Below, one piece after another: positions 1-64,000 of a stretch of 64,000 bases of DNA. Source of the DNA: a virus (lineage: Duplodnaviria; Heunggongvirae; Uroviricota; Caudoviricetes); the IMG/VR virus record IMGVR_UViG_3300028887_000068, positions 64,001-128,000 of that record, one strand, 5' to 3'. Made by a program: the position numbers and the translations under genes. The notes under the pieces are model-generated. The model was not told where the DNA came from. It made no database searches and saw only the letters and a program-made list of their open reading frames with translations. Position 1 is the stretch's first letter. Each line of letters opens with the position of its first letter.

Positions 1-3000
1 CAGTGAACGATGGTCTGATTGTCAGGTTCAAGTACGAAGTAATACAATGCGCCAAGGTAATCAAGATTACCAGTTTGCATCGGATTAACAAGCAAGTCTG
101 CCTGTCCTTCATACATGATTTCGATATACTTCACCCATGTCTTGAAAATATTGAGAAGCAGCAAGTCGGAGGTGTCGTAGAAGTTGATCGAGAAGTCATT
201 CTGGTATCCAGACTTTCGTCCAGTAGTACCGAACGAGAATCTATGCCCAAACATATTTTCGAATCCTTCCTTACTTTCAAGCGCATAGTCAGGAATACTG
301 AGACTCTTGATAGCATTGGAGAGGAGATAGCTGAAGAACGGATGAGCCATACTTCTATCTATCTTGGACATGATAGGCGGGAATAAACCTTTCTGCCATG
401 TCTGTTCAAGTGCTCTCAGGTCATAGGACAATTCTGGAATCACATCACACATTCTCGGATAGCCTTCGCATTCCATGACATGAATATGGTTTTCTGTCAG
501 GTTAAGGTCAGGCTTTACAAAGAAGAAGTGATAGTAACCGGACTTAAAGTATTCGATTTCACCGCCAACGAAAGTCTTGTTGACTCTGAAGTTAGTAGCA
601 AGATCAGCTATACCGTAGTCACTGTTGGCAACATTCTTAGATCCGTCTTCAGAACGTGAGTCCATTCTCTCAAAGTAAGAAAGATCGCCGAATGTGTCAT
701 ATTTGCTTCCGTCGTCTGTAGCTTCATGTACTTCAGAACCAGTCAGCCTTAATGCAACATCGTTCTGTTCAAGAATAACGGCTGGCGTAAGCTTTCTGGT
801 CATGAGAAGACCATGATAGTTGAAATTACGGAATACTGGCTGTATGGATCCAAGTATACTGTCTTCATTGGCAATCACATTATCGCCCTCGCCATCCTTG
901 CTAATACTACGCTCAAGGTCTATCAAACTCCCCTCAAATTTAGGCGTCTCAAGATCCTTTGGGCCAACGAGTTTACCAGTAAGCTTGCTAACACCGCTGA
1001 GATAGGCTTGCGTAATGAAAGAGGTATTCGTGTATTTGTCGATTGTTGCCAGAGACTTTTGTCCAAGTGAAGTCTGAGCGAACAAGTTGGCTGCTGTGTT
1101 CAATACATCACAACCAATCTCATTAGCATCAATCAATGATACAACGTCATTATCCTTGACGTATGTTTCGCGTGCAAAGAGTTCTTCTGCGATGGTAAGA
1201 AGCTTGTTTCCAAGCTTGCCCCTTTCTTGCTGAAGATATGCTGCCTTCACTTCATCAGAGATTGCAGGAATGGCTCCTTGTTCGCCTTTGAGCATACTCT
1301 CGCTCTGTGCCTGTGTATCCTCTCCGGAAGACTCTTCCGAGTTGCTTCTTTCCTGATAGAGAAGAGAGATGATCTTATTGACGGCTTGTTCTTCTTTTAA
1401 GTCTTCGTACTCGTCCTTACTTACGTAGACGGTCTCGAAGCCTTTTCCCTTGACGAATTTCTTGAAGCCGATGATGCTATCAAGACCCGGAGTATACTCT
1501 CCACGGACTTGTGCAAGCCTTCTACCAGTCTCTTCCAGCTTTCCCTGAGAGTTGAGCTTAAGACGTCTGACGATACTAATAAGGTTGGGATTGAACCCAG
1601 TCGAACCGCTATTCATATCGCCAGCAGCAAGACTTTCCTCATTGCCAGTATACGAACCTTTGGTCTCGGTCTCTAATGGAACGATCATCTCGCCTTTGTC
1701 GAAGTAGACCATTGATTCTATGCCAGTCAATGCAGCGTAGTAGGTTCCATCAGTATCGATAACTTTATCCATGCCCACAAGTCTTCCCGTGGTCTTGTCA
1801 TAGACAAGTCTCTGGACTAAGGAAGGACTGCTACCGACATAACCGTTAGGGTCATCAACCGCAACCTGATTGGCATCCATAGATTCCACGTCAGCCGTAT
1901 CATCAATACCCTTAATCTCATTGACATTGATCAGCTGATCGTAATCCTTAACTTCTTCGTCCTTAGCATGAGACAATAGTTCGAGTGTATCGGCAAGATA
2001 GGTGATAGCTTCTTCAAAGGCTTCAGCCTTAGCTAGATCACCGAGACTTCTTGCCTTAGAAGCCAAAGCTTTGATCTTGTCATTCACTGTTGCTGTAAAG
2101 ACCTTGATAGCGCCTTTCTCAAGCTTGGTCTTCAGTTCTGCATTGATCTTCGCCATCTTGGAAGCTTCGCTTGGCTTGAAGTTTACAGTGTCAGTTGCGG
2201 GAGCATGAGCAGAGGATTCTCCAAAGCCAGCTCCGGACGGTGAAGGCATCCGGCTCATTTCGGAATCACCGAAGGACTTATCTGCATCTGCATTACGTTC
2301 TTCTTTAGAAGTTCCGTAGTTCTTGGTAGTCGCAACAGAGAGATCTTCCTTGCGTTCTCCGAGAGCTTCTTTCATCCATTCATAAAGCTCTTCTAGGTCT
2401 TTATCCATCGAAGCAGCTTCAGCTATACGACCTTCTCGACTTTCGTCGAACGCAGTATCGGCTTTAGGGTTGCGAAGCTTGAAATTGTTATCGCTGAAAG
2501 CCAATCTGTTTTTGAGGTCTTCGTAGATATTATAGGTAACCTGATTAGGATCCTTAGAACCTACATGGCGTGTCTTGAGCTCGTTCGGATCAAACTTTTT
2601 GCCGGGTGTATTGGCAGCATTGTATTCAACCAAGTACTTGTACCAATCGCTCTTGACAGTAGCCTTGGCTGCCAATTCGATAGACCACTGAACACCTTCA
2701 TCAATCTTCTTAAGACCCCATCCCCAAGCATCAGAGATCCATTGAAGCTTGGTGTTGACAGCTTTACCAACAGTTCCGAGAACCTCTCCACGGAACTTGT
2801 TAAGCTGGGAGGTGGTCTTGGAGACCTGTTGCGTAAGAGTATCAGCAGCATAGCCCGTAGCAATCTTCAAGCTATCATTGAAGAACTGGCTCATGATACT
2901 ATCTTTTTCTTTAGGCCAGAATCTGTCAGAGAGGTTAGCGCCGAAGTTATCTTGGAATTTAGAGAAGCTTTCGATCGAGCTATCGATGTCGATAACGACC

Positions 3001-3194
3001 ATTCTCTTCTGAGCTCTCTTGAGACCGACACCAAATGTATCGTCCTTACTTCTCTTTCTGACTTCGGCAGAGATACCCTTTTCAGAAGTATAGGCAATAA
3101 CTTCTTGGTACTTCTCTAAACGTCTCATGAAGTTATTAGGAAGCATCCCTACAGCTCTGAACAACGAGTCTTCTTGTGTTGCGATTTTTTCCAT
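1..3194 (-). CDS. Large virion structural protein, 3'-truncated by the window edge (>1060 aa); C-terminal part resembles jumbo-phage tail-tube initiator/baseplate hub proteins
   Basis: Manually translated open frame from ATG 3194 (MEKIATQEDSLFRAVG..., SD GAGG) with no stop to position 3; it is absent from the ORF track because it runs off the window. C-terminal segment reads YYHFFFVKPDLNL...LLSNAIKSLSIPDY...FSINFYDTSDLLLLNIFKTWVKYI...LDYLGALYYFVLEPD. Preceded by an AACT-N6-TG motif at 3212-3224. Confidence 0.7.
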   Translation of the reverse strand, partial: MEKIATQEDSLFRAVGMLPNNFMRRLEKYQEVIAYTSEKGISAEVRKRSKDDTFGVGLKRAQKRMVVIDIDSSIESFSKFQDNFGANLSDRFWPKEKDSIMSQFFNDSLKIATGYAADTLTQQVSKTTSQLNKFRGEVLGTVGKAVNTKLQWISDAWGWGLKKIDEGVQWSIELAAKATVKSDWYKYLVEYNAANTPGKKFDPNELKTRHVGSKDPNQVTYNIYEDLKNRLAFSDNNFKLRNPKADTAFDESREGRIAEAASMDKDLEELYEWMKEALGERKEDLSVATTKNYGTSKEERNADADKSFGDSEMSRMPSPSGAGFGESSAHAPATDTVNFKPSEASKMAKINAELKTKLEKGAIKVFTATVNDKIKALASKARSLGDLAKAEAFEEAITYLADTLELLSHAKDEEVKDYDQLINVNEIKGIDDTADVESMDANQVAVDDPNGYVGSSPSLVQRLVYDKTTGRLVGMDKVIDTDGTYYAALTGIESMVYFDKGEMIVPLETETKGSYTGNEESLAAGDMNSGSTGFNPNLISIVRRLKLNSQGKLEETGRRLAQVRGEYTPGLDSIIGFKKFVKGKGFETVYVSKDEYEDLKEEQAVNKIISLLYQERSNSEESSGEDTQAQSESMLKGEQGAIPAISDEVKAAYLQQERGKLGNKLLTIAEELFARETYVKDNDVVSLIDANEIGCDVLNTAANLFAQTSLGQKSLATIDKYTNTSFITQAYLSGVSKLTGKLVGPKDLETPKFEGSLIDLERSISKDGEGDNVIANEDSILGSIQPVFRNFNYHGLLMTRKLTPAVILEQNDVALRLTGSEVHEATDDGSKYDTFGDLSYFERMDSRSEDGSKNVANSDYGIADLATNFRVNKTFVGGEIEYFKSGYYHFFFVKPDLNLTENHIHVMECEGYPRMCDVIPELSYDLRALEQTWQKGLFPPIMSKIDRSMAHPFFSYLLSNAIKSLSIPDYALESKEGFENMFGHRFSFGTTGRKSGYQNDFSINFYDTSDLLLLNIFKTWVKYIEIMYEGQADLLVNPMQTGNLDYLGALYYFVLEPDNQTIVH

Positions 3195-3211
3195 TTCAAA
3201 CCTCGTATTTT

Positions 3212-3224
3212 TCATTTTGAAGTT
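3212..3224 (-). promoter_or_regulatory. Putative late promoter AACT-N6-TG
   Basis: AACTTCAAAATGA, 18 nt upstream of the start codon; one of 18 copies. Confidence 0.7.
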
Positions 3225-3294
3225 CAAGGTAACAGAATTCATGACTGTATATAAAGATGTGGTACGTGTTACCTAATTATTTCTTGGAGACAAC

Positions 3295-3378
3295 ATGAAA
3301 CAGAAGATATCAAGATACGGCCCTATGATTACGCTCGGTCTTGCCTTTATCGCTTCTATCTATTTTATCACAAAATAG
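3295..3378 (+). CDS. Small single-transmembrane peptide (27 aa)
   Basis: GGAGA SD, then MKQKISRYGPMITLGLAFIASIYFITK*; basic N-terminus followed by a hydrophobic stretch. Confidence 0.5.
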   Translation: MKQKISRYGPMITLGLAFIASIYFITK

Positions 3379-3419
3379 GGAATTTCATCGAAGTGAAGAA
3401 ATTCCAATTATGAAAGCCT

Positions 3420-3600
3420 TAGACCACTGCTTCGGCAGGGTATTCACTAGTGACGGAAGTCGCCACGAGTTTGGGCAAACTTAACAGCCCTCAAGAAACA
3501 AAAAAGACCCGGTATAGGTCTTTCCTCCGATAAGGGATTCCGTTGAAGAGGTTTTAGCACCGCTAACGGTAGTGGGTAAAGCGAAGTGAAAGCTATATCC
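3420..3600 (+). ncRNA. Candidate structured ncRNA
   Basis: No credible ORF. Hairpins include CTGC-TTCG-GCAG (cUUCGg), GTGAC-GGAA-GTCGC (GNRA), GGGC/GCCC, AAAGACC/GGTCTTT, CCTC/GAGG and ACCG-CTAA-CGGT. Followed by a terminator-like hairpin. Confidence 0.4.
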
Positions 3601-3609
3601 CATGAAGAA

Positions 3610-3650
3610 ATATCCTCTAATGCCTAAGCATAGCGGATATATTTTTTTTT
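3610..3650 (+). terminator. Intrinsic terminator
   Basis: ATATCC...GGATAT hairpin followed by a T run. Confidence 0.6.
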
Positions 3651-3768
3651 CTATGAACCGTAAAATTTTGTGGCTTGATAGTTTAATAATTAGTGCTATA
3701 AGACCTGAATAATGCGAGTGCATATTCTTGAAATGCTTATAAGCACATTGACTCAGGAGGTCAATACT

Positions 3769-4146
3769 ATGGGAATTCTTTCCAACATTCTTCTTGGCAG
3801 CATCGGTGCTGCTCGTGTTTCTTGCGCTCTCAACGATATCAGCTGCGCTACTTCAAGGCTTCAGAAGTCCTACAAGTCTCTTGAGAGACAAGGCCAGCTC
3901 ATCAAGATGAGGAGGTCTCTCAAGGCATCCCTCGAAGCTGTCGAAGCCAAGGATCTCAGCCATGATGCTGAATTCCTTATGAAACTTGACATCCTCAATA
4001 CTTATCTGCGTCTCACCGGGCGCACGGTACAGAAAGAGGAAATGCACGCAGCACGCGAGGCATTCCGTCATGGGAATCTCGGCCCTATGGCAGCTCTGGC
4101 TCGTAATGACGCAGAATTGCAGGAAATCATCGAGGAATACTTCTAG
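3769..4146 (+). CDS. Hypothetical protein
   Basis: ORF 3712-4146 re-started at ATG 3769 behind CAGGAGG. Confidence 0.7.
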   Translation: MGILSNILLGSIGAARVSCALNDISCATSRLQKSYKSLERQGQLIKMRRSLKASLEAVEAKDLSHDAEFLMKLDILNTYLRLTGRTVQKEEMHAAREAFRHGNLGPMAALARNDAELQEIIEEYF

Positions 4147-4202
4147 TATTTCCTTAATGAAAAAATAAAAGGAGTGAGTCATTAGACCCACTTCTTTTTT
4201 TG

Positions 4203-4694
4203 TTAGATGAACTTACCTTTCTCAAGGAGAGGCATATACTTGTCTGCTCTCTCCGTATGATAAGTAAAGAGCGTAGCTACGGCATTGAGAGGAGAATCCT
4301 TCTTGGTATACCCTGATGCTTGCCAGTCGCAGATAGATTCTATAATATCACGTTCTGTCTTAGGCTTATGATGAGGCTTTTCTAAGTGTTCTTCCACTAC
4401 GTACTTGTACGGATAGAAGATCAAAAGCTTGAATGGCTTTTCTATATCGTGGAATGGGAAGATAGTCTTGTAATGTTTGATAGCGACACACTGGACTGCA
4501 AACCAGTGGCAGAACCAGTAGATGAAGGACAACAGCCACTTGCTTTTCCACTTGTCCGGAACGTTAACGATATTCTTAACCTTCTCGTTAGGCATAACCC
4601 ACGATCTCTCAATCTTGTTTATTTCAATGTCAGTGATAGGTTTTTTCTGTGTTCCTACGTGATAAACGCCGTCGATTGTTCTATAGATAACCAT
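4203..4694 (-). CDS. HD-domain-like protein (DUF5662-like)
   Basis: FHDIEKP...H..KPHH...IESICDWQAS metal-binding pattern; start 4694 behind AGGAG. Confidence 0.5.
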   Translation of the reverse strand: MVIYRTIDGVYHVGTQKKPITDIEINKIERSWVMPNEKVKNIVNVPDKWKSKWLLSFIYWFCHWFAVQCVAIKHYKTIFPFHDIEKPFKLLIFYPYKYVVEEHLEKPHHKPKTERDIIESICDWQASGYTKKDSPLNAVATLFTYHTERADKYMPLLEKGKFI

Positions 4695-4736
4695 AATTCT
4701 CCTATGAAAAAGTAAAGAGGGCATTAGCCCTCGATA

Positions 4737-6224
4737 CTAGAATTGCAGAATCTCAGACTTGTCTGTTTCAACATTGTCTGGGAAGAACTCTTCGGTTCCC
4801 GGATACTGGGTCTTATCAAAGAACAGCCCATCCGTCTTGAAGAACGGAGTGAAGCCGAACGTGATACCCGGATCACTAGCAGAAGCCTTGGAGAACCCGA
4901 TATTACCCTTGTAAGATGGGTTAATACCTCTGAGACGAGTCGGAACAGAGTCTGAAGAAATACCTTGAGGGCCACCTTGAGTTCCACAGAGAGCTGCTCC
5001 AAAGAGGTCAAGAGTGTTGACCACCGTAGAGTATCTGAGAAGCTCAGAAGTGATGAGTGCCTTCGTGCAGATGTTCTTCTTGATACCGCCGAACGCACTC
5101 TCAAGTGTCTTTATCGTCACCTGTCTGCAGTTGATGATACGATAAGTCTCAGAAGAGAGTTTCTTAATGAGAGGATAAAGGACATACTCCCACAATCTGA
5201 TTCTCTTATTCTGAATCTCTGTAGAGTCGATTCCATTCAGGATATCGAACTCGCTACAGATCCAACGAGTCAATGTAAAGATATTTTTCTTGTCTCTTTC
5301 CGGGATCTTGGCAAGATTCGCTCTTGTAGAGCTATCCAAGATTCTCTGGAAGCTTACAGACACCTTCTCTGCCTTACGGAGTGCTGCATCATTGCCACTT
5401 GTAAACTGTTTGCCAAGCTGCAGATTCCAGAATCCAACGTTCTTAAGTTCTTCAACAGTGTTCGCCTTGGATGACAGAATTGCCGAGAGAATGTTGCCAA
5501 TCACCCACGGTTCTTGCTTAGCAAATTCAGTATCAACCCATACCGCAATGTCTTTTCCAAACAGGAACTTCATTGCCCCAGTAGCTTCCACAGGTTCTTT
5601 TGCACTTGTGAAATCTATCTTGTCTTCAGCCGCCAAGAACTTGATGGTCTCATCGAATCCTAAGATACTGAAGTAGTATAGAGTGATCGGAATTTCCTTA
5701 CGGAACGCACGGATAGTGTGGCTCACGAACTCTACTTCTTGGTCATCAGAGTTCACGAACACTTCACGATGTCTTGTCATTGTAAACGGCATGAGCATAG
5801 TCTTCAATCCAACTACACCCGGTCTTACCGGATATACACCTGCATCGACAAGTTGCAGGATGCTGAAGTATCTGGATCCATCCAGCAAGAAGAAGTACTT
5901 CTCAACCAGTCTTGGCAACATGGCTTCGATCGTAACATCTCTTTCAACAATCTTTGTTGAGCCTTCATCCGGAGCTTTAAGCCTCAGTGTAATTCTTGCC
6001 ATCGAGTGACGGCTTTCTTCAATGGTGTGCAAATGCGGAATCTTTGTTTCGTCATCTTCCACAGATACGTCAATCACTTCAACATGACCTGTCGAAGTTG
6101 TTGCCATAGCTATGGATCTCAAGATTCCTTCGAGAGATTCTTCTTCTCTTACGGTCTTGAACGAATCCGAGAACTTTTCTGGATTCGTCTTTTGGTACTG
6201 AGCGTACCATTCCTCATAGTACAT
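4737..6224 (-). CDS. Phage multisubunit RNA polymerase beta subunit, N-terminal half (probably non-virion RNAP)
   Basis: YFFLLDGSRYFSILQLVD and GGPQGI...RGINPSYKGNIGFSKASASDPGITFGFTPF match split beta N-terminal subunits of phiKZ/AR9-type RNAPs; AAGGAG SD. Confidence 0.8.
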   Translation of the reverse strand: MYYEEWYAQYQKTNPEKFSDSFKTVREEESLEGILRSIAMATTSTGHVEVIDVSVEDDETKIPHLHTIEESRHSMARITLRLKAPDEGSTKIVERDVTIEAMLPRLVEKYFFLLDGSRYFSILQLVDAGVYPVRPGVVGLKTMLMPFTMTRHREVFVNSDDQEVEFVSHTIRAFRKEIPITLYYFSILGFDETIKFLAAEDKIDFTSAKEPVEATGAMKFLFGKDIAVWVDTEFAKQEPWVIGNILSAILSSKANTVEELKNVGFWNLQLGKQFTSGNDAALRKAEKVSVSFQRILDSSTRANLAKIPERDKKNIFTLTRWICSEFDILNGIDSTEIQNKRIRLWEYVLYPLIKKLSSETYRIINCRQVTIKTLESAFGGIKKNICTKALITSELLRYSTVVNTLDLFGAALCGTQGGPQGISSDSVPTRLRGINPSYKGNIGFSKASASDPGITFGFTPFFKTDGLFFDKTQYPGTEEFFPDNVETDKSEILQF

Positions 6225-6286
6225 ACTTTTTCTCCTTGAAAAGTATTTGTGCTATATCTTTATATGTTATAATAAGTTCAGCCGTG

Positions 6287-6427
6287 CTAGCCTTCTCTAT
6301 CGATAACATCCTGCAATGTTTCGCATGGTTTTGTTTCATCTCTGCGCTTTCGAGAAGCACAAATGAGACCCATGAAGAAGCCGAAAACATACACTACACA
6401 AGCGAGAAAAATTACTAAGACAACCAT
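6287..6427 (-). CDS. Small membrane protein (46 aa)
   Basis: AAGGAG SD; MVVLVIFLACVVYVFGFFMGLICASRKRRDETKPCETLQDVIDREG*. Confidence 0.6.
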   Translation of the reverse strand: MVVLVIFLACVVYVFGFFMGLICASRKRRDETKPCETLQDVIDREG

Positions 6428-6482
6428 TGTTAATCTCCTTTATAAAAGAAAACGGACACGAAAGCTCGTGTCCATCTTCATA

Positions 6483-6971
6483 TTAAACCACTTCGGGTTC
6501 GATAGTATCATCGCCACCGCTCTTGACTTTGATACGAAGCTTATCTTGCGGAACAACAGGTTTACCGCCATGACGAACACCCTTGAAAGGTTCAACTTTG
6601 GGATACAGACGAGGCTTCTGCGGAGGAAGAAGATTGTCCGTCACACGAACAATTTCGTTGGTCTTACGCACAAACTCGTCAACTTCGTCAGCAGTGAACA
6701 AGCCTGAACCAGTGAGAGCACGGCGAAGAGCCAATGCACGTCCATAATGGAGGTTGAACTTGTCCTTGTAACCGCAGTGTGCTACGCCAGTATAGACGAT
6801 AGCAGACTTGAAGGACTTTTCGTAGGCAAGCTGAACCGTACAGGTGATGTCGGTTTCCCACCATTCTACACGGAATTCGCGTCCATACTGATCCTTGTAT
6901 TCGGAGACGTGATTCTGGTTGTCTCGCTTAAAAGAGACAAGAAAAGACTGATCTTTGAATTTGATAATCAT
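6483..6971 (-). CDS. Conserved phage hypothetical protein
   Basis: Start 6971 behind GAGGT; contains the GVAHCGYKDKFNLHYGRALALRRAL pattern common in phage hypothetical proteins. Confidence 0.65.
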   Translation of the reverse strand: MIIKFKDQSFLVSFKRDNQNHVSEYKDQYGREFRVEWWETDITCTVQLAYEKSFKSAIVYTGVAHCGYKDKFNLHYGRALALRRALTGSGLFTADEVDEFVRKTNEIVRVTDNLLPPQKPRLYPKVEPFKGVRHGGKPVVPQDKLRIKVKSGGDDTIEPEVV

Positions 6972-6979
6972 GAGATACC

Positions 6980-7528
6980 TCACTTGGCAATTTGCCAGTC
7001 CATAGCCATCATATCCGGCTGCGAAGGAGCCCAACCAACGGTATAAGAATCGTCAGCTGCTTTCATGTCGATATGGGCATTGATGTTGCAGAGCTTTCCG
7101 GTATAGAATTCCTTAGCCGGAGCGTTACGCATGAGTTCACCATGAACAGTGGAACCTTCTTGAAGCGTAATGAACATACCCTTACCGTTCCAGCCCTTAC
7201 GTTGAACCTTACGTCCTGCCTTGAGTTGCTGAATAGCCCAATCAAAACCGTGCATGGCTTCGAGGCTTTCCATAGTATCCGCTTCTGCGCTTACGATATC
7301 GTAGGACTGACAGAAGATATTGCCTTCGCACGGGTAGAATTCGCCCTTCGCACCCTTGATGATGTAGCTGCCAAGGATGGCCTGATGGTTCCCTTCGAGA
7401 GTCGGGATCGTAAGAATTTCGCCGTCCATAAAGGCTGTCGGGCAGAAAGCTTTGATTTCGTCGAAGTTGGTTCCATTCCACTTGACGCATTCAATGGTGA
7501 TCGGCTTTTGGGTTGCTGTAAGTGCCAT
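6980..7528 (-). CDS. Two-domain protein: N-terminal widespread phage domain plus C-terminal DUF2829/Tad2-like domain
   Basis: C-terminal FDWAIQQLKAGRKVQRKGWNGKGMFITL...GWAPSQPDMMAMDWQI; N-terminal KPITIECVKW...IPTLEG...YIIKGAKGEFYPC...F..SY. Confidence 0.75.
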   Translation of the reverse strand: MALTATQKPITIECVKWNGTNFDEIKAFCPTAFMDGEILTIPTLEGNHQAILGSYIIKGAKGEFYPCEGNIFCQSYDIVSAEADTMESLEAMHGFDWAIQQLKAGRKVQRKGWNGKGMFITLQEGSTVHGELMRNAPAKEFYTGKLCNINAHIDMKAADDSYTVGWAPSQPDMMAMDWQIAK

Positions 7529-7597
7529 ATTGATCCTCTTTGGTTAGAAAAAAATGAGTACCCTGAGAAGGATTCGAACCTTCGACCTACTGCTTAG

Positions 7598-8203
7598 CTT
7601 GCTGCACTATATTTCTATAGCCATTGCTGTTGCAGTCTGGGCCATGTCTTAGCCATTTCAGGCTGGATGCGTATGGTCTCTACGGTTCCTGTATATCGAC
7701 AGTTACCTCGGCGTTGTCGAGAATAGACTTTTGGTATATTCTTACGATGTTCACCGATATAGCATCCTGCACTTTCTGTGTTAAACCATGAAGCTGTATT
7801 TCTCTTGCAAATTTTCCATTGCATGATCTTGAACAGCAGGTATACGAGAATTTTCCCTTCTTTACCAAGAAAGTTTCTCTTTTTCTTCTGGTAAATCTTT
7901 TATTACAGCAAGGACAAATCAAATCAACCATAGTGATACCACGCTTTTGCATATGGTACCTAACATGTTCCTCGTTTGTCATTACCTGAAGGTTCTCTAT
8001 TCTGTTATCCTTTTTGTTCTCGTTCTTGTGGTGTACAACTTCATTCTTATCAAGAAGACGTCCTAGAAAATTCTCCATCACAACTCGGTGCATGAAAACA
8101 TATCCAAGCTTTGTTGCGAAAGGATGTTCCGGGACAAGGGCATAATCGTATTCTCCCTTCGATATTTTCTTCCTAATATTCCACATAAAGGCTCCAAAAA
8201 TAA
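7598..8203 (-). mobile_element. Group I intron (606 nt) in the tRNA anticodon (position 34/35)
   Basis: 5' exon ends in U and the intron ends in G. P3 GGATGC/GCATCC; P4 TCGGT/GCCGA; J6/7-P7 CGTAGAGACCATACG; P8 AGCC/GGCT; J8/7-P7' TAAGACATGGCCCAGACTGCA. Confidence 0.88.
7680..8186 (-). CDS. Intron-encoded HNH homing endonuclease
   Basis: HRVVMENFLGRLL..NEVVHHKNENKKDNRIENL HNH motif plus C-terminal CPCC...CCSRSC zinc-binding region; GGAG SD 5 nt before the ATG. Confidence 0.9.
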   Translation of the reverse strand: MWNIRKKISKGEYDYALVPEHPFATKLGYVFMHRVVMENFLGRLLDKNEVVHHKNENKKDNRIENLQVMTNEEHVRYHMQKRGITMVDLICPCCNKRFTRRKRETFLVKKGKFSYTCCSRSCNGKFAREIQLHGLTQKVQDAISVNIVRIYQKSILDNAEVTVDIQEP

Positions 8204-8243
8204 AAGGCAGTTGCTCTATCCATCTGAGCTATCAGGGCCAGTC

Positions 8244-8256
8244 TCATCTTTAAGTT
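8244..8256 (-). promoter_or_regulatory. Putative late promoter of tRNA-Arg
   Basis: AACTTAAAGATGA; predicted +1 G lies 7 nt before the tRNA 5' end. Confidence 0.7.
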
Positions 8257-8259
8257 AAG

Positions 8260-9240
8260 AGGATAAAGGAATACGGCAGCGTACATTGCCGTATCTAGTA
8301 TTTTCATACAGTAATATGGGTAAACTCAAAAAACTCCCCTAGCGTACATTAGGGGAGAGAACCTATAAACTACCGGACGTATGAGCAACCGTCCAGTGAG
8401 GCACAGAAATTCAAAAATGCCCTGTCAGCGTACTTTGACAGGGCGGTATGGAGTTGTTGTTCTGAACGAACAAGATCAATTAGATCGCCAGCCGAAAAAT
8501 CCTATTAGCAGAACCTAGGGCTTTGCGTATGTCTACGGCTTGCTAAAAGCACAAAGCGTTGTAGGATTTACCTGCTAATAAGACCGCTGTTTACTTAGGA
8601 ACCTAGCAGCTTAGAAGATTGACCAAGTTATGCACTCGGATGTAGGATTTACCCTAGTAAACAAGTCGGATGAGCAAAATTCTGGGCAGGACTGCCATAG
8701 TACGTACTTCCCAATCCGAAGATCAGGCATTTTGCCGTCCCTCTCGAAGCGTTTCCTAGGCCGCAACGAGACATCGCTTTTCTTTTTACGACATCACTGT
8801 AGACGTCAGATCAGCCGATGGCCCCAAATTCAACTCTCTCCCCCAATGGCTAATCAAGGGGAGAGAGCCTTAACCATCAACATTCTTCACAGCCGTGCGA
8901 ATTACGGAATGTAAATTACGACCAGCGAAGAATATTGTCTCAGGAGGTAAAATTCTTCCCGCTACAGGCAGGGAGGCAAGTAGCAGGAAAGGTTGGTGTG
9001 TGGAGCCAACCTCGTGTGATCTTTGCCGTGTTGTAGCAAAGTGTTAAACTTAAGGAATTCCCGACATGAGCCAAGATCCACATCGGGAACTCCTTTGGCA
9101 GTCAAGGAGACTGGTATGACTGTACCAGGCACAGAACAAATGAAACTGTGCAGACCGCCTAAAAGGATCATAGAAACTGTTGAAAGGAGGGAAGCGGTGC
9201 TTCCCTCCTACACAACATCAGGTATACATCATTATGATTG
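8260..9240 (-). ncRNA. Candidate large structured ncRNA (about 0.8-1 kb)
   Basis: No credible ORF between groEL and the tRNA; more than 10 strong stems, a duplicated internal-loop module (8503-8580 and 8589-8662) and three terminator-like hairpins at the minus-strand 3' end. Confidence 0.6.
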
Positions 9241-9286
9241 TTTTATAATCATAATTACATGGCTTTATATACTATCATCTTTTTGC

Positions 9287-11038
9287 CTAGCTGAGTCTAG
9301 GACAGAAGAGGAAGCCATTGGATGTAACGATAATAGACACCATAGACAGAGCTTCGGAAATGATTTCCTTATCCGTTCTTGCGGAGTTCAGAACTTCTGT
9401 AGTTTCGATACTGTCAATGTTGCCCTTGCGGATATTCATAATCTGACGATTCTTGAATAGATCTTCTACTTGCTTCGTATCAAGCATAGAGCAACGTGCA
9501 AATACTTTGACGAAAGCCGTACGGATGATTTCGACAAGCTTTTCCACCACATCCAAGATAAGCGGAGAGCCTTCGACAGAATCAAGAGCTGCTTCTGCGA
9601 TAGCCTTCTTACGAGCTTCGTCCGACAGAATAATCGGAACAATGGAGTTACCTGCTGCTACTACACCGAACTGGAGAGCAGACTTGCAGGACAACACAGC
9701 GTCTTCCATGAGATCTGCGAACGAGCCGATAGCAGCTTGAGACGGGCCACCAACGGTAATCACAGCAGAGTAAGCACAGAGACGACCGAAGCGAACCTTG
9801 AGAGCGCCAAGCTCAGAATCAAAGTCGATATGGCCAGATTCGTTAGAGAGCTTTTCGATCTTTTCAAGGAGCATCTGCTTGAGTTCAGAGTATTCCTTCG
9901 TACCAACGCCACGACCTTCAAAGAACGTAGCAGACATGTCCGTTACAACGACACGCTTTGCGAACCCAAGACGATACATGAGACGAGTCGTATCGATCAT
10001 TCCGCGATCAAACACAGTCTTGTCAAGGTTTTCCACCTTGGTCAAGTATTCAATCGGATGAGAATCGGTGTATGTCGCAATGTCGCTGAAATGGAGCTTA
10101 CCCTGAGAAGAGCTTGTAGCATGAGAGCATAAGCAAATGGGCATCTTGTTCTTCGAACGGATGATGTTTTCCTTAGCGAACTGGATAACATCCGGCGTAT
10201 AGTTGTTAGCAATGACGAGAAGAGAACCGCCAATGTCGCCAACGATAGCATTAATGATATCTGCAAGGTTCTTGATTTCCGTCGTTCCAAGAACACCGTC
10301 ATACATGAGAATATAGGTATTCGTCAGTTCAACGTACTTCTTGTCATCATTCTTAACATTGCAGAAGCAGTCATCGACGTATCCACGATACATTTCGAAA
10401 CCACTCTTGTAGTCAACAACAGTGTTCGGACGGTCGCCACGCTGAATATTCACAACACCGAACTTGCCCACTTTCTTGTAGACTTCCGTAATGAGATCAG
10501 CAGCTTCCACATTGTTGTTCGTAGAAGTGATAGCGACATTACGAATCTTGTTCCAGTCTTCTTCCTTAGCTTCATCAACGAAGTATGTTTCCTTCTTGAT
10601 TTCGCCCTGAATTTGCTTGGAGATAGCTTCAAGCATACGGACGATATCGCCACGATAAAGGTATGGGAATTCTTCAAGGAACTTCTTGAGATTGTTAGCA
10701 ATTTCGGATGCGCAGATTACGGCAGAGGTAGAACCATCACCGACAGTACGGACGAGACGCAAGCTAGAACGCTTAACGAATTCCAAGACCACTCGTTCAA
10801 GGTCATTCGGAGAAGTGAGAGATCTGAGAATGGTGTAACCGTCCTTGCTTACCTTATGGCGAAGCTGGACATCTTCAATGATAGTGGTAGAACCCTTCGG
10901 GCCAAAGGATTTGCCAATGATATTAGCGATTTCAGACAGGATTTCCGTAAGCGGAAGATTCTGGTATGAGTTAAACATCGGCTTGTATTCTTTGCTTTCT
11001 CCGCGAATTCCTTCCCACGGATCACGTTCATTCGTCAT
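9287..11038 (-). CDS. groEL: Phage GroEL-like chaperonin
   Basis: SFGPKG, VSKDGYTIL, VGDGSTSAVI (GDGTT motif), LKVRFGRL, EDAVLSCKSALQFGVVAAG. Confidence 0.93.
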   Translation of the reverse strand: MTNERDPWEGIRGESKEYKPMFNSYQNLPLTEILSEIANIIGKSFGPKGSTTIIEDVQLRHKVSKDGYTILRSLTSPNDLERVVLEFVKRSSLRLVRTVGDGSTSAVICASEIANNLKKFLEEFPYLYRGDIVRMLEAISKQIQGEIKKETYFVDEAKEEDWNKIRNVAITSTNNNVEAADLITEVYKKVGKFGVVNIQRGDRPNTVVDYKSGFEMYRGYVDDCFCNVKNDDKKYVELTNTYILMYDGVLGTTEIKNLADIINAIVGDIGGSLLVIANNYTPDVIQFAKENIIRSKNKMPICLCSHATSSSQGKLHFSDIATYTDSHPIEYLTKVENLDKTVFDRGMIDTTRLMYRLGFAKRVVVTDMSATFFEGRGVGTKEYSELKQMLLEKIEKLSNESGHIDFDSELGALKVRFGRLCAYSAVITVGGPSQAAIGSFADLMEDAVLSCKSALQFGVVAAGNSIVPIILSDEARKKAIAEAALDSVEGSPLILDVVEKLVEIIRTAFVKVFARCSMLDTKQVEDLFKNRQIMNIRKGNIDSIETTEVLNSARTDKEIISEALSMVSIIVTSNGFLFCPRLS

Positions 11039-11066
11039 ATTTACTCCTTTAGTTAGGTATCAAAAT

Positions 11067-12020
11067 TTAGTTCTTTTCCTTGGTGATAAGACCTTCGAAT
11101 CCCGGTACATCAACGGTTGAAGAGAGGAAGTCAAGCTTCTTTAATACTTCCTTCCTGTTGTCTACATCAAAGAGATCGAAGTATCCTATTTCAGAACAAT
11201 GAAAACCATCATTCGCTCCAAGCATACGTTCAACAAGAAGAAGTGTCATTCCTGCATAGCTGTCAAGCTCCACTTTCTTCCTCTTACCGAGCTTTCTAAA
11301 AGTCTTTGCTCTAAGATTCCAACGAAATTCCGAGTCATGGATAAACGCACCAAGACAGAGTTTCTCAACAGCATCTTCGGCAAGCTTAAGGACACCGTGA
11401 AGACGGATGTATCTCCAGTGTTCGCTCTTCTTAAAGATACGGTCAAAGAGCTTACCGGGTTTGGATACTTCTGGAGATTCAACTGTTTCTACGATATCAG
11501 CAAGATACTCGGAAGCAGCTGTGTAAGCATAGTGCATGTCTCTATAGTATCTCGCCTTTTCTAAGCGTTCATCCTGATAACGGCGATAAGCACCCTTAAG
11601 ATGTTCTTCAAGCCACTTTTCATCTGTTACCTTGTCAATGACAGCCTTTGTGCTTACGTTGTAATCCTTGATTTCAGAACCGACGATAAGGTTCTGGTCA
11701 AACTTGGACTGGAAAAGAACATTCATCATGGCAAGACCCATGCAGATTTCTGCCTTGGCGTACATGACGTACTTGTCAATCTTTGGCAATCGGCATGGCG
11801 GGAAGTCGTAACTACCATTTCCTTTCGGGATAAAGTCGCTTTCGGATAGATTGTTCAAAAATTCTCTACAGCGTTCAGACACCTTCTGGAAGGATGTTCT
11901 GTTGAGCCAGTCCGCTTCTTCACTGGAAACATAACCGTCGCCTAAGAGTCTAAAGATACCGATTTGGACATCCTTAAGGATTTTTCCAAACTCTGTGGAA
12001 CCGAAGATAGAAATAATCAT
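11067..12020 (-). CDS. Hypothetical protein
   Basis: 317-aa ORF with AGGAG SD. Confidence 0.75.
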   Translation of the reverse strand: MIISIFGSTEFGKILKDVQIGIFRLLGDGYVSSEEADWLNRTSFQKVSERCREFLNNLSESDFIPKGNGSYDFPPCRLPKIDKYVMYAKAEICMGLAMMNVLFQSKFDQNLIVGSEIKDYNVSTKAVIDKVTDEKWLEEHLKGAYRRYQDERLEKARYYRDMHYAYTAASEYLADIVETVESPEVSKPGKLFDRIFKKSEHWRYIRLHGVLKLAEDAVEKLCLGAFIHDSEFRWNLRAKTFRKLGKRKKVELDSYAGMTLLLVERMLGANDGFHCSEIGYFDLFDVDNRKEVLKKLDFLSSTVDVPGFEGLITKEKN

Positions 12021-12187
12021 GTTGTCTCCTTTGTGGTTGTTGACATTTTTCAGTTCTGTACATTTCGGAATTTCTAAGTACCGTAAAATTCTGAGACTTG
12101 ATAGTTTAATAATTCATGACAAAATCAATAGGACTGATACGAGTGTATAGTTCTATCTTAACCTTGCCAAGCTCAGGAGGCTATATT

Positions 12188-12490
12188 ATGGCACAGTTTA
12201 ACACCCTTGAAGAAATCGTCGCACACGCCAATGCTATTCGTGAAGAAATTCGTGAAGCCGTGTTCGTTTCTCTCTTCAGCCAGTCCGCTGGTGTCCGTCA
12301 AGTGAAGATTCTCAAAGACGAGAATGCTTCCGTTCTTCGTTATGAGGAACGCGAAGTTGATGGAGTGATCCGCGCCGTTATTTATACCAAGCCGGATTAT
12401 TTCGTTGCTGCAGTGAACGAGTTGAAGAGGGTTGCAGGAATGTGGAATCGTCGTTGGGAAGTAAACGGCAATTTCGCAATTGCAAAATAA
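12188..12490 (+). CDS. Hypothetical protein
   Basis: Start 12188 behind CAGGAGG. Confidence 0.75.
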   Translation: MAQFNTLEEIVAHANAIREEIREAVFVSLFSQSAGVRQVKILKDENASVLRYEEREVDGVIRAVIYTKPDYFVAAVNELKRVAGMWNRRWEVNGNFAIAK

Positions 12491-12780
12491 ACTTCTTCCG
12501 TTAAGAGGGGAGCAGATGATCATTGCCGAATGGTGTGATTGTCTGCTCTTTTCTTTTTTGTAGGTTTATAAAAGAAAAGAAGAAAGAAGCAAAGAAGAAA
12601 AGAAAAATCTATTAAAAGATTTTTCTTCTCATTTTAAAAGTTATCTCTTAAACTGTCTTTAAGTATCTTCATTTTTTTTTCTATAAGTTTATTATAATAA
12701 CTTATAATTGCAATTTTCTAAACTAAAGAAAGAACCATTGAGAATTGTATATTAAGGTTGGAACCTCATAAGGAGAAAAC

Positions 12781-14217
12781 ATGGAAGACCAAGAACAAGT
12801 TAGTCTGGTTATCAATGGTACATCGTCTGGGCTAAAGCTGTCTGGATTGTGTGCGATCACCGGAATCGAGAATAAGGAGATTGAGACTCTAACTTTCAAC
12901 AAGAAAAGGGTTTACAGTAACCAATGTGCCGATATTGCGGAAACATGGTCTGAGATCCTGAGTATTGACGAAGTAGACGACGTCGAAGTTCTCTTGACTA
13001 TCGGAAACTTGCTTAACCAAAGTGTCAACCATCAAATCATCTCGCTTGTATCCCTAGAAGAATCTCTAGGGCTTATCATAGATCCACTCATTAAGGTGGT
13101 GTACAAGTATTGCGATGAACATTACGAGATTGAAACTCGTATCACAACGCCTAATGAAGAACTCATCTGGCATAGAGACCATATCATCGGTCTATTGACA
13201 GCCGCATATCTGTATCGCTTTATCTCACCCATTATTCTGGGGATTTACGGCGAGAATGAAAAACTCGGAGATTGCGGAGAATGTCTTGCAGAGTTCTTCT
13301 TGAAGATTTTAAAGAGGATTAGCGTAGAATGCTACGATCGCCCAGTGAAACTTGAAAACAAGTTGCACAGGCTTGTATCCGCTAGAGTGTCTTCGACTGA
13401 ATACACGGATATGCTCATCTGGAGCTATCTTAGTAATGTCGGTCTGAGTCAGTCTCAGCAGATTCACGCCATTTACAGTAGGGTCATCACGGATATCATT
13501 CCGAAATTGAAACTGACAGAAAACGTGCTTACATTCTTGTATGTCGTCTTGAAGAGACAGCTCTCGTTCAGCTTCCGTAGTAAGCTTCCGAAGGAATACA
13601 GTTCCTTTAACAGCTTGCTTGAAGCAGACAGTGCATCTGTCTTCGATAAGAACGGCAACTATAGTGAGCATGATGAGTTCCTCCTTGCGATTCAAGATTT
13701 CGCGATCGATGATGCCATCGTCCGTATCAAGAATACTTACAAGGTGGATCTGGCAGAGCCGATTCAGGAATTCAAGCCGTCTGACGAGAGAAACATCATT
13801 CTGTTCTCTATTCTGTCGAAGTTCATTTCATCAATGGAAATTATTAGCTCGTTGACTACGGAGAAGTACTCCTATATCATGAGCTTGATTATCACCATTC
13901 TGGAAAAGTATCATCTGACGGAATTGTCGAAGTTGATGTATGCAGAACCGTTGGAAGATAGGCTGCCGCTTACTGTATCAAGAGAGAAAGCTCTGGAGAA
14001 ACGCCTTACGACCATCAAGGAAGAAAAGCGTTATAAGGAAGTAGTCTCTCAGGTTGGGAAGATCATCGGGGATAGAGCAGATACAGCGAATCCTATTATT
14101 AGAACCTTCGAGCTGGCGTTTAGATCATCTTATGTTGATTCGGACGGGGAAGAAGTAGAAATCAATCTTGAGATTCTCGAACAGAACCTCTTGTTGTTTA
14201 TCAAACTCCTCGTCTAA
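12781..14217 (+). CDS. Probable non-virion RNAP promoter-specificity (sigma-like) subunit, phiKZ gp68/AR9 gp226-like
   Basis: WHRDHIIGLLTAAYLYRFISPIILGIY resembles the conserved gp68-family segment as I recall it; size 478 aa; located next to the chaperonin gene, as in AR9. Confidence 0.55.
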   Translation: MEDQEQVSLVINGTSSGLKLSGLCAITGIENKEIETLTFNKKRVYSNQCADIAETWSEILSIDEVDDVEVLLTIGNLLNQSVNHQIISLVSLEESLGLIIDPLIKVVYKYCDEHYEIETRITTPNEELIWHRDHIIGLLTAAYLYRFISPIILGIYGENEKLGDCGECLAEFFLKILKRISVECYDRPVKLENKLHRLVSARVSSTEYTDMLIWSYLSNVGLSQSQQIHAIYSRVITDIIPKLKLTENVLTFLYVVLKRQLSFSFRSKLPKEYSSFNSLLEADSASVFDKNGNYSEHDEFLLAIQDFAIDDAIVRIKNTYKVDLAEPIQEFKPSDERNIILFSILSKFISSMEIISSLTTEKYSYIMSLIITILEKYHLTELSKLMYAEPLEDRLPLTVSREKALEKRLTTIKEEKRYKEVVSQVGKIIGDRADTANPIIRTFELAFRSSYVDSDGEEVEINLEILEQNLLLFIKLLV

Positions 14218-14225
14218 GGAGAACT

Positions 14226-15266
14226 ATGCACATAATCGAGAAAGCTTTGCTCGATGCGTACGACGGTTGGACTCAGCTCTCAAACGGCGAGCGAAACCGT
14301 CTCATACGATGCCCTGAATGTGGCGACTCTGAAAAACTTGATCACGGACATCTTTCCATCACAAGAAGTTATCCGTTCCTTTACAAGTGTTTCAGGTGCA
14401 ACTGGTCTGGAGCAGTGAATGCCGATTTCTTAAAGACCTTCGGAGTGGAAATCACACCGGAGCTTGAATCGGCTTTACAGGAGAACAGACAAGCTGTCAA
14501 GGCAACGGCTGGAGAACATGCTGCCAACCGCGCTAAGAACATTCAGAGTATTGTACGAGGATTGTCATCCCAGTTGACTGTGCCTCCTTTGAATGATACC
14601 GACAAAAGTTCCGAACAGATCCAGTATGTCTTTAGACGTTTCAATACGGAATTCACTGATGAAGACCTGAAGAGATTTGCGGTTGTACCCGATCTCAGAA
14701 GGTTCTGGAAGGCGAACCGTATCTCGTCTTTACCTAGGAAGAAGGAAGACCTATCAGTTATCGCTGATGACTATGTGGCATTCTCTGATTCCGGTTGTAA
14801 TGGACTAATCTGCAGGAATATTAGAGACGAAGAATTGCTTGGAAGATATCAAGAGGTTCGATTTCGGAAGAACAAGGAACGTCTCTACTGTTTCAAAAAG
14901 AAACTAGACTTAAAAGAAACAAAAATAAATTTGGTCATCGCTGAAGGTATCTTTGACCTGATCGGGATATGGAACAAGTTTCCTTCTATCCGCGAAGGCC
15001 ATCTGCTTGCAGCGTGCTTGGGAAAGAGTCCGGCTAAAATTATCGACTTCTTCACTGAACTCGGATACTTGGATCAAAGCATCGCAATCTTTGCAGATAA
15101 CGATGTGGAAGATAGTTATATACTTAAGGACATTCGTGAACTTGAGTATCCTAAGATTCTGAATTACAGAGTGACGATAGTACGAAATTCTAAGGGCCAT
15201 GACTTCGGAGTACCAGCTGACCAGATAAGCATCAAGAGTCGGCGTATAAGCAACAGACAGATGTAA
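14226..15266 (+). CDS. DNA primase (zinc finger + TOPRIM)
   Basis: RCPECGDS...H...YKCFRCN zinc ribbon; LVIAEGIFD and FADNDV TOPRIM motifs. Confidence 0.85.
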   Translation: MHIIEKALLDAYDGWTQLSNGERNRLIRCPECGDSEKLDHGHLSITRSYPFLYKCFRCNWSGAVNADFLKTFGVEITPELESALQENRQAVKATAGEHAANRAKNIQSIVRGLSSQLTVPPLNDTDKSSEQIQYVFRRFNTEFTDEDLKRFAVVPDLRRFWKANRISSLPRKKEDLSVIADDYVAFSDSGCNGLICRNIRDEELLGRYQEVRFRKNKERLYCFKKKLDLKETKINLVIAEGIFDLIGIWNKFPSIREGHLLAACLGKSPAKIIDFFTELGYLDQSIAIFADNDVEDSYILKDIRELEYPKILNYRVTIVRNSKGHDFGVPADQISIKSRRISNRQM

Positions 15267-15356
15267 AGCGGAGAAATCCGCTTTATTTTTTCTTTTCTTA
15301 TAAAGAAACAGAAAATAAATCATACAAAACTCCTCTATGAATAAGGAGATACAGCT

Positions 15357-16535
15357 ATGGCTGATAGTGCAGAATTTATCAAGCTTGCCCCGTCTATTAC
15401 AAGAGCAATCAAGAAGCCCGGTCAGATTTCTAAGATCCAAGCGTTTATCAAGAACAGAATTTCGCTTAATAGTGAAATTCTCTCTAAGCCGTACATGGAG
15501 TATCCGAAAGCTCTCATCACAGTGAAAGACCAAGATGAGTTCTTTGAGCTTTGCGGAACCAACAAGGACGATATCGCTGTAGCTATCCAGAATACTACCG
15601 AGAAGAACGTGAAAGCTGGTATGGCTATGTACAAGGCCCCTATGTATCTCGGTTGTACAATGATTATCCGCCAGTTGCTTCTAGCTAAGGACTTGAAGAC
15701 AGCTAACCTTGTATCTGTCTTTTATTTTTGCTGGCTCTATGAGAAGATGATCAGCAAGTACTTCGAGAATGGCATTAAGGAAGAAGTGATGGTGTATACC
15801 GTCAACAACATTTCCGAGAAGTTCCTTCTCCGAAAGCTTGGCAGTGTTTTCAAGCTTCTTATCTATTGCTCTGATGCTATGATGAAGAAGAACGGCAGTT
15901 TCCTTGTGAAGTCTAAGGATCCGGATATCTGGTTATACCCGTCTGCTTCTAGAAACAAGCTGAACCTCTCTATCCAGAACATCGCTCATGTATACTACGA
16001 TAACTTCGAGGCAGGTAACTACTTCAATGCTGTCAGCTCTAACGCTGTTGATGAAGAAGGCGAAGAGTACACAAAGGACATTGAGACATCCTCCGGTACT
16101 ATCCAGAAGGCTGCTTCCAAGTTTGAAATGTTCTTCATTCGTAATGAGATTGACCCAGTTCTTTGTAAGCTAACGGCTTCTATGATTATCGGTATATCTG
16201 ACAAGGGTGTTCATGGGATGATGGAGCGCATCAAGATGAACAATGTTCAGGATGCCAAGGAGTTCGTTATCTGCTGTCTCGACTACTTCTCTAGAAGTCT
16301 GAAGGACTTTGAGCTTAGGTTCATCAAGGCTAAGGGTTTCGGTATTCTCGTATCGAAGACATTGGTGAAGAAGACGAACAAAGATATTGTGTTTAAGAAA
16401 CTGTTCGACAGTATTGGAAGAATGGCAAACTCATCTTCTGATACGTATAGAACATCTACGAGAGCAGCAACGAAACTCAACATAGAACGTGCTATCGCCG
16501 TCTATCTGGCTCTCACCTTACAGAAAGCGTACTAG
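15357..16535 (+). CDS. Hypothetical protein (late promoter; possibly structural)
   Basis: 392-aa ORF, AAGGAG SD, AACT-N6-TG at 15328-15340. Confidence 0.8.
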   Translation: MADSAEFIKLAPSITRAIKKPGQISKIQAFIKNRISLNSEILSKPYMEYPKALITVKDQDEFFELCGTNKDDIAVAIQNTTEKNVKAGMAMYKAPMYLGCTMIIRQLLLAKDLKTANLVSVFYFCWLYEKMISKYFENGIKEEVMVYTVNNISEKFLLRKLGSVFKLLIYCSDAMMKKNGSFLVKSKDPDIWLYPSASRNKLNLSIQNIAHVYYDNFEAGNYFNAVSSNAVDEEGEEYTKDIETSSGTIQKAASKFEMFFIRNEIDPVLCKLTASMIIGISDKGVHGMMERIKMNNVQDAKEFVICCLDYFSRSLKDFELRFIKAKGFGILVSKTLVKKTNKDIVFKKLFDSIGRMANSSSDTYRTSTRAATKLNIERAIAVYLALTLQKAY

Positions 16536-16546
16536 GAGATTTTACC

Positions 16547-17329
16547 ATGAACTTCAAAGACTTACTCAACAACCCTGTCGGAAAGGGATCAGGAAACGTC
16601 GCAGCTCGTTATACAATCATCAACGACCTGAAGCGTAGAATGGCTCTTCAGCAGGGTATCGGCGGATTCGAGTTAACTGTCTATGACAGGCCTAGCGGTG
16701 ATGGCTGGATCCTCTTCTTCAGAGTGATGTCTGAGAAGTTCTATCAAAAGGTAAAGTTATACTACGATACTGTCTTAGAAATCATCCCCGGCCCGGAAGA
16801 CAACTCGAACTCTATCTTGGAAAGCGAAGTGAGAGTGATGTCTAACATTCCTTCATTCGCTTTTACATACGCATATGTAGCCAAGCAGAAAGGGATGACA
16901 ATCCCTTGGTTAGAGCAGAGATTCCCTGCTATATTCTGGCAGAAGGCACCTGAAGTTAGGAACCCAGATGCCTTGTTCGGTTTTGAAAAGTCTATCATGT
17001 TTGTAGCCTACTGGCTTCAGGAGAACAAGTATCACTTTAAGAAAGCATTGAAAGAGCTGTCTAAGGGAAAGGCGAGACTACCTGTGCTTATCTCCAAATT
17101 CGCTCCCTTTACGAAAAAGAAAGCGGAGTACGATGAAGCCATGAAGCAAGTGAAGGAGCTTCAGAAGAAGACCGGCTTCAGGGTGAGCAAAGACAGAAAG
17201 ACAGGGAAAATGACTGTCAAGATTCGTGGGCAACTAGCCAAGAGCACAAGAAAAGCTCATGTTAGAAAGGTGGCTAGAGAAGCTGTTTCTAATCAGATCC
17301 ATCCACAGCGTCCTACGAATCACTTGTAA
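16547..17329 (+). CDS. Hypothetical protein with basic C-terminus
   Basis: 260-aa ORF, AGGAG SD. Confidence 0.8.
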   Translation: MNFKDLLNNPVGKGSGNVAARYTIINDLKRRMALQQGIGGFELTVYDRPSGDGWILFFRVMSEKFYQKVKLYYDTVLEIIPGPEDNSNSILESEVRVMSNIPSFAFTYAYVAKQKGMTIPWLEQRFPAIFWQKAPEVRNPDALFGFEKSIMFVAYWLQENKYHFKKALKELSKGKARLPVLISKFAPFTKKKAEYDEAMKQVKELQKKTGFRVSKDRKTGKMTVKIRGQLAKSTRKAHVRKVAREAVSNQIHPQRPTNHL

Positions 17330-17423
17330 TTTTATATCCGTTGAGAATCGTCTCAACGGATTCTCTTTCCTCTTCATTGGCCTATATTTGCGAACTTAAA
17401 AATGAACCACACCCGGAGTAAAC

Positions 17424-18905
17424 ATGCGTATTGAATTTGCCAAGAAGAGACATGACACTAGAGGAAACACTTTCTTCCGTGAATTCGTAAAGAAGATTGA
17501 AACCAATGACCGTGAAATCATGCGTGAAATTGCAGGTGAAAAGAGATATGATGATACTTTCACGCCAGTTGTCTATGACAGAAGAATTCAGCTCAAGGTC
17601 ATGAACGAAATTCCGGATTACGATATGGTCAATTCCGATATTATCATTGACCGTGATGATCCACTTATTCAGCTTTGTGCAGCTTTGGCTCGCTACAAGA
17701 CCACCAACCAGTTCGCTCTCAACCTGTCCACCAAGTTTGTAACCTACGATGACGAGCAGGGTCGCTTTGATACTCTTCGCCGTTGTAAGGCCCTCTATGA
17801 CAGACTCTCTGAGAGACTGGATATTGCTTCAACGAAGTTCGGTTATACAACCATCTACAAGACGGATTACACTTACATTCTTAAGGAAATCCGTACTTCG
17901 CTTAAGCTCATGGTGAAGAATATCAGTTTTGCTATTGAAGCTGAAGGAGCCGAGATCTCTAACAAGAATCTCTTTTTCCTTACTGTTGCTTTTATCAACA
18001 ATGTCTATCGTGCCTATGAAGGCTTCCGTAGGCTTGTTGTACCTGAGTTCGTCTTCGGTCTGCTCAAAGGAAATGTAGAAGAACTAAATTTCTACAGATT
18101 TAATAGAGAAATTGCCGAGAGAGAACAACACGAAGAAATTTTAGAACTAAAAAATGTGGAGAAAGATGCTTCTCCCAAGATGGTGACTAGAAAGACATTC
18201 GTGAATAAAGAGATTGATCTTTCTCTCAACAATGGAGTCTATAACGGAATGTTATTTGCCGAACTCTGCGATCGCGGAATCATTCGTCAGGGTTCTAACA
18301 AGCTTCTGTATAGAACGAAGTCTGAGAAGGATATCATCACTGAACTCAAGGAAGCTAAGATAGAACTTGCGAACGGCAAGAATACTGCAAAGATCGGTGT
18401 AAACCGTATACAAGCAATCTGCAAAGAACACAAAGTTCATACTATGCGTGACTTGAAGAAAGCACAGACAGAAAAGAGCTTCTTCCTTACCAATGTTGAA
18501 ACACAGGGAGCCAATTACTTCACTGCTGCTCAACACAACTTCAAGCTTAGAGGTGACTCTAAGGAAGTGCTCAATGATGTCAATTCTGGAATAGCGGATC
18601 TTGTATCCAGACTCTCCGAGGAACCGGGTAAGGGTCATTACAAGAACTACTTCAGAGCTTGCTTCTACAATAGTGTCGACGAAAGCGTCGCAGCTGAACT
18701 GAACACCCTTAACAACCAAATCATTCGAGAAGTACATGAAAACTATAGGAACGGTCGTGGCAGTAATGATATTGCTGACAATGTTCGCTATCGTAAGCTT
18801 GAAGATCGTCTTTTGCAGTATGGTCTTTCCGAAAGCGAACTCATAGGGCTGAATGAACCTCTCGTTGACGAAACTGAGGAGTATGACTATGAAAAGATTG
18901 CTTAA
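17424..18905 (+). CDS. Hypothetical protein
   Basis: 493-aa ORF, GGAG SD, AACT-N6-TG at 17393-17405. Confidence 0.8.
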   Translation: MRIEFAKKRHDTRGNTFFREFVKKIETNDREIMREIAGEKRYDDTFTPVVYDRRIQLKVMNEIPDYDMVNSDIIIDRDDPLIQLCAALARYKTTNQFALNLSTKFVTYDDEQGRFDTLRRCKALYDRLSERLDIASTKFGYTTIYKTDYTYILKEIRTSLKLMVKNISFAIEAEGAEISNKNLFFLTVAFINNVYRAYEGFRRLVVPEFVFGLLKGNVEELNFYRFNREIAEREQHEEILELKNVEKDASPKMVTRKTFVNKEIDLSLNNGVYNGMLFAELCDRGIIRQGSNKLLYRTKSEKDIITELKEAKIELANGKNTAKIGVNRIQAICKEHKVHTMRDLKKAQTEKSFFLTNVETQGANYFTAAQHNFKLRGDSKEVLNDVNSGIADLVSRLSEEPGKGHYKNYFRACFYNSVDESVAAELNTLNNQIIREVHENYRNGRGSNDIADNVRYRKLEDRLLQYGLSESELIGLNEPLVDETEEYDYEKIA

Positions 18906-19911
18906 ATGGATTGCTTGGCTCTTGGACTGGTCAGTCTTTGGGCCTCATCGCCGATGGAAGTATTTCCAAACGAATGTGCGAAAGATTGTTAACGCTTTCC
19001 GTGATCAGGACAACCTTGACAATCTTCTCTGCTATTTTAGCTCCAACGATGCTACAGAAGGCGTCATGTACAGCGGGGATATTCGCGAAGCTCATGTTGT
19101 CATGAGGCTTTACCAGCACTATGACCCATACCGATTCTATGTTCATCTGTGGATAAGATACGGTGAGGATAAGCCATACGCTATGGCTATTACGGAATGC
19201 GCTTTCGAAGCTCCCAAAGATCTTAAGCGCATTAGTGTCTTTGAGGGTAAATCTATCCTAGTAAAAGCAATGAACATCAAGCAGAGATTCCAGGACTTCA
19301 TTCAGAATTTTTGGATTGAGAACGATGAATACAAGGTGGAGTATAGGCTTGGCTACGAGACTAAGACTTTCACCGGGTATTACAAGAACAACAACTTGAA
19401 GAAGAAACTCATCGGTGCTCAAGCCTTTGTTAGAGACAATGAGACTAAGCTCTTCAATCTCGTGAACAATATCAACACCTACTATGCCAACTTTGGCAGT
19501 AAGCTGAAGCTTGAGTACAAGTTCGGTGTAAAGGAAAATGGATCGCTCCTTCGCAACTTCGCTCTGTCGATGAATGGTTACGAATTCCTCAACACAGAGA
19601 AAATGCAATTCGGAGATCATCTTGGTCTTCTTAGTGCATACGAGAAACTCGAAGATCCTTCTATCGAAAACACCCTCAAGTGTCTTATGTCTAATACACT
19701 TGTCAAGATAAAGACACCGGATGGAAATATCTTCCTTTGTCACGTCGGTACGGAGAAGTCCGCAAAGTGGACTATCTTCAAGCCAATCTTCTCTGCTTCA
19801 GCATCTTGTGAAGGCATCTACACTACCACAGCGTACATTCTAGAAACTTTTGAAAAGAGGACATTACATCATGGCAGCATTTCAGTGTCAAATCTGCAAA
19901 AAGATATTTAA
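18889..19911 (+). CDS. Hypothetical protein
   Basis: Start re-assigned behind GAGGAG; overlaps the upstream stop. Confidence 0.7.
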   Translation: MKRLLKWIAWLLDWSVFGPHRRWKYFQTNVRKIVNAFRDQDNLDNLLCYFSSNDATEGVMYSGDIREAHVVMRLYQHYDPYRFYVHLWIRYGEDKPYAMAITECAFEAPKDLKRISVFEGKSILVKAMNIKQRFQDFIQNFWIENDEYKVEYRLGYETKTFTGYYKNNNLKKKLIGAQAFVRDNETKLFNLVNNINTYYANFGSKLKLEYKFGVKENGSLLRNFALSMNGYEFLNTEKMQFGDHLGLLSAYEKLEDPSIENTLKCLMSNTLVKIKTPDGNIFLCHVGTEKSAKWTIFKPIFSASASCEGIYTTTAYILETFEKRTLHHGSISVSNLQKDI

Positions 19912-20290
19912 AAGTGCTCGGTCATTGGCTAATCACTGCCACTCCCATGGAATGACTCCAAAGGAATACTATGACAAGTTCCTTATCCGTAGATCGGAAG
20001 GAATCTGCCCTGTCTGTGGCAAACCTGCACAGTTCAAGTCTATCGGAACCGGGTACACCATCTATTGCTCTATGACATGCAAAATGATTGCCCAACATCA
20101 GGATCCATCCTTTGCTAAGGCAAATTCTGAAAGGATGCGTGTACGAAGGAGAGATCCTAAGTTCATTGAAGCATTAAACAATAGTAAAGCTACTTGGTGG
20201 ACAGATGAGCGCAAGAATGCCATCAAGGGTTACAGGGCTGATTTCCTAGAGAAGCAGAAAGTCTCTAAGGAAAATCAGAACAACATATAA
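19871..20290 (+). CDS. Zinc-finger protein (C2H2 + CxxC...CxxxC), resembling homing-endonuclease DNA-binding modules without a nuclease domain
   Basis: FQCQICKKIF...LANHCHSH; CPVCGK...YCSMTC; NUMOD3-like tail. Confidence 0.65.
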   Translation: MAAFQCQICKKIFKSARSLANHCHSHGMTPKEYYDKFLIRRSEGICPVCGKPAQFKSIGTGYTIYCSMTCKMIAQHQDPSFAKANSERMRVRRRDPKFIEALNNSKATWWTDERKNAIKGYRADFLEKQKVSKENQNNI

Positions 20291-20321
20291 AGAAATGGCG
20301 CAAATATTTCGAGGTATACAT

Positions 20322-20516
20322 ATGAGAAAATATTTTTACGCCGTTGACTGGAATGTCGAGCACGAAACATTCACCCTTAAGATTTTTCATGCCGAAGATT
20401 ATACTCTGGCTTATGAAGGATGGACTGAAACTCTAACCATAGACGCGATTAGAGAAGCTATGTCCGAAGTTGAGACAGAGGACTACATTATACAAAGTGT
20501 AGAAGAGGTGCTATGA
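20322..20516 (+). CDS. Hypothetical protein
   Basis: Start behind GAGGT. Confidence 0.6.
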   Translation: MRKYFYAVDWNVEHETFTLKIFHAEDYTLAYEGWTETLTIDAIREAMSEVETEDYIIQSVEEVL

Positions 20517-20794
20517 ACAACGAGACAGTAAGTGATTTAAAAAGAGCAATGCCCCTCGATCCATTATACTATGGTGCTAACGATGGTAAGGTTCATGAGA
20601 AGACCGTGGACTATTACAAGACCACTCGTTACAACAAAATAGTAAATGAGATGCTGAGCACATGTTGGCGTTGCAACCGCAGTCCATTGAGATACAAGCC
20701 ATGCTGTGTCGAATGTGTCAAGAAGCACCTAAACAAAGATTTACCGGATTTAAGATACAACATCAAAAACAAGGAAGCAGATGATGATTTATGA
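20513..20794 (+). CDS. Hypothetical Cys-rich protein
   Basis: CWRC...CCVEC; ATGA overlap with the upstream gene. Confidence 0.6.
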   Translation: MNNETVSDLKRAMPLDPLYYGANDGKVHEKTVDYYKTTRYNKIVNEMLSTCWRCNRSPLRYKPCCVECVKKHLNKDLPDLRYNIKNKEADDDL

Positions 20795-21341
20795 TTTGGC
20801 TAACGGTACCCTCGAAGGTACTCCTGCTCTTATCGTAGTAAAGAACGTAGAATATAACGGAACAACCAAGTGTATTCCGCTTGTCTATCTTCGTTACACA
20901 AATGACGACGAACATACTGAGAAACTCAACTTTGCTGAGAATGTTCTGAGTACTCTCAGACACCGCTTCAAGATCTTCGGAACGAAGTGCCCTGACGGTT
21001 TGTCTGATGAACAGCTTGTTTCCAAGCTCTGCGATAAGTTCAGAAAGGACAAAGATGAACGAGAAGCTGCTTTGGCTAAGAAGAAAGCCGAAAAGGAAGC
21101 TCTCAACAAGGAAAAGAAACCCTTGGAATTTATGACTACTGGCGGTCAGCCGTTCCGTGTATTCTTCGATGTGCCGGACAAGCTTGCAGGAAAGCTGTTC
21201 GTGCATCAGATGGAACCACAGGAAATCAAATTGACCGATGAAGAAAAGCGTTTCATTCTTGCTGCTCGCCAAAGAGCCGAAGAAAAGAGAACACAGGCAG
21301 AACGCTTTGGACACTTGCTTCGTACATTCTTGATTCTTTAA
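20781..21341 (+). CDS. Hypothetical protein
   Basis: 186-aa ORF with phage-like codon usage. Confidence 0.7.
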   Translation: MMIYDLANGTLEGTPALIVVKNVEYNGTTKCIPLVYLRYTNDDEHTEKLNFAENVLSTLRHRFKIFGTKCPDGLSDEQLVSKLCDKFRKDKDEREAALAKKKAEKEALNKEKKPLEFMTTGGQPFRVFFDVPDKLAGKLFVHQMEPQEIKLTDEEKRFILAARQRAEEKRTQAERFGHLLRTFLIL

Positions 21342-21360
21342 TGTATACCTCGTAAAACAG

Positions 21361-21390
21361 GAGTAGACTTCGGTCTACTCCTTCATTTTA
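21361..21390 (+). terminator. Intrinsic terminator
   Basis: GAGTAGAC-TTCG-GTCTACTC followed by a T-rich tail. Confidence 0.7.
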
Positions 21391-21404
21391 TTCCCGGAGA
21401 AAGT

Positions 21405-22163
21405 ATGGAAGGAACAATACCGTCATGCCCGCCTGAGAAGGCTCTGGCATACGAAAAGAGACGACAAGAAATCATGGACAGAAAAGATGGTATCCTTCAG
21501 GAATACCATCTTACAATGGATCCTCTTTCTATCCGTGAAAGAGAGAACACAGCTCTTGAGTTCATGTGCGATTACTTTGACAACTGGAGAAATGACACAA
21601 AGGAATTCTACTTCTGGCGCAATGTTCGTGCGTACTGGGCTAGAGTTCTCGAAATGGTCATCCGCAAGAGCGAAATTGACAATCCGATCGTTCTTGAATT
21701 CACAGAACCGACGGACGTGATGATCTGTGATCCGATTCAGTGCGATATCCTTAGAAGCGAAATCATCAACGTCCTTGATGAGTCCGTCGGGATGTCTCTG
21801 GTTGGAAAGGACTTTGCAGTCTTTGGTACTATCGTGAATGAGTATAACGCAATGGTCTGCCAAGGCCTAGATAGAGTCTTCCGAGGAAGCTTGTTCTTTG
21901 ACGGCGGTATCATGGGTGTTCTTGCTATGAACTCCGATGCCGTTGATATTGATAACAAGAAGTCTAAGAAGTTCCGTAAGACAAGATGCGAAGATTGGTT
22001 CATCCTCAAGAAGTTTGTAGGGAAGGTCACTATATCTAGACATACCTATACTGACGGAACGGACTATCGAACCATCGAGTTGAAGGGTAACGAAGACTAC
22101 ACCATACAGGAACTCATCAACGTTCACAATGAGGAAGACGATGATCAGAACGGCAGTAACTAA
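21405..22163 (+). CDS. Hypothetical protein
   Basis: 252-aa ORF, GGAG SD. Confidence 0.75.
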   Translation: MEGTIPSCPPEKALAYEKRRQEIMDRKDGILQEYHLTMDPLSIRERENTALEFMCDYFDNWRNDTKEFYFWRNVRAYWARVLEMVIRKSEIDNPIVLEFTEPTDVMICDPIQCDILRSEIINVLDESVGMSLVGKDFAVFGTIVNEYNAMVCQGLDRVFRGSLFFDGGIMGVLAMNSDAVDIDNKKSKKFRKTRCEDWFILKKFVGKVTISRHTYTDGTDYRTIELKGNEDYTIQELINVHNEEDDDQNGSN

Positions 22164-23022
22164 GAGACCGCCGAATAAAAAGGACAGGTGCGTCTATTTT
22201 CCTGCCGCTAACAAGTATTCTCAAAGATACTCGTATATGGCAAGAACGTTTGTCCTTGAAGATGAGGACAATCCCGGTAAACTGTATGACTTTATCCCGG
22301 TAGAAGAATACGAAGACCGTGTGTTCGCTCCGGATAATGAGAAGATCATTGACCTCCTCGAATTCGAGACTGAATGCGGTTTCTGTATCCGTATGGAAGA
22401 AAACGGCAGAACACCAGATGGCAAGAAGACCTATATCATTCGCTCTATCCTCAACAGTAGCCCCGGTCTTAGCTGTCTTGCTACCATTGACTATTACACC
22501 AAGAAGTCCAAGGAACTCGGATTAGACAAACAACAAGAAATGACTAACGCAATAAGCTTGGCAATAACGCTTCGTGACTTCTACAACATGAGAGCCAAGG
22601 TTAGAGAGACATGCAAGCTCTTTCCGGATTTCAATCTTGTTTCGGCTTCCATAGGCATGGATATCTGTTATGTATTCAAAGATATAAGAGACAGAGCGCC
22701 CATTAATTTTCTCAAAGATAACCTAGATAAGAGAATATGGGATGCTTCTCCTCTAGAAGTTGCAGTTGCTTCTGTGGATGTTAATGATCTGATACTTGAA
22801 GACATGGCGAGATCACTGCCTTCCGAAGTGCTAGATTCCCTCAAGATAGCATCCCTCTTCTGGCAGAACTCCGAATATGTATTCGGCAATCACAATCATG
22901 TACACAAGGCGAAGGGCGATAGATTCATTGAGAAATTCGTCAAACCCAATCCCCTTGCGTATAGAAGGGTTCGTAATGATCTTGATGAAGTTATTAATAG
23001 CTTCTTGACTTCAGAAATCTAA
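22141..23022 (+). CDS. Hypothetical protein
   Basis: Start behind GAGG; overlaps the upstream gene. Confidence 0.75.
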   Translation: MIRTAVTKRPPNKKDRCVYFPAANKYSQRYSYMARTFVLEDEDNPGKLYDFIPVEEYEDRVFAPDNEKIIDLLEFETECGFCIRMEENGRTPDGKKTYIIRSILNSSPGLSCLATIDYYTKKSKELGLDKQQEMTNAISLAITLRDFYNMRAKVRETCKLFPDFNLVSASIGMDICYVFKDIRDRAPINFLKDNLDKRIWDASPLEVAVASVDVNDLILEDMARSLPSEVLDSLKIASLFWQNSEYVFGNHNHVHKAKGDRFIEKFVKPNPLAYRRVRNDLDEVINSFLTSEI

Positions 23023-23023
23023 C

Positions 23024-23065
23024 AAAAAAAAGGAAACGGTCTATACAACCGTTTCTTTTTTTTTT
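23024..23065. terminator. Bidirectional terminator
   Basis: A run, then GAAACGGT/ACCGTTTC stem, then T run, between convergent genes. Confidence 0.75.
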
Positions 23066-24178
23066 CTATTCGTCTTCTACGTCTGACAGACGTTCTAGAA
23101 CAACCTTGCGAAGCATAGCCGTTTGAATACAGCTTATCTTTTCATTAGGAGGAATAAGAGACTTGACATAGAGGGGATTGCTGTATACCAAGTCGAGCAG
23201 CATTTTTGCAGCCGTTCCCCAAAGAACTGAGACATAGGAAGAAAACTTTGGATTTCGTTTCTTGTAGTCATCTGTGTATTTCTTCAGATACTCAAATTCT
23301 CGTATCATACCCTCATTCTCTGTCTTATTGAAGGTACAGACGTCGGTAAAGACCTGAAGAAAATTATCGTCGTCTTCCTTACTAACATGGGCATAGTCGG
23401 CTTGTCTGTAAGTCTTAGGTTCGCCACGGAGCATAGAAACAAACGAAGCGATGGAAGTAGCCTTGGCAGGATCTAGATTCTTCTTTACGTATTCGACGAT
23501 AAGATCGAAGTCTTCTCGCCTCTTGTCGCCATATCTGTATACTATGACTGTTTCTGTTGTAGATTGAACCGTGTTGGAGTTACCGAAGTTAAACGTTTCG
23601 GCTTTCAGCTTGTCTTGTCTTAGTATGTATCCTTCTATTTCTTCTCTGCTGGCATTTCTGATGTTTATAACCTTAGTTATATAGCGTCTCATTATTTGTT
23701 CATCGGTCGGAATAACTCTGGCTTTGAACCATAGAGACAGGGTAATCGTCGTCTCCCAGTACCAGTAGATCGCGCCATCCGTAGCAACAAATTCCGGAAC
23801 GTCCTCAAAGTAAGCATTGGTAGCCCTCGTTCCGAACAGAGTAACTGTAACGGCATCCATTATGGAATAGACGATAGTTTTCCTCCTTTCGTTGATGATT
23901 TTAGAATAATCTTCCTTCTCCATGTTTACTGGAGATCTAAGCAGGAATTTTATTCTGGCTTCTATAACTATCTCCTCGCCTTTTAGTATGGCGTTGCAGA
24001 TAGGAAGAAGCTCACCGTTGTTTTTGAGAGCACCTTGGATCTTTTCATATGAGCTGGCTTTGTTACCCCAGAGAGTAGACTTCGGTTTTTTCGTGATTAC
24101 GAACCCAGTTTCTTTGTCATAGTTCAAGTCGCAGTTTATTTGTGTTCTAATATCTTCAGGATTCAGCTTCAGTGCCAT
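23066..24178 (-). CDS. Hypothetical protein, paralog family A
   Basis: 370 aa; C-terminal helix-NP-helix followed by an acidic tail. Confidence 0.75.
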   Translation of the reverse strand: MALKLNPEDIRTQINCDLNYDKETGFVITKKPKSTLWGNKASSYEKIQGALKNNGELLPICNAILKGEEIVIEARIKFLLRSPVNMEKEDYSKIINERRKTIVYSIMDAVTVTLFGTRATNAYFEDVPEFVATDGAIYWYWETTITLSLWFKARVIPTDEQIMRRYITKVINIRNASREEIEGYILRQDKLKAETFNFGNSNTVQSTTETVIVYRYGDKRREDFDLIVEYVKKNLDPAKATSIASFVSMLRGEPKTYRQADYAHVSKEDDDNFLQVFTDVCTFNKTENEGMIREFEYLKKYTDDYKKRNPKFSSYVSVLWGTAAKMLLDLVYSNPLYVKSLIPPNEKISCIQTAMLRKVVLERLSDVEDE

Positions 24179-25313
24179 CCTCTTCCTCCAACATAGCTAA
24201 GCGTTTGTTTTTTATGTCATGAACGAGCTGAAAAGCGTTATATGCACTGAGATCCGTAGATTCGAATTTCTCTACGAACATTAATGGATTCTCATCGAAT
24301 TTTTTAACAAGAAATTCGACAAGGAAGTCCTTGAGAGTTTGTGGTTTCTCTTTGTTCTCGTTCGCTTCTTCATAGTCAGCGAAGAACTCATCAGCACAGC
24401 TTTTCATAGCATTAACAGTTTCTACTTTATCGTAGAATCTACTGAATGCCTCTCTATTCTTTTCACGGTCGTTTGAGAGTTCTTCGTTAAAGCTGAGCGC
24501 TCCTTGATAGACCTTTAATGGGAACGGATCATCGTGCTTGGCGTAATGGTAGACAACACCGATTAAAGCTGGCTTGAAGTATCCAGCACGCTCGATCCAA
24601 TGTTTGATAGAAGAGAACTCCTCAACCTTTCTATCACAGGATTTGAGGAGCGCCATATACCTGTAATCTCTGAAGAATATATCGACATTCTCGATACTGT
24701 CCATAATCTTCTGGAGAGTATCATTGCTCAAGTCAAAGGAAAGATTAAAGAATGTCGGTTTACTAAAGCGTTTCTTTGCGTTATTCTGGTTGTATTTCGG
24801 TATTGGCTTTATCTTGAAGCGTATCTTTGTCTTAAATGACAGAATCGAATTGTTGGTCTTTGTTCCGTAACTTATCTCGTCGCGATCTATAATTTCAACG
24901 GGTCTACCGAAGACGGTTGGCTTGAAAAATTCGGTGTCAAAGAATTCCTCTAATTCCGGAATCAGATAAGAGTAGTCTTTAACTACTGGAAAGTCAGGTT
25001 CATTGATATTTTCGACAGAACCGTAGTTGAGGTAAATGACAATTTTCACAGGCATTTCGGACTCCTCACCTCGCATGATACGCTGAAACGGTTCATAGAA
25101 ACTCTTGGAAGACAGCATACTTATAGTTTCTGCGATAGAGAAGGAGTGATTGATTTGTGTAAAAGTCTGGAATTTGATGTAGTGCTGTTGGTCATTATGC
25201 CAGACGGCCTTCGCAAAAGCTAACTTTTCGGCGAATGTAAGCTTCCTGCTGTTACGATTCTCGTACGGAAGCGAAACAGAGAACTTGAAGACCAAGTCGT
25301 TCATAATATTCAT
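24156..25313 (-). CDS. Hypothetical protein, paralog family A
   Basis: 385 aa; C-terminal LKDFLVEFLVKKFDENPLMF followed by an acidic tail. Confidence 0.75.
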   Translation of the reverse strand: MNIMNDLVFKFSVSLPYENRNSRKLTFAEKLAFAKAVWHNDQQHYIKFQTFTQINHSFSIAETISMLSSKSFYEPFQRIMRGEESEMPVKIVIYLNYGSVENINEPDFPVVKDYSYLIPELEEFFDTEFFKPTVFGRPVEIIDRDEISYGTKTNNSILSFKTKIRFKIKPIPKYNQNNAKKRFSKPTFFNLSFDLSNDTLQKIMDSIENVDIFFRDYRYMALLKSCDRKVEEFSSIKHWIERAGYFKPALIGVVYHYAKHDDPFPLKVYQGALSFNEELSNDREKNREAFSRFYDKVETVNAMKSCADEFFADYEEANENKEKPQTLKDFLVEFLVKKFDENPLMFVEKFESTDLSAYNAFQLVHDIKNKRLAMLEEEDGTEAES

Positions 25314-25488
25314 GATTTCCCTCGTGGAATGTTGCGAACTTAAAAATGAGCGAGTTCGTTTCCTTCTCGCTTTGTGGTTAATAGGCCGTAGAGGTGTGTC
25401 CTCTACGGCTTATTTTACACAACACAGTTAATGGCTTTATTCTTATATATAAAACAATGCTCATTAAACTTAACCAAAGGTAACAGAT

Positions 25489-26934
25489 ATGAAGTATGAC
25501 TTTACATTGACTTACTATCTAGACTGCAAGCTTCAGACCGACATGAACAAGCTTGACATGACAAAATCTCAGGATATCGTTACAGCTGTGCGTAGCTCTA
25601 TTACTCGCTCCATTCCCACACATAAGACCGTTACGGAACTCACGGAAGAAAATGTGCTCAAGATGGCAAACTTTCTTGAGCAGATTCGTGTTACTTCCGA
25701 GAAGGGCGAATGTCCCATTATCGAATTTGATATCGTTCTCAATATCATCTTTCCCGATGGCTACTCGAAGGATGCTTTCTTGGAGGGCTTCTATATTAAC
25801 ATTGATGTCTCCGGTGATCCACAAGAGAAACAAACGTCTATCGAAACTGTCTTGAATCGTATTACAAATGATCACATTTATGACGATTCTCTTCAGGAAT
25901 TCTTTAATATTCGCATGAACAATGCGTATGGCGTTAAAAAAGAAGATTACAAGACTGCTCACTTTATCCGTGTAGATGGAATAGAATTCAAGCCGACATA
26001 TGTTGTCCTCAAAGCAACATACGTTTATAAGGGATTCTCTCATCCGGAATCTGTGAGCCACTTCTTTGAACACGGCACGCTCGCTGAATTTGTGAATAAA
26101 CTAAGCAAGCAGGATTATAGGAGCAGCCTGAGACGCAATGAAGTATACGAAGACGAAATCGTCTATTCCAGTGACACCAATCCGTTTAGTTACTATGACG
26201 GCGATATAACATACTGGGATAACTTCCCCAAGGCTCACGTATGGTTTGTTGCTTACCTTTATGCGCAGAACAAGGATAACTTTACTTTCATCTGTACACC
26301 ATCCAGAAATCGCTTCATTCTTGTATTAAAGAAGAAAACGGAAATGTCTATCGATTCCGCCATCGAAGCTACATCTTCTACACTGTTTAGGGATGACCCA
26401 TCTCTGGAACGTGCTTTGAAGGTTTTGGCTGCTACGGTTAGTCCGGCAGACCCGTTCTCTAAGCTTCTTGCATACAAAAGATCTGATAAGGATTACTTTA
26501 TTGAAAGTGGAAGGTCATGCTACGATGAAAATATTGCCATCTTCCTTCATAGCGATGCTTACACTATTGATAAAACAATAGTCATGGCTCTTACATTGAT
26601 AAGACAAACCGAAGATATTAAGGCCATCTTCGAATCTCTCGTCAAGAAGCTCACGGAAGCGAAAGCAGCTGGTCATACAGACCTTCAGACTTTTGTTCTC
26701 GATGAATTCAAGAAGCGTATTAAGGCTAATCCCTATGAATACGCTCTTGAAGTCAATAACATTGCCGACATGAACGGCGTTGACGATATCCGTATGCTTG
26801 CTAAGATGCTTCTCAGCAACTTGCAACCAGAGGATATTGAAGATGAAGGTGATGGCGAAGGCGATGAAGATGATTCAGAAAGTGAAGAACCTATAATCGG
26901 AACAGGAATGAGATTCTATGCTCCCAAACACTGA
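25489..26934 (+). CDS. Hypothetical protein, paralog family A
   Basis: 481 aa; LQTFVLDEFKKRIKANPYEY...DDIRMLAKMLL followed by an acidic tail. Confidence 0.8.
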   Translation: MKYDFTLTYYLDCKLQTDMNKLDMTKSQDIVTAVRSSITRSIPTHKTVTELTEENVLKMANFLEQIRVTSEKGECPIIEFDIVLNIIFPDGYSKDAFLEGFYINIDVSGDPQEKQTSIETVLNRITNDHIYDDSLQEFFNIRMNNAYGVKKEDYKTAHFIRVDGIEFKPTYVVLKATYVYKGFSHPESVSHFFEHGTLAEFVNKLSKQDYRSSLRRNEVYEDEIVYSSDTNPFSYYDGDITYWDNFPKAHVWFVAYLYAQNKDNFTFICTPSRNRFILVLKKKTEMSIDSAIEATSSTLFRDDPSLERALKVLAATVSPADPFSKLLAYKRSDKDYFIESGRSCYDENIAIFLHSDAYTIDKTIVMALTLIRQTEDIKAIFESLVKKLTEAKAAGHTDLQTFVLDEFKKRIKANPYEYALEVNNIADMNGVDDIRMLAKMLLSNLQPEDIEDEGDGEGDEDDSESEEPIIGTGMRFYAPKH

Positions 26935-28135
26935 AATAGAAAACCTTGGGCTGACTCTCAATGTCAGCCATGACTTCTCTCTTGAGTTATCTCAGAATTC
27001 TCCGGGAAAGACTTTCGACTGGCTGAACATCCCCGACATCAAAGGACAGGTTAATGCGTCTTTCTCTCCAGTGGATTTCAAGAAACTGATCGAAGAACAC
27101 TCGCAGTGCCTTGTAGATATGTTCTTCTCTAAAGGCAAATGCAATATCGATTGCTCTGTAAGTATGATTCTTCCAGCTGGTTGTTACGAGTATGACCAGA
27201 GCCAGGATGAAGCTATCAGACAGACGGCTAAGAGTGTTATCCTAAACGTTCCAAGAATTAAGACATTCTTTAGCACCGACGTTGATTGTTCCATAGAAAT
27301 ACAGTGTGGAAGAATCATGGTGGAATCTTTCTTCGTCAACGTTTATTGTACCATTACGTACTTCGATATCAATCCGTGGACTACAAGTTCTATGGATGAG
27401 ATCTATGCTCGCATTGGTTCAAAACGTGGTGAAAAGGTCAAGATCAATAGAGTAGTGTCATCATGGGATCCTAAACACTGGGATACATTCCCCGATACTT
27501 CTCTGATTTCTTTTCTAAAGTACTATAATGAAAATAAAGAATTCATTAAGTACGAATACGTAAAGAATAGTGTACATGAGTACATTCAGTTCACTGGAAC
27601 GATTACGGATCCCGAAAAGGCTCTGAGAACAGCGGTTAATGAGATAACCATTGATGGCGACAAGGAACCAACTATAGGAAGACTTGCTACCTTGTTCGCT
27701 TGTCTGACAGACCATAGAGACTTCAAGTTCTTAAAGCGAAATGTTGATTACAATGAAGAGCATAGCGATAACATCAGAGGTTTCATAACGAACTTCGGTG
27801 TAATCTTGAATCTTCATTCTCCGTATTCGGGCGACAATGATCTTCTTGAAGGGCTCAGAAATATTGTTTACGACTGTAATGCTATAAAGAGATTCGCTAA
27901 TTCGCTTGCACAGTTAGTAAAAGATAACTGCAATGAGAACAAGAACTTCAAAGAGTTTATTAAAGAGCTCATTATGGACGAAGTTCGTAGTAACCCATTG
28001 AAGTATGAAAAAGATGGAAGAATCTTTGGTCTCAAGGCAAGCGAAGATATTGCGATCGCCGCCAAAATGTTCCTTGGTCATGACATTCAAATCGATGAAT
28101 CTGACATGGACGATGGCGACGACTATGAAGATTAA
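26918..28135 (+). CDS. Hypothetical protein, paralog family A
   Basis: 405 aa; FKEFIKELIMDEVRSNPLKY...EDIAIAAKMFL followed by an acidic tail. Confidence 0.8.
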   Translation: MLPNTEIENLGLTLNVSHDFSLELSQNSPGKTFDWLNIPDIKGQVNASFSPVDFKKLIEEHSQCLVDMFFSKGKCNIDCSVSMILPAGCYEYDQSQDEAIRQTAKSVILNVPRIKTFFSTDVDCSIEIQCGRIMVESFFVNVYCTITYFDINPWTTSSMDEIYARIGSKRGEKVKINRVVSSWDPKHWDTFPDTSLISFLKYYNENKEFIKYEYVKNSVHEYIQFTGTITDPEKALRTAVNEITIDGDKEPTIGRLATLFACLTDHRDFKFLKRNVDYNEEHSDNIRGFITNFGVILNLHSPYSGDNDLLEGLRNIVYDCNAIKRFANSLAQLVKDNCNENKNFKEFIKELIMDEVRSNPLKYEKDGRIFGLKASEDIAIAAKMFLGHDIQIDESDMDDGDDYED

Positions 28136-28140
28136 TACGA

Positions 28141-28170
28141 AGGGCATGTACACGCCCTTTATTTTTTCAT
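28141..28170 (+). terminator. Intrinsic terminator
   Basis: AGGGC-ATGTACAC-GCCCT followed by TTATTTTTT. Confidence 0.65.
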
Positions 28171-28208
28171 CGAGCTAACTTACAGATGTGAACCACAAAG
28201 GAGCTTTT

Positions 28209-28469
28209 ATGGAAACATTAACAATTCCGAATATACAGAACGTATGGACTAAACAGGAAATCTGGTTTAAAAATTGTCCTGACCACATTCCGCAAGCTGG
28301 GCGCTGGCTTATCATTGAATACGTCTCTGATGATAAGAATACCCGTGGACAAACTCTAATCGCGCCGGGTTATTACTCCGAAGCTTTCAAGGAATTCAAG
28401 ATTCATGAGCCCATGCAGATGTCTACTGCACAAACAGTCACTCCAACCAGATGGTGCTATATGAATTAG
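28209..28469 (+). CDS. Hypothetical protein
   Basis: Start behind AAGGAG. Confidence 0.65.
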   Translation: METLTIPNIQNVWTKQEIWFKNCPDHIPQAGRWLIIEYVSDDKNTRGQTLIAPGYYSEAFKEFKIHEPMQMSTAQTVTPTRWCYMN

Positions 28470-28499
28470 ATATAAATTCATAACCATAAAGGAGTAAAA

Positions 28500-28769
28500 A
28501 TGACAAACAAAATTTATATGGGCGCGATGGATGGCGTCATCGAACTGCCAGACCATCTTTACGCTATCGCTGATGAAAGTGGCAAGCTCTTCACTACCCA
28601 AGAAGGAGAGCGAATCACATTCACCCATGATCTTCGTAAAGCTAATCTGTACGCCGAAAAGGATCTTGCTAATGGAATGATCCAAAATGGCAACTATGAA
28701 CAGGCTCTTATCAAACAAGGTTATAAGCTTAAAGTCGTGCCTGTGCTTAAGGAGTTCAAACTCGCATGA
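28500..28769 (+). CDS. Hypothetical protein
   Basis: AAGGAG SD. Confidence 0.7.
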   Translation: MTNKIYMGAMDGVIELPDHLYAIADESGKLFTTQEGERITFTHDLRKANLYAEKDLANGMIQNGNYEQALIKQGYKLKVVPVLKEFKLA

Positions 28770-29092
28770 TACGGAAATGCAAGTTCTGTAAGCGTGATTA
28801 TACCATACCGAAAATATGGTCTAAGCTCGCACAAAGAGGTTTCATTCCTTTCAATGAGGTTTGCCCTAAGTGTATGGTAGAAAGATACGACTGGGAGAGA
28901 GCCATTGCTCTATCGGATGTTCTAAATGATAACAATCCTCTCATGCACTTTACGTGTGGGGATGATGATCATAAGCATGAAGCTAAACGAGTGCTAGGAT
29001 TCATGTCTGAACATCCTGACCAAGACCCCAGATGTATCCTGTTCAAGAAAGAATACGAATACACGGAAGAAAATTATAGTCTGATCGTTTGA
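28766..29092 (+). CDS. Hypothetical zinc-ribbon protein
   Basis: CKFC...CPKC; ATGA overlap. Confidence 0.65.
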   Translation: MIRKCKFCKRDYTIPKIWSKLAQRGFIPFNEVCPKCMVERYDWERAIALSDVLNDNNPLMHFTCGDDDHKHEAKRVLGFMSEHPDQDPRCILFKKEYEYTEENYSLIV

Positions 29093-29106
29093 TCAGACTA
29101 TATTCT

Positions 29107-29496
29107 TTACATAAGCTTGTAAGCACAAGTACGGAGAGTTTGAATGACGTCACCAATGTAGCCATTGATTCCTTCATCCTTGAACTCTTGTGCAGTTTTG
29201 TTAAGCTGGGCGATCGTTGTATTGATGACGAGCCTAGCTTTCGTTACATCAAATTCCGGAATGAAACTGGATTTTCCCTCATGTGTCATTACCTTAGCAG
29301 AGAGAACCCTATAAGATTCCGCCAAACCATCCATCGGCTTCGTAAGACTAGTGTACACCTCTTCGGTAGCTAGATGGTTCCAGTCCTTCGTGTTCCAGTG
29401 CCAGATTCTAAACTGCTGCTGTACATCTTCAAGCAGATTGACGAGGTCACGAAGTGCGTCAAAGTTTTTGTAGCTATGTTCTTCAGTACCTTCCAT
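29107..29496 (-). CDS. Dps/ferritin-like protein
   Basis: QQFRIWHWNT...HLATEEVY...MDGLAESY ferroxidase-type pattern. Confidence 0.75.
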   Translation of the reverse strand: MEGTEEHSYKNFDALRDLVNLLEDVQQQFRIWHWNTKDWNHLATEEVYTSLTKPMDGLAESYRVLSAKVMTHEGKSSFIPEFDVTKARLVINTTIAQLNKTAQEFKDEGINGYIGDVIQTLRTCAYKLM

Positions 29497-29509
29497 AAAG
29501 AACTCCTTT

Positions 29510-29551
29510 TCATTTCAAAGTTGTTCTTCTATGTTCCGAACTAAATACTGA
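29510..29551. promoter_or_regulatory. Divergent pair of putative late promoters
   Basis: AACTTTGAAATGA (-) and AACTAAATACTGA (+). Confidence 0.65.
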
Positions 29552-29643
29552 AGAGAACCAAAAGTTTGCCATAAGGCAATACCCTAGTGTCTCTCGATCG
29601 GCGGAGACACAGGATCCACATTCAACAGCCGATGGAATACATT

Positions 29644-31887
29644 ATGTCTAAAGCATTATCTAGCAGAAGCTTTAAGATCGACACTCGTTTCTACCTGACC
29701 GAGCATGTCGTTAACAATACCACCAAGAAGAAAGTAGTCGCTAAGCCGACACCAGTAAACCACGTTTACTGTTGCGACATTTCCGGCTCCATGTACGATT
29801 CGCTTCCGCCTATGCGTAAGCAACTCAAGAATCGTATCTCTTCGGTCATTGGTGATCAGGACACCATCACCATTATCGCTTTCGCAGGAAGAAATCAGTG
29901 CTTCGTGCTTAAGGAAATGGTTCATTGCAATACCCCGACTGAACTGAAGATGCTCCATGACGCAATCGACAAGTTCCTCAAGCCGATGGGTTGCACTGAC
30001 TTCGTTAACCCGATTGTTGAAACGAAGAAGATCTTTGCGTCCGATACCAAGAACCTATGGAACTGGGTGTTCCTCTCTGACGGTGGTCATAATGAATCTT
30101 CCTTTGACAATGTGATCGATGCTCTTGAAGAAATTAAGTCTCAGGTTGGAAGTGCTTCTATCATTGAATACGGTCTCTATGCGGACTCCGACAGACTCAG
30201 CCAGATGGCTGCAATCCTCGGTGGCACGAAGATTCAGGCCGAAGACTTTGATAGCTATGTGCCTGTCTTTGAAAAGGCTCTCAAGCGTCGTAACATGAGC
30301 AAGAACATTGCTTATGAACTCGACAAGGAAGTCCTTGACAATCGCAAGCTCCCGCAGCTCTTCTACCTTGATCCTGCAAGTGAAACAATCCATGTCCTCA
30401 TTCCGGATAACAAGAACAAGGTCTATCTTCCGGAAGAAATTAAGACATTCTACAGCATCTCCTCCAAGGTTGTCGGTGACAATTCCAAGAAGCCGATGGA
30501 TGATACTAGTGCGCTCTATGGAGCAGCAAGCATCTGTGCCGACCGTCTTCAGTACGGTATGGTGGAAAAGATCCTTGCTACAATCGGTGACAAGAAGTTC
30601 ATCCAGATGTACTCTGTCGCCTTCGGTAAGTCTCGTCTCTTCTCCTTCCAACAGGAAGTGACAATTGCTACATTCCACGCAGAATCCCGTGGTGAGATCG
30701 ATCCCAACTATCAGGCACCCGATAATACTTACTGTATCGTTGACCTTGTGGATGATCTCAAGAACGGTAACAACGAAATCTGTGTATGCAGCCCTGACTT
30801 TACCTACAAGCGCACATCTGCCAAGACCGTTGATAAGATCGAATTGACGGAAGAAGAAAAGGAGCTCTTGGCAAAGGCTAAGACCGCAGCCCAGATTGAA
30901 AAGATCACTAAGGCTGCTGAAGAACGCAAGGTCAAGATGACGATGGTCGATAAGGGTTATTCTATCGATAACTTCACTTGGAACGAAACCAGAGCAAATC
31001 TCTCGGCACGTTTCCAGATTGACGTCAAGCTTGAACTCCCGCAAAACGAATTTAAGATTAAAGAAGTCGAATCCTCTGTATGGCGTAACTATACGCTTAT
31101 TAAAGATGGTATTGTGAATGTGGATATCGTACCTGTCATTCTCGACGAAGCAACTTTCAAGAAGATTTCCGACTCCGCTGTGAAGATGGAAGCCGTCAAG
31201 AAGACAGAAGATAATCGTATGCTCTGCAAGATCGACTTCAGATCTGTTCCGGTTTTGAACCGCAACAAGGTCTATGCAAGCAAGAAGACTACCATGACCA
31301 AGCTCTCTCTCGAACTCGAAGAATACAAGTTCGAATTGAAGTATCTCGGATACCTCAAGAAGAAGCTCGGCATTATTGACAAGGAACTTATCAAGGATAG
31401 CAAGCTCTCTGAAAAGGCCAAGGAATACTTGGCAACGCTCGGTATCACGGCTAAGGGTTATAACCCGGCTAAGGAAGCTGTGAAGAGCGAAGACTTCTAC
31501 ATGTGCACAGAGTTTGTTACCAAGATCGCTGGATTCTCCAAGATTCCGGCTGTCGAAGATATCGACAAGAAGCTCAAAAAGAAACAATCTTTGACTGCTG
31601 CTGAAACATTCCTTCAGGAAGTAATGGCATTTATCGACCGCAAGTATCTCTCCAAGGCAAAGGGAGACGCATACAAGGCTGCTGTTGAATCTGCCTTTAA
31701 CGCTATTACCATCAAGAAAAAGGCTGTCGCCCAGAAACTCTCTACGATGAAGTTTGCTATGCTCGTCGCTAAGAAGTGGTTCTTTGACTGCGAAAGCTTT
31801 GATGATAATACTGACAAGATCGACTCTAGCTTCGGTCAGACTCTTGAGTTCACTTACGAATTCAAGGAAAGCAAGCAGGAACTCTAA
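29644..31887 (+). CDS. vWA-domain protein
   Basis: MIDAS CDISGSM, GCTDF, FLSDGG; long C-terminal region. Confidence 0.85.
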   Translation: MSKALSSRSFKIDTRFYLTEHVVNNTTKKKVVAKPTPVNHVYCCDISGSMYDSLPPMRKQLKNRISSVIGDQDTITIIAFAGRNQCFVLKEMVHCNTPTELKMLHDAIDKFLKPMGCTDFVNPIVETKKIFASDTKNLWNWVFLSDGGHNESSFDNVIDALEEIKSQVGSASIIEYGLYADSDRLSQMAAILGGTKIQAEDFDSYVPVFEKALKRRNMSKNIAYELDKEVLDNRKLPQLFYLDPASETIHVLIPDNKNKVYLPEEIKTFYSISSKVVGDNSKKPMDDTSALYGAASICADRLQYGMVEKILATIGDKKFIQMYSVAFGKSRLFSFQQEVTIATFHAESRGEIDPNYQAPDNTYCIVDLVDDLKNGNNEICVCSPDFTYKRTSAKTVDKIELTEEEKELLAKAKTAAQIEKITKAAEERKVKMTMVDKGYSIDNFTWNETRANLSARFQIDVKLELPQNEFKIKEVESSVWRNYTLIKDGIVNVDIVPVILDEATFKKISDSAVKMEAVKKTEDNRMLCKIDFRSVPVLNRNKVYASKKTTMTKLSLELEEYKFELKYLGYLKKKLGIIDKELIKDSKLSEKAKEYLATLGITAKGYNPAKEAVKSEDFYMCTEFVTKIAGFSKIPAVEDIDKKLKKKQSLTAAETFLQEVMAFIDRKYLSKAKGDAYKAAVESAFNAITIKKKAVAQKLSTMKFAMLVAKKWFFDCESFDDNTDKIDSSFGQTLEFTYEFKESKQEL

Positions 31888-31901
31888 CAGAGTTTACACA
31901 G

Positions 31902-31934
31902 ACGGCTTCTCAAGTGAGAAGCCGTTTATTTTTT
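31902..31934 (+). terminator. Intrinsic terminator
   Basis: ACGGCTTCTC-AAGT-GAGAAGCCGT followed by a T-rich tail. Confidence 0.7.
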
Positions 31935-31972
31935 CCAACTAAAGAATGAAGTTCATAGGAAAGGATTATACA

Positions 31973-32503
31973 ATGGCAAAACTTACAGCTAACTTTGACC
32001 TTAGCGAATTCACTAAGGGAGCAGAAGTGAACGACTACCAGAAGAGTCTTTTACAACTTTTGGCAAACAATCTTCAGATCGTCAGAGACAGACTTCAGAA
32101 GTACTCAAGGAACAGCAAACCTGTATCCATCACTGTCTCATCTGGCGTTCGCACAATGGCGGACTATGAAAGACTGAAGAAGGCAGGACACAACCCTTCA
32201 GCAAACTCTGACCACTTCTGCGGATATCAGCCGGGAACGAAGCCTACTCTCGGAGCTGCCGATATCAAGGTTAGCAACTGTACACTCTCTCTGAAGGATA
32301 TTGCCAAGCTCATTATCGAATGGGATAAAGCGGGTAAGGTTCACTTCGGACAAGTCATCTATGAATTCAACCCGGCTACAGAAGCTTGCTGGATTCATGT
32401 AGGAAACGACTGGAACCAAATCTTTAAGGAAGGCATTGTGGTATCAAGAACTAAGTACTTGATGAGCCTTGACAACGGCAGATCGTATACGAAATTCGTG
32501 TAA
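31973..32503 (+). CDS. Peptidase M15A-type zinc peptidase, candidate endolysin
   Basis: LTANFDLSEF, VSSGVRT, SDHF, AADI, WIHVG. Confidence 0.8.
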   Translation: MAKLTANFDLSEFTKGAEVNDYQKSLLQLLANNLQIVRDRLQKYSRNSKPVSITVSSGVRTMADYERLKKAGHNPSANSDHFCGYQPGTKPTLGAADIKVSNCTLSLKDIAKLIIEWDKAGKVHFGQVIYEFNPATEACWIHVGNDWNQIFKEGIVVSRTKYLMSLDNGRSYTKFV

Positions 32504-32521
32504 AGATGGCTTAATAGAACT

Positions 32522-32534
32522 AACTTTATAATGA
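32522..32534 (+). promoter_or_regulatory. Putative late promoter of tRNA-Met
   Basis: AACTTTATAATGA. Confidence 0.7.
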
Positions 32535-32541
32535 AAGTTTC

Positions 32542-32614
32542 TGCGGGGTATCGCAGTTGGTAGCTTGCCAGTCTCATAATCTGGAGGTCGTGAGTTCGAG
32601 TCTCACCCCCGCCA
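32542..32614 (+). tRNA. trnM-CAU: tRNA-Met(CAU), initiator-like
   Basis: TGCGGGG...CCAGT CTCATAA TCTGG AGGTC GTGAG TTCGAGT CTCAC CCCCGCC A; 1:72 mismatch. Confidence 0.85.
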
Positions 32615-32683
32615 TACTCTTGTTGTCTCATGATAATACGTACGACTTCCGTACGTATTATTTTTATTTCCGTTAGTATATTA

Positions 32684-32755
32684 TTTAATGTAGTTTAGCG
32701 GTAAAACAGCCGCCCTCATTGGGCGGCAGTCATGGGTTCGAATCCCATCACTTTT
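32684..32755 (+). pseudogene. Degenerate tRNA / tRNA-like element
   Basis: Intact D arm (GTTT/AAAC) and T arm (ATGGG TTCGAAT CCCAT), GCCGC/GCGGC anticodon stem with a 9-nt loop, acceptor stem with only 3 pairs. Confidence 0.6.
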
Positions 32756-32829
32756 TTTTGTATGTAGTTTTCTATGTTCCGATTGCATATTAAACTATGC
32801 GTTAACAAATAAAAGCTCAGGAGGCTACT

Positions 32830-33168
32830 ATGAATATACGCACAGAGAGATCGAGCACATATGTTCTCATCGCAAAAGGACAGGCAGAAGAATTCTGCCA
32901 GTTTGCTTCTCAAGATTGGCATCAAGTCTTGGCTCGTGATGGCAAATACGCAGATACTACGATTGCTCTCGTGGCATTGAAGAATCTCCCGGTATTTACC
33001 CTCAACGACATTGCTCGCTTCCTTAGAAACGAACAGTACGATTGGATGCAGATCCATATGAGTACCCTCAAACCAACATTTATGTTTGCCTGTGATGGCT
33101 TATACTGGACGGGTACGGTCGATCCGAATTGCCTAATCGACTGGCAGCTTAACTCGATCTGCAAGTAA
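32830..33168 (+). CDS. Hypothetical protein
   Basis: CAGGAGG SD. Confidence 0.7.
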   Translation: MNIRTERSSTYVLIAKGQAEEFCQFASQDWHQVLARDGKYADTTIALVALKNLPVFTLNDIARFLRNEQYDWMQIHMSTLKPTFMFACDGLYWTGTVDPNCLIDWQLNSICK

Positions 33169-33176
33169 ACAAAAAA

Positions 33177-33212
33177 AAATAAGAAGACCCTCTCAACTGG
33201 GTCTTCTTTTTT
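33177..33212. terminator. Bidirectional terminator
   Basis: AAGAAGACCC/GGGTCTTCTT stem flanked by A and T runs. Confidence 0.65.
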
Positions 33213-33748
33213 TAGAATCGCATGATTCTCTGCTTAGCAGTATTGAACCATGACAGGAGTTCTCTAGCCTTTTCTTGCTTGGCGGGAGAAGCTATTACGG
33301 TATTGTCCAGAACGAACATATACTCGATATCAGTGAATTCCATGAGCGCACTTACGCAGTTTGCACAAGGAAAAGTACTGAGAACGAGAAGGCATTCACG
33401 CCATTCTTCAGCCGTATGGACGAATCCGCTTTTCATTGCGTTAATGATAAGGCGGATCTCTGAATGAATCACCACGTCGCCTTTACGAAGACCTGTCTTA
33501 GAGATCTCGGGATCGCTGTCATGCTTTTCCCAGAATCCTTTAGGATAGGACGTATCAGCGTACTTGGAAAGATTCGCAGAGACAATACAGGAAAGGTCAG
33601 GCTTGATGAGAGCTGAACCTACTTGTACTAGCTTGTCCGTGCTGAGAGATTCAGCCAACTGGATTTTATTTTTTGCCAGCTGGATGATTTCCTCAGACGG
33701 AGTTTCAATACCGAATTCCTGTCTCCAGGCATCAATTACTTTGTGCAA
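33212..33748 (-). CDS. Cytidine/dCMP deaminase-family protein
   Basis: IHSE (HxE) and FPCANC (PCxxC) zinc motifs; KLVQVGSALI. Confidence 0.85.
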   Translation of the reverse strand: MHKVIDAWRQEFGIETPSEEIIQLAKNKIQLAESLSTDKLVQVGSALIKPDLSCIVSANLSKYADTSYPKGFWEKHDSDPEISKTGLRKGDVVIHSEIRLIINAMKSGFVHTAEEWRECLLVLSTFPCANCVSALMEFTDIEYMFVLDNTVIASPAKQEKARELLSWFNTAKQRIMRF

Positions 33749-34217
33749 AGATGTCGCCTCCTATCTTGGTAAGGATCTTCTTGCGATCTTCGGGTTCGAA
33801 CACATTGATGTTGCGTTCGATAAACTCTCTCGTAACGATGCTAACCGAGATATCGAAGTTCATTACGATATAAGCCAGATGCCTTAACGTGTTACTGTAA
33901 AGCATCTTGAAATAGTCATCTTCAGATGGATCTTCTCTAACACTCTGAAGAGCCTTGTTCATGAGATCTTTCTTGAACCCTTCTTTGTCAAGGATCTTAG
34001 AAAAGTCAGCGAAGTTGATGATCACATACTTTGCGCCATCAAGCTTACCCACGAACAATGGCTTGATCTTAAAATTTTCGAACGTCTGGTCTTTAGCCAA
34101 GTCCTTAGCAGAGACCATGTACAGGTTTTCGGAGAACAGAAGAGTACTACGGTTGTAATACCTTGTAATCATCTGATTCTTAATATCTGTTGTCTCGTCA
34201 AATTTAGCTGCTGCCAT
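33732..34217 (-). CDS. Hypothetical protein
   Basis: 161 aa, coupled to the JAB and deaminase genes. Confidence 0.7.
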   Translation of the reverse strand: MAAAKFDETTDIKNQMITRYYNRSTLLFSENLYMVSAKDLAKDQTFENFKIKPLFVGKLDGAKYVIINFADFSKILDKEGFKKDLMNKALQSVREDPSEDDYFKMLYSNTLRHLAYIVMNFDISVSIVTREFIERNINVFEPEDRKKILTKIGGDIFAQSN

Positions 34218-34218
34218 A

Positions 34219-35349
34219 CTATTTCCTCATGAAATCGAGGGAGTCCAGTGGTTCTTCATCGATGTCGCCAAAGATCTCTCGTTCTATGGCTTCTTGTCTT
34301 GCGACTTCTTCATCGAATTCATCAGCCGTGATGGACGGAAACTCGACGACATTATCTCTAGGAATAACTTGGAAAGGTTTACCCTTTCTTACGCCACCAA
34401 CAGAGTCTCCCAAGGAGTTTCTGAATCCAGCGAAACCGCGATCCCTGATTCGCAACTTCTTGTTTTTCTTGTTGTGCTTCCGTTGATGGCGGGACAGAAA
34501 ACCCTGAGCGTCTCCGAATATATCTTCTTCGCCCCATGCACTGATGGCACAACCGTTAATCTTGATGCGTTCCTTAAGGACATTAACATCGAGATCCGTT
34601 TCGATATTGTCACATGCTTCATGCAACTTATCGTAATCGGTCTTTTCCGTCGGCTTTTCTTCTTCGGCTTTCTTAGCTTCTGCTTCCGCTTCTTTAGCCT
34701 TCATAGCCATTTCGTAATCCGGGTTTGCAACCATACGATAGGTTTTCTGATCCCAGATATACTTGGCAATCCACTTGCCATTCACATAGGTACCAGTGGC
34801 ATAAGAAGATCCGGTATAGATGGAAGAATTGTAAACAACTTTGTGGAGTCTTCTGCTAATTGGAATGAGTTCACCGTCAACATCAGCGTACGCCGTAAGC
34901 TTGAGAGGAAGAATCTTATCGCCCCACGGAACGTTGATCACAGCATCCGGCACAACATAGCCTTGCTGATAGAGGAACGAAATACCGTTAACACTGTTGA
35001 TGTACTCTTGGTCTTCAGACGAGAAGGCAGAGCAACCGTCAGGATGGCGATGCACCGCTGTGTTAAGCGTTCTGTCAAGCGGCTTCTTTCCGTAACCAGT
35101 TTCCGGGTCGATTTCAAAGGTCGTGTCTTCGATGGTGACATGAGCACCCGAGACTGTCTGGTATGGGATGCTGTATTCGTCTTCGTCAATGAAGACTTCG
35201 AGGTTATCCATGTCCACTTCGGCGTGAAGGAACATAGCATATTCGTTATAACCTGCATAGAGCGTCTTCATGTCTTCAAGACGCTTCAAGACTTTTGGTG
35301 GGATAATTAGTTTGCCCTCAAGAATTTGGGGTCGAACGTCAATTTCCAT
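34219..35349 (-). CDS. JAB/MPN+ metallopeptidase (deubiquitinase-like) with long C-terminal extension
   Basis: NEYAMFL catalytic Glu and HRHPDGCSAFSSED, which fits HxH-x7-S-x2-D. Confidence 0.85.
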   Translation of the reverse strand: MEIDVRPQILEGKLIIPPKVLKRLEDMKTLYAGYNEYAMFLHAEVDMDNLEVFIDEDEYSIPYQTVSGAHVTIEDTTFEIDPETGYGKKPLDRTLNTAVHRHPDGCSAFSSEDQEYINSVNGISFLYQQGYVVPDAVINVPWGDKILPLKLTAYADVDGELIPISRRLHKVVYNSSIYTGSSYATGTYVNGKWIAKYIWDQKTYRMVANPDYEMAMKAKEAEAEAKKAEEEKPTEKTDYDKLHEACDNIETDLDVNVLKERIKINGCAISAWGEEDIFGDAQGFLSRHQRKHNKKNKKLRIRDRGFAGFRNSLGDSVGGVRKGKPFQVIPRDNVVEFPSITADEFDEEVARQEAIEREIFGDIDEEPLDSLDFMRK

Positions 35350-35363
35350 AATGTTGCCTCGTT

Positions 35364-35395
35364 AAAAATAAAGCGGTAGGAGAAATTCCTACCGC
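35364..35395 (-). terminator. Terminator after the Ubl gene
   Basis: Minus strand GCGGTAGG/CCTACCGC followed by TTTATTTTT. Confidence 0.6.
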
Positions 35396-35415
35396 AAACT
35401 TTCTGCTTTGCTTTA

Positions 35416-35946
35416 TTAGCAAGCAGCGCCAGAGTCCTTCTGCTTCAATTCGACAACGTCGCCGTTGTGAATACCAGAGAGAAGCACCGGACGACCGTTC
35501 ACATACGGTTCCACCTTGTAGGTAGCGTTCTTGCTAGCGAAAGCTTCAAGACCTGCCTTCAATTCGCTAACATCATCAAAGTCGATTGTTTCCTCAGCCG
35601 ATGCGCTCGGATTGTGCGGGTGGCTGATCTTTACGGTAACATGGTTTGCAGATTCTTTCTTTTCCACAACTGTTGCAGCCTTCGGAGCGGCAGCAGCCTT
35701 CTTAGCCGGAGCAGCTGCCGGAGTCCTTGCAGCTGCCTTGTCCTTGTTGTTGAGGCTATCGATGTCGAGCCAGTCCGGACGGAGATTCTTCAACATGGAA
35801 CGGAGTTCCTTGTTGCTCTTAATCTTGGTCTTGAGAGCAGATTCGGTCGTGTCAAGAGCTGTCACGATCTTCTTAATGCTGGAGCTGGACTTATTCCATT
35901 CTTTTGCGACGGTTTTAACGTCGAGTTGGGATGCACTTTTAGCCAT
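35416..35946 (-). CDS. Ubiquitin-like (beta-grasp) modifier with N-terminal helical domain
   Basis: C-terminal ~75 aa VTVKISHP...VEPYVNGRPVLLSGIHNGDVVELKQKDSG-AAC fits the ThiS/MoaD/Ubl pattern (L..GD.V.l) ending in Gly plus 3 residues; operon context supports the call. Confidence 0.7.
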   Translation of the reverse strand: MAKSASQLDVKTVAKEWNKSSSSIKKIVTALDTTESALKTKIKSNKELRSMLKNLRPDWLDIDSLNNKDKAAARTPAAAPAKKAAAAPKAATVVEKKESANHVTVKISHPHNPSASAEETIDFDDVSELKAGLEAFASKNATYKVEPYVNGRPVLLSGIHNGDVVELKQKDSGAAC

Positions 35947-36029
35947 CTTTTTTCCTTTTGTTTTTTGTGATTGTTAACAACAGTCTCAATTATATTAATC
36001 AAGACTGTTGTTTATATAATGTTGATTTT

Positions 36030-36698
36030 TTAGCTTAACAACACGGCAACAGGACTGCTATCAAAGTCCTTGGAGAGTTCGACATCAGCGAAGTCTTCCG
36101 TAGGAGGAGGCATGTTCGATGTCGGATCATCTACCAATGACTTGAAGATGTCACCGAGTCTAAACCAGTTTTCTTGATGGTAATCTGACAATCCATTTTC
36201 ATTGATGATTGCCGTTTCCATCTCGTTGATTCTAAGAAACGACAGAGTCTGACGGATCTTAGAACAGCACAACTTAACGTTTCTGCTTTCAGGATTTTCC
36301 TGTGCCAGAATTGCACGAAGTTTACTCGTAAGCATCCACAGAATGAACTTCAGGTAGAGCTTTCCTACAGCTCCGCCAAGGTCATCTACAGCGATTTCAT
36401 TCACGTAATAGATGTATTCTGGGGATTCACGCATGGCATCGATAAGCATGACAATAACCTTTCTTGCGGCCACGCCATACATGCCACGTTCGAGCCTGAA
36501 CAATTCACGAATCACTTCGGTTTCGTTAAGCAACAGTCCGACATAGATTGGAATATTCTCATCGGGTTCGAGGTCATAGAAATAATAGTGTTCGGAGTCA
36601 TACGATTTGAAAGCAGCAATGTTGCGCTTTGCCAAAATTCGGTAGATGGTCTTAACATTCGGATTGTTGTCTACCAGCTGATAATTAGGCATCTGCAA
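36030..36698 (-). CDS. Hypothetical helical protein within the Ubl operon
   Basis: 222 aa; 14-nt overlap with the E1 gene. Confidence 0.75.
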   Translation of the reverse strand: MQMPNYQLVDNNPNVKTIYRILAKRNIAAFKSYDSEHYYFYDLEPDENIPIYVGLLLNETEVIRELFRLERGMYGVAARKVIVMLIDAMRESPEYIYYVNEIAVDDLGGAVGKLYLKFILWMLTSKLRAILAQENPESRNVKLCCSKIRQTLSFLRINEMETAIINENGLSDYHQENWFRLGDIFKSLVDDPTSNMPPPTEDFADVELSKDFDSSPVAVLLS

Positions 36699-37341
36699 CC
36701 TCCTTAATCAACGAAGTAATCTTTTCTTCGATATTGAAGACTTCGATGTCGTGAACTTCCTTGTTCGTATAGCGAGTATCCATGCGGATGTGTCTTGCCA
36801 GATGGACGGACAACCAAATCGGCGGAAGACAGAAGCTCGGAGTGGTTCCATAGCGGACTGCTTCAAGTTCAGTACCGAAGACAGAATCATTACTGTGGAA
36901 CGGATTGACTTCCATTCTGGCTCCATACGCTCCATTGTACGTGAGCTTGAAGTCAATCTCCGGGAAAATGCACTTCGGGTCGATGGTGTCACGACAGTCA
37001 ATAACCGTGACATAGAGAGATTCTCTCAATCTCTTCCACACTTCTTCATTGTACACTTCTGTTTCCAGAGTGACGTTAGACATCGAACCACCTTCAGCTT
37101 CGATGATGTCCTTGAGGAAGTCCTTGGACTTTTCGAAGAAATCTTCTCTGGTGGAGATTCTGTAATTGCGATCTGCTTTGAGACCACCGATCCCACGAAC
37201 GAAGAAGTCGCTTCTGTTAAGGTTAGAAGCTTCAACAGTGTCATCGTCAATAGTAATGATTTTGCCATCAAATGTCTTAGACAAAACCATCTTCACATTA
37301 GAGCCGATTCCGCCAGCTCCGAGAATAACGAAATTGCGCAT
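36685..37341 (-). CDS. E1/ThiF-family adenylating enzyme
   Basis: VILGAGGIGS, IDDDTVEASNLNR, VIDCRD. Confidence 0.9.
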   Translation of the reverse strand: MRNFVILGAGGIGSNVKMVLSKTFDGKIITIDDDTVEASNLNRSDFFVRGIGGLKADRNYRISTREDFFEKSKDFLKDIIEAEGGSMSNVTLETEVYNEEVWKRLRESLYVTVIDCRDTIDPKCIFPEIDFKLTYNGAYGARMEVNPFHSNDSVFGTELEAVRYGTTPSFCLPPIWLSVHLARHIRMDTRYTNKEVHDIEVFNIEEKITSLIKEVADA

Positions 37342-37946
37342 TAGTAATCCTCGCTTGGGATTTCATCCCAGTTAACTTCAGCACGAAATTCACGATATGC
37401 AGAATCCAAGTTAGCAATCTGCATGAGGTCATAGAGCTTGCTAATCTGAACCGTTCCGATGAAGACACGGTTTTCGTAAGTGCCATAACACATCCTGTCA
37501 TCGTTGGAATTCGGATGTGTGCTCGGGTTTCCGTTAGCATCCTGAGCACGGATCTTGAGTCTGTCCGTGTAGTTATCCGGAATCTTCATTGCGAACGAGT
37601 GGATTTCAAGACTGCTATCTGCTGCCTTAAGCTTTTCCATCGTGGCGGCATCGAAGATATACTTACGACGAGACTTGATAGCCATGCACGGAACAATGGG
37701 CTTATGCAGATAGAAGATGATACGCTTATCAGACGGACTAAGCTTGATTTCCTTGACGTACGGATTGTGCGACAGATCCGTTGCCAACAAAGCAGATACG
37801 AATTCAGTAATACGAACGTTAGAGGAAACCGAAACGTTAGCAGTCGGCAATGGCGGTTGTTTCAGGTCAATATTGCACAGAGACTTTTCTCTTGTCTCTA
37901 TCGTCATCATAGACTTAGGCAGAGTGAGATTATCAAATGATTTCAT
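37341..37946 (-). CDS. Prokaryotic E2-like (UBC-fold) conjugating enzyme
   Basis: THPNSNDDRMCYG (HPN...C). True start M110 of the listed ORF (GGAG SD); TAATG-coupled to E1. Confidence 0.7.
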   Translation of the reverse strand: MKSFDNLTLPKSMMTIETREKSLCNIDLKQPPLPTANVSVSSNVRITEFVSALLATDLSHNPYVKEIKLSPSDKRIIFYLHKPIVPCMAIKSRRKYIFDAATMEKLKAADSSLEIHSFAMKIPDNYTDRLKIRAQDANGNPSTHPNSNDDRMCYGTYENRVFIGTVQISKLYDLMQIANLDSAYREFRAEVNWDEIPSEDY

Positions 37947-38583
37947 CGAAGTTTTCTCCGTTGCTAAGAATGAAACCTTTACCTTCCTTTTCGGAAGCCA
38001 TGTCAAAAATCTTTTCACTGACCGTAAGATAGACAGCCAACAAAGCGAACATGAACAGATGCTCACCTCCCTGACCATGACCGTTGGCGAAGCTAGTACC
38101 CCAGTGGTCAAAGCGAGGAACCTTAAACTTGTTGAACACTTCATTCGACGGTGCCGTCGGAGACCCATAGAAGAATCCGTAGGAGTTCTTCCCACAGTAG
38201 ATGTTAAGGACTTTGTAATCCGGCATATACTGGAACGAACTTTCGATGTCGTTATAGACACCAGCATCGACAATCGGATCTACCCAGATAAACACTTCCG
38301 GGCGTTCATTATGGATGTACGTCTTGTAACTCTGTCTTTGCGAAGACGAGGTAGAATACGCAAATTCCTTGATAAATGGATTCACGTCATGATAATGAAT
38401 GCCAGTAGCAGTGTTAGAAGTAAATATGGTCTGAACACCACTGCGCATAAGGAATTTGAAGATTTCCTTTTCAAGATCTTTCCCAAAGTCAGAATTATTA
38501 CTAACGAGGAGAGCGACTGTCCCCGGAATCCTCAGCCCTTCACACAAGCGTGTGCGGTCAAAGATGTTTCGTATGTTTTCCAT
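37933..38583 (-). CDS. Hypothetical protein, possibly an inactive Rossmann/E1-like partner
   Basis: 216 aa with an alpha/beta pattern (VALLV..SDFGKDLEKEI..L..SGV; VFIWVD); first gene of the operon. Confidence 0.65.
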   Translation of the reverse strand: MENIRNIFDRTRLCEGLRIPGTVALLVSNNSDFGKDLEKEIFKFLMRSGVQTIFTSNTATGIHYHDVNPFIKEFAYSTSSSQRQSYKTYIHNERPEVFIWVDPIVDAGVYNDIESSFQYMPDYKVLNIYCGKNSYGFFYGSPTAPSNEVFNKFKVPRFDHWGTSFANGHGQGGEHLFMFALLAVYLTVSEKIFDMASEKEGKGFILSNGENFDEII

Positions 38584-38680
38584 TTTTCCATTCCTTTATG
38601 GTTAAGGTCTGTTTTTTATATAATGCTCAAAATGAAGTAAAGAGTAAACTAATGATTGAATACTTTAAACGAGGTTTATC

Positions 38681-39523
38681 ATGGATCCAACTCTCTCTAT
38701 CCACAAGTCTCTTCATGGCGAAAAGCGTCGCCTCCAGCGTGCTAAGCTCCAAGACGCTCTTCAGTTCAACAGAGAATTCGCCGAAGAGCAGTTCCAGAAA
38801 ACTATCGACCGCAACAAGTTTAAGACTGCTGAAGCTGTGAAGCACAGCACTGCTAAGAATCTCGAAAAGAGAAATTCTATGCTCCAGAATCAGCGCATTG
38901 ACTCTGCATTTATCGATCTTTTGTCTGGCGGGTTTGGTAAGATTGTTGCTACGGCTTGTGATGTCAACCCGCATGTTCACCTTAACGATGAAATCGCTAA
39001 GACTGCTGCTGACACCTTCCGTGATCTTCTTACTGTTAAGCACTACTTCAACCTTGAAGATGCTGCTAAAGCTAACCCGCACTTCCGTGTGTATCTTACG
39101 AGCGTAGCTGATGTTGCCCGTGATACCGTCGCCGGAAATGAAGAAGTCTCTAACGCTATGGTGCTCAAGGAAACCTTCGAAAATGATGTCGCTGATGTCA
39201 TTAACCGTAAGGTTCTCGCAATGCTCTCTAACGAACAGAAGATTGAAGCAGCCCGTAAGGAAGAAATCAAGCTTTCTAAGAATGTGCAGTTCCCTGAACA
39301 GTACATGAAAGCACAGGCTGGTCGCTTCAACACATTCTTCAAGCAGATCCTCGATAACACGATCAAGGAAATGCCAAATGAAGACAAAATGTATCAGTTC
39401 ATGAAAGCCGTTGGTGTCTATGGTGCTCTCGAAGCCCTCAACACCCTCAAGCTGGTGGACAGAGCTAACTTTAAGCTCAATACCTTCGGTTCTGCTGCTT
39501 TCCTCAAGTCCAAAGCCTTTTAA
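38681..39523 (+). CDS. Hypothetical protein, probably virion-associated
   Basis: 280 aa, GAGG SD, AACT-N6-TG at 38647-38659, strongly biased codons. Confidence 0.75.
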   Translation: MDPTLSIHKSLHGEKRRLQRAKLQDALQFNREFAEEQFQKTIDRNKFKTAEAVKHSTAKNLEKRNSMLQNQRIDSAFIDLLSGGFGKIVATACDVNPHVHLNDEIAKTAADTFRDLLTVKHYFNLEDAAKANPHFRVYLTSVADVARDTVAGNEEVSNAMVLKETFENDVADVINRKVLAMLSNEQKIEAARKEEIKLSKNVQFPEQYMKAQAGRFNTFFKQILDNTIKEMPNEDKMYQFMKAVGVYGALEALNTLKLVDRANFKLNTFGSAAFLKSKAF

Positions 39524-39543
39524 TGAACCTCGTGGATTAAATA

Positions 39544-39574
39544 ATCCTGTATCGCAAGATACAGGATATTTTTT
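39544..39574. terminator. Terminator
   Basis: ATCCTGTATC-GCAA-GATACAGGAT followed by a T run. Confidence 0.7.
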
Positions 39575-40079
39575 ACATGATATAACGGATGTAGACTGGC
39601 CTCATGGCATCATCAGAAGCATCCAACATGAAGAGAGTAAAGATAAAGTCCTTGATGGACTCACGAACCTCTTCCGGCGGAAGCTTCTCTTTCAGGTATT
39701 CGCTGTTCGGATCCTGAAGGATGGCATGAATCTTGTCGACGAATACGGATACTACGCCGACACGGATGATGTTTGTCTTAGCATCCGCAACGCTCTTCTT
39801 GCTTCGGGCCATTTCCATAACGTCCTTCGGAACGGCTTCCCACTTGATCTTCACCTTGAACACCGGATTAGACTTATTGACACGACGGTCTCTCTTGTCA
39901 TTAAAGTCCACGTATGCACAGTTGTCGATACATTCTACAAAGAGCGAGAAAAGTTTCTTGATGTCTATGTATGTAACAAGATTAGTTCTGGCTTCCTGCA
40001 ACTGCTTCAAGAATTCTTTGTCTTGCTTGAAGATGTCACGGAGAACGCCAGATCTAAAGCTTTCCCGTTTCATTCTCAT
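39573..40079 (-). CDS. Hypothetical protein
   Basis: Start re-assigned behind GGAG. Confidence 0.7.
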   Translation of the reverse strand: MRMKRESFRSGVLRDIFKQDKEFLKQLQEARTNLVTYIDIKKLFSLFVECIDNCAYVDFNDKRDRRVNKSNPVFKVKIKWEAVPKDVMEMARSKKSVADAKTNIIRVGVVSVFVDKIHAILQDPNSEYLKEKLPPEEVRESIKDFIFTLFMLDASDDAMRPVYIRYIM

Positions 40080-40104
40080 AGTTACTCCATTGGTTCTCAA
40101 TGAT

Positions 40105-41880
40105 TTAGTTCGTCTCATTGTAGATTATGTTCACGACACCACGATCTTCGAATAGGGCTACATCGTAGTTAGAGAACGTCTTCACACAGTAGACATAGAT
40201 ATCATTAAGAGTGATCGGAGTAACCGGAAGCGATTCGATCATTTCCGAAACCTGTTCGATGAGAGCATCGAAACTCTCTCTAAAAGAGTCAATGTATCTC
40301 TGATTGTAGGCTTCGCCAGTGTTGTCCATCGTAAGAGCCGCCACTTCTGCCTGTATAGTTGCTTCTACACTTGTAATGGCAGCAGCAGCTGTCTTTATAG
40401 CCGAGACTTTCGCTTCGAGACCATCAATGAATTTCTCATACTGCTTTCCAGTGGAGGCTGGTTCCAGAATGTCTATGATATCCTTGAATGGATGAGCAGA
40501 AATATGCCTAAGTGCATAAGACAAGAATGTATTGACATCAGCAACATTCTTAAATTTGGTGCAATAGTTATACTCGGCTGCTGTCTTGGCGATTGTAACA
40601 TCAGCATAATCAGACGGAGCCGTCGATGGGAAGACATTTTTCAAGGAGAGTGTTCCATACTGACCGGATTGTGCCTTACTGAAATCAGCGGAGATACGAG
40701 TCTGACGATTTTCCGGGAAGGAATCAGCATCACTCGTTGGAGAGCTTCCTTCGTAAGAAGCCTTTACTGCCATGAGGTATTCGCGGTTTTCGTTGATTTC
40801 TTCTTCTGGAACAGCTTGCACATAAGCTTCGAAGCTATTGCACAAATCAGAAAGATCTGTTAAACCTTGTCTGTATGCTGCCATAACACTGTTATAATTA
40901 GCCCATGCTTGCGGATTGGTTTCAGGAGTACCAGAAGGCTCCGTAGGTTCCGTTAAGGATGAAGCCAGCGTACTTATCTTGTCCCCAGTAACGGACTCAT
41001 TGTGCCTGTTTCTTAGATACTTCTTAAGCCACTCTACTCCAGCAAAAGCTTTTTCGATAGTAGCTTTTTCGATTTCAAACTTCTCGCGAATATCAGCGAT
41101 AATATCATCGGTAATGGCACGATAGGACTGTGAGCTGGATAGTTCGATCTCTACTCCGTTACCAGCTTGCATACTTTCTAGCTTATCACCAACCGGAAGA
41201 GTAGAAGCGAATGGCTGTACACCGTTAGCTATCCTGAATGTTTCAGTTTCGCTGTTAAATTCCTCATAGAGAGGCGTGATGACCGGAGTATGAATGTGGT
41301 CTTCAACATTACTTCTAACCTTGGTGTTAATGAAGATAGCGTCATCATCCTTAAGGTAGTTCTCAATGTAGAAGACTAGGTTAGACCCGACTTTAGATAA
41401 TGGTTTCATCATTTTTGTGATTTCCTTGCTACAGTTGAGCTTTTCGAAGTCTTCCAATGTAGCAGATTGGAGATCATCAACAAGCTGTAAAGTACTGACG
41501 AATGTAGAAGACCTTGCTTTATAGATATAGAAGTTTCTTACATCTTCCTCGATGTGCTCTTCTAGTAATCCTCCGAGAGTCTGGTCTTCATAAATCCCAA
41601 CTTCGATACCTTGTTCTATACCGCCTTCAGGGTACGGTATAGCTGTTCTGTGACCGAGTTTCGGTTCGGCTGCATCTGTCTTTGCAATTTTTGTTGTGCC
41701 ATTCTTCCGAATCTGCTCAAGTCTTTCTAACAGAAGCTTGAATTCGAAATTAGTGAATGCCCTCTTATCGGCATCATTCACATCGTAGACAAAAGCTGCA
41801 TAGTTCTGTATAACAGTAGACAAGTTTTGGCGGATATCTGTCTCCAGATAAGCCAGTTTCATATCTATAAGCTTTGACAT
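40105..41880 (-). CDS. Hypothetical protein, probably structural
   Basis: 591 aa, AAGGA SD, AACT-N6-TG at 41893-41905. Confidence 0.8.
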   Translation of the reverse strand: MSKLIDMKLAYLETDIRQNLSTVIQNYAAFVYDVNDADKRAFTNFEFKLLLERLEQIRKNGTTKIAKTDAAEPKLGHRTAIPYPEGGIEQGIEVGIYEDQTLGGLLEEHIEEDVRNFYIYKARSSTFVSTLQLVDDLQSATLEDFEKLNCSKEITKMMKPLSKVGSNLVFYIENYLKDDDAIFINTKVRSNVEDHIHTPVITPLYEEFNSETETFRIANGVQPFASTLPVGDKLESMQAGNGVEIELSSSQSYRAITDDIIADIREKFEIEKATIEKAFAGVEWLKKYLRNRHNESVTGDKISTLASSLTEPTEPSGTPETNPQAWANYNSVMAAYRQGLTDLSDLCNSFEAYVQAVPEEEINENREYLMAVKASYEGSSPTSDADSFPENRQTRISADFSKAQSGQYGTLSLKNVFPSTAPSDYADVTIAKTAAEYNYCTKFKNVADVNTFLSYALRHISAHPFKDIIDILEPASTGKQYEKFIDGLEAKVSAIKTAAAAITSVEATIQAEVAALTMDNTGEAYNQRYIDSFRESFDALIEQVSEMIESLPVTPITLNDIYVYCVKTFSNYDVALFEDRGVVNIIYNETN

Positions 41881-42016
41881 AATTGATTCCTTTCATCATA
41901 GAGTTCACTTGATACGAGAAGACGAAAGTTTTATTTTTTCTAGGTTTATTATAAAGAAAAAAATATAAAACTTGGAAAAGTGGAACTTGATAATGGATTT
42001 TTATATAGGAGCTACT

Positions 42017-45000
42017 ATGAAACTTGGCTTTCTTAAGAACCTCGTGACTAGCTTCACTAACTTGGCAAAAGATGCCATCACTTCTGACGTCTTTCCTAAT
42101 ATCTCGAATGTCGCTGGTGATATCCGCAGCGGCTTAAAGGAAATAAAGTTTGAAGAGACAGCTACGGGTAAAGCCACAGGCGAGCTCAAGGATGTCTTTA
42201 AGGACTCTGCAAAATCCTTTGCTGAATGGGGAAAGCAGCTTAAGACTGGTAAGTTCTATGACGAGTCTAAGGCTGATATGGCTTCTCTCTTTGAAGATGA
42301 AGAAGCTAACGCAGAATTCGAAAGTGCAATGAAGGACTTCGACAGTGGATCCGATGAGGATAAAGACCTCTTTGGAGATGTTTCCACTGAAGAAGAAGGT
42401 TCTGTTGATTACGAAAAACTCGGTAACGTCGTTGAGACTGTTGCCGAAGAAGTAGTCACAGACATTGCTAAGACTAATAGAGACAACGCAAGCTTTATTG
42501 CTGGTACTGTTTCTCAGAGCGGAGCTAGAACCACTGGTGCTATCGCTAAATCCGCTGAACTGAACTTCAATGCTATTGCGGCATTGGATAAGCGTCTTGC
42601 TTCTATTGCTGAAGCACAGAACAAGTACTACGCAAGTTCTCTTGAACTTCTCGGAGAAATTAAACAGCTTACCAAGAATACGGCTGAAATGCAAGCAGCC
42701 CAGACTACGGACTGGAACGCTGACCGTATCGAGCACATGTTCGAAGATGGTAAGTTCAATATCAAGATGTATGCTAGAGAACTTGACCGCAAGTTCGCAT
42801 CTGATAATCCTATTCTTGGCGCTGTAGATGAGTATAAAGATCTCGCCAAGATGATGGCTAACCCGACCGGGTTGATGAAGATGGGTATGGGATCTCTCAT
42901 CCAGAAGATTCCTATAATCCAGACTCTCAAGAAGATTGATGACAATCTTGGTGATTTTATTGAAATCACTCTCAACAGCATGGCTAATGCGGGTGGTTCC
43001 GGTAGAGTCAGTGACCTTCTCAGATTCTTTGGTAAGAAGTCCAGCAAGTCATACTTGAATGTTTCTGCTGCTGATTACAAGAAGGAAAAGGTCACTAGCT
43101 GGGACAATGAAAGCAAGCTTGCTCTCACTGTAGCTATTCCTAAGCTTCTTGAAGACATTAAGCTACTCGTCGGAGAAGATGTTTCTGCCCGTACTGGTAA
43201 GTCTATCAAGAACATTCTCAAATCTGAACACAGAGAACAGTTTGACTATGGTAAGGGTAGATTTGTTAATCAGCTCGAAGAAAAGCTGAACATCGCAAGT
43301 AAACATCTTGTAGGTCTTAACAACCTTGTTCATGTTGCCGAAAGCGTCCTTGCTGTTGTTCCGGAATACCGCGAAGCTTCTCCTCTCAGGAAGAGAGAAA
43401 TGGTGATTGATACTGCAAAGTATCTTTCCGAAGCTGCGAACAAGGGATTTAACTTTGATATCGCTACCGCAAAGGGCGACGATATTCTTATCGCTGCTGC
43501 CCATGTGGTTTCCAGAAGCTATACAGAAGGCACTATAGCCTCGGTTAAGATGTCCTTAAAGGCTGACGCCAATACATACATCAAGAACACTGCCAAGCCA
43601 ATGGCAGCGGAAGATTTGCAGTATCTTCGTCATGCTCAAGCTGGTGACCGTGTTGTAGCTGGTCGTAAGATCGGTACTAACTACGAAGAAGCTCGTAGAT
43701 TCCTTGAGGAAAACAGACAGGAGCTCAGCAAGGCTGGTCTCTATCTTGAATTACAGGATCAGATCAGAAAACTGAATGCTAGCATGAAGCCTGGTCGTAA
43801 GGACTATGGCAAGCTCATGATGGATGTCATGAAGGGTGCTAAACAGTCTGATGCCGTCATCAAGGCACAAAAGACATTCAGAAGATACGAATCTGGTACC
43901 GATGAAGGTAGTGCTCTTAGTATGCTCCGTAGTGGTGACTTCATCACTAAGGGTGGTATGCTTAATGCCAGATTCAAGGGTGCAGAGATCGACGATAGAT
44001 TTGCTGGCGTTGATTTGGAAAATCCCGAAATGCTGGAAGCCATCCAGAGAGCTACTGGAACATCCTTCTGGGATACTCTTGGAAGATCTGGCGATGTCCT
44101 CGTGGATGATATTGCTAGAGGTGTAAGCACTGGTCTCGAAGCTATAAAGGGTGATACCTACACTATAAATTATAGTGTGACGAAGATCCTTAACATGAAC
44201 GATGAACAGTGGGCTGCTCTCGCTTTGGATCTCGTATGCGGTGATCCTAATAAGATTCCCAAAGGTCGTAAGGAAGACCGCAAGTGGCAGAAGCTCTGGA
44301 AGACACAGAAGCAAAGAGAACGTGCTGCTTTGAAGAAAGCCATTGATGAAGGCAGATTTACAAAGGCTGACCTTATTCATCATATCTCGGAACAGCAGAA
44401 CACTGAGTTCTTCTCGTCTCTCCCGAGACCTTACAAGATGTTGATGTATCTTCTCATCAACAACTGGACGAATGAAGTTGGTTTGATCCTTCGTGGAAAG
44501 GCCATGAAGGACTCCTCTCACAAGGTTCCGACCGCAGCAGCCGCTTACAGAAGACTTATACAGATTCTTCCTGAGAAGGGAAGAATTGTATTGGCTTCCA
44601 TTTTCAAGAATTTTGGTAATGACCAGCGCGAATTCTTCAAGCAGATGAAGGTGCTTGTCAATGAATTCGACTTGGTATTCTCTAATCAGGGAACTGTTAC
44701 TCATGACAGAGGCGTTAAGAGATCCAGAAGCCTTGGTGAAATTTTCAATATCATGGGCAGGCAGCTCTCCCGTAGCTTCAATAATGCAAGCCGTCATTCT
44801 GGCAAGATTGCTAGCGACCTTTCTGCCCAACTTGAAGGCAGAGAAGGTTCTAGAAACTTTACTGGCGGTATCAACAACGATCTCACATCTGTTAATACTG
44901 TAAGGTCTAAGTCTTATAGAGGCAATAAGTATCAGAGTTCCGCTGAACACCTTCAGGGATACAAGCCGTACGGCAATGGCGATGTCTGGTACGAAGACCG

Positions 45001-48000
45001 TATGGGCGGCTCTGCAACCATGTCGGCTCCTCCGAGTGCCTTCACAATGATGTATCAGGGTCTCGAAGGCAGATACACTGGTGCTTATGCTGATGGCGGT
45101 TTCACTGGAATTGGCGGAAAGTATCAACCCGCTGGTATTGTCCATCGTGGTGAATACGTTGTTCCGTCTGAAGTTCTAGCTTCTAAGAAGGGTAGTGAAC
45201 TTGTGGGCAAGCTCGAGAACTTGCGTGTTCGTGGCTTCGCTCAGGGTGGTTATGGTGCTCAGGGTAAGAAGGCTTATGAAGCCTTTGGTTTTGATGAAGA
45301 CGGTGATTGGGGAATCCTCTCTCACAAGGGTTGGAGGCCTAGCAAAAATAGCTGTATCGCTTTGATTAACAGATATGCTGACAGACAGGTCAAGCTTGGA
45401 CAGATTTCCAAGAAAGAAAGATCCACCGTTGTTGACCATCTTCGCCGTATTGCCAATATTAGCCCGCAGTGGTTGCTTTCCATCATTGATCCTGGTGATC
45501 TTGATAAGCCGATCGACCGCGAAGCTATCTTGAAGCAAGCCGAAGAAATGACCAGTGTTCAGTCTGAACCGTATCCGAGCCATCTCCCGAGACTCGGTGT
45601 TAATGGCACGATCTTCGGCGGAAGAATGGCAAAGAATGTTCCGCAGCTTGGCCTCATTTACTCCTACGTTGGAAGACAGGTTAACCTCGGAAAGATTGAT
45701 GAATTAGACCGTTCTGTTGCTATCTGGACTCTCAAGCAGCTCGTGATGAAGGATCCGGAAATTCTTACTAAGAACGGTATTCATCAGGGTCATCTTAATA
45801 GATCTCTCGATATCGAAAAACTTGCTGGCTACAGCTATGAAGACCTCGAAACAATGATGTCCGAACAGCTTGAAGCTAAGGAAGCCGACCGTAAGGACAG
45901 ATGGAGAAAATCTTTCAATCCGTTTAAGCGATATAGCCAGAGAGCTATGGACAAGGCTGACCAGATTCATACCAGTATGCTTGGTGTGAAGCAGGATGCT
46001 CTTGTCGGTAAGGATGCTATCAATGATGCTCTCTTTGGTGACAGTACCGACACGGCAGTTCGTTGGAAGACGTTCATGCACCGTAATGTCAAGGGTACGG
46101 CAGCTGGTGGTGCTACTGGTGCAATGGCTGGCGCTCTCTTCATGGGTAACCCGATTCTCGGCGCACTCATTGGCGGTGGTATCGGTCTTACGGAACAGAA
46201 CGAAAAGCTCCGTAGAGTTCTCTTCGGTGAAAGAGATACTGATGGCTTGTACAAGAAGCTTGGTCTTGTTGGTGAGCTCTCTAAGGGTATCATTGGCGGA
46301 TTCTTCGGTGACAAGGCAGGTGATGCTTTCGAACGTCACGGTCTTGAATTCATGAATCATCCGATGAAGTACATTCTTGGCGGTAAGTCTACTGCTGCTA
46401 CAATGGGTGTTCTCGGTCTTGCTGGTCTTACGATGGGCGGTGTCGAAGGTGCTCTCGTTGGTTCTGTGGCAGGTCGTGTATTTGGTCGTCAAGGCGGTAT
46501 CATTGATAGATTCTTGTACGGCAAGAGACATGGTGACAAGTATGAGGGCGGATTGCTCCATATGCTTCAGGGCGCATTTACGCTTGGCGTAGCTGGCCCG
46601 ATGAACACATTCCTCTTTGGTACTGACCATAAGAAGTATCTTGTGGACGGTGAAGATGGTTTCCAGAAGTATGACCCGAAGAAAGTCCGTGGCGAGTTCT
46701 ATAAGAACGTCATGAAGATGGGCGTAGGTCTTGGTGTCGGTGGTTTCCTTGGTAACGCTATTGGAAGCATGACTGGTATTCCGGCATTGAGTGCTGTAGC
46801 TGGTCTTGGCGGTGCTGCTCTTGGTGGTCTTATTTCCACTCCGCTTCTCGCTAAGAAGATTGCTAAACCGATGTTGAAGCTTGGCGCTGTTGGTGCAGCT
46901 GGCTTAGGCGGTTATGGTCTTGGGAAGTATGCTATTAGTCCGCTTCTTGATGCGGGTCTTCCGGCTCTCGGTGCCGTTGCAGGTGCAGGTGCTCTCGGTT
47001 ATGGTGCATACCGCTTTGCTAAGTCTGATCTTGGCAAGAAGGTTGGTGGTGCTGTCACTAGTGCTGTTGCGAAGATTGGTGATCTTGGTCTTAGAGCCAT
47101 CAAGAAGGTTGGCAATGTCGCTAGGGTAATCACTGGACTTCCGTGGGCTGCTGCTAAGGGTATTCTCACCACCTTCTCTGGTGATCCGAGATTACTCCAA
47201 GGGCAGAAGCTTATCGAAGCTGTTAACAAGGATCCGAATTCCTCTATAGGAGACAAGATTCTTGCAGGTATCTCCGGACAGTTGAATGAAGTCATGTCCT
47301 TCATGTCTCTTGAATCTATCACAAGACATAATGATGCCGAAAAGCAGAGAAAGGCTATTGAAGGAACATCTGAATCTTCTCTCGTCAGCACATTGCTTGG
47401 CGGTGGTGGTGCAGGTGCTGCTGGTGGTATCCTTAGCCGCTTCTTCAAGAAGCATCCGAAGCTTAAACCTATCGGAATGGCTATCGAGAAGTACGAAAGA
47501 CGTACCAAGCAGTTCAATGTCATGACACAGAAGATGCGCCAAGAGTTCACTTCTGTTAATGGCATGTCTAACAAACAGTGGAAGAAATACAGAAATACTA
47601 ATAATATTGAGATAAAGGACAAAAAAGAATATCTCGAATCTATCAAGGCTAAGGAAGGCAGACTTGCCAAGCTTCAAGACAAGATGCTCGGAAAGGAACA
47701 TGTTGTCGACGAAAAGGCTGGCAAGGTGTTTACTGGCGAAACGGCTGAAGTAGCTGCTTCCAATGCTAAGAAGGCTAATACACTTTCCAAGCTTGCCAAG
47801 GCTAAGGCTTACGCCAAGTTTGGTATTGGTTTCATTATTGATCCGATTGGTTCTGTTGGCAAGATCTTTAAGAGCAAGGTATTCCCGCATCTCATGAAGC
47901 ATCTCAGCTCTCAGAGCAGACTTACGAAGCTCCTTACTAAGATCGGAAACAATCCTGTCGCCAAGAAGATTCCTAAAGTTGGAAAGGTCATTACGCAAGC

Positions 48001-50542
48001 GGCAATGCTCTCTGCACTGTTCGTTAAGCTCTTTGGCCCAGGCAGCGATGGTTCTCCGTTGACAGCCGAACAGAAAAAGGCTGAATTCAGCGATAGCGTT
48101 AGAGCTTTTGTCTTTGGCTTCTTTGAAATATTGGTTGATTTCGCCATCTATGGTGTCCTTACTGTTATCTTCCCCGGTTTCGGTTGGATTATCGGTCTTG
48201 TCTTTGATATCTTTATTTCGATGCTCGGATTCCCGACTGCGTCTGAAATGTTTATCAAACAGCTCAATGACCGTACTGGTATCATCGACTGGTTTGCTAA
48301 CCATCTTACCAATTTCCTCTGCAACAACTTCAAGTCATTCAGAGATGACCCGCAGTCTAACGCTGACCTCCAGTCTGTCGTTAAGGCTGAACAGAAGGCT
48401 CTCATAGCTAATCCTGAAGTATTGTATGCAGCTGACCTTAAGGAATTCAAGGAAAGCGAACTCTCTAGGGTTGAGAAGATTGAGTTCGAACAGCGTGTTA
48501 AAGAACGCTATGACGACATGTACAAGACTGAAGTCTCTAAGCGCAGACAAATGTCTCAGAATGACCTTGACAAGCTCCGTGTTGACGCTAGAGCTTCTGT
48601 GCTCAAGGAATATGCGGAAGAAAGAGCAAAGAAGAATCTCAAGATCCGTGCTAGCGATACTCCTCTCAACAGCGGTGCAACGCTCCTTAGAACAAGAAAG
48701 GACTTTGAACCTCTCGAAAGCGGAAAGTATCCGGGAATCAACTTCGAGAAGAAGTATATCGATATCCTTAACTCGGCTGTCGAGATCCTCTCTCACCTTG
48801 ACTTCCTTGCAAAAGAAAACGAATTCGACATTAGTGAACACGTTACGATACTGCAAACTGGTTTCCGTTGCAGTCTGGGTACAGACTTTGTGAAGGAAGC
48901 TGATGGTGATATGCCGAACGATGCTCTCAGAGCTTCTCCGGACTACTGGAGATATAAGATTGCTCAAAAGATGCAGGATAGGATAATCCAACTTGAGGAG
49001 GAAGATAGCTCGTTTGCTGGTCTTCAGCCGTTCGTTAAGATGTCTCATCTTGTGTTTGAAGCTATCGGTGCTCCGACTCTGAAGATTCTTGCTGAGAAGA
49101 GAAGATATGAAGCTTCTACGCTCGGTGAGTTCAATGCGGCAGTAACATCTGCATTGCAGCTTGAATATGGCACTGACATGTACAAGGGTGCTATAATGTT
49201 CTTCGCTAAGGTTGCCTTCTGGGTATTCTTCAAGCAGACTCGATTCCTGAGCTACAGTGATATTGAGAAACGCTTTAGAGAAGCCAATACCTTCGGTAAC
49301 AAGTCTGAAGAAGATAAGGCAGTACAGACTGAACGTATCGAAAGAAAGAAGGACAGACTCCAGAAGCTTAACGCCAAGCTTGCAGAAATGCGCGGCGCTG
49401 AGTATAGCGTGATGGCAGGAAAGTGGCTCGACAGATTCGGAAACGAGTCTGAAGATCCTACTAACCCGAACTCCGTTAGAAATCAGGGTCGCACGGCTTA
49501 TGCCTTCAATGCCTTTGGCGGTTACACTGGTCAAGGCAGAGAACTCGATACTACGGTCAGCGCAGGTGATGAAGCCATCAGGAAGTACTTCTCTGGCAAT
49601 GTTCAGGGATTGTACAAGCTTGATCCTGAATTCAAGACAAGACTCCTTGCAGCTGGTAAGGAATACTACGACAGATTCAACGAGAAGCTCCGTGTTACAG
49701 CTTCCTTTAGATCTCACGATGAACAAGCTAATGAATTCGGAAAGTACTTGAGAAACAAGTTCAACATTCCGGGTGAAAAGGCTGACAACGGTGCAGCAGG
49801 CATTGGCAGATCTAACCATGAATACGGTACTGCTGTTGACATCGATACGAAGCAGCTTGATAGGCTCTTTGGTACTTCTGGTGAAGAAGGAAAGATCGGT
49901 GCAAGAGGTTCCATTGCTGAAAAGTATGGTCTCATCCGTCCGCACATCGCTAAGGGAAGATCTGGTAAGCTCATTGAAACGTGGCACATGGAAGCAGCTG
50001 GTGTCAACGGTAATGCTGGCAAGTCTCCCAAGGCTTTGTATGAAAGCGAAATCCGTCCGGCATGGGTTAATCTCAGAGAGCAGCTCAACAGAGACCTTGC
50101 AAGAGATACGGCACATCCGGGAAGACACATTGATGACGGCATGTTTGTCTACAACAATGGACGCAACAAGAATGACATCAAGGTAACTACGGCTCCGATT
50201 GGCGGTGGTGTCGCTGACATGATCGCTAAGAATGAATCTTGGGCTGAAAGAGGTAAGATCGATACCACGCCTATGGAATCTCCTTCTCCGGTTGGTGGTT
50301 CTTCTAGTGCTTGGGGTCAGTCTACAGCTCCTACGACTTCTACGGCTCCGAAGACAACGGCTCCGTCTGGTGGCAGTGCTCCTGCTTCTCCTGCTGTGAC
50401 AGTTGACCCTGTTGTAGCAAGCGCAGTGGACAACCTTAGTGCAGCTCTGTCCAGTAACCAAGCTCTGTTCCCTGACCAACAGCTCAGTAGAGCAGGTATG
50501 GTATCCGAGCAGTCTGGATATGCTCCTATGGTGTTCAGATAA
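42017..50542 (+). CDS. Giant tape-measure-like virion protein (2841 aa) with C-terminal M15B/VanY-type peptidoglycan peptidase
   Basis: AGGAG SD; coiled-coil regions and Gly-rich hydrophobic repeats; lambda-H-like motif [26 protein letters not shown]; C-terminal [10 protein letters not shown]...[13 protein letters not shown]...ETWHME. Confidence 0.8.
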   Translation: [2841 protein letters not shown]

Positions 50543-50548
50543 AATTAA

Positions 50549-50582
50549 GATCTATAGCATGATTGTGCTATAGATCTTTTTA
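50549..50582 (+). terminator. Intrinsic terminator
   Basis: AGATCTATAGCA/TGCTATAGATCT followed by a T run. Confidence 0.7.
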
Positions 50583-50638
50583 TAGAAAAAAAATGAGACT
50601 GTCCGTAGACAGTCTCTAACAAAGAGGTTCAGTATCTC

Positions 50639-50992
50639 TTACTTAGCTGCTTCAGCCGGAGCAGCAGTGTCCGTCGGAGCGGCATCAGCTGCAACAGCAG
50701 CAGCCTGAGACGGATTCAAGGCTTCCTTCAAAGCCTTAGCAGACGTAAACGTTGCGACCTTCATTTCAGGAATCGTGAGCTTTTCCTGGGTCTTCGGATT
50801 GATGCCCGGATGAGCCGGACGTACGGATGTCTTAAGGGTACCAAGACCGTTGATGCGAACTTCGTTACCAGCCTTGAGAGATTCCGTGATATTGTCCACA
50901 ACGGACTTCACTACGGCTTCTGCAGCGTTGATGGTGATCTTGTTAGCTTCGGCGACGGCCTTTGCGATGTTGGTACTTGTGACGAGTGCCAT
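50639..50992 (-). CDS. hup: HU-family histone-like DNA-binding protein
   Basis: ITESLKAGNEVRINGLGTL...RPAHPGINPKTQEKLTIP...FTSAKALKEALN. Confidence 0.92.
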   Translation of the reverse strand: MALVTSTNIAKAVAEANKITINAAEAVVKSVVDNITESLKAGNEVRINGLGTLKTSVRPAHPGINPKTQEKLTIPEMKVATFTSAKALKEALNPSQAAAVAADAAPTDTAAPAEAAK

Positions 50993-51154
50993 AATTTATC
51001 CTTTGGTTAGTGAAGCTGAATTGCTTCGACTTTCATTTTATATGTTAAGAAGATTCCTCCATTTTTATCTGGAGCATCTTCCGTCCTCACTATTTAGTTC
51101 TAAATTGCCACTCGATTTTGCACCTTAACTTTTCAATGAAAGGAGCTTGAAAAT

Positions 51155-51877
51155 ATGAAGTTCGAAGTCGAGAAGGAAATTGACGAGATTTTGAATAGGG
51201 ATTACAGCGCACAAGAAGCTGTAATCTTTAGAGGTATCGCTCATGATGACGGTTTGGATGAAACCTTATACGCAGAAGGTGATGCTGCGGGTGGTGCTCC
51301 AGCAGCTCCGGCTGCACCTGCTGCTCCTATGGGCGGTGCTTCGAATACAAGTACTACCACTAAAACCGAAACCAAGATTAATGTAAATGGGCCGGGCGGC
51401 AATCAGAATGATGACATGGGCTTAGGTGATCTTGGTGATATGGGCGACATGGGAGATATGGGCGGCTTTGGTGGAATGGGTGGTGACAATCAGCAAGGTG
51501 GTAATGCCTTCGGTCAACCCGAAACTGATGTAGACCCTCTTCCGGGTGAAGATTCTGAAGATATTACCAAGAAGCTTGTGGTATTCCGCCAGTATAGAAG
51601 ACTTAAGGATATTCTCGGTAAGCTCTCCGACACTATCGAAGACGCTAATAAGAGAATCCAGTCTATCGAAAGCCGTAACATTCTTTCCAAGGTTGACAGC
51701 GAAATCACTACTACGCTTGACCAGATTGACTTTATTCTAGCCGAAGATTTCCGCAAGAAAGAAATCAAGGATTCCGAAGAAGAGTATAAGTCTATGGAAA
51801 GTAAGGCGAAGCTCTTAGCACAAACTATTGAACGAGTAGTCAATCACGCTGCTCACAAAGAGGCTAAAAATGATTGA
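51155..51877 (+). CDS. Hypothetical virion protein with Gly/Met/Asp low-complexity linker
   Basis: AAGGAG SD; AACT-N6-TG at 51127-51139; MGD repeats. Confidence 0.75.
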   Translation: MKFEVEKEIDEILNRDYSAQEAVIFRGIAHDDGLDETLYAEGDAAGGAPAAPAAPAAPMGGASNTSTTTKTETKINVNGPGGNQNDDMGLGDLGDMGDMGDMGGFGGMGGDNQQGGNAFGQPETDVDPLPGEDSEDITKKLVVFRQYRRLKDILGKLSDTIEDANKRIQSIESRNILSKVDSEITTTLDQIDFILAEDFRKKEIKDSEEEYKSMESKAKLLAQTIERVVNHAAHKEAKND

Positions 51878-52775
51878 TAGTATGTTCGATAATCTTCACG
51901 GTGTTGTCGAGTGTTACGAGAATGGCGTGAAGAAATGGGAAAGAAATAATAAAATTACTACGCTTGGTCGTGTAGCACTCCTGTCAGCAATGGCAAGAAC
52001 AGAATTCTTCTGGAGTCCTGAAGGATCTAGAGATCTCTGGTTGAATAAGACCAAGTGGGCTTTCGATGTAGAGAACTCTTTTATCTCTATGTTTGCTGTC
52101 GGCTTTGGCGGTCAGACTAACGACAATGGTCTTCCTGCTCCTGCAAGATTCGATGATAGAACGCTCACGCAGATCGTTCCTATCCTTGATAAAAGTGCCA
52201 TTGACTCTGGTTCTACGGTCTATGAAGCCAGTAACTTTGTGGATATCTATGGCAAATGGCTCGATGGCGAAGATCACTACGTCGATACAGATGACTTAAT
52301 CAGAAACAAGGAATACAAGATTCAAGCTGACCAAGCTGAAAACACTATTCCTTCTACGAAAGATTATCTGTACTTCAAGAAGACCATTAAGGAATCTGAA
52401 CCCACAGCATTCTCATTCTCTAACCCGAGTACCTCTGCTAGATATAAGACAGGAAGTGAAATTGGTATCAAGTGTGCCATTGCAAGATTCCGTCTTGATG
52501 TGGTTGGCGGTGAACTCTTGACTATTGGCGGACAGAACTCTTCTGTAGCTATCAATGAACTTTCTCTTTATATCGGCGCAAGACATGCTGCAACAGACGG
52601 CAGACAGAGACTATTTTCCTATGCTCCGGGTGTGCCGACAGAGGAAAATGATTCTCCGTTAGCTGATTCTTCGAAGATTACTCTTCCGATTCAGTTCTCT
52701 AGAGTTACCTTCCCTACAGAAGTCTTTGATAGCAATGAAAAGAACATTTCATTCATCTACAACATTTTTGCATAG
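51870..52775 (+). CDS. Putative tail/baseplate structural protein
   Basis: N-terminal NKITTLGRVALL, beta-rich; similar pattern to the downstream gene. Confidence 0.55.
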   Translation: MIDSMFDNLHGVVECYENGVKKWERNNKITTLGRVALLSAMARTEFFWSPEGSRDLWLNKTKWAFDVENSFISMFAVGFGGQTNDNGLPAPARFDDRTLTQIVPILDKSAIDSGSTVYEASNFVDIYGKWLDGEDHYVDTDDLIRNKEYKIQADQAENTIPSTKDYLYFKKTIKESEPTAFSFSNPSTSARYKTGSEIGIKCAIARFRLDVVGGELLTIGGQNSSVAINELSLYIGARHAATDGRQRLFSYAPGVPTEENDSPLADSSKITLPIQFSRVTFPTEVFDSNEKNISFIYNIFA

Positions 52776-52784
52776 GATTTTACC

Positions 52785-53411
52785 ATGAAAGATAGTAACA
52801 TGATTCGAGGTGTGGTAAGCGCTCGTGATTCTAAGACAGGCAAAGTATTCTTCGAAAATCTCCATAACACTGTCGTGGTGGGTGGATGCTTGTTCTCTCT
52901 TGCCAAGCTTATTGGTGTAACAGACCATACAGAAATCTACAATGGAGACATCGTAGAAGGCTTCCTTGATGGCACAACTATTTCTCACTATAACTTTGTG
53001 TCTTCTCCTAATCCGGCTCCTAACCCAGAAAAGGTTGACAAAACTGAAGAAGCTGGTGATGGTTGGCTATTTCCGAGTCCTCTGCCTTTGGTCGATGCTG
53101 AGAAAGACCGCACTGGATTCTTCAATGGAAACGAATCCTATAAAGTAGCCGACATTCCGGAAGACGCTGGTGCCGCGAAGATTCTTTATCTTCCGAGAGA
53201 TGGAGCAAATCTTACATTCATCCGCTTCAAGCTTCCTTTGACGAACGGAGAAATAAGTCCATCAGATCCGTCTATTGTGACTTACGTCAAGTCTATCGGA
53301 CTGTTCATTAAGAAGAACGACAATCTTCTGTTGTTCTCTAAGCTGAACTTCCCTGCTATTCCGTTCTTCGGTAATCTCTCCGTTGACTTTGAATACAGAC
53401 TTTATCTTTAG
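52785..53411 (+). CDS. Putative tail/baseplate structural protein
   Basis: HNTVVVGG..SLAKL N-terminus; C-terminal IGLF...LLLFSKLNFP...FEYRLYL resembles tail-fibre/collar N-terminal modules. Confidence 0.55.
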   Translation: MKDSNMIRGVVSARDSKTGKVFFENLHNTVVVGGCLFSLAKLIGVTDHTEIYNGDIVEGFLDGTTISHYNFVSSPNPAPNPEKVDKTEEAGDGWLFPSPLPLVDAEKDRTGFFNGNESYKVADIPEDAGAAKILYLPRDGANLTFIRFKLPLTNGEISPSDPSIVTYVKSIGLFIKKNDNLLLFSKLNFPAIPFFGNLSVDFEYRLYL

Positions 53412-53417
53412 CCATAT

Positions 53418-53450
53418 ATCCATAGATCGAAAGGTCTATGGATCTTTTTA
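53418..53450 (+). terminator. Intrinsic terminator
   Basis: ATCCATAGATC-GAAA-GGTCTATGGAT followed by a T run. Confidence 0.7.
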
Positions 53451-53476
53451 TGGGAAACTAAGAATTGAGGTAATGT

Positions 53477-54706
53477 ATGCCAGCAGAAACTAGAAAACCC
53501 CGTAAGACACTTAATGAAAAGCAGGTAGAATACCTGTATAACACCAAGTTTGATTCTATCACTAAGCAGTGGCTTAGGGATACATTTGCTATCACTGACA
53601 AGGGTCAGTTCATGCCGTGGGATGGCGAGTTCGTACTGGATCCCTCTAGGCTTCAGGGTGTACAGCTTCCTAAGATGCCAGCCGGAAAGTTTAAGACTAC
53701 TTCCGGAAGATACATCTTCAATCTGTTCCTCTTCGGTAATTCCAACTATGCCAACCTTTTCTCATACTTTAATGAACCGGTAGATTCTGATAAGCTGATG
53801 GGTATCCAGAACACGTTCCTTAAAGGTGTGTTAGAGAAAGTTATCAAGCCTGAAGATTACGTGGAATTCCTCAATAGAGAAGTATGGCTGTCTTTCTCTG
53901 TTATACCGTTCGCTCTGTCTGGTCTTAATACTGGTATCTTCAATGAGTCCAAGGAGCTTCTGAGAACAAAAAACGCTCTTCTTAAGGAGAATAAAGAGAA
54001 GCTCGATAATCTTGATCTTACTGCTTGTTCTGCCATTGATAAGAAGTGCAATGAAGTCTTCATGAAGGAGAACGAGAACAATACTGCTATCGACTTCGTG
54101 AAAGCTGGTACGGCTAAGAAATTCGTTGGTGTTACTACCGTGATGCGTGGTCTTGTGCCTGACTCTACTGGTGATGGTCTTAGGTTCATTTCCAGCTCTC
54201 TTCAAGGTGGTATCAAGCCTGATGAAGTATGTGCCTATGCTGATACTGGTATCCTCGGTGCTAAGTCTCGTGGTCTTGAAACCCGTAACGGTGGTTATCT
54301 TACTAAGAAATTCAATGCAGCTTTCTCTCATCTTGTGCTTGATGAACCAGGTTCTGATTGTAAGACTAAGTATAAGCTGAAGATTACCATCACTAAAGAT
54401 GCAATGAAGGACTACTACTTGAGATATGCTACGTATCAGGGTAAAGAGTACATTCTCGATACTGAAAACATCAATAAACTGATGGGCAAAGAAGTCTACA
54501 TTCGTTCTCCGATGTACTGTATGGGTGACAAAATCTGTAACAAGTGTGCCGGAGACTTGTACTATCGAATGGACAATCGTTATATGGGCCTAGCAGTGGC
54601 TCGTATCGGTAGTAACCTCCTTAATGCTTCTCTTAAGAAATTCCATGATTCTACCATTAAGATCACGGAAATCGATATTGAGAAGTATGCTCGTAAACTT
54701 GAGTAA
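53477..54706 (+). CDS. Phage RNA polymerase beta' subunit, C-terminal piece (probably virion RNAP)
   Basis: GGYLTKKF...SDCKT...IRSPMYC...ICNKCAG...SLKKFH zinc-binding/trigger-loop region; preceded by the late-type promoter motif. Confidence 0.88.
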   Translation: MPAETRKPRKTLNEKQVEYLYNTKFDSITKQWLRDTFAITDKGQFMPWDGEFVLDPSRLQGVQLPKMPAGKFKTTSGRYIFNLFLFGNSNYANLFSYFNEPVDSDKLMGIQNTFLKGVLEKVIKPEDYVEFLNREVWLSFSVIPFALSGLNTGIFNESKELLRTKNALLKENKEKLDNLDLTACSAIDKKCNEVFMKENENNTAIDFVKAGTAKKFVGVTTVMRGLVPDSTGDGLRFISSSLQGGIKPDEVCAYADTGILGAKSRGLETRNGGYLTKKFNAAFSHLVLDEPGSDCKTKYKLKITITKDAMKDYYLRYATYQGKEYILDTENINKLMGKEVYIRSPMYCMGDKICNKCAGDLYYRMDNRYMGLAVARIGSNLLNASLKKFHDSTIKITEIDIEKYARKLE

Positions 54707-54715
54707 CTTATGAAT

Positions 54716-54880
54716 GAGAAAATCCCACGGGGCGTTTCGATACCATGAGTTGCGGGTACGAGCCTCGTTCAGTCCTGTGCGGTAAACGACGTCTGCCTTT
54801 GTTCACTTGTTCTATAAAGGCCTTCCAACAGGACTGAAAACATTAAGAGTCATGACCTAGTGTCATGGCTCTTATTTTTC
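54716..54880 (+). ncRNA. Candidate small structured RNA with its own promoter and terminator
   Basis: AACT-TATGA-ATGA at 54705-54717; hairpin GGGGC/GCCTC; 11-bp TTCAGTCCTGT/ACAGGACTGAA closing a junction; terminator at 54847-54880. Confidence 0.55.
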
Positions 54881-54983
54881 TCTTTTATTTTTTTTATTTT
54901 ATTAACGCAGAAAAATAAAATTTTGTATTCTTTCAATACTTCGAACTAAAGAATGAAATCTAACATTCATTGGAGATTATACA

Positions 54984-56462
54984 ATGGCAGAAGAACCAAA
55001 AACCAAAAAGATCGTTATCAATCGCCGTAAGGACTCTATGGATACGGCTGAACCTGTATTGCAGGTAGAAAAACCTATTACTCCTGAAGAAACTGCTCAG
55101 ACACCAACACCTGCTGCTCAAGCTCCCTTACAGCCTGAAGATGACGGTCTTCCTGTCCTTCCGTCTTTCATGCAGGGTGCTACATTGAAACCTGCTACTA
55201 AGGAAGAAATCGAAGCTCAGAAGAAGCCAGAAGCTATTCACGTATCTTTCGGTACTACTCAGAAGGCCAATGGTATTGCTCACTCCATCGCAGGAGAAAA
55301 TACCGTACAGTCCAAGAAGCTTACTGAAAGCAAGTTCTTCTCTGAAGGTCATAAGGAAAGTGTCGAACACCGCAATGACATGATCGAAAACTTCCAGAGC
55401 GATGACTCTGTGAACCTTATTACGGATAATGAAGAATTCGAAAAGCTCATCCGTGGCGAAGATGGCGTGAGCATCCTTGACGATGATGACGAAAACTACG
55501 CACAGTCTTGCTGCCGTAATGTCATTAGCTCTATCGCTACTTACTACAGCGTTGTGCTTCTCCACTCTGGTTTCAAGGTCAGCTTTACTGGTCTTCGCTA
55601 TCTTACGAAGTCCCGTTTGGTCAACCTTCCGGAAGATACTTACAATAACCGTCTTCGTTTCTACAAGACGCTTTATGATCAGGTTGAAGAAATCTCTGGC
55701 TTCAAGCGTAAGCCGAACTTCGAAAAGTGGAGCAAGATTACTTCCTTCTTGGATACCGAACCTATCCTCTTCGGTATCTATGCTGCAACGTTCCCGACTG
55801 ACCAGAAGTTCAATGTGACTTGCCCGCATTGCGGATCTAACCTTGAAGTCTTGGCTAATCCGGAAAACCTTATCTCCGTCTATAATGACGAAGCTTACAA
55901 GCAGGTTCATGATATCATCAACAAGACTCCGAACGGCGAAGATATCATCCGTATCTCCCCGATGTCTAAGCGTTTCAAGCTTCCGGTAAAGAATCAGAAG
56001 ATTCTTATCTACATCAAGGAACCGTCTATCGCAGACTTCTTGGACATGCTCTCCGAAGTTGCATCTGACAGATCTATCTATGACAAGTATGAAAACTCCT
56101 TCGAAAGAACGATGTATGTCGATTACGTACTCGTTCCGGATATCGCCTACTACAAGCGTAGCAATAAGGTACGCTTCGTTAAGGTGAAGAACAAGGTTCA
56201 GATTGCTGAAATTATCTCTAACCTTGACTCCAATGCTGGTGGCAAGTTTGATGAAATTCTCAACAAGATGAATGACAAGTACGACGTCAAGTTCCAGATT
56301 CCTGAAACGGTTTGCCACGGTTTGATGAAGGACGAGGAAGGTAAGCTCACGGGTGAAGAATGTGGCCATCACATTGCAGCAGTACCCGTTGATCTAGAAA
56401 AACTCTTGTTTCGGGCCATCAGACGAGGGGACGGACAAGAAGCAGAAGTCCTCGAAGCCTAA
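54984..56462 (+). CDS. Baseplate hub/tail assembly chaperone-like protein (T4 gp26-like)
   Basis: IYAATFP...FNVTCPHCG...IKEPSIADF...YDVKFQIPETVC...ECGH..AAVPVDLEKLLF. Confidence 0.6.
   Translation: MAEEPKTKKIVINRRKDSMDTAEPVLQVEKPITPEETAQTPTPAAQAPLQPEDDGLPVLPSFMQGATLKPATKEEIEAQKKPEAIHVSFGTTQKANGIAHSIAGENTVQSKKLTESKFFSEGHKESVEHRNDMIENFQSDDSVNLITDNEEFEKLIRGEDGVSILDDDDENYAQSCCRNVISSIATYYSVVLLHSGFKVSFTGLRYLTKSRLVNLPEDTYNNRLRFYKTLYDQVEEISGFKRKPNFEKWSKITSFLDTEPILFGIYAATFPTDQKFNVTCPHCGSNLEVLANPENLISVYNDEAYKQVHDIINKTPNGEDIIRISPMSKRFKLPVKNQKILIYIKEPSIADFLDMLSEVASDRSIYDKYENSFERTMYVDYVLVPDIAYYKRSNKVRFVKVKNKVQIAEIISNLDSNAGGKFDEILNKMNDKYDVKFQIPETVCHGLMKDEEGKLTGEECGHHIAAVPVDLEKLLFRAIRRGDGQEAEVLEA

Positions 56463-64000: not shown

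Follow-up and report, generated by a model that had tools for sequence, protein, structure and literature searches.

The classical IC3 group I introns of tRNA genes, found in tRNA-Leu(UAA) of cyanobacteria and plastids, tRNA-Ile(CAU) of Azoarcus, tRNA-Arg(CCU) of Agrobacterium and tRNA-fMet of cyanobacteria, sit in the anticodon loop, have a small core with a GNRA loop in P9 and are mostly without an ORF. Among phages, HNH-bearing group I introns include that of I-HmuI in Bacillus phage SPO1 and those of Twort, all of them within protein-coding genes. The endonuclease I-Ssp6803I is of the PD-(D/E)XK type. The tRNA-fMet gene of Synechocystis contains an endonuclease-bearing intron (Bonocora and Shub 2001, as cited in PMC3984707), and the group I introns of phages tend toward protein genes (reviewed in PMC3984707). 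The number of described bacterial tRNA group I intron types has grown from four (Leu.3Ug, Arg.5Ug, fMet.2Ug and Ile2.5Ug) to 21, and the seed alignment of that work includes an entry 'Rba190.Arg.3Ug' with a P1 of CUUC...GGAG (Williams 2020, bioRxiv 10.1101/2020.01.27.920355). Introns in tRNA-Arg-TCT have been reported in Beggiatoa (BOGUAY) and Thiomargarita (PMC4853749). Introns in phage tRNAs were described as unreported before the 'enigmatic' ones of Devoto et al. 2019 (PMC6784885), which are not of group I, and the literature searched yielded no paper that describes a group I intron within a tRNA gene of a phage.

We analysed a 64-kb window, the whole stretch of 64,000 nt that covers bases 64001-128000 of the 242,489-bp IMG/VR virus record IMGVR_UViG_3300028887_000068 (estimated completeness 94%). 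The host genome is that of an uncultivated 242-kb jumbo phage with a G+C content of 43.3%. An initial annotation of the window had joined two tRNA halves lying 606 nt apart into a tRNA-Arg(UCU) gene interrupted by a group I intron with an HNH homing-endonuclease gene. The features of this locus are given below in window coordinates, together with the evidence used to place them.

8204-8238, minus strand: tRNA-Arg(UCU) exon 1 (acceptor 5' strand, D arm, anticodon stem 5' strand, C32, U33 and U34); ARAGORN on joined exons and in intron mode
7598-8203, minus strand: group I intron (606 nt) that begins on the base following U34 and closes with omega G at 7598; match to covariance model R1 and ARAGORN intron (36,606)
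8192-8206, minus strand: P1, in which exon CUU and intron U1 (8206-8203) pair with GGAG (8195-8192); family comparison
8182-8190, minus strand: P2 5' strand CUUUAUGUG, holding the ORF start codon at 8186-8184; pairs with 7780-7772 at 8 of 9 positions
7680-8186, minus strand: HNH homing-endonuclease ORF, 168 aa, stop TAG at 7682-7680; Pfam HNH_3 and PHROG HNH families
7772-7780, minus strand: P2 3' strand CACAGAAAG; family comparison
7762-7767, minus strand: P3 5' strand GGAUGC, partner 7670-7665; covariation at 4 of 6 pairs in relatives
7708-7757, minus strand: P4 (7757-7752 with 7713-7708) around P5 (7747-7737 with 7725-7717); R1
7684-7707, minus strand: P6 hairpin (7707-7699 with 7692-7684); R1
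7674-7683, minus strand: J6/7 (GUAGA, with the UAG of the ORF) and P7 5' strand GACCA (7678-7674); GUAGAGAC invariant in the family
7665-7670, minus strand: P3 3' strand GCAUCC; R1
7651-7664, minus strand: P8 hairpin AGCC-UGAAAU-GGCU; covaries, CACC/GGUG in relatives
7640-7644, minus strand: P7 3' strand UGGCC; R1 and family comparison
7602-7635, minus strand: P9 (CUGC/GCAG) around a small hairpin, and P9b GCUAUA-GAAA-UAUAGU; R1
7559-7597, minus strand: tRNA-Arg(UCU) exon 2 (C35, U36, A37, A38, anticodon stem 3' strand, variable loop, T arm, acceptor 3' strand and A73); ARAGORN

The joining of the two halves was borne out by ARAGORN, which folded the exons (35 nt up to U34 and 39 nt up to A73) into a 74-nt tRNA-Arg(tct) with a regular cloverleaf, and which in intron mode, given the raw DNA, called the same gene and placed an intron of 606 nt at position 36. 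Exon 1 reads ...ACUGC-C-U-U at its 3' end and exon 2 opens with C-U-A-A-GCAGU. The insert, which had been proposed to start after U34 and to end in G, indeed runs from 8203 to 7598, and the predicted joined-exon sequence CCTTCTAAGC has its splice point between CCTT and CTAAGC and gives the anticodon loop CUUCUAA. CCA is not encoded at the 3' end of exon 2. Residues A20, C35, U36 and A73 agree with the arginine identity elements. At the unjoined locus neither default ARAGORN nor Rfam called a tRNA, with a weak Rfam match of 17.6 bits to the tRNA 3' half only.

Genome-wide there were three tRNA-like matches, and the split gene at 7559-8238 was the sole candidate for a tRNA-Arg. The heavy use of AGA noted in the initial annotation was also found, as AGA is the commonest arginine codon of the genome (39% of arginine codons, 18.9 per 1000 codons). 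The window further contains a tRNA-like element at 32676-32760 on the plus strand, to which Rfam assigned 40.5 bits over tRNA model positions 6-65 and for which ARAGORN made no call. A D arm and a T arm flank its 6-bp anticodon stem, which carries the loop CUCAUUG (CAU). It is without an acceptor stem, starts 5 nt past a GTATATTA motif and has T8 at its 3' end. This element may be a stand-alone acceptor-less tRNA mimic.

The insertion falls between anticodon-loop nucleotides 3 and 4 (U34 and C35), with U at position -1 and G at omega, which is the arrangement of the Arg.3Ug class. With bacterial Arg.3Ug introns the phage intron shares the tRNA, the site (CUU before the intron, a terminal intron G, CUAAG after it), the P1 pairing CUU/GGAG and the core GUAGAGACUAUACG ... 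AAGAnAUAGUCCAG. It differs from them in its location in a phage genome and in the HNH_3 gene in the P2 loop, whereas the ORF-bearing bacterial copies that we examined (about 30) carry a PDDEXK_5 gene between P6 and J6/7 and no HNH gene. The anticodon-loop site, the small core and the GNRA loop of P9, here a GAAA tetraloop of P9b at 7615-7612, are common to the classical IC3 introns. The tRNA-Leu(UAA) intron also lies between positions 34 and 35, and many viral tRNA-Leu(UAA) introns have the same core pattern; the phage intron nevertheless occupies another tRNA, and the classical arginine intron ('Arg.5Ug') interrupts tRNA-Arg(CCU) elsewhere in the loop. Like the tRNA-fMet intron of Synechocystis PCC 6803 (I-Ssp6803I), it is an anticodon-loop group I intron that encodes an endonuclease presumably directed against the tRNA gene, but the endonuclease is an HNH_3 protein, and tRNA and host differ. 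With the SPO1 and Twort introns it has in common that a phage group I intron carries an HNH-family homing endonuclease, and it is unlike them in interrupting a tRNA. We consider it highly probable that the insert, which splits tRNA-Arg(UCU) between U34 and C35, is a mobile IC3-like group I intron of the type known from bacterial tRNA genes. It is best read as a phage member of the known Arg.3Ug class rather than a new kind of element or mechanism.

All elements of a complete core could be placed. The positions of P3, P4, P7 and P8 in the initial annotation were correct, and P1, P2, P5, P6 and P9 were present as well. In P1, U34 (8204) stands opposite G8194 of GGAG, which results in a U.G wobble at the 5' splice site; among 12 family members the same four pairs were found in nine and three pairs in the other three. 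The 9-bp P2 was maintained by compensatory changes in 12 relatives, and the copy in the window has one A.G mismatch in this helix. The omega G lies at 7598, and all aligned relatives likewise end in G before CUAA. By analogy with the family, the precursor would fold into P1-P9 and exogenous guanosine would attack after U34, at the U.G wobble with the guide GGAG. The terminal G (7598) would next occupy the G-binding site of P7, and exon ligation would restore the CUUCUAA loop.

Relatives were collected from IMG/VR by the 5' junction pattern together with a degenerate core pattern. This gave 120 core matches, 81 of which lay within split tRNA genes according to ARAGORN (tRNA-Leu(UAA) in 33 cases and tRNA-Arg(UCU) in 20 called as such). 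The intron mode of ARAGORN often shifts the splice site by 1-3 nt and then misnames the tRNA (SeC, Ser gct, Stop, Lys, Gln). About 13 more split tRNA genes were misnamed in this way and were reassigned by their junction, which in all of them reads CUU before the intron and a terminal G followed by CUAA after it. Earlier MAFFT alignments (A1, A2) had mixed two core subtypes and misaligned P4-P6 of three sequences (L177, L212, L223), and these rows were removed before the covariance model R1 was built. The resulting alignment A3 took in nine relatives of the same subtype, each with its core starting at the P2 3' strand and running through to the final G, and the window copy was excluded from it. 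With P3-P9 and the P3/P7 pseudoknot imposed on A3, 96.2% of cells were paired, versus 35-41% with partners slid. Double-sided changes were seen at 26 of 50 pairs, and none of 500 shuffles reached the observed values.

In the 64-kb window, R1 had a single match, at 7598-7783 on the minus strand (167.1 bits, E 2.3e-47), which spanned all 193 model positions and stopped exactly on the predicted terminal G. The covariance search proposed in the initial annotation succeeded with R1 and failed with Rfam RF00028 (gathering cut-off 50 bits), which matched nothing at the locus, either in the window search or at 7300-8500 with E up to 10. If the Rfam result is taken at face value, the insertion might not be a ribozyme at all, and the HNH-bearing segment would be removed by proteins (an endonuclease and an RNA ligase) or never removed. 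We regard this as barely credible, given the complete P1-P9 core, the strong covariation, the 167-bit match, the ends with U-1 and omega G, and the RF00028 matches of relatives. An ORF-less tRNA-Arg intron of 203 nt (L128) reached 74.1 bits with RF00028, above the cut-off, and the core of an HNH-bearing relative (L126) 36.8 bits (E 1.7e-6). The miss at the window locus is probably explained by the divergence of P7 together with the 400 nt of ORF that P2 contains. The Rfam seed includes no bacterial sequences (Williams 2020, bioRxiv 10.1101/2020.01.27.920355). Outside the window, the genome contains a second group I intron candidate (G000:C1:225149-225874, corresponding to L001:1501-2226, minus strand) with an RF00028 match of 28.4 bits (E 2.7e-6) and an ORF with HNH_3 and AP2 domains (L001:1605-2135). 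It is flanked by two long ORFs of unknown family, which may be halves of one gene.

The P7 of the window copy deserves separate consideration. It reads GACCA/UGGCC versus the family consensus GACUA/UAGUC, and the earlier reading of one compensated change from U-A to C-G plus one A.C mismatch was confirmed. The pairs are G7678-C7640, A7677.C7641 (the mismatch), C7676-G7642, C7675-G7643 and A7674-U7644. The mismatch adjoins G7678-C7640, which by homology is the guanosine-binding pair, and the bulged A is present. In all 82 distinct viral cores retrieved by a pattern with no constraint at this position the second P7 pair was A-U, and A.C was seen in the window copy only. With an R1 score of 167 this copy ranks low within the family, whose scores span 151-206 bits, and RF00028 found nothing at the locus though it found the related L126 core. 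These observations would fit a decaying copy in which the intron splices poorly or not at all, owing to the P7 A.C and the P2 mismatch, so that the tRNA-Arg would be a pseudogene and the HNH gene would persist as selfish DNA. Set against this, no other helix is damaged, the HNH reading frame is open throughout and neither exon shows a defect. Furthermore, three relatives (L391, L406, L416) have G.U at the same P7 pair, and the C-G fourth pair of the window copy is shared by two of them (L406, L416). Because of these G.U pairs, the second P7 position appears to tolerate wobble-type pairs in this lineage. A protonated A.C pair can adopt a wobble, G.U-like geometry, a matter of general RNA chemistry. 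The concern is thus lowered but still present. The P7 variant of the window was not found in metagenome contigs, which might have confirmed the A.C in a second assembly, and an assembly error or decay could still lie behind it. The exact 21-mer of the window's J6/7-P7-P3' segment was absent from the viral contigs searched, and when the locus (801 nt) was compared by blastn with GenBank phages, none of the 50,697 records matched. Altogether we consider a decaying copy unlikely and retain the reading of a mobile group I intron.

The endonuclease assignment of the initial annotation was likewise supported. The 168-aa ORF matched HNH_3 (PF13392) with E 2.7e-15 and 56.2 bits (curated cut-off 24.8). 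In seven related introns an ORF occupies the equivalent position, and these ORFs were 53-58% identical to it and retained the catalytic H-N-H as well as the Cys motifs; H52, H53, N61, N65, H74 and H78 were invariant across the eight intron ORFs. The ORF fills the P2 loop and then reads through P2', P3, P4, P5 and P6 to its UAG in J6/7. Its overlap with the ribozyme core, previously estimated at about 30 codons, comprises the last 33 codons (7780-7680). Since the P2 loop measures 8-9 nt in ORF-less members versus 395-401 nt in HNH-bearing ones, the HNH gene appears as an insertion into this loop; in one member the loop has 75 nt and is a probable remnant. The internal guide GGAG lies 5 nt upstream of the HNH AUG and likely doubles as the ribosome-binding site. 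Among relatives the ORF stops at the J6/7 UAG in three cases, earlier in two and later in three, and because of this variation the tail past about residue 150 is probably dispensable.

A PDB sequence search with the HNH protein returned no matching chain. In cultured phages tblastn found distant relatives only, with at most 45% identity over most of the protein, besides one match of 57% limited to residues 11-82. The HNH gene PHIKZ296 of phiKZ (within locus L246, NC_004629.1 267515-270970) encodes a protein 31% identical to the one described here and directly follows, without lying inside, an annotated 87-nt tRNA (Asn). In intron mode ARAGORN joined tRNA-like halves across this annotated tRNA and the HNH gene. 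The PHIKZ296 locus was rejected as an instance of the same intron, as R1 gave no match there.

The unit of HNH gene and core is widespread among viruses. At 42 of the 63 viral loci encoding HNH relatives an R1 core lay directly downstream (151-206 bits), and at least 31 of these 42 had the tRNA-Arg(UCU) junction. The unit recurred in tRNA-Arg genes with differing exon sequences. In two viral contigs (L164:7686-7963 and L225:8355-8632) a related 202-nt intron interrupts tRNA-Arg(UCU) one nucleotide upstream, after U33 (CCU before the intron, a terminal intron G, UCUAAG after it), and two neighbouring positions of this tRNA gene have therefore received an intron. Not every copy of the same IC3-type core (GUAGAGACUUGACGG...AAGAGAAAGUCCAG) lies in a tRNA gene, as it is also present elsewhere in L129, L137, L168, L193, L203, L217 and about 20 further viral loci. 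Many of these contigs have similar downstream flanks, and for this reason the cores probably belong to a family of introns that interrupts a conserved protein-coding gene of phages.

For bacteria we surveyed one genome per species with the core pattern of the window's subtype. Matches were found in at least 120 genomes from Gammaproteobacteria, Bacillus and relatives, Acidobacteriota, Bacteroidota and others. About 105 of the 120 matches listed sit in tRNA-Arg(UCU) at the same site, and these represent at least 100 species. The implication of the initial annotation that such an intron in tRNA-Arg(UCU) would be rare or novel was therefore not upheld, considering these species, the dozens of viral contigs, the Beggiatoa and Thiomargarita reports and the Arg.3Ug class itself (Williams 2020).

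Some 30 bacterial copies have a length of 600-700 nt, and where an ORF could be read in them it encoded the same conserved protein in nearly every case. The two bacterial intron ORFs that were scanned matched Pfam PDDEXK_5 (E 2.5e-37 and 5e-34), and a PDB sequence search with one bacterial PD-(D/E)XK ORF gave nothing. From the name of the Pfam family, we presume a link between this ORF and I-Ssp6803I. In three mapped copies the PD-(D/E)XK gene follows P6, and its product terminates in ...VP at the same UAG of J6/7. In these copies (L326:6656-7072, L264:6754-7173 and L281:317-733) the last codons and the stop form the P6 3' strand and the UAG of J6/7. None of the intron ORFs of the roughly 30 long bacterial copies matched the HNH protein of the window, and within the sample surveyed the form with HNH in P2 was found only in viral contigs. 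As viral copies have HNH in P2 and bacterial ones PD-(D/E)XK after P6, one ribozyme scaffold is seen, on comparison of these sequences, to carry two unrelated endonuclease genes at two sites.

The 31-nt junction predicted for the spliced product was present, exact and in uninterrupted tRNA genes, in at least 120 other viral contigs. The joined product is therefore a tRNA sequence that is widespread in nature, and sites to which the intron could home are plentiful. Intron-less alleles, for which the initial annotation had suggested a search, thus exist elsewhere but were not found at the same genomic place. The synteny search through the neighbouring Tad2-like gene returned one relative, of 53% identity and with no adjacent tRNA. 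The 168-aa HNH protein would most likely cut intron-less tRNA-Arg(UCU) genes of co-infecting phages, and repair of the cut allele would copy the intron in.

The Tad2-like (anti-Thoeris) gene at 6980-7528, minus strand (Pfam E 7.6e-24), begins 31 nt downstream of the tRNA-Arg gene, with which it may share a transcript. Just upstream of the tRNA-Arg gene, on the minus strand at 8270-8444, are three tandem hairpins (8444-8419, 8357-8334 and 8295-8270) with unrelated stems and a common loop A(A/U)GUACGC, and T runs follow the first two. Elsewhere in the 242-kb genome there is one further GTACGC-loop hairpin only, weaker, with 7 pairs and outside the window. The tandem hairpins could be terminators, or processing or recognition sites between a neighbouring ncRNA candidate and the tRNA.

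The position of the intron in the only tRNA-Arg of the genome, the use of AGA as the main arginine codon of the phage and the anti-defence gene 31 nt downstream on the same strand might suggest a role beyond selfishness, in which splicing times or limits the AGA-reading tRNA or the split precursor escapes anticodon nucleases, as the initial annotation had considered. No observation, however, ties splicing to timing or defence. The spliced tRNA-Arg(UCU) would be an ordinary one, with an anticodon arm identical to that of many uninterrupted alleles, and would so remain a target. The same intron is moreover found in the tRNA-Arg of many free-living bacteria, where such a role is unneeded, and its patchy occurrence beside intron-less alleles is the pattern of a homing element. 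We therefore hold an adaptive role to be very improbable, and the reading as a mobile intron is again preferred.

The anatomy of the mobile intron may bear on its expression. With the internal guide as likely ribosome-binding site, the AUG in P2 and the last 33 codons and UAG running through P3-P6 and J6/7, translation of the HNH gene and folding of the ribozyme should exclude each other on one RNA molecule. A further step, which we offer with little confidence, would be to regard the phage form as a phage-restricted chimera in which, with HNH in P2, ribosome and ribozyme compete and so provide an either/or switch between tRNA and endonuclease during infection.

For annotation, the locus means that default tRNA finders and Rfam miss the split tRNA-Arg and that the phage would be scored as having no tRNA-Arg. 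The same blind spot affects dozens of phage contigs and about 100 bacterial genomes. For the intron family, it extends a bacterial tRNA-intron class to phages. HNH and PD-(D/E)XK genes that both end on the same core UAG make this a tidy system in which to study the assembly of introns with homing genes. If the proposed competition holds, the supply of AGA-reading tRNA and the production of endonuclease would be set against each other by a switch built into each transcript.

What the first reader, a model, noticed from the sequence alone, without database searches (positions are those of the whole stretch)
8460..9240. Large ornate ncRNA candidate next to a tRNA, with a tandemly duplicated structural module
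Seen: about 1 kb lacks a credible ORF in an otherwise gene-dense genome and is packed with strong stems (e.g. CTCTCTCCCC/GGGGAGAGAG, AGGAGGGAAGC/GCTTCCCTCCT, AGGTTGG/CCAACCT, TCCCGA/TCGGGA, CTGGTA/TACCAG). Two adjacent modules (8589-8662 and 8503-8580) share, on the minus strand, outer stem - GUAAAU/UU internal loop - CCUA/UAGG stem, while their outer stems differ completely in sequence yet still pair (GUUUACU/AGUAAAC versus UAUUAGCAG/CUGCUAAUA). Established: giant ncRNAs such as GOLLD and ROOL occur in phages beside tRNAs. Inference: a member of one of those classes or a new large RNA class.
Basis: partly seen in the sequence, partly recalled or inferred. Interest (0 to 1): 0.75.

Follow-up and report, generated by a model that had tools for sequence, protein, structure and literature searches.

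The report
Jumbo-phage RNA matching ribosome-binding sites
Between a chaperone gene and a tRNA gene, an uncultured giant phage of cattle gut carries an uncatalogued folded RNA of about 430-750 bases whose most conserved exposed words are complementary to the phage's own translation start signals, so it probably binds messenger RNAs to control protein synthesis, although no experiment has shown this.

Summary
The stems, the ORF-poor gap and the duplicated module are real. The stretch is not GOLLD, ROOL or any Rfam family, and not one indivisible RNA: it is a minus-strand RNA operon of a 242-kb phage, between groEL and an intron-split tRNA-Arg. Its 5' core (about 9256-8830) recurs in five diverged lineages with covarying helices, a conserved promoter-like motif and two inferred long-range pseudoknots. 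RNA-library contigs from four cattle-gut studies cover it. Three of four invariant single-stranded blocks are complements of the phage's commonest leader words (Shine-Dalgarno, and CUUAACCA just upstream); only the domain holding two of them prefers leaders in pairing tests. Best reading: a multi-arm anti-ribosome-binding-site regulator, working like RNAIII/csRNA/cuckoo RNAs (about 50%). The scan has noted unrelated phage anti-Shine-Dalgarno RNAs on other DNA, but no look-alike of this sequence.

The parts
9287..11038 (-). groEL-like chaperonin gene, upstream neighbour in every lineage that has the core RNA
   Evidence: Pfam PF00118 and phrog_5725; synteny
9263..9277 (-). Phage promoter-like motif (ATATAAA core) directly behind the groEL stop
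   Evidence: Invariant in alignment A1; precedes many phage genes; function inferred
9185..9255 (-). Variable 5' hairpins; UGUUGUG at 9217-9211 is the inferred partner of the AC-rich loop (pseudoknot 1)
   Evidence: a partner exists in six lineages (5 bp only in E) and changes with the loop in lineage B
9096..9161 (-). Three-way junction P1/P2/P3 with unpaired UCUCCUU (9110-9104), the complement of the phage's commonest Shine-Dalgarno 7-mer
   Evidence: P1 43/45 cells paired, 6/9 columns double-changed; P2 30/30, 6/6; leader counts 37 vs 1.3 expected
9052..9095 (-). P4 hairpin (13-18 bp in all lineages) with invariant UCUUGGC loop, inferred partner of 8875-8868 (pseudoknot 2)
8956..9041 (-). 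P5-P7 hairpins: AC-rich loop (9035-9028) and C/U-rich loop (8975-8970)
8868..8951 (-). P8/P9 pocket: ACCUCCU (8948-8942, anti-Shine-Dalgarno) and AUGGUUAAGG (8877-8868, complement of the leader word upstream of the SD), separated by a variable stem
   Evidence: Invariant in A1/A5; leader preference in co-folding; model R1 finds left-out lineage C at E 4e-4
8832..8869 (-). P10 hairpin, end of the conserved core; loop holds an anti-start-codon word in A and B
8676..8830 (-). Variable domain X; A and B share a hairpin whose loop holds the palindrome CCUAGG (8761-8752)
   Evidence: 62% A/B identity; by inspection
8589..8662 (-). Module 1 (homologous to the single module ahead of tmRNA in lineage F)
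8503..8580 (-). Module 2; in L003/L007/L103/L104/L106 a tmRNA gene starts about 10 nt after it; deleted in this genome
8270..8444 (-). Three hairpins with different stems and the same 8-nt loop (AWGUACGC), two followed by U runs; four units in L102 and in contigs of X1 and X2
7558..8238 (-). tRNA-Arg(UCU) split by a group I intron carrying an HNH endonuclease (7680-8186)
   Evidence: ARAGORN with introns; Pfam PF13392

Best explanation
The locus is an RNA operon transcribed from a phage promoter behind groEL. SHOWN: a conserved folded 5' core of about 430 nt, followed by exchangeable cassettes (domain X, modules plus tmRNA, loop-repeat hairpins) and tRNA-Arg; presence in RNA libraries. INFERRED: the core is a trans-acting, multi-arm antisense RNA against ribosome-binding sites. 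It exposes an anti-SD word in the three-way junction and a two-part pocket (P8/P9) whose halves have the order and polarity to pair with a leader reading CUUAACCA-few nt-AGGAG, with the variable P9 stem looped out as a junction. At rest the upstream-word seed is probably docked on the P4 loop through weaker G.U pairs (pseudoknot 2), leaving the anti-SD half free as a toehold; a matching mRNA would displace the loop. The likeliest outcome is blocked 30S loading on a subset of phage (and possibly host) mRNAs. The tandem modules are leader elements of the tmRNA cassette, left behind when tmRNA was deleted.
For: Homologs in five lineages at 71-97% GroEL identity, with covarying helices; left-out lineage C recovered by model R1. 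RNA contigs 8499-9214, 8495-9237, 8534-9227 and 8214-9283 in four studies, with little or no groEL cover in three. Complements of leader-enriched 7-mers: 22 in the core vs 7.2 +/- 3.6 in dinucleotide shuffles (p 0.002); lineages B-E p 0.008-0.09; no excess in the 3' half, tmRNA or the phage's other 540-nt RNA. P8/P9 binds leaders better than coding windows (p 3e-8) and shuffled leaders (p 2e-6), and the top hit uses both halves; none of eleven other domains shows this. The leader word sits mostly 17-22 nt before the start codon, at variable distance from promoters. SD variant A:T shifts from 37:15 to 26:26 in the genome whose RNA carries the matching change (p 0.044). Duplex energies: target -12.6, P4 lid -6 to -9, local pairing -2.7 kcal/mol.
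Against: No pairing or repression is measured. The words are short (7-10 nt) and pyrimidine-rich loops resemble anti-SD words by composition: the reversed P8/P9 control also prefers leaders weakly (p 0.007), and in lineage C the shuffled-leader test is borderline (p 0.056). The three-way junction shows no net leader preference by co-folding. Seed-target covariation rests on one genome pair, and the second flank test was not significant (p 0.17-0.38). Pseudoknot 2 alone could explain two invariant blocks. Contigs give neither strand nor ends nor level, and the runs were chosen for holding this stretch.
Confidence: 0.5

Rival explanations
1. The core (with or without the 3' cassettes) is a structural, possibly oligomerising RNA in the manner of GOLLD/ROOL/OLE; invariant loops are tertiary or intermolecular contacts and their match to leaders is incidental.
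For: Two inferred long-range pseudoknots in all lineages; P4 loop and its partner extend together in lineage C; a palindromic loop in domain X; one continuous 710-740-nt RNA contig in three studies; tRNA-adjacent position as for ROOL/GOLLD (PMC12286853).
Against: No Rfam similarity; no helix closes the whole; 3' parts are swapped or lost between lineages; the two anti-SD words have no conserved internal partner; a purely structural pseudoknot would not need to keep tandem G.U pairs in five lineages.
Confidence: 0.25
2. The RNA is a decoy or sponge for proteins or RNAs (host or phage RNA-binding proteins, anticodon nucleases, host small RNAs), each hairpin displaying a binding word; the stretch is processed into several small RNAs.
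For: Repeated design of conserved loop on unrelated stems (modules, loop-repeat hairpins, a different repeated loop in C-E); variable copy number; co-transcription with tRNA and tmRNA implies processing (inference); strongest holder is a size-fractionated library.
Against: Does not explain the fixed order of core domains, the long-range pairings, or the antisense rather than sense match to leaders (22 vs 9). It may well hold for the 3' cassettes.
Confidence: 0.15
3. The RNA pairs with leaders but activates, stabilises or localises the mRNAs rather than repressing them.
For: Half of the best-matching leaders lie behind the same promoter-like motif as the RNA (8/16 vs 29/237, p 5e-4), so they are probably co-expressed.
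Against: Pairing covers the SD itself, which in known cases blocks initiation (PMC4152353).
Confidence: 0.07
4. The conserved words are real translation signals of small plus-strand genes, and the structure is incidental.
For: A plus-strand SD plus ATG opens a 114-codon frame that gene callers annotate in L102/L103.
Against: The frame is 9 codons in lineage B and has no start in C-E; promoter, tRNA and tmRNA are on the minus strand; the minus strand folds clearly better in A, B, E.
Confidence: 0.03

Closest known systems
Staphylococcus aureus RNAIII, RsaE and streptococcal csRNAs (PMC4152353)
   Same: C/U-rich exposed words complementary to SD sequences, in csRNAs also to the start codon; several arms on one RNA.
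   Different: Chromosomal, no sequence or model similarity; here a lytic jumbo phage RNA with a two-part pocket matching a word upstream of the SD and an inferred pseudoknot lid.
Cuckoo / CcsR RNAs of Alphaproteobacteria (PMC4615179)
   Same: Chain of hairpins with variable stems and conserved pyrimidine loops.
   Different: Cuckoo has 2-4 hairpins with one repeated loop motif; here each domain has a different motif, with junctions, and the RNA is several times longer.
ICP1 phage lncRNA and PLE SviR (bioRxiv 10.1101/2022.04.08.487710)
   Same: Abundant long RNA of a lytic phage that forms chimeras with many transcripts; SviR uses separate seeds near leaders.
   Different: [quoted passage not shown]
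ROOL (RF03087) and GOLLD (RF02032) (PMC12286853, PMC12990946)
   Same: Size class, phage origin, position by tRNA genes, gut/rumen habitat for ROOL.
   Different: No covariance-model match; chain-like rather than nested multi-junction fold; mosaic 3' part; oligomerisation untested.

Membership tests
GOLLD (RF02032) | Match to the conserved 3' domain covariance model | tested here: not met
   No hit at the locus at E <= 10; none in four relatives
ROOL (RF03087) | Match to the 574-position model | tested here: not met
   No hit in full cmscan at E <= 10 or genome search (that search had no positive control)
GOLLD/ROOL-like ornate RNAs | Phage-encoded, near tRNA genes, several hundred nt | tested here: met
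GOLLD/ROOL-like ornate RNAs | Many multiway junctions and pseudoknots conserved over the whole length | tested here: inconclusive
   One three-way junction and two inferred pseudoknots in the core; 3' half not conserved
GOLLD/ROOL-like ornate RNAs | Homo-oligomeric cage | not testable with these tools
   needs cryo-EM or mass photometry
OLE, RNase P, tmRNA, other Rfam families | Covariance-model match | tested here: not met
   a true tmRNA lies next to the modules only in relatives
Anti-SD base-pairing RNAs (RNAIII/RsaE/csRNA/cuckoo mode of action) | Conserved, predicted-unpaired words complementary to ribosome-binding sites | tested here: met
Anti-SD base-pairing RNAs (RNAIII/RsaE/csRNA/cuckoo mode of action) | Seed and target change together | tested here: inconclusive
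   one genome pair; p 0.044 for the SD variant, not significant for the upstream word
Anti-SD base-pairing RNAs (RNAIII/RsaE/csRNA/cuckoo mode of action) | Repression of translation shown with compensatory mutants | not testable with these tools
   experiment needed
Cuckoo / RNAIII / RsaE / csRNA families (homology) | Family model match or repeated CCUCCUCCC loops | tested here: not met
   no Rfam hit; loops differ from each other

The most novel reading that the evidence does not exclude
A new class of large lytic-phage RNA that recognises the phage's own mRNAs through a pseudoknot-gated, two-part pocket (anti-SD toehold plus an upstream leader word), serving as a multivalent switch or scaffold for translation start sites, co-transcribed with swappable RNA cassettes, tmRNA and tRNA.
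Probability: 0.25. Interest if true: 0.85.

Novelty: new variant of a known kind. Interest (0 to 1): 0.62.

Why it matters
Abundant long RNAs next to tRNA genes keep turning up in lytic phages (phage K, ICP1) and almost none has a function. Here the conserved words point to named targets and to a concrete gating mechanism, so the question of what such RNAs do becomes testable with reporters and compensatory mutants, without culturing the phage. The locus also shows that such 'giant RNA' gaps can be mosaics of exchangeable cassettes, including an undescribed module that travels with phage tmRNA genes.

Tried and rejected
Rfam at gathering and E <= 10: nothing at the locus. blastn against 50,697 annotated phages: nothing. 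Motif scans of IMG/VR and GTDB: only the same phage clade; other hits failed the second-motif screen. Models R1 and R2 on 25-26 more distant phage records: nothing convincing; many are fragments. Module plus tmRNA pattern in IMG/VR: none. Opposite-strand ORF: not conserved. Modules as permuted tRNAs or known small ribozymes: inner part too short and no consensus by eye; the two invariant words resemble a T-arm split by the outer helix, unexplained. The weak permuted-tmRNA hit in L101 (E 0.01) spans a tRNA 3' exon plus the real tmRNA and is treated as an artefact. P4 loop as an anti-mRNA seed: its complement is not enriched near starts. 6S-like promoter mimic: the leader word is fixed relative to the start codon, not the promoter. 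My null for long hairpins was lax (103/300), so helix support rests on the anchored pair tables, which were registered by hand on five lineages; two registers (D in P4, E in P9) were off by one and are not counted. The host was not identified.

Full report
Setting. The window is bases 64001-128000 of a 242,489-base phage record. The stretch lies on the minus strand between a groEL-like gene (9287-11038) and a tRNA-Arg(UCU) split by a group I intron with an HNH gene (7558-8238). Neighbouring genes include phage RNA polymerase and primase families. RNA runs that hold the stretch are bovine gut metagenomes.

Observation. The quoted stems and modules are present. The region folds far better than shuffles (z -7.5 minus, -6.6 plus) and is one of three long ORF-free gaps in the genome. 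The module repeat is beyond chance (7/1000 for the 13-mer alone). No Rfam family matches, even at E <= 10.

Homologs. Following GroEL relatives gave six lineages. A (window, L007, L102, L103), B (L003, L104, L106), C (L001), D (L099) and E (L100, L107, L115) all have an ORF-free island after groEL that starts with the same promoter-like ATATAAA and holds the same ordered core: three-way junction, P4 hairpin, AC-rich loop, C/U-loop hairpin, P8/P9 pocket, P10. Core z-scores are -6.5 to -11. P1 pairs in 43/45 cells with 6/9 columns changed on both sides, P2 in 30/30 with 6/6; RNAalifold finds 12/22 and 16/36 pairs with double changes. A model built without lineage C finds C's core as the only hit in its 235-kb genome (E 5e-4). 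Lineage F (L101, L108, L190) has only the AC-loop and C/U-loop elements. Phages with GroEL at 51% identity or less have no island there. With five lineages and hand registration this is good but not R-scape-grade evidence.

The modules are a different unit. They occur in A, B (two copies) and F (one copy); in L003, L007, L103, L104, L106, L101 and L190 a tmRNA gene follows directly, while L108, C, D and E lack both. The window and L102 keep the modules but have lost the tmRNA. A and B are 95% identical over the modules against 68% over the core and 62% over domain X, which points to exchange of the cassette (inference). A contig from run X1 skips 8475-8675, that is both modules; L102 shows a direct repeat flanking them, so a strain deletion is likelier than RNA excision. 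Their function is unexplained; a processing or folding element of the tmRNA precursor is my guess.

Expression. Twenty-four RNA runs of ten studies hold part of the stretch. In four laid runs it is one contig each: 8499-9214, 8495-9237, 8534-9227, and 8214-9283 without the modules; groEL is covered in scattered pieces or not at all. Two contigs stop at 8495-8499, where tmRNA begins in relatives, a weak hint of a 3' end. Contigs show neither strand nor level. The minus strand is inferred from promoter, tRNA and tmRNA orientation and from folding.

Mechanism. Four invariant single-stranded blocks stand out in the alignment. Three are reverse complements of words enriched in the phage's own leaders: the junction word matches the top SD 7-mer (37 leaders vs 1.3 expected), the P8 5' word matches AGGAGGU (10 vs 0.3), and the P8 3' word matches the upstream element (8 vs 0.45; 15 vs 0.5 in G001). 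The three other genomic copies of the exact 10-mer complement all lie between a promoter-like motif and an SD. The core has 22 such matches against 7.2 +/- 3.6 in shuffles; control RNAs have no excess. The two P8 words have the order needed to pair with upstream word plus SD, an arrangement found in 11 leaders against 1 for the swapped order. In co-folding P8/P9 reaches -9 kcal/mol with 14% of leaders and 3% of coding windows; no other domain prefers leaders; the reversed control does so weakly but reaches -9 in only 2.5%. The fourth block, the P4 loop, is not anti-leader but can pair with the P8 3' word in all five lineages through tandem G.U pairs; it is a G-substituted copy of the mRNA word and binds more weakly than a true target. 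I infer a lid that a target displaces. A second long-range pairing (UG-rich segment with the AC loop) is possible in six lineages. Seed-leader covariation between the two full genomes goes the predicted way but is weak (p 0.044 and not significant).

Comparison. It works, on this reading, like RNAIII, RsaE, csRNAs (PMC4152353) and cuckoo RNAs (PMC4615179), and recalls the ICP1 lncRNA, which ligates to many transcripts but has no described mechanism (10.1101/2022.04.08.487710). It resembles GOLLD/ROOL (PMC12286853) and the phage K lncRNAs (PMC9241854) in size and position only. It is a member of none by model tests. Literature searches found no description of this RNA, within the library's limits. 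The scan holds 67 notes on phage anti-SD RNAs in other genomes, seen after I had reached this reading; none is a sequence look-alike, and they are not counted as support.

Verdict. Real, conserved, expressed and uncatalogued RNA; clade-restricted; composite locus. Anti-RBS regulator 0.50, structural ornate RNA 0.25, decoy array 0.15, activator 0.07, antisense genes 0.03. Interest 0.62.

Noticed in passing
window 8270-8444 (-): Array of 3 hairpins (4 in L102 and in X1/X2 contigs) with unrelated stems and the same 8-nt loop containing the palindrome GUAC; lineages C-E carry a different repeated loop (GCAGAUGUGCUGC) at similar places.
   Followed up: partly
window 7558-8238 (-): tRNA-Arg(UCU) with group I intron and HNH gene; intron present in L101/L190, absent in L102-L104, and an ORF-less group I intron sits at the same place in L100.
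   Followed up: partly
L104 6559-6924, L101 2782-3147: Phage tmRNA genes with unusual tags ending AYAFRAAA; the window's genome lacks the gene, apparently by deletion between short repeats.
   Followed up: partly
window 8589-8662 (-): Module 1 contains CUUCUAAGC, identical to the anticodon loop region of the neighbouring tRNA-Arg; kept in L103/L104, altered in L102, L101, L190.
   Followed up: no
L101 3624-3704; L108 about 6210-6290: tRNA-like element with an aberrant anticodon arm in lineage F (Rfam tRNA 23 bits), followed by a hairpin chain sharing the AC-rich and C/U loops with the core.
   Followed up: no
L099 4775-4848: tRNA called Ile by ARAGORN with an enlarged anticodon loop, next to tRNA-Arg.
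   Followed up: no
window 9165-9173 (-) and genome 32709, 123183, 145594, 240915: The word CUAUGAUCC recurs in intergenic positions after U-rich tracts here and in relatives; role unknown.
   Followed up: no
window 37933-38606 (-): One of the three perfect 10-nt target leaders belongs to the 216-codon gene at the head of the region earlier noted as a ubiquitin-like cassette.
   Followed up: no
window 32689-32750 (+): Second tRNA-like hit by Rfam (40.5 bits) that ARAGORN does not call.
   Followed up: no
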